Shown here: one piece after another, positions 1-24,786 of the stretch
How the letters are laid out: each line of letters starts with the position of its first letter
Position numbering within the stretch: position 1 is the first letter of the stretch
NCBI RefSeq assembly: GCF_006345805.1
Contig: NW_021836230.1
Coordinates: forward strand, 1-24,786
Reading direction: 5' to 3'
Length of the DNA stretch: 24,786 nt
DNA from: Octopus sinensis
Taxonomy: Eukaryota
Notes under the pieces: model-generated
Database searches by the model: none
Seen by the model: the letters and a program-made list of their open reading frames with translations, nothing else
Told to the model about the DNA's origin: nothing
Translations under genes and position numbers: made by a program

Positions 1-88
1 ATGAGAGAGCATCAAAATCTTTTAAGTGCTTAGGGCTTCTATGGATCTTAATCTGGTCCTCCTTACAATACAGGGTATTTTATATATA

Positions 89-146
<58 letters not shown>

Positions 147-182
147 CATACCTATAATATTATATATATTATATATATATCT

Positions 183-228
<46 letters not shown>

Positions 229-393
229 GTATAAACTTTAAAAAAAAGGTGTAGTGAATATACAAACGAACAAATACTAAATACACAGGCGAACAGAGAA
301 CACAGAAGGTCACCAACTCCTCATTAGTTATCGACCAGAGGGTCAAACGCAATTTCGGCCATTATCGATAATACTGCTTCCATATTGCTTCAC

Positions 394-557
394 ATATATA
401 TGACGGGCTCCTTTCAGTTTCCGTCAACCAAATCCACTCACAAGGCTTCGATCGGCCCGAGGCCATAGTAGAAGACACTTGTCCAATGTGCCGCGCAGTG
501 GAACTGAACCCGGAACCATGTGGTTTGAAGCATGCTTCTTACTACACACCTACGCCT
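394..557 (-). mobile_element. tRNA-derived octopus-type SINE, family 1 (head)
   Basis: Reverse strand has GTGTAGTAAGAAG...GGTTCCGGGTTCAGTTCC (A/B-box-like) then GGACAAGTGTCTTCTACTAT...GTGAGTGGATTTGG; homologous to copies at 4573, 5565, 5757 and 24510. Confidence 0.85.
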
Positions 558-708
558 ACTTTTCAGTATCCCAGTACAGCTGGACAGAGAAGGAGGTCCT
601 ATCATTCCCTAAACCAAGCGATAGGACTGATAGGGTGCGAATTTTAGATTTTTCAACTGCAAAGCAAGACACTGCTACCTCTTCGCTCAGTGTGTCAATG
701 GGTCTTAC

Positions 709-856
709 CTGATGGCTTGCTTGTATTTTCCCTGCATATAACAGTTAAAACTCATGCTTGTGTAGAGCAAAAGTGTTCGGTATTGAAGACGGCGGGCCTT
801 CAGGATCGGCAAAGCCTTCGTGTAATATTGCATAGCTTCTTTGTAGCCACCGGATT
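709..856 (-). CDS. STAND/NB-ARC-like gene, exon D (TPR repeats)
   Basis: Acceptor ttttatcattcaacag|AA (phase 1, matching exon C), donor ATCAG|GTAAGA (phase 2). Translation (E)SGGYKEAMQYYTKALPILKARRLQYRTLLLYTSMSFNCYMQGKYKQAI, with TPR signatures YxEAxxYYxKAL and GKYKQA. Confidence 0.88.
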
Positions 857-954
857 CTGTTGAATGATAAAACGTCGTTTGCAAATGAATAACTGAATAA
901 TGAACTGCATAAATTAATCAATAAAAGATGTACATACAGATTTAAATATGCATG

Positions 955-990
<36 letters not shown>

Positions 991-1020
991 CATGTATATA
1001 TATGTGTATATATAGGGAGA

Positions 1021-1170
1021 GTTTACGAAAAAAACAAAAGACGAAGACAGGTGGTGTACAAAACAAACAGATATATTAGTATAACGCTCAGGAATAGAAA
1101 AAGACTTTTACATTTCGAGCCTACGCTCTTCTACAGAAAGGGACACAGAAAAAAAAAACAAGGAGAGAAA
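1021..1170 (-). repeat. Second copy of the 10233-10386 repeat
   Basis: gtttacgaaaa...ggtggtgtacaaaacaaac...cgctcaggaatagaaa...tttcgagcctacgctcttctacagaaag. Confidence 0.75.
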
Positions 1171-1343
1171 CAATGAGAGAAAAAAAAGGAGAGAAAAAAT
1201 GAGAGTAAAAAGGAGAGAAAAAAGGAGAGGAGAGAAAAAAAGGAGAGAAAAAAGGAGAGAAACAAGGAGAGAAAAAATGTGTGTAGTAGCTAACGATCTA
1301 TCATGGCGACTGACTCCTATATGTATATACATACATACATACA

Positions 1344-1419
<76 letters not shown>

Positions 1420-1871
1420 CAAATTGGGATTTTACCAACAGGACAACAGCTTCAATTTCAGGACAACCTTATTTTCTGGAGTACACATACAAAGTTATAT
1501 CTAAAATACTAATCTAATAATCATTTTAAAGCCTACTATAACGTACAAGAAAATAAGGTACTGATAATATTAATCAACCCTACACGTGTTTCTGGCCTGG
1601 TGGTTTGGTTTGTTTTTCCAGGCTATACAACTTTACGGAAATTAATAATTTATTGTGAAATTTACCCCTATCAATACTTGTATATATTACCATTATTATG
1701 ACAAAGGTAAGTTAATAATATTTAAACAGTAAAAACCTCTACATATGTTATAAATTTATTTATTGAAATAAACTAGTAAATGAAACTATTTACCACAATA
1801 TATATATTATATATATATATATATAATATATATATATCTATATATATATATATATATTATATATATATATA

Positions 1872-2200
1872 TCTTTATATATAAAAGTAAGGTTGTGTGT
1901 CTGTCTCCTACGATTTAGATTCCTAACTACTCCCACATTTTGCGGTGCAGTTTAACCAAAAACGGGTATCTTATAGTCGTTATTCATATCGAGCCCTTCT
2001 GGGTATTAGCGCGCGTCTACGATGAGTCTACGATTTAAAAAACAATTTACCATAATTTTTCCGTATTTTTAATGCATTTTTACTCGGTTTATATAAGGGA
2101 AATAACTCTCTAAAAATGTATTATTAAATCTCAGAACGTAAAAAGCTACAGTAACACCCCTCTTTGTGGTTAGCCATATTGAGATAGGTGATACTGCTAG
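1872..2200 (+). mobile_element. Non-autonomous Helitron-like element
   Basis: Starts A|TCtttatatataaaag..gtgtgtctgtc and ends ctgCTAG|T, matching Helitron TC...CTRR termini inserted at an AT site. The subterminal hairpin is weak. Confidence 0.55.
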
Positions 2201-2579
2201 TATATATATATATTCATTATATCACTGATAATAATTTTATACACGGAATTCATTGTAAAATTGAAAAGAAAACAAACAAACAAATAAACAAACAATAAAA
2301 AGGTGGGTGCTATTAAACAAGTACAACTTCCGTTGTCTTTCAGAATCAACTATTATATAGAGTGGAGTGAAAGCAGAAAATGTTCTGCTTAGCTCAGAGT
2401 CAGGAAAGCATGAGGTATGTGTGTGTGTGTGTGATATGGCGCCTTTTGCATCTGTTTACGAGGCTAAGATTTAGATATCTAATATTTCATCGTCGTCGTC
2501 GTCATCGTCATCATCGTTATCACTGTTGTTATCATCATCATCATCATCACCATCATCATCATCATCGCCGTTGTCGTCG

Positions 2580-2616
<37 letters not shown>

Positions 2617-3006
2617 TTAGCATCCATGTTCCATTTGCCTGTATGCGTGCGTGTATACACACACACACACACACACACACAGCATATACAAACGCACAAA
2701 CGTATATAAAATAGTTAATTATATGCATGTGTGAGTGTGCGTATGTCTACGTAAACACAATCGCAGAAAAACATATGTATTTACCATGTTGTGTATATAA
2801 TAGTGTTCAGGTTTGTTTTCACGCGATAAACAGTGTTTATATTTATTTACGCGAAGACGTAGGCAGAACACCCTCAAATTAATTTTGTTCTTATACATGT
2901 ATACACTTATATCTTTATCTATGTACGTACGTACGTATGTGACATACGTGTGTATGTATATATGTACGTATATGTGTATGTGTGTGTGTGTGCGCGCGCG
3001 TATATA

Positions 3007-3062
<56 letters not shown>

Positions 3063-3210
3063 GATCTTCTATCTATCTATCATCTATCTATCTATCTATC
3101 TATCTATCTATATATATATAATATATATATTATTGATAAAACGGTAAGATACACAAGAAAGAAAGAGACCTCAATATTATGTAAATAGAGGAAATTTATC
3201 TATATAATAG

Positions 3211-4059
3211 GTTACATTACTCGGTAGTCAAGATAAAACTCTGAGTTCAGATGCCGAAGTGGAAATCCACAACACCATCTCTTCGGTTATCTGGCTATTT
3301 GAAAACGTTATGAAAAAATACGTTAAAATGAAGGGAAATTACTCTTTTATAATCTGCTTTGCCTGCGTACTTATACATCGCTCGCATTTTTCGTCATAAA
3401 AATTATATAAAAATACATAAAAATATATAAAAAATATAAAAAAATATAAAATCTTCTTGGGACATAACACAGAAAGCATGTTCTATCCGTTTTCTTTAGG
3501 GGAGACCAAAACGTAACAGGAATTTAGTCACATGTTGGGCATGATCCGAAAGCTCTGTCCTTGTATTTAGACATGTGGTAGGGTCTAAGCTGCTTTTCCA
3601 GATAAGCCATCTCTCCATGTCGCATAAACCGCACCTTCCGTTTATGCGACATGGATAGATGGCTTATCTGGAAAAGCAGCTTAGACCCTACCACATGTCT
3701 AAATACAAGGACAGAGCTTTTCGGATCATGCCCACATGTGACTAAATTCCTGTTACGTTTTTGGTCCCCTAAAGAAAACGGATAGAACATGCTTTCTGTG
3801 TTATGTCCCAAGAAGATTTTATATATTTTTATATATTTTTATATATTTTATGTATTTTTATATAATTTTTATGACGAAAAATGCGAGCGATGTATAAGTA
3901 CGCAGGCAAGCAGAGTTATAACAGAGTAATTTCCCTTCATTTTAACGTAATTTTTTCATAACGTTTCAAATAGCCAGATAACCGAAGAATGGTGTTGGTG
4001 GATTTCCACTTCGGCATCTTGAAACTCAGAGTTTTATCTTGACTACCGAGTAATGTAAC
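3211..4059. mobile_element. Foldback/MITE-like palindromic element (~419 bp arms, 10 nt loop)
   Basis: gttacattactcggtagtcaagataaaactctgag... is the reverse complement of ...ctcagagttttatcttgactaccgagtaatgtaac. Pairing continues to the loop at 3630-3639. Inverted symmetry extends loosely to 3197-4073. Confidence 0.9.
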
Positions 4060-4333
4060 ATATTGTATAGATATATTATAATATATATATATAATATATA
4101 TACTATATATATATATATATACTATATATTATATTTTATATAAAAGAGAAGTTTGAAAACGCCACTATATAAGATAAATTTTAATTTTCTTAGAAATTTT
4201 ACATGTTTCGCTTCTTCTTGAACAAACGAACCTTATCAAAAATATTTAAAAAGTTAAGTGAAATAAAAAAGTTCGTAATTGTTTCTTACTAGTCTCAACA
4301 GAATCTACGTGGGTTGTTTTTTGTGGGGAGGAA

Positions 4334-4401
<68 letters not shown>

Positions 4402-4572
4402 TATATATGTATAATTATATATATATATATTATATATATATTTATATTATACATGCGAAACGAGACATGCAACATAAAGAATATTCCCCTTCTTCAGTTG
4501 TCCCTGTTTTCATCTACTCCGCGTTTCGAAGTCAAGGAAATATATATATATATATGTATATATTTCCAAGCT

Positions 4573-4700
4573 GATAGTTCCGGCTTCAGTCCCACTGCGT
4601 GACATTTTGGGCAAGTGTCTTCTACTATAGTCTCGGGTCAACCAAAGCCTTGTGAGTGCATTTGGTTGAAGGAAACTCAAAGAAGCCCATCGTATACATA
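4573..4700 (+). mobile_element. SINE family 1, 5'-truncated
   Basis: ttcagtcccactgcgtgacattttgggcaagtgtcttctactatagtctcgggtcaaccaaagccttgtgagtg followed by a (CATA)n tract. Confidence 0.85.
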
Positions 4701-4888
4701 CATACATATATACATACATACACATACACATACATACATACATACATACATACATACACACACGCTCGCGCAAAATTTACAATTTTTTAATTGAACACAA
4801 CATAAACAAGAGATGCAAAAAGAGGGTGTGATGGGAGAGAACGAGAAAAACGTTAAAACGTCGGTGGTCAAAAAAGTCAGCTTCGAAT

Positions 4889-4928
4889 AAGCGGCGGCAA
4901 ATAAGCGGCGGCAAATAAGCGGCGGCAG
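4889..4928 (+). repeat. 14 bp tandem repeat AATAAGCGGCGGCA x3
   Basis: Direct inspection; possibly a DNA-transposon subterminal repeat. Confidence 0.8.
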
Positions 4929-5087
4929 AATGGCCGTGCCAAAATGCCATATAATACCCGATTTAGTTGCTATTTATTATTGCTCCAGCAACATTTTAAA
5001 GGCCCCCCCCCCCCGCTACTTAAGCAGTCAAACTGATATACTAAGTATAAAGGCAATAAAATAGACAGCTACATAGCACTATCTTAC

Positions 5088-5244
5088 CTGGGTAAGCTGT
5101 GAGAGCCCTTCCGTAGATGGCCATCATTAAAGCTTGTTCTTCACGGTTTCCAAAAAGGTAAGAATAGTCCAGACAACCTCGGAAGAAATCTTTCGATATT
5201 CTTGGATAACACAAAGATATTATGCATTCTGCAAGAAGAGCAAT
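5088..5244 (-). CDS. STAND/NB-ARC-like gene, exon C (helical/TPR region)
   Basis: Acceptor ttttttttttacag|ATT (phase 0), donor CCAG|GTAAGA (phase 1). Translation IALLAECIISLCYPRISKDFFRGCLDYSYLFGNREEQALMMAIYGRALTAYP(E). This frame is not in the ORF track. Confidence 0.85.
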
Positions 5245-5284
5245 CTGTAAAAAAAAAAGAAATTTTATATATATATATATGCGT

Positions 5285-5474
5285 ATATTGTTTGCCTGTT
5301 TCAGTCATTAGACTGCGGCCATGCTGGGGCACCGGTTTGAAGAATTTTAGTCGAACGAATCGACTCCGGTACTTATTTTTTAAAGTTTTGTATTTATTCT
5401 ATCGCATCTCTTTTGCCAAACTGCTAAGTTACGGGGACGTAAACACACTAATACTGGGTGTCAAACGGTGGTGG

Positions 5475-5572
<98 letters not shown>

Positions 5573-5727
5573 TGGGCTTCTTCCAGTTTCCATCTACCAA
5601 ATCCACTCACAAGGCTTTGGTGGGCCTGACGTCATAGTAGAAGACACTTGCCCAAGGTACCACACAGTGGGACTAAACCCAGAACCATGTGGTTGGGAAG
5701 CAAACTTTCTACCATAAAACCATTCCT
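5285..5727 (-). mobile_element. SINE family 1, near full length (head, internal TA/CA microsatellite, tail)
   Basis: Head at 5565-5727; tail at 5285-5475 (ccaaactgctaagttacggggacgtaaacac) is the reverse complement of the tail in the 24510 copy. Confidence 0.8.
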
Positions 5728-5756
5728 GCACCACACACACACACACACGCACACAC

Positions 5757-5905
5757 ACGTCGGGCTTCCACACAGTTTTCGCCAACCAGACTCACTCACA
5801 AGGTATTGGTCATCCCGGGGCTATAACAGAATACACTTGCCCAAGGTGTCGTGCAGTGGAACTGAACCCGAAACCACGCAGTTGCGAGTCACATACTTTC
5901 CACAC
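5757..5905 (-). mobile_element. SINE family 1 head, diverged
   Basis: cactcacaagg...acacttgcccaaggtgtcgtgcagtggaactgaaccc matches the other copies. Confidence 0.8.
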
Positions 5906-5965
5906 AATTCTATTCATTCTTTTATTAATGTCATTCTATTCTATTTCCTTCATTATATTTTGCTA

Positions 5966-6110
5966 ATCCACCGAGGTCGATTTTACCTTTCATCCTCTCG
6001 GGGGGGGGGTCGATAAATTAAGTACCAGTTGCGTACTGGGGTCGATCTAATCGACTCCCCCTCCACACTTCCCAAACATTTCGGGCCTTGTGCCTCGAAT
6101 AGAAAAGATT
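5966..6110 (+). mobile_element. SINE family 2-related fragment with a different tail
   Basis: ccgaggtcgattttacctttcatcc...gtcgataaattaagtaccagttgcgtactggggtcgat. Confidence 0.8.
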
Positions 6111-6610
6111 ATATTTTGCTAACACAAACAAACTGTAGATTCCAAGCTGCCTCGTATTTTCACCTATTTAATTAGCTGCCCTATTTCCTATACTTACCTT
6201 CATTCGAGCCTCCTACTTACAATATAATATAATAATATAATATAATATATATATATATTTATATACATATGTACATGTATATATGTATATATTAAACTAC
6301 AACCATTCCTACTTCTCAAAGATTGTATAAGCGATATTTTTTTTTACAAGTGGTCTTTATTAAGATTTTGACACTTTGCCAGATAAGACCGTTGTAACTC
6401 GTAAACACGAATTGCTTCTGCGACTTTATTTAAACCATACGTGTATGCATACAAACATACGTACGTACATGCATACATGCATACATACATACATACATAC
6501 ATACAAGCATACATACATGCATGCATACATGCATACATGCATACATACATAAACATACATACACACATACATACATGCACACATACATACATACACACAT
6601 ACATACATAC

Positions 6611-6786
6611 GGTTACGACGACGAGGGTCTCAGCTGATACGATCAATGGAACAGCCTGCTCGTGAGATTAACGTGCAAGTGGCTGAGCACTCCACAGACA
6701 CGTGTACCCTTAACGTAGTTCTCAGGGAGATTCAGCATGACACAGAGTGTGACAAGGCCGGCCCTTTGAAATACAGGTACAACTCA
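6611..6786 (-). mobile_element. SINE family 3, 3' portion
   Basis: ggttacgacgacgagggtctcagctgatacgatcaatggaacagc...ctccacagac matches 12685-12775. Confidence 0.75.
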
Positions 6787-6882
6787 CTGTCGTCACTTCC
6801 AGTTTCTGTCACAATTTACTTTCATTGTTTTTAGGACGATTTACTTTCACTTTTTTTAATGCATGTTAACCGAGATATTTAC

Positions 6883-7902
6883 CTGGAAGTATATTTTATA
6901 ACTTTCTTCGATGTTTGTAAGGTGAATCCCTTGACGCATGGATTGGCTTATTTTCTCCCAGTTGTCGTTTGCAATTCCAACTGATTCGAACAAAAGTCCC
7001 TTATTGTAGATATCTTCCGCCGTCTGTAAAGCTTTCCCTAGTATTTTTGAATATTTGAGGTAAATAACATCATTACAATATACATGAGTGAAGGACCCGT
7101 TAACATAGCGATACATCACTGATTTAAGCCGTTTACGAGTAAACTGCAACATTATTTGACTGACTTGTTTACCTAATCGAAGTCTTTGGAAATTGATTTT
7201 AGAGATTGTTTTTAAGTTCTCTGTTTGAAAATTTCCTTTTAAACATAATATATTCGTCTGGTTTTGTCCTTGATCTCTGTTGTTTCGTTGTGTTTTTCTA
7301 GGAGTTAAATGCTTTCCTATATGGTCAATCACACGTGAGAATTGGTCGACATTTCCTTCCCCTTGGCACACAGCAAAGCCATCTTTACTGCAGAGGTACG
7401 AACAAATATCTTCTAACGAATATTTCGACAAATGATTTGATAATAATTTAGCAAGAGCTGTGAGCAAACCAGGCCGGAAGTTAGAATAAGCGGTGATAAA
7501 ATCTATGCAAATGTCCGCCTCTTTTGAAACATCAGCTTTGGATATTTGATAGAAAAGCAGACGTGAATCGGAAGCGGTTAGTGGAAGAAGATTGTATTCT
7601 TTCCAAGAAATATCCTTCAACGGAAACGGTTTCCAGTGAGCCATAATGAGAATAAATTTCTTATTGCAATGCGAAGATGAAAAGGAACGAAGGAAATGCT
7701 GAAATTCTTGGTGCCATTTGGGGTTCAACTTGTGGAAATCATCAAAAACGTAGATATTAATGCATTGTTGGTTGCTTTGATTGCTTCCAGAAAATTCTTT
7801 GAACCGTTTCTCTCGAATCGTTTTCCAGTCTTCAGAAGAGAAACTAACAATGTCTAGATGTATTTCTTGAGGATATTTTTCGCGTTTTAATTCATCCAAT
7901 AC
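6883..7902 (-). CDS. STAND/NB-ARC-like gene, exon B (340 aa: Walker B, helical and winged-helix region, start of helical repeats)
   Basis: Acceptor ttttgtctgttttcag|GTA and donor CAG|GTAAAT, both phase 0. Splicing gives GKTYFVKT|VLDELKRE. Walker B INIYVFDDF, RNBS-C-like YNLLPLTASDSRLLF, GLPL-equivalent YSNFRPGLLTALAKLL. No stops over 1020 nt in AT-rich DNA. Confidence 0.9.
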
Positions 7903-8054
7903 CTGAAAACAGACAAAACAAAGAATCACAATTATATTATAATTAATATTATACAATCTATATACTTATATACTTAGAATAAATATAAGAAAAGTTCCGT
8001 CTAATGACGTAATATAACAGGTATGTATGATAATAGCTAGAGTTGGCTTTTTCC

Positions 8055-8144
8055 TCTCTGAAGACGGCGTGGTTAGCTTAAATGGAAATCTTTGCCAATG
8101 ACCTATGCACCATAAGCACAGCTTTCCTAGAAACAGCTGTAAGA
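8055..8144 (+). ncRNA. Hammerhead-like motif with intact core and long, imperfect stem II
   Basis: TCT-CTGAAGA...GAAA-CAGCTG-TA-AGA; same GAAACAGCTG helix III as 19370-19379. Confidence 0.4.
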
Positions 8145-8929
8145 AATCTTATGCATTACTTCTTAATCCCTTATTTACTCTATCAACTCCGTAACTGTTT
8201 AAATCATAAATTACATACTCTAGAATGATGTCACATGTTTTGCTTGTTCATTATTTCTTTTTAATATATACCTTGTTCGTTATTTCTTTTTAATATATAC
8301 CTACATATATTTATTATACATGCACAAGATATTAAGTAAGAAATAATTCTATTTTTTTGTTTTGTGCAGAATTATTTCATTCACCAATGCTCAGAGATAA
8401 ACATATGCACATACGTAAGAGCAGAAGGGCTCTATTGCTGTTGTCAACGAACATAAGTTGTATACATACATGCTGACAGCGACCGTAAATAGCCGGAAAG
8501 CGGAGAGCGGGATATCCCTTTTCCGTACAGTTTCAGCTTTAGACCGAAAGTCTCATCAGAAGGGTCGGCAGAAATCGGTAGATTCCGGACAAACATCGCC
8601 ACGAAGATATATGTCCACTCCATAAAAATTTATGGATGATTTAGCGAATCGCTAATGTGTATACAAATAATTAACTGAGACAGCTAGTTTGTAGGGTTTC
8701 ATCAAAAACGAAAGCAAAAATTGTCATCAAACATGACTGAGGGTATTAGAAGATCTACACTGCTAGAAATAAGAGCTGAAGGGCTTCTGTTGCTGTTGTC
8801 AATGCACATATACATACATGGTGGCAGCGAGTGTAAATGGCCGGAATGTGGCGATTGTGATGTCCCTTTTTTCTTTTTTAGGTGGTGGTGTGTTTGTTGC
8901 AGTATGTGTGTATATATATATTATATGTA

Positions 8930-9230
8930 TACCACTACCACCACCACCACCACCAAAACTACCAAAACCACCACCACTACCATCACTACCACTACCACCG
9001 CCACCACCACCACCACCACCACTACCATCACCATCACCACCACCACCAAAACTACCAAAACCACCACCACCACCAAAACCATCAAAACCACCAAAACCAC
9101 CACCACCACCAAAACTACCAAAAACCACCATCACTACCAATACCACCACCGTCACCAGCACGATCACCATGACTACTAACACACCACCACACCACCACCA
9201 CCACCAAGCCCCTCCACCACCTGCATCAAC
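8930..9230 (+). repeat. Compound (CCA)n/(CCAAAA) microsatellite in intron A-B
   Basis: Direct inspection; source of the Gly-, Pro-, Thr- and His-rich ORFs. Confidence 0.95.
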
Positions 9231-9272
9231 TAGTGACGTCATAGGTGTCGTCTGCCATTTTCTCTTGCTTAC

Positions 9273-9461
9273 CGTTTTAACAAAGTATGTCTTCCCGATG
9301 TGTGGAAGTCCGTAGATTTGAATGAGGGCGACATCTTTTTGTAAGAGAAAGCGTTTCAATGTTGCTCTCTCTTCGTTTCGTCCGATAAAGACTGGTGGAG
9401 ACGGCTTCATCTTTTCTTTTTCTCCTTTTGGCCCTGCTGCTGTGTCTGTTTCTAATGACAT
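9273..9461 (-). CDS. STAND/NB-ARC-like NTPase-TPR gene, coding exon A (NTPase start and Walker A); 5' boundary uncertain
   Basis: Reads MSLETDTAAGPKGEKEKMKPSPPVFIGRNEERATLKRFLLQKDVALIQIYGLPHIGKTYFVKT. Contains the PPVFIGRxxE motif typical of NB-ARC starts and Walker A GLPHIGKT. Donor ACG|GTAAGC at 9273/9272 (phase 0). Likely acceptor ctctttcatctag| at 9496/9495. Confidence 0.85.
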
Positions 9462-9499
9462 CAATCATGTAAGACAGACGGCGGCTGAGAACATTCTAG

Positions 9500-10012
9500 A
9501 TGAAAGAGAAAGGTATAAAGAATAATAGTGTGAGTGAGGGGGAGAGAGGGGTATTAGAGAGAAAGGGAAAGAGAAAGAGAGGGGAGAAAGGGGGAGAAAG
9601 GGGAGAGAAAGAGGGAGAGAGAGAAATAGACAAGGTAGACGGCGAAATATAGAGACAGAAAGAGAGAGATAGATGAGAAAGAGAGAGAGAGACAGATATA
9701 AAGAGATATACAGAGAGAAGGAGAGATAAATTGAAAGAGAGAGAGTGAGAGAGAGACAGAGACAGAGAAAGACCAACAGAAAGAGACAGAGAGATCAATA
9801 GAGAGAAGGAGAGATAAATTGGGAAAGAGAAAGAGTGAGAGAAAAAACAAACAAGACAGAAACAGCAGAATATAGTGAGAGAAAGAGAGAGCGATTGAGA
9901 GAGAAAAAGAGAGGCAGAGAAGAAGGAGAGGGCGATTGGGAGAGAAAGAGAGAGAGGAAGAGACAGAAGGAGAGAGCGATTGAGAGAGAAAGAAAGAGAG
10001 GCAGGACAGAAG
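9500..10012 (+). repeat. GA-rich polypurine/polypyrimidine tract (~500 bp)
   Basis: Direct inspection. Confidence 0.9.
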
Positions 10013-10232
10013 GAGTGCCAAGCGTTGGGGAACATACACAAAACACAAACACAAAACACACACAAGCGCGCGCGCGTACGAAATATGGAGTAGATAGACA
10101 GCCAACAGCTGATGGGGGGGGGGCTTTCTCTGTGTTTACTTGTTTTGTTTTCCATTTTTCTCTCGTTGTTTACGTATTCCATGTTACTTGCGCCGTTGGT
10201 GACGTCCTTTACTCATATATGCATGTGTACAT

Positions 10233-10386
10233 CTCTCCTTGTTTTTTTTTTTTTCTGTGTATCTTTCTGTTGAAGAGCGTAGGCTCGAAACGTAAAAGAC
10301 TTGTTTTATTTCTATTCCTGAGCGCTATACTAATACATTTGTTTGTTTGTACTCCACCTGCCTTCATCTTTTGTTTATTTTCGTAA
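10233..10386 (+). repeat. Dispersed repeat with hammerhead-like motif (Penelope-like terminal repeat?); inverted second copy at 1021-1170
   Basis: Reverse complement of 10233-10386 aligns with 1021-1170 along its length with scattered mismatches. Confidence 0.75.
10262..10299 (+). ncRNA. Minimal type I hammerhead-like motif with a non-canonical core
   Basis: Stem I TCTTT/AAAGA; core CTGTTGA; extra A; stem II GAGC-GTAG-GCTC; GAAA; palindromic ACGT helix III; GUA site. A6 is replaced by U. Confidence 0.5.
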
Positions 10387-10400
10387 ACCCGGTATATATA

Positions 10401-10403
<3 letters not shown>

Positions 10404-10465
<62 letters not shown>

Positions 10466-10925
10466 GAGTGAGAGAGCAGTGCATGCCATCAAAGTGACAC
10501 TGGGGTAAAATATACGAAGCCCAGTATACCCATCATGACTACCCGTCTGATAAGGGTACACTAGGCACATGCATCACAACCATATGTGCGCGACATGGTG
10601 ATCTCATATCAAGATAAACAGCACATGACCTTGCAGGTGGGGCCCAGTTAGAATTTTCTTCAGGTTGAGTAACCCATCCCGCTCAAAAGGTCCCTGAATA
10701 AGGGTTGTTTAAGCATGTTGAACGAAACACCCATGTTTCCAGAGGTGAGTTATTCAAATCCCAAAGAATCCCTCTCAACACATGGCTATGATGCTCCCCC
10801 ACTACTTCTGCTCGTGATCAGAGATGCACATATCGCCAGCCACTAAGGGACATGCTCAACTGGTTAAGGTCAAACAACTGACAAGCAAATCTGTGGTATT
10901 GAGCAGAATATTTGCTGTAGCCCAT
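10404..10925 (-). mobile_element. Probable 3' end of a non-LTR retroelement/SINE with an (AAT)n tail
   Basis: GC-normal ~460 bp block abutting a ~60 bp (TAT)n tract; resembles an abundant octopus repeat as I recall it; no ORF. Confidence 0.45.
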
Positions 10926-11560
10926 CATATCATTATTATTATTATTTATAACATGCATACATACATACATAAATACATACACACATACGTACGTACGTCT
11001 ACCAAATCTACTCACAAGGCATTTTTCATAAACTAGGGGGAGGCTACTGACATTAAGCTTAAAGATTATATAATGTACAAGTATAAAGAAAGAATTAAAG
11101 AAAAAAAGGACTCATTATATTGAATGTTATCGATTATATCGAGTGGAAATAGGGGGCGCTTCAGTTCCGCAGTGCCTATACAGGAGCCGCCACTGGTTGA
11201 CTGAATTGCAGAGGAAGTGAGTGAACCACGTTTACTGTGTTTGGGCGGTTTCCAGAAGCAAGTGCACAAAGCCCCTCAGTACATACACCACTTCTCCACT
11301 GATGAATACACCACGAAGTAAAGACAAGTCAATACTCTTGCAGCATTCATGGAGCCACAGGTAGTGCTAGATATTGGTTAAGTATGAGATTCTCAACCAT
11401 TTTCTGTTTTTTTTTTGCCTGTGAAATCCTTCCGTTCCTTTTTTACTCGGGGTTGGAGGGACCCTCGTGGCCATTCGATGTCTAAAATTTGTTATTAAAT
11501 ATTATTAAATATTTTGTGCATTGTAGAAGTATAACGAGTCTATTGCACAAATTTTATAAG

Positions 11561-12125
11561 GACCCCCAAGTATCATATGGGCCCTGGTTGAGGACCACTA
11601 GAACCCGACATATTTACCTCAGGGTCCCCACCCTCCAAGTTTCCTGTACAGGTTTACTCCCTTAGCCTTTTTTCTTTGAAACGCTCAGTATATTGCTCCC
11701 CTACGCAGAAAGGGGTTTATTATAATAAATTTTATCAACAAAATCTTAAAAGGGACCCCCTCACAAAAGGTCATAGAGACCCTGAATGAGAATCACTGGA
11801 AACGGACATATCTACCTTAGGGTCATCACTGTCCGGATTTTCTGGCTGGTGGGGTTGCTCCCTTAGCTTTTTTTTTTGAAACGCTCAATATATCGCTCCC
11901 CAACGCAGAAGGGGGTTTATTATAATAAATTTCAACAACAAAATCATAAATGGACCCCCGCACCACCCAAAGGTCATATAGACTCTGGTTGAGTACCACT
12001 GGAAACGGACATATCTACCTTAGAGTCACCACTGTCTGGATTTTCTGTCTGGTGGGGTTGCTCCCTTAGCCCTTTTTGAAACGCTCAATATATCGCCCCA
12101 CAGGGCACCAGGGGTTTATTATTAC
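11561..12125 (+). repeat. Tandem array of a ~193-199 bp unit, about 3 copies
   Basis: Units start gacccc at 11561, 11754 and 11953; shared ctcccttagc..tttgaaacgctca.tatat.gctcccc.acgcagaa.ggggtttattataataaatt. Confidence 0.9.
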
Positions 12126-12353
12126 ACGAGGCATGGTTTGTGCAAGACCAGTCCCACTGTTTCCTCCTTTAAATTTGTATTGGTCTGGGGCACAATTGCC
12201 ATCCGCCCACTAGTTATCAGGAGGTAGAGTTTGTAGAGAGTTGTCTTCTCTTAAATGAGCAGCTAAGGAGCCGAAGGGCCTCATCTACATTGAGTCCGTT
12301 GAGGTATCTGTAAGTGACCTTCGTCATGAGCCAATTCCCTAACATGCTAATAC

Positions 12354-12412
<59 letters not shown>

Positions 12413-12415
<3 letters not shown>

Positions 12416-12532
12416 GGGGTCGATAAATTAAGTACCAATTACGCACTTGGATCGATGTAATCGACTTAATCCGTTTGTCTGTCCTTGTTTGTCCCCTCTA
12501 TGTTTAGCCCCTTGTGGGTAATAAAGAAACAG
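12413..12532 (+). mobile_element. SINE family 2, 3' half
   Basis: ttcggggtcgataaattaagtacc...gccccttgtgggtaataaagaaa, embedded in (TAT)n. Confidence 0.85.
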
Positions 12533-12551
12533 AATTATTATTATTATTACC

Positions 12552-12616
<65 letters not shown>

Positions 12617-12633
12617 GGTTATTATTATTATTG

Positions 12634-12670
<37 letters not shown>

Positions 12671-12676
12671 ACCGGA

Positions 12677-12872
12677 ACTCCGTCGGTTACGACGATGAGG
12701 GTCCCAGTTGATCCGATCAACGGAACAGCTTACTCGTCCAATTAACGTGCAGGTGGTTGAACACTCCACAGACGCGTGTAATAAAGTGTCTTGCTCAAGA
12801 ACACAACTCGCCATCAAGAATCGAACTCATCATCTTGGGCCGAATACCATAATCACTAAGCCACGCGCCTTT
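12677..12872 (-). mobile_element. tRNA-derived SINE family 3, internally deleted
   Basis: Reverse-strand head aaggcgcgtggcttagtg...gagttcgattc...gtgttcttgagcaagacactttatt; 3' part is shared with 6611-6786. Confidence 0.75.
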
Positions 12873-13853
12873 CCTAAGCTGCTAATTAATCCATAGATGG
12901 AACTCTGACAGGTGCTAGTATTCCGGGTCAGAGTTCACCTGGGAACAATATTGTCTAAGGAGTGGTTTTACATTTCCCCAAAAGCTTGGAACTCACAAGA
13001 TTAGGGTCCCGCCATCGGATACAGCCCCGAGACCCGAGACCCGAGACAACAACAACAACAACAACGACAACAACAGCAACAACAATAATAACTGAAAGGA
13101 GAAAGCTACGACACGCTAGAAATAGCAGCCAAATTCGCCCTCAAATCACATTCAGCATACTTTGGACGATTTAGTCATTTGCAATACAAAAAGTTCAGAT
13201 AGGTCACGACTGGAGCGCTTCTGATCATTTGTCTACTCGATGACCCACAACCATCAGCATCAGCATCACCAACAACATCAACAATAAAAGTGAAAAACAC
13301 TTTTTTAACATGAAATATGGTGTTATTTCAATCTGTTCAGCCTTCCCTAACTTATTGACAAAGTTATGATACACACAACTTCTGTGTGTGTGTGTGTGTG
13401 TGTGGTGTGTGTGTGTGCCTGCATGTATGTGTGTGTGCATGTATGTATGTATAAATCTATGTATAAGTGTATGTATATAAATACAAATAAACAGATAGAT
13501 TATATATTTAAACGTGTGTATACAGAATATATGTATGTATGTATGCATATATATATATATATATATATACATGCACACGCTCACATATATACATACATGC
13601 ATACATACATACATACATACATACATACATACATACATAATACATACATGCATACATACATACATACATTCATATATATATATAAATCTAACGTGACAAT
13701 TATTTACATATTAACTTTACAGATAAATTCCTCTGTTTACATAATACCGAGGTCTCTTTCATTCTTTTGTTATCTTACCATTTCTATCAATATATGTATA
13801 TATATACCTACAACTCCACTTTGTTATATATATATTTTTCTATATATATATAC

Positions 13854-13920
<67 letters not shown>

Positions 13921-14088
13921 GTATGTATTATATTATATATATGTATATATATATGTAGGTCCCGGGTGATTCGGGGTTAACCACAGTAAATAAGGTACTC
14001 AATAAGGTACTCAAATCTTGAATGAAACAGTTCTAGTCCTGTAGAAGCTCCTTCTATATAATAAATATATATATATATATATATATAC

Positions 14089-14149
<61 letters not shown>

Positions 14150-14175
14150 GTATATATATATACATACACACACAC

Positions 14176-14234
<59 letters not shown>

Positions 14235-14365
14235 GGAAAGAGAGAGACAGAGAGATCAATCGGATAAATAAACATAAATAAATTCGTGTATACATACATA
14301 TATATATATACAGCTATATATATGTGTATATTCTCTCTCTCTCTTTATATATACACATGTATAAA

Positions 14366-14411
<46 letters not shown>

Positions 14412-14727
14412 TTATACACACATTGGTACACACAATTACATATACATATACATATACATCGTATACTGTTATCCCACATCCGAACACACGCTTTCGTAAG
14501 AAACATTGTCCAACTTATTTTATCACCAAGAACATATTCGAATACACACACACACACACACACACACACAATTTATATAAGATTTTATATATATCTATAT
14601 ACATTCAAGTACTTACAAACTAGCGGGTGAGGGGTTCGAATAAAGATCCCGTCCTGCAATTATTAAACTTTCTACTACGTCATGGCACCACCAAATTTCT
14701 ACAGAACTTAGAAGAATTCAAAAATCT

Positions 14728-14758
<31 letters not shown>

Positions 14759-14890
14759 TCAAACCGAAAAAACTTTTTTTTGTCTCTTTATCTAATTACG
14801 TGTTCTTCCCTCTCTCTCCCTCTCTCCCTCTCCCTCTCTTTCTCCCCTTCTCTCTCACTCCTTCGTCCTCCTCCTCTCTCATTGTATTAT

Positions 14891-14926
<36 letters not shown>

Positions 14927-15399
14927 GTATTAATAGACTCACAGAGGCTGTATTCCCTAACGGTATTCCTGTCTCTCACTACTACCACATGTCCCTCATA
15001 CCATATCAATTTACCAAAGACTTCTCTACTCCCCTGTTCTCTCTCTCTCTCTCTGTTTCTCTCTCCCTCTTTATATTGCACCTGATAGTTTCACCTCTAC
15101 CTTCTACCCTTCATACTCCTCCCCCAAACCCATCGTCATACTGAACACCCCCCTCTCTATCGCTCTCTGTCTATCTACATTTTTTTTCCTTCTCTTTCTC
15201 TCATTCTCCCCTGCTTTCTTTTTTTTTTTTTCGTTTACCTTATTCTAAGACACACTTTACAGACTCATAAACAACTTTACCCTCCCCCACCTCTCTCTCT
15301 GTACACACACACACACACACAAACATATGCATAGATAGTTATAAGTGAGCAATGAAGTTTCTCGTATATTCCATATTCCGTCTCTATCATTTGTTTTTG

Positions 15400-16960
<1,561 letters not shown>

Positions 16961-17094
16961 TAGAACGCACGCGAATAGATATTTGTGATGCGTGTATTTG
17001 TGCATGTGTGTGTGTGTTCGTGTATGTGGGAACGAAATAATGGAGAAATTGAAGTGCAATTAAACAGAGAGAAGACAAAATTGTAAATAAAGAA

Positions 17095-17132
<38 letters not shown>

Positions 17133-17227
17133 AAGAGAGTATGAGAGGGAAAGAGTGGGCGACAGAAGTTTATACGTTGACCCACACTAAGCGCTGGTAG
17201 AGGAGTGATAGGATGAGGGGAGAGTAT

Positions 17228-17650
17228 ATATTTCTTTACCACCCACAAGGGGCTAAAAAACAGAGGGGCACAAACAAGGACAGACAAACGGATTTGAAGT
17301 CGATTACATCGACTCCAGTGCAAACTGGTACGTTATTTATCGCCCCGAAAGGATGATGAAAGGCAAAGTCGAACCTCGGGCGGAATTTGAAATCAGAAAC
17401 GAGCGGCAGACGAAATAACTATTTCTTTACTACCCACAAGGGGCTACACACAGAGGGGACAAATAAGGACAGACAAACGGATGAAGTGATTACATCGACC
17501 CCAGTGCGAAGCTGGTACTTTATTTATCGACCCCGAAAGGATGAAAGGCAAAGTCGACCTCGGCGGAATTTGAACTCAGAACGTAACGGCAGACGAAATA
17601 TGGCTACGCATTTCGTCCGGCGTGCTAACGTTTCTGCCAGCTCGCCGCCT
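17228..17650 (-). mobile_element. Two head-to-tail SINE family 2 copies (17420-17650 full; 17228-17419 5'-truncated)
   Basis: Both are reverse complements of the 23432-23662 element. Confidence 0.88.
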
Positions 17651-18034
17651 TATGAGGGGAGAATATAGAAAGGTAGGCAGCCAGGAGAGTTTCCAATGCT
17701 GAGAATATGCAAACGCTTAGGGTCTCTCAAACTCCTGAACAAGCTGCGTCCAGGAATGCATAAAATGTTTTTACCAAGAGGAGAGAGAGAGAGGGCATAT
17801 TAGAAACACCTGAACAAGATGAATCTAAGTGAGATTCCAATGTAGGCAACATCAGAAGAGTAAGGGGTTCAGAATCACTAGAGCAATCAGAAACCTTAGG
17901 GCTTCCAATGTTGTACAGGGGCTAGCTTAGAAGCCGTCCCCGATAAGGTTCGAAAATCGATTAAGGTTGTGCATCGTTTTTTCAGGCTGTGGAGAAATGG
18001 TTAAAATTTGCGCCGTTTGTAATTGTACAATACG

Positions 18035-18340
18035 TCACACACATACACGCACACATACATACACACAAACACACACACACACACACGCAGACACACACAC
18101 ACACAGACACACACACACAGACACACACACACACACTCACACACACACAGACATACACACTCACACACACACAGACACACACACGGACACAGACACAGAC
18201 ACACACACAGACACACACACAGACACACACACACACACTCACACACACAGAGACATACACACACACACACACACGCAGACACACACGCAGACACACACAC
18301 ACACACATACAGACACAGACACACACACACACAGACACAA

Positions 18341-18383
<43 letters not shown>

Positions 18384-18392
18384 ACACACACA
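18035..18392 (+). repeat. (CA)n/(CAGA) compound microsatellite
   Basis: Direct inspection. Confidence 0.95.
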
Positions 18393-18574
18393 AGTTACCA
18401 AGAGCACGCAAAGAAATTCACGGCCAATTTGAAGTAAGGGAATTAACCCTAGATTTATTTCCTTTACATTTTTATCTCCCTTACCCCGATTGTCTTGTTT
18501 CAAATTTAATTACTTGGGGCTTAATGCACCCAACACATTTCAAAGAAATGTTATTTTTTACCTTTTGATTTGTT

Positions 18575-18680
18575 CACCTCGATACACAAGCATGGACGTG
18601 TGGTTATAAACGTGTGCTTCGCAACCGCGTGGCTTTGGTTCCAGTCACACTGTGCAGTATCTTGGACATGTACCATTTAA
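18575..18680 (+). mobile_element. Degenerate SINE family 1 head
   Basis: gtgtggttataaacgtgtgcttcgcaaccgcgtggctttggttccagtcacactg aligns loosely to the head consensus. Confidence 0.55.
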
Positions 18681-19032
18681 TATAACCGGTGTCGAATAAT
18701 CAGAAATGAGCCCAACGAAGGAGGGGTGGAGTGGCTGTTGCAGTGAGTGCCGCTGGCCATTCTCTGTGGCATCATCATCGCCGTCATATCAGCAGGGCAC
18801 GGTTGAACAGGGTGCGGTTGTTCTGGGGTGTACTCTCCCCCCACCCCATTTTCTGCTGGTTAATCCCCACCTTTTTTCTTTTTCTTTGTTTCCTTCTAAA
18901 AATATTGTGTTTGGGCCTTTTATGTAAATAAAATAGTTAAGAAGAAAACAATGCAAAAGCAAAATAAAAATAAAAAAGCAATGACTTGTAATTAAATTTG
19001 ATCGGCAGAAAATATAGGGATAAAAGGAGAGG

Positions 19033-19083
<51 letters not shown>

Positions 19084-19130
19084 GAGAGAAAGACAGATAG
19101 ATAAATAGATAGACAGACAGACAGACAGAC

Positions 19131-19331
<201 letters not shown>

Positions 19332-19354
<23 letters not shown>

Positions 19355-19385
19355 AAAAATAATATCCCGGAAACAGCTGGAAGAC
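19332..19385 (+). ncRNA. Degenerate minimal type I hammerhead motif
   Basis: GTCT-CCGATGA-A-GGGATAT...ATATCCC-G-GAAA-CAGCTG-GA-AGAC. Stems I, II and III are present; two core changes (U4C, U16.1G). Confidence 0.55.
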
Positions 19386-20339
19386 CTTCTCTTTATAAAT
19401 GTTCTGAAATCTTCCACTGCCTTGGATATTTATTTAATTCTGTGCGTGTGTGCGTTTCAGATGACAACACCCCGGTGGATCAAATGCGTGCGTGAGTATT
19501 TCAATACCAAACAATTGATGATTTATTCTCTGGATGCACTCCAAGATGGTTGTGGACCTTTTATACTCAAAATCTTAATCTAAAACTAAGAAAAATAGCT
19601 TCAAAGCGACATCAGCATCTCCGATCAACAATGGTGGATCTGAAGTCAAGTTTTAGTAAAATAGAAGTTACCTCCCTTAGACTACGAACTTTCTTATTCA
19701 TCGTATTATCTGTTACGAGTTACTTCCCCTAAACAATTGTCTTTGGTTTTGTAAAACTAAAACCCATTTTAGCAAAATTTTCACCCGTTTTTTATGGATT
19801 ATGATGCTAATGTTTCTTCTAAGCCATCCTGCGACTTTATTTCCTCTTAACTTTCTCTCAAAGATGGATAGTTTTTCGTTAAATTTACGATTAATGTAAT
19901 GAGTAAAGAATAAAAAATAGACAGAAAAAAGATGGCTCCCGCACAACATCAAAACTTATGAGGAAACAAAGTCAATGTGTAAATTATTCAATCCAAACCC
20001 ATTTTCTTTCTTTTTTTTCTTTTTTACATCAAATTCCGACATTGTCATATTAAAATAAAAATATGTTTGTGATTATTTACCACTCTGTTCTATTCGTATG
20101 TTGTGCCATGACGAAGCCACCTTTATCTTTTCTTCCTTTCTAGTCAGCACCGTGCATTCCTTACTCTTTCCCTCTCTTCTACATTATCAACTAGCAACCA
20201 GCAAGCGAACTTGTCACTGCCACTACAATTACCGTATTTTCCAGTATATAAGCCGCTATTTGTTTTGTTTTACCTTCATCTTTTGATAATGTTATTTTTT
20301 GTCTAATAAAGACTTTTATATTGACGAAATATACTACAT

Positions 20340-20480
20340 ATACGTCGACAACAAAATAGCTAAGTGCGGACTCGTGGTGACATTTAGTAGAGATGACCCG
20401 GAAGTTGTTCCTCTTCGATTACTATCGTAAACAGCAGTTGCTTTCTTCAACCGAATACACGTCGTTGATTGGTCGAAATT
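20340..20480. promoter_or_regulatory. Candidate housekeeping-type promoter (ETS and CCAAT motifs, locally CpG-rich)
   Basis: CCGGAAGT at 20398-20405 and GATTGG at 20467-20472 in unique sequence; minus-strand donor-like ACG|GTAATT near 20234. Motif evidence only. Confidence 0.3.
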
Positions 20481-20835
20481 ACCCAGATACGACAACTTTA
20501 ACACGAAATAATTTCTAAAATACGAAATGTAGTGAAAACTTTCGGCGTAAACCGTGTTCTACGTGAGAAATTTTACCAGTATTCTAAGTTTCAATCTGTT
20601 TAGTTATAAAAAAAATTAATTTAAAAATCTGTGATTGAAATGGAATAGATCCGGCAAATGATCCAAATTCACTGCAACTACCTTGGAAAAGAATTACTCT
20701 TCTTGGTAAAAGTGTAAAATCACCATATCTGCCCAGTGCTTCCCTCTAGTGTCTCTGGCTCTTTTTCTTACCATAATCAATCAGTGACTGATTACGGTTG
20801 CACACCGTCTGGTCACCCCAAATACAGGGTGTGAA

Positions 20836-20980
20836 CCTCTTAATCCGCAACCACCTTCAGGCAACTTCTGCCATCTCCACTGCCATTCTGGTGGCCTTCC
20901 CTTTACTGGACCCTGTGAAGCCAAGCCTGCTGAAAGCTCTGAAGAGGGAGTGGTCTACAAACCCTTGTATCCACCACCTC
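20836..20980 (-). mobile_element. C-terminal remnant of a REL-endonuclease non-LTR retrotransposon (HERO/NeSL-like)
   Basis: EV(G)..GFVDHSLFRAFSRLGFTGSSKGKATRMAVEMAEVA*RWLRIKR resembles the EVGCRGF..SL.RA...LG..G...A....AE.ASRWLW.KR terminus as I recall it. Confidence 0.55.
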
Positions 20981-21413
20981 GTTGAATAATAAAGAAGTAG
21001 TACACGGTTAAGGAGAGGGCTGATAGAATGGAACACAACCTACCATTCTTATGGCAGACGATTCATTCTTGAAATGATGCTGAGAAAATAAAGAAATGGA
21101 CCTCAATGTGCCAAGAAGCTCTACAGACAGTGCTATGTAGATGATGAAAATGGTACTAGAATGGTACGGACATTACTAGATCTTGAGAGGGAGATATTTG
21201 GCCAATGAGCCTTGCTCTGAGGTTTGGTCATGTTGGATGGATAAGATCCCCACTGAGACGAACATCATCATTATTATTATTATTATTATGTTGTTGTTGT
21301 TGTTGCAATTTTCCTGACAGATGGACTAATGAGCTCGTGTGGAATTCGTCCTGCCAATACATAAACATCTGTTATTAATTACCGCCTCTGGCACTCAATA
21401 ACTCACTCGGGCG

Positions 21414-21432
21414 GATAGATAGATAGACAGAC

Positions 21433-21488
<56 letters not shown>

Positions 21489-21579
21489 TAGATGATAGAT
21501 AGATAGATAGATAGATAATAATAGATAGATAGATATAGATAGATAGAGATAGATAGATAGATAGATAGAGTAGATAGAT

Positions 21580-21612
<33 letters not shown>

Positions 21613-21725
21613 GAGATAGATAGATAGATATAGATAGTTAGATAGGAGAGAGAGAGAGAGAGAGAGGGGAGAGAGAGAGAGAGAGAAGAGGTAGAGATAG
21701 AAAGAAAGAGAGAAAGAGAGAGGAA
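21414..21725 (+). repeat. (GATA)n then (GA)n microsatellite; similar tract at 19030-19238
   Basis: Direct inspection. Confidence 0.95.
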
Positions 21726-22264
21726 GGGAACGGGAGAGCGGGGGGAGATGTTTACTATGACCTTTAAACAAACAGTAATCTTTGCCAACCAATTTGGTGT
21801 TGGCATTTCGTACTAGGATGGAGACGATGAATAATGGTGGAACGGATACTCAAGACTCTTTGGCATAGCTATCCCTGTCTCTAGCACCAAACACCTGCAA
21901 TGGGATCAAATAAATACCCGCCCGTCCACCCGTGCCGCCCCCCCAGAAGACAATATGGGAGAAATAGATGGGTCACCTCCTCAAAAGTATTGCAGTATTA
22001 ATTATTAGTGGCGAAAGCCGTATCTTTATATCCGACTTAACATGAATGTCTTATTAGATCACCGAATACTGCGTTGTTAGCCTTACGAGATCACCTTGTA
22101 TAGGCGCCTCGTGCATAAAAGCGGACATATAGATAGTAGCAGATGAGAAACATCTGCCATGGACGCCGGAATTCTAGTATCCCATGATTTCATCCTGCTG
22201 GAAATCATCAGTGGAAGGCGTCCGGTCACGGCTTGCCAGTCAAATGTCGCTGCTACGTTACATA

Positions 22265-23077
22265 CGAAGGAGGGCTGAAAAGTTCATAGGCTGGCCACGA
22301 TGCAATGGTCGAACTTGACCAAATGTGCTTTATTTTTCGATATAGTCTCTCCTGCAGTCCATACACTTCTTCCATTGGTGTTGCAGCACTTGGATTCCCG
22401 TGATATAAAAGCCTTCATCCTGACCCTCAAAAAGTCCTCAGCAGCCAAGTGTTTTTTCATGTCGGGGAACAGAAAATAGTCAGATAGTGCCAAATCAGGA
22501 GAATATGGAGGATGGTCAACCAGTTCAAAGCCACAGTAGCGCACAGCAGCGCACAGCAGCGCACAGCAGCCATTGCAACCAGAGGCTTATATGCTGGAGC
22601 ATTGTCCTTGTGTAACAGGACCCTATTAATTATCTGATTAACATTTAAACGTCTGTCATCCATCACCATGTGGTGAACACATCGATGTTTTCTTGGGTGG
22701 TGGCCGTGGCAGGACTTCCGGACCTTGGGTCATCTTCAAGACTCTCCCTACCTCTCTTGAATTCATCTGCCCACTTTTGCACAGTTGGTAAAGTTGGAGC
22801 ATCATCCCCTTATGTAGTAACCATGTCAGCATGGACGTCCTTGGAGGCTAACCCCTTTTTCTGCAGATATTTGATAACACCACGGTACCTTATCCATTTT
22901 CAGGAAATGTCTCTACCTCCACTTTTCCAAGTCCTCAATTTTGTATCCAATGTGGGTTTATCTGGAAAGAAAAAATGCATTTAGCATCAGTAAAGGTTGA
23001 ATTTAACGCATGCCATGTTTAATTACTGTATGACAAATCCTTCTTAGTCAGCTGATGAACTTTTCAGCCCACCCTTG
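22265..23077 (-). mobile_element. Mariner (Tc1/mariner DD34D) transposon, internally deleted and dead
   Basis: TIRs cgaaggagggctgaaaagttcataggct / agctgatgaacttttcagcccacccttg with TA on both sides. Minus-strand remnants: YRGVIKYLQKKGL...KWADEFKRGRESLEDDPRSG (HTH), LLHKDNAPA and HPPYSPDLALSDYFLFP. Contains a stop, frameshifts and a central deletion near 22620. Confidence 0.93.
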
Positions 23078-23431
23078 TAGAATACCAGCATGTTTTCAGA
23101 TATCGATGACGCATATAGTTCGTAGGTTTATCAAAAATTAATTATAAGCAACGGAAGCAGTTTTAATACGTAGGGGTCATCTTTAAACCCAACTTGACAT
23201 GGATGCCTTGTTAGAACACCGAAGACTACGTTATTAGCCTTGAAAAATCCTATTACGTAGGCACTTGGTGCATAAAGGCACACGCATAGATCGTAGTACA
23301 CAAAATTCATCTGTCATGGGGCACCGGAATTCCCCTATCACGGGATTTCGTTCTATTGGACGTCATCAGTGAATGGTATCCGGTGACTGCACGCCAGTCA
23401 AATCTCGGTGACACAATATATAAAATTTCAA

Positions 23432-23662
23432 GTCGGCGAGCTGACAGAAACGTTAGCACGTCGGGCGAAATGCTTAGCGGTATTTCGTCTGTCGTTACGT
23501 TCTGAGTTCAAATTCCGCCAAGGTCGACTTTGCCTTTCATCATTTCGGGGTCGATTAAATAAGTACCAGTTACGCACTGGGTTCGATATAATCGACTTAA
23601 TACTTATGTCTGTCCTTGTTTGTCCCCTCTGCGTGTAGCCCCTTGTGGGCAGTAAAGAAATA
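23432..23662 (+). mobile_element. tRNA-derived SINE family 2, full length
   Basis: ggcgagctgacagaaacgttagcacg...tgagttcaaattccgccaaggtcgactttgcctttcatc...agtaaagaaata; homologous to four other copies in the window. Confidence 0.88.
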
Positions 23663-24509
23663 ACAATATATAGAATTTCAGCATCTTTTAAGGCGCTGAT
23701 GTCGCAAACAGCTAGCAGGCTTATTAAAAATAAATTATTAGCCAAGGAAGCACTATTAATACTCAAAGCCAATCTCTATATCCAACTAAACATGGATACC
23801 TTGTTAGAACACCGAATCCTGCCTTATTGGCCTGGTGCACAAAAGTATATACATTGATTGGAAAAGTTTCTTCAAACAGATTTCGGAAATTGAAAACGGT
23901 TTTGGAATCGACAACAAAATGTTTCGTTGCTGTCATTTGTCACTCTATACAGCAAGATACTGTCCCCTTTTGAACCCCATCTAGGCCAAGAAGCTAACTG
24001 GTTCCTTACTGGTAAGACCACAATGATCCCTATAAATGCATGCTTGTCCGTCGAAGCGACAAGGACCATCCTTACAGATAACGGAAGACTTGCGCAGTGA
24101 GTTTCTTTTAACGTTGAGAAGCTTTTCGTACCGCCAACCTCAGTCTCTCGCTCGTTGCCTTCAATCCACTCGCAAGACCTCGTCTTACTGACCTCATCCT
24201 TCTTTTTGCCCTCTACAATGCGTTGCTGCTGCCGCTTGGCTCTCCGTTGAGCTTCGAAGTTTTCTTCCTCAGAGTCCATCGGATCTAGCATTCACAAGCA
24301 TAGGTATGAAAGTTCGAATACGCAAATTAACCCATAGCTGAGGCCTGGTCGGAATAGATTTGGGTAGAATGGTGACTAAGAAGTGGTTCCACACAGCTCA
24401 AAACCCTGGAACTCCCGGGCCAGGGCCCCGCTACCGGATGAAGGAAAAACAGATGCCATAAGGAAACAGGCCGTCAGCACTTGGGAATATTCACAATTTA
24501 TAAAATATA

Positions 24510-24786
24510 GGCGTATGCGTGGTTGTGTGGTAAGAAGCTTGCTTACCAACCACATGGTTCCGAGTTCAGTTCCGCTGTGTGGCACCTTGGGCAAGTGTCT
24601 TCTGTTATAGCCTCGGGTCGACCAAAGCCTTGTGGGTCGATTTGGTAGACGGAAACTAAAAGTAAGCCGTCGTATATAAATGTGCATGTGTTTGTGTTTG
24701 TGTTTGTCCTCCATTCCCGCTTGACAACCGGTGTTACATTGTTTACGTCCCCGTAGCGGTTTGGCAAAAGAAGCCGATAGAAAAGT
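24510..24786 (+). mobile_element. SINE family 1, running off the window end
   Basis: ggcgtatgcgtggttgtgtggtaagaagcttgcttaccaaccacatggttccgagttcagttcc head, then conserved body and tail. Confidence 0.88.

What the first reader, a model, noticed from the sequence alone, without database searches (positions are those of the whole stretch)
709..9495. Spliced NLR-like STAND NTPase-TPR receptor gene hidden among microsatellites
Four exons join with consistent phases (0,0,1) into at least 504 aa: PPVFIGR, Walker A GLPHIGKT, Walker B IYVFDD, RNBS-C-like and GLPL-like helices, a winged-helix region, then TPRs (QALMMAIYGRALTAYPESGGYKEAMQYYTKAL). Only exons A and B appear in the ORF track, and exon A is disguised by intron read-through. 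NB-ARC plus TPR is the established layout of prokaryotic antiviral STAND (Avs) proteins and fungal NLRs, whereas vertebrate NLRs are NACHT-LRR. Inference: a little-characterised cephalopod pattern-recognition or cell-death switch. Sensor-1 (FILIMAH rather than ITSR/ITTR) and the GxP motif (NFRP) are divergent, and no N-terminal effector domain is visible, so it may be a sensor-only or 'headless' member.
Basis: partly seen in the sequence, partly recalled or inferred. Interest (0 to 1): 0.8.

Follow-up and report, generated by a model that had tools for sequence, protein, structure and literature searches.

The report
Octopus NB-ARC-like STAND ATPase–TPR gene fragment
The four exons are real and encode the front 60% of an octopus protein of the NB-ARC/STAND "molecular switch" type followed by TPR repeats; the gene is already in RefSeq as an uncharacterised protein and belongs to a kind of protein already known from other invertebrates, so it is a sound but fairly ordinary find.

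Summary
Observation confirmed. On the minus strand, four exons (9461-9273, 7902-6883, 5244-5088, 856-709) join in frame through canonical GT/AG sites in phases 0, 0 and 1. The product is identical to RefSeq "uncharacterized protein LOC115232051" of Octopus sinensis. The window is the whole 24.8-kb scaffold.

The gene is cut short. The Argonauta orthologue has 10 coding exons and 826 aa, and the window holds only exons 1-4. The RefSeq stop is the TAA inside the exon-4 donor.

Pfam hits on the protein itself are sub-threshold. A cephalopod-only profile of the nucleotide-binding module, however, finds full-length matches in mollusc, hemichordate, octocoral and bacterial proteins. Of 45 tested, 38 carry Pfam NB-ARC and 33 carry TPR_12. 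A second-iteration profile hits plant NLRs, an archaeal STAND-TPR protein, Apaf-1 and AfsR in the PDB.

Walker A and B are intact. The sensor-1 Arg and the MHD His are lost, and the winged helix is degenerate. No N-terminal effector exists in the family. dN/dS is about 0.25-0.38.

It is not a NACHT-LRR NLR, not an Avs and not NPHP3. An immune or cell-death role is inference only. Animal NB-ARC/NACHT-TPR proteins are already known from Hydra, corals and placozoans, so this is a new member of a known kind.

The parts
9273..9461 (-). Coding exon 1 (63 codons). ATG at 9461-9459, with an in-frame TGA at 9467-9465 just upstream. Holds the FIGR motif (9389-9378) and Walker A GLPHIGKT (9311-9288). Donor is acg|GTAAGC.
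   Evidence: tblastn with P0003 and P0004.
7903..9272 (-). Intron 1 (1370 nt). Contains the ACC/GGT microsatellite (8931-9206) that extends the exon-1 ORF by read-through.
6883..7902 (-). Coding exon 2 (340 codons), holding the rest of the nucleotide-binding module.
- Walker B IYVFDD: 7755-7738.
- Sensor-1 strand FILIMAHWK: 7656-7630. The Arg is replaced by Trp, with Lys next to it.
- GLPL-like NFRPGLL: 7482-7462.
- Degenerate winged-helix motif ILCLKGNF: 7251-7228.
- Lys at the MHD-His position: 7125-7123.
- First TPR-like helices: from 7074.
   Evidence: dN/dS is 0.25-0.38 against L002 and 0.15 against Argonauta.
5245..6882 (-). Intron 2 (1638 nt). Holds CA, TA and CATA microsatellites and SINE-like repeat copies (5529-5722, 5752-5884).
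5088..5244 (-). Coding exon 3 (157 nt, ends in phase 1). Helical repeat region IALLAEC...QALMMAIYGRALTAYP.
   Evidence: The alternative acceptor at 5228 gives stops.
857..5087 (-). Intron 3 (4231 nt). Holds microsatellites, a SINE-like copy (4563-4733) and a large palindrome (3249-4019).
709..856 (-). Coding exon 4 (148 nt). TPR helices ESGGYKEAMQYYTKALPILKARRLQYRTLLLYTSMSFNCYMQGKYKQAI. Ends at the donor cag|GTAAGA. Read-through gives AGG TAA (stop at 707-705), which is the stop used by the 505-aa RefSeq model.
1..708 (-). Start of intron 4, running to the end of the scaffold. No trace of exons 5-10 of the orthologue.
   Evidence: The tblastn at E<=10 found nothing here. Argonauta exons 5-10 are shown.

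Best explanation
Positions 709-9461 (minus strand) hold the first four of about ten coding exons of Octopus sinensis LOC115232051. The gene encodes a cytoplasmic STAND-class P-loop NTPase of the NB-ARC (AP-ATPase) type, joined directly to a C-terminal TPR_12-type repeat array. It has no N-terminal effector domain.

The protein belongs to a small cephalopod subfamily. That subfamily includes this lineage, which has an Argonauta orthologue, and a cluster of at least three paralogues on one O. vulgaris chromosome. It sits inside a wider family of NB-ARC-TPR proteins of marine invertebrates, whose next relatives are bacterial BTAD/NB-ARC/TPR regulators.

Likely mechanism, inferred from the family and not shown here:
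- The TPR array holds the nucleotide-binding module in a closed state.
- Binding of a protein or peptide ligand releases it.
- The nucleotide-binding modules then oligomerise into a signalling platform.
- With no N-terminal effector, output must go through a partner protein or through the conserved C-terminal tail, which is not in the window.

The sensor-1 Arg and the MHD His are replaced, so the nucleotide switch is probably modified. Binding is probably kept, because Walker A and B are intact. Hydrolysis or ADP-locking is probably weakened.

The 505-aa RefSeq product is an artefact of the scaffold end, not a naturally short protein.
For: Shown:
- Exon structure and identity to the RefSeq model.
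- Exon structure conserved in Argonauta (10 exons) and in three O. vulgaris paralogues.
- Purifying selection on exon 2: dN/dS 0.25 (NG86) or 0.38 (YN00) against a genomic contig at 89.9% nucleotide identity from a related octopus, with one codon indel and no stops. Against Argonauta it is 0.15.
- A cephalopod-only NOD profile scored against 1.84 billion proteins gave 263 hits at E<=1e-3. Most span profile positions 14-330.
- Of 45 of those hits, 38 carry Pfam NB-ARC (best 6e-144), 33 TPR_12 and 34 AAA_16.
- The NB-ARC hits overlap the matched region: P0022 794-1031, P0024 256-476, P0017 26-221.
- Named relatives are bivalve, gastropod, hemichordate and octocoral proteins. One is called 'NB-ARC domain-containing' by UniRef.
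- The second-iteration profile against the PDB gave Sr35 8.8e-16, MLA13 2.4e-13, Roq1 2e-11, archaeal STAND-TPR PH0952 2.7e-11, ZAR1 2.8e-10, Apaf-1 2.3e-7 over the whole NOD, and AfsR 1.7e-4.
- Motif-by-motif alignment.
- The AF2 model of residues 1-344 has pLDDT about 90 over the five-strand P-loop core and helical lid. Foldseek returns NRC1/2/3 and Sr35 among AAA+ folds.
- TPR_12 scores 55-71 bits in the full-length orthologues, above the 30.1 cut-off.
- There is an in-frame stop upstream of the ATG of the homologue P0004.

Inferred: the ligand-induced oligomerisation mechanism, from established knowledge of STAND proteins such as MalT, Apaf-1 and plant NLRs (for example PMC4381067).
Against: - No Pfam NTPase model other than the generic AAA model reaches its gathering score on the window protein itself. 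AAA scores 22.6 bits against 21.2, and NB-ARC scores 13.7 against 23.5.
- The cephalopod-only profile finds NRC4 in the PDB only at E=0.014, so NB-ARC membership is transitive.
- Foldseek cannot separate STAND from clamp-loader or ORC AAA+ folds. RFC is the top hit.
- The winged-helix region is modelled at pLDDT below 50 and is degenerate in this gene and in Argonauta.
- The sensor-1 Arg and the MHD His are absent.
- There is no expression, localisation or infection data for this gene.
- That P0004's contig is an mRNA is inferred from its uninterrupted ORF, not known.
Confidence: 0.8

Rival explanations
1. It is a nephrocystin-3-like or other housekeeping TPR scaffold, for example for cilia or transport, and not a sensor. 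The P-loop module would be a structural relic.
For: - NCBI names the Mercenaria relative 'nephrocystin-3-like'.
- Of 45 relatives, 9 hit TPR_NPHP3 and 7 hit NPHP3_N.
- TPR_12 and TPR_10 repeats are also those of kinesin light chain (own knowledge).
- The sensor-1 Arg and the MHD His are lost.
Against: - The window protein and its orthologues give no NPHP3_N or TPR_NPHP3 hit.
- TPR_NPHP3 scores in relatives are far below the 100-bit cut-off.
- The protein starts at the P-loop, without the long N-terminal region of NPHP3 (own knowledge).
- The family is narrow and fast-evolving: 62% identity Octopus to Argonauta, and 30% between paralogues.
- It is locally duplicated. That is unlike a one-to-one housekeeping orthologue.
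Confidence: 0.07
2. It is a pseudo-switch. The protein keeps the STAND fold but no longer cycles nucleotide, and acts as a constitutive TPR adaptor or as a decoy or regulator of other STAND proteins.
For: - The sensor-1 Arg is replaced by Trp, and by Gly in paralogues.
- The MHD His is replaced by Lys, and by Gln in P0004, in the paralogues and in bivalve relatives.
- The winged-helix motif has decayed and carries a 4-residue deletion and a low-complexity insert in the Octopus and Argonauta lineage.
- The winged-helix region has pLDDT below 50.
- There is no effector domain.
Against: - Walker A GKT and Walker B DD are invariant across the family.
- Lys154, next to the lost Arg, is conserved in five of the six family sequences aligned.
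- Exon 2 is under purifying selection.
- Gln at the MHD position is common in the wider mollusc family, so it may be a working variant.
Confidence: 0.1
3. The copy in this window is a non-functional fragment. It would be either an unplaced haplotig or a partial duplicate of a gene that lies complete elsewhere in the genome.
For: - It sits on a 24.8-kb unplaced scaffold that ends inside intron 4.
- Only one RefSeq protein is on record, on one contig.
- No O. vulgaris orthologue was returned by the protein searches.
Against: - All four exons are open, with canonical splice sites.
- Exon 2 is also open in a related species, with dN/dS below 0.4.
- Truncation exactly at a scaffold end is the usual signature of an assembly break.
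Confidence: 0.03

Closest known systems
Invertebrate NB-ARC/NACHT-TPR 'NOD-like' proteins (Hydra, Acropora, Trichoplax; mollusc proteins such as Potamilus KAK3596952 and Mercenaria XP_053396229)
   Same: - Central NB-ARC-type nucleotide-binding module followed by TPR_12/TPR_10 repeats.
- Animal genes with introns and lineage-specific duplication.
- Full-length NOD matches at E 1e-7 to 1e-12 to the mollusc members.
- The Gln or other non-His residue at the MHD position, and the non-Arg sensor-1, are shared with the bivalve members.
- The architecture is documented in PMC7642931 and PMC6321704.
   Different: - Many cnidarian and placozoan members carry N-terminal Death, DED, CARD or TIR domains. 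This family has none.
- The cephalopod clade is so divergent that Pfam NB-ARC does not reach threshold.
- The winged helix is degenerate in this gene.
Plant NLR NB-ARC domains (Sr35, MLA13, ZAR1, NRC, Roq1) and Apaf-1
   Same: These are the best solved-structure matches of the family profile, at E 9e-16 to 2e-7. The matches run from the P-loop through the GLPL helix into the winged helix. The motif order is the same: Walker A, Walker B, RNBS-B, RNBS-C, GLPL.
   Different: - The repeat domain is TPR, not LRR or WD40.
- There is no CC, TIR or CARD head.
- The sensor-1 Arg and the MHD His are missing.
Prokaryotic STAND-TPR proteins: archaeal PH0952 (PDB 6mfv), AfsR/BTAD-NB-ARC-TPR regulators and MalT
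   Same: The layout is NOD then TPR. PH0952 matches at 2.7e-11 and AfsR at 1.7e-4. Bacterial BTAD-NB-ARC-TPR proteins are among the profile hits (P0024). The FxGR-x-E motif ahead of the P-loop is typical of AAA_16-type STANDs.
   Different: - They have DNA-binding output domains (BTAD, LuxR).
- They are prokaryotic.
- They have canonical TSR sensor-1 and His at MHD.
Avs (antiviral STAND) defence proteins of bacteria
   Same: STAND NTPase plus C-terminal TPR-like sensor. They use ligand-induced oligomerisation (own knowledge).
   Different: - No PADLOC Avs model matches. Only PDC-S27 matches weakly, at the P-loop.
- Avs proteins carry N-terminal nuclease or other effector domains. This family has none.
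Vertebrate-type NLRs (NACHT-LRR)
   Same: Both are STAND-class switches, in the broad sense.
   Different: The NTPase clade is different: NB-ARC was hit by 38 of 45 relatives against 18 of 45 for NACHT, and the NACHT hits were weaker. There are no LRRs. By the definition used in PMC3879445 this is not a bona fide NLR.

Membership tests
STAND NTPase, NB-ARC (AP-ATPase) clade | Walker A GxxxxGK[ST] | tested here: met
   GLPHIGKT at 9311-9288. It is conserved in every aligned family sequence that includes the N-terminus.
STAND NTPase, NB-ARC (AP-ATPase) clade | Walker B hhhhDD/DE | tested here: met
   IYVFDD at 7755-7738. D117 and D118 are invariant.
STAND NTPase, NB-ARC (AP-ATPase) clade | Sensor-1 / RNBS-B arginine (TTR/TSR) | tested here: not met
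   The aligned position reads AHW, followed by Lys154. Paralogues read SGW or SGG. Bacterial relatives read TSR. Bivalve relatives also lack the Arg (TSTT, TSQK).
STAND NTPase, NB-ARC (AP-ATPase) clade | RNBS-C and GLPL (GxP) helices of the helical lid | tested here: met
   LLPLTASDSRLLF aligns with L.PL...eS..L. NFRPGLL aligns with GLPL. P207, G208, L209 and L210 are invariant. Paralogues read GLPGLL. The first Gly is Phe in this gene.
STAND NTPase, NB-ARC (AP-ATPase) clade | Winged-helix domain ending in the MHD histidine | tested here: not met
   The region aligns (LSxFxGxF becomes LCLKGNF). The His is Lys323 here, Lys in Argonauta, and Gln in P0004, P0008 and bivalve relatives. AF2 pLDDT is below 50.
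STAND NTPase, NB-ARC (AP-ATPase) clade | Pfam PF00931 above its gathering score | tested here: not met
   13.7 bits against 23.5 for the window protein. P0004 scores 17.7 and P0008 scores 23.0.
STAND NTPase, NB-ARC (AP-ATPase) clade | Significant profile-level homology over the whole NOD to proteins that are NB-ARC by Pfam or by solved structure | tested here: met
   One search gave E down to 3e-12 outside cephalopods, spanning profile positions 14-330. One search found NB-ARC in 38 of 45. One search hit Sr35 at 8.8e-16 and Apaf-1 at 2.3e-7.
STAND NTPase, NB-ARC (AP-ATPase) clade | Nucleotide-dependent oligomerisation | not testable with these tools
   Needs biochemistry.
TPR repeat proteins (TPR_12 type) | Pfam TPR_12 above threshold | tested here: inconclusive
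   The part in the window scores only 13.3 bits (E 0.098) and hits CTPR designs at 9e-4. Full-length orthologues score 55-71 bits against 30.1, and the window residues align with their first repeats.
Animal NLR sensu stricto (NACHT-LRR) | NACHT domain and C-terminal LRRs | tested here: not met
   No NACHT or LRR hit in the protein or its orthologues.
Avs (prokaryotic antiviral STAND) | Match to Avs models, and an N-terminal effector domain | tested here: not met
   PADLOC gives only PDC-S27 at the P-loop and a generic TPR model. There is no N-terminal domain.
Nephrocystin-3 | NPHP3_N NTPase and TPR_NPHP3 domains, with a long N-terminal region | tested here: not met
   Neither model hits the window protein or P0003, P0004 or P0008. 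The protein starts about 25 residues before the P-loop.

The most novel reading that the evidence does not exclude
Cephalopods may have evolved an 'effector-less' NB-ARC-TPR lineage in which the classical nucleotide lock is rewired: the sensor-1 Arg becomes Trp-Lys and the MHD His becomes Lys or Gln. Output would be delegated to a new Cys-containing C-terminal tail or to a partner protein. This would be a STAND sensor working by a non-canonical switch, possibly an intracellular immune receptor class specific to cephalopods.
Probability: 0.12. Interest if true: 0.55.

Novelty: new member of a known kind. Interest (0 to 1): 0.3.

Why it matters
Cephalopod intracellular immunity is poorly charted. 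The precomputed annotation for this protein lists no domain at all. Placing LOC115232051 and its paralogue cluster in the NB-ARC-TPR STAND family gives these 'uncharacterized proteins' a testable role. It also adds cephalopods to the animals that keep NB-ARC-TPR proteins.

The practical points are modest:
- The RefSeq model is truncated by the scaffold end.
- Two O. vulgaris paralogue models lack their P-loop exon.
- Domain scans at standard thresholds miss the whole clade.

Nothing here shows an immune function.

Tried and rejected
- Direct Pfam, PDB-sequence and PADLOC scans of the spliced protein gave only sub-threshold P-loop and TPR hits, so they were not decisive.
- The word-seeded homologue search found only 6 relatives. 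It failed again with alignments as queries. Only the exhaustive profile search reached beyond cephalopods.
- The cephalopod-only profile against the PDB was too weak: NRC4 at 0.014.
- The first AF2 model, from 6 sequences, was poor at pLDDT 56. The second, from 18 sequences, was good for the P-loop core and lid but not for the winged helix.
- Foldseek on both models mixes RFC, ORC and Cdc6 with NLRs, so the fold cannot assign the clade.
- The alternative acceptor for exon 3 at 5228 was rejected because it gives stops.
- The search for further exons of the gene in the window, upstream of 9461 or in 1-708, found nothing.
- Other ORFs of the window have no Pfam match. There is no Rfam family or tRNA.
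- The NPHP3 orthologue idea was rejected.
- The literature search for cephalopod NLRs or NB-ARC proteins turned up nothing specific.

Full report
**What the window is.** The spliced protein is 100% identical to RefSeq 'uncharacterized protein LOC115232051 [Octopus sinensis]' (505 aa). Its only contig on record is 24,786 bp long, so the window is a whole unplaced scaffold. It is AT-rich (22-45% GC) and packed with microsatellites.

**Check of the observation.** On the minus strand the four exons are 9461-9273, 7902-6883, 5244-5088 and 856-709.
- All donors are GTAAG or GTAAA. All acceptors are a pyrimidine tract plus CAG. The introns are 1370, 1638 and 4231 nt.
- The exon lengths are 189, 1020, 157 and 148 nt. 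They give phases 0, 0 and 1, and 504 codons plus two bases.
- A second possible acceptor for exon 3, at 5228, produces stops.
- The remark about the ORF track is right. Exon 1 is buried in a 221-aa ORF that reads on into an (ACC)n microsatellite. Exons 3 and 4 lie in ORFs shorter than 60 aa.

**Independent support for the junctions.**
- The Argonauta hians orthologue (P0003, 826 aa, 62% identity) hits the four exons at E = 7e-13, 2e-104, 1e-27 and 6e-24, with boundaries at the same residues.
- Its own gene has ten coding exons, and the first four correspond one-to-one.
- Three O. vulgaris paralogue loci have the same first four exons.
- An 845-aa homologue (P0004, 44% identity) is read from a single uninterrupted ORF on a 2882-nt contig, most simply an mRNA. 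It aligns through all three junctions without any gap.

**The gene is truncated.** Exon 4 ends at a consensus donor (cag|GTAAGA). Read-through gives AGG TAA, and that TAA (707-705) is the stop of the 505-aa RefSeq model. The scaffold ends 708 bp further on, and nothing there resembles the next exon. The orthologues continue for about 320 residues, with more TPRs and a conserved tail. So '504 aa' is the first 60% of the protein. 'Sensor-only' cannot be judged from the window alone.

**Is it a live gene?** A 1476-nt genomic contig from a related octopus (L002) is 89.9% identical over exon 2 and its flanks. Exon 2 is open in both, with one codon indel. dN/dS is 0.25 (NG86) or 0.38 (YN00). Against Argonauta exon 2, dN/dS is 0.15, with dS saturated. 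This indicates purifying selection of moderate strength.

**What the protein is.**
- Direct scans are weak. AAA scores 22.6 bits, AAA_22 scores 22.6, AAA_16 scores 16, NB-ARC scores 13.7 (cut-off 23.5) and TPR_12 scores 13.3.
- PDB sequence search returns only designed TPRs.
- In full-length orthologues, TPR_12 is clear at 55-71 bits.
- I built a profile of the nucleotide-binding module from cephalopod sequences only (A2, 338 positions) and scored it against 1.84 billion representative proteins. It gave 263 hits at E<=1e-3 and 10 at E<=1e-10. Most cover profile positions 14-330, which is the whole module.
- Of 45 of these hits, 38 carry Pfam NB-ARC (best 6e-144), 34 AAA_16, 33 TPR_12, 18 NACHT (weaker) and 7 BTAD.
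- Where checked, the NB-ARC match lies on the same residues as my profile match.
- The nearest named relatives are animal proteins:
  - Mercenaria ('nephrocystin-3-like'), Solemya, Pecten, Saccostrea and Ylistrum.
  - Potamilus (UniRef: 'NB-ARC domain-containing protein').
  - Haliotis, the hemichordate Glandiceps and the octocoral Dendronephthya.
- Bacterial BTAD-NB-ARC-TPR proteins follow these animal proteins.
- A second-iteration profile (A4, 18 cephalopod and other invertebrate NODs) hits solved structures: Sr35 (8.8e-16), MLA13, Roq1, the archaeal STAND-TPR protein PH0952 (2.7e-11), ZAR1, NRC1-4, ADR1, Apaf-1 (2.3e-7, whole NOD) and AfsR.

These results place the protein in the NB-ARC/AP-ATPase clade of STAND NTPases. 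The link is transitive, not direct.

**Structure.** With six sequences the AF2 model was poor (pLDDT 56). With 18 sequences, residues 25-235 reach pLDDT about 90. They form a five-stranded P-loop core followed by a four-helix lid. Residues 264-344 stay below 50. Foldseek returns RFC, ORC and Cdc6 together with NRC1/2/3, Sr35 and the archaeal ATPase PAB2304. The fold is AAA+/STAND, but the clade cannot be told from it.

**Motif anatomy.**
- FIGR-x2-E lies ahead of the P-loop.
- Walker A is GLPHIGKT, and Walker B is IYVFDD with an invariant DD.
- The sensor-1 strand is FILIMAHWK. The Arg of TSR/TTR is Trp here and Gly in the paralogues. The next residue, Lys154, is Lys in five of the six family sequences aligned; P0008 has Glu there.
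- The RNBS-C-like motif is LLPLTASDSRLLF.
- The GLPL-like motif is NFRPGLL, with PGLL invariant. The paralogues read GLPGLL.
- The winged-helix motif LSxFxGxF survives as LCLKGNF. It has a four-residue deletion after it and a low-complexity insert before it.
- The MHD His is Lys323. It is Lys in Argonauta, and Gln in P0004, in the paralogues and in bivalve relatives.

**No head.** The contig of the homologue P0004 has an in-frame stop upstream of its ATG. The Argonauta model starts eight residues before FIGR. In the window a TGA lies one codon upstream of the ATG. The family therefore begins at the NOD. The only uncharacterised part is a tail of about 100 aa after the TPRs, with a CxxC...C pattern and no Pfam hit. 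It is not in the window.

**Family size.** In O. vulgaris, three paralogues about 91% identical to each other lie within about 420 kb on OX597836.1, at 42.17-42.59 Mb. They are about 30% identical to the window protein. Local duplication and fast divergence are typical of NLR-like families, but they prove nothing about function.

**Mechanism.** By analogy with MalT, Apaf-1 and plant NLRs (established knowledge; for example PMC4381067), the TPR array should hold the NOD closed. Ligand binding should allow opening, nucleotide exchange and oligomerisation. Output would need a partner or the C-terminal tail. Loss of the sensor-1 Arg and the MHD His suggests an altered lock. All of this is inference.

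**Comparison with what is known.**
- NACHT/NB-ARC proteins with TPRs are abundant in Hydra (103 in H. viridissima) and present in Acropora (PMC7642931) and Trichoplax (PMC6321704).
- Strict animal NLRs are NACHT-LRR (PMC3879445), and this protein is not one.
- It matches no Avs model.
- It lacks the NPHP3 domains.
- My literature searches found nothing specific on cephalopod NB-ARC proteins.

**Verdict.** The gene is real, conserved and already annotated. It is correctly read by the first stage as an NB-ARC-like STAND-TPR protein, but it is truncated by the scaffold end, belongs to a known kind, and its immune role is untested. Interest 0.3.

Noticed in passing
window 3249-4019 (intron 3): Large palindrome. 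The outer arms (3249-3503 and 3765-4019) are 88% complementary. The inner arms (3549-3629 and 3640-3720) are 99% complementary with a 10-nt loop. It may be a hairpin-forming insertion or an inverted duplication.
   Followed up: no
window 394-529, 4563-4733, 5529-5722, 5752-5884, 24520-24687: Five copies, in both orientations and 70-85% alike, of an interspersed element of about 130-170 nt that looks like a SINE. There is no tRNA or Rfam match.
   Followed up: partly
window 12413-12557, 17488-17651, 23430-23688: A second interspersed repeat. The copies are 81-90% alike and one pair is inverted. Its ORFs have no Pfam hit.
   Followed up: partly
window 705-707: The stop codon of the 505-aa RefSeq model is the TAA inside the exon-4 splice donor GTAAG. 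The model is truncated by the scaffold end.
   Followed up: yes
L004 8282-8443; L005 7937-8101; L006 17891-18034 (O. vulgaris OX597836.1): The gene models of the paralogues P0006 and P0005 start inside exon 2. They miss the P-loop exon that tblastn finds about 1.5 kb upstream. The model of P0008 skips the equivalent of exon 4.
   Followed up: partly
O. vulgaris OX597836.1, 42.17-42.59 Mb (L004, L005, L006): Three paralogues of the family, about 91% identical to each other, lie in a cluster of about 420 kb. Two are in one orientation and one in the other.
   Followed up: partly
P0003 residues ~730-826 and P0004 ~750-845 (outside the window): There is a conserved C-terminal tail after the TPRs with a CxxC...C pattern and no Pfam match. 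It is a candidate output or zinc-binding module of the family.
   Followed up: no
window 8931-9206 and 9556-10000: A long imperfect (ACC)n array lies in intron 1, and an (AG)n-rich tract of about 450 nt lies directly upstream of the start codon. Both create long spurious ORFs on both strands.
   Followed up: no
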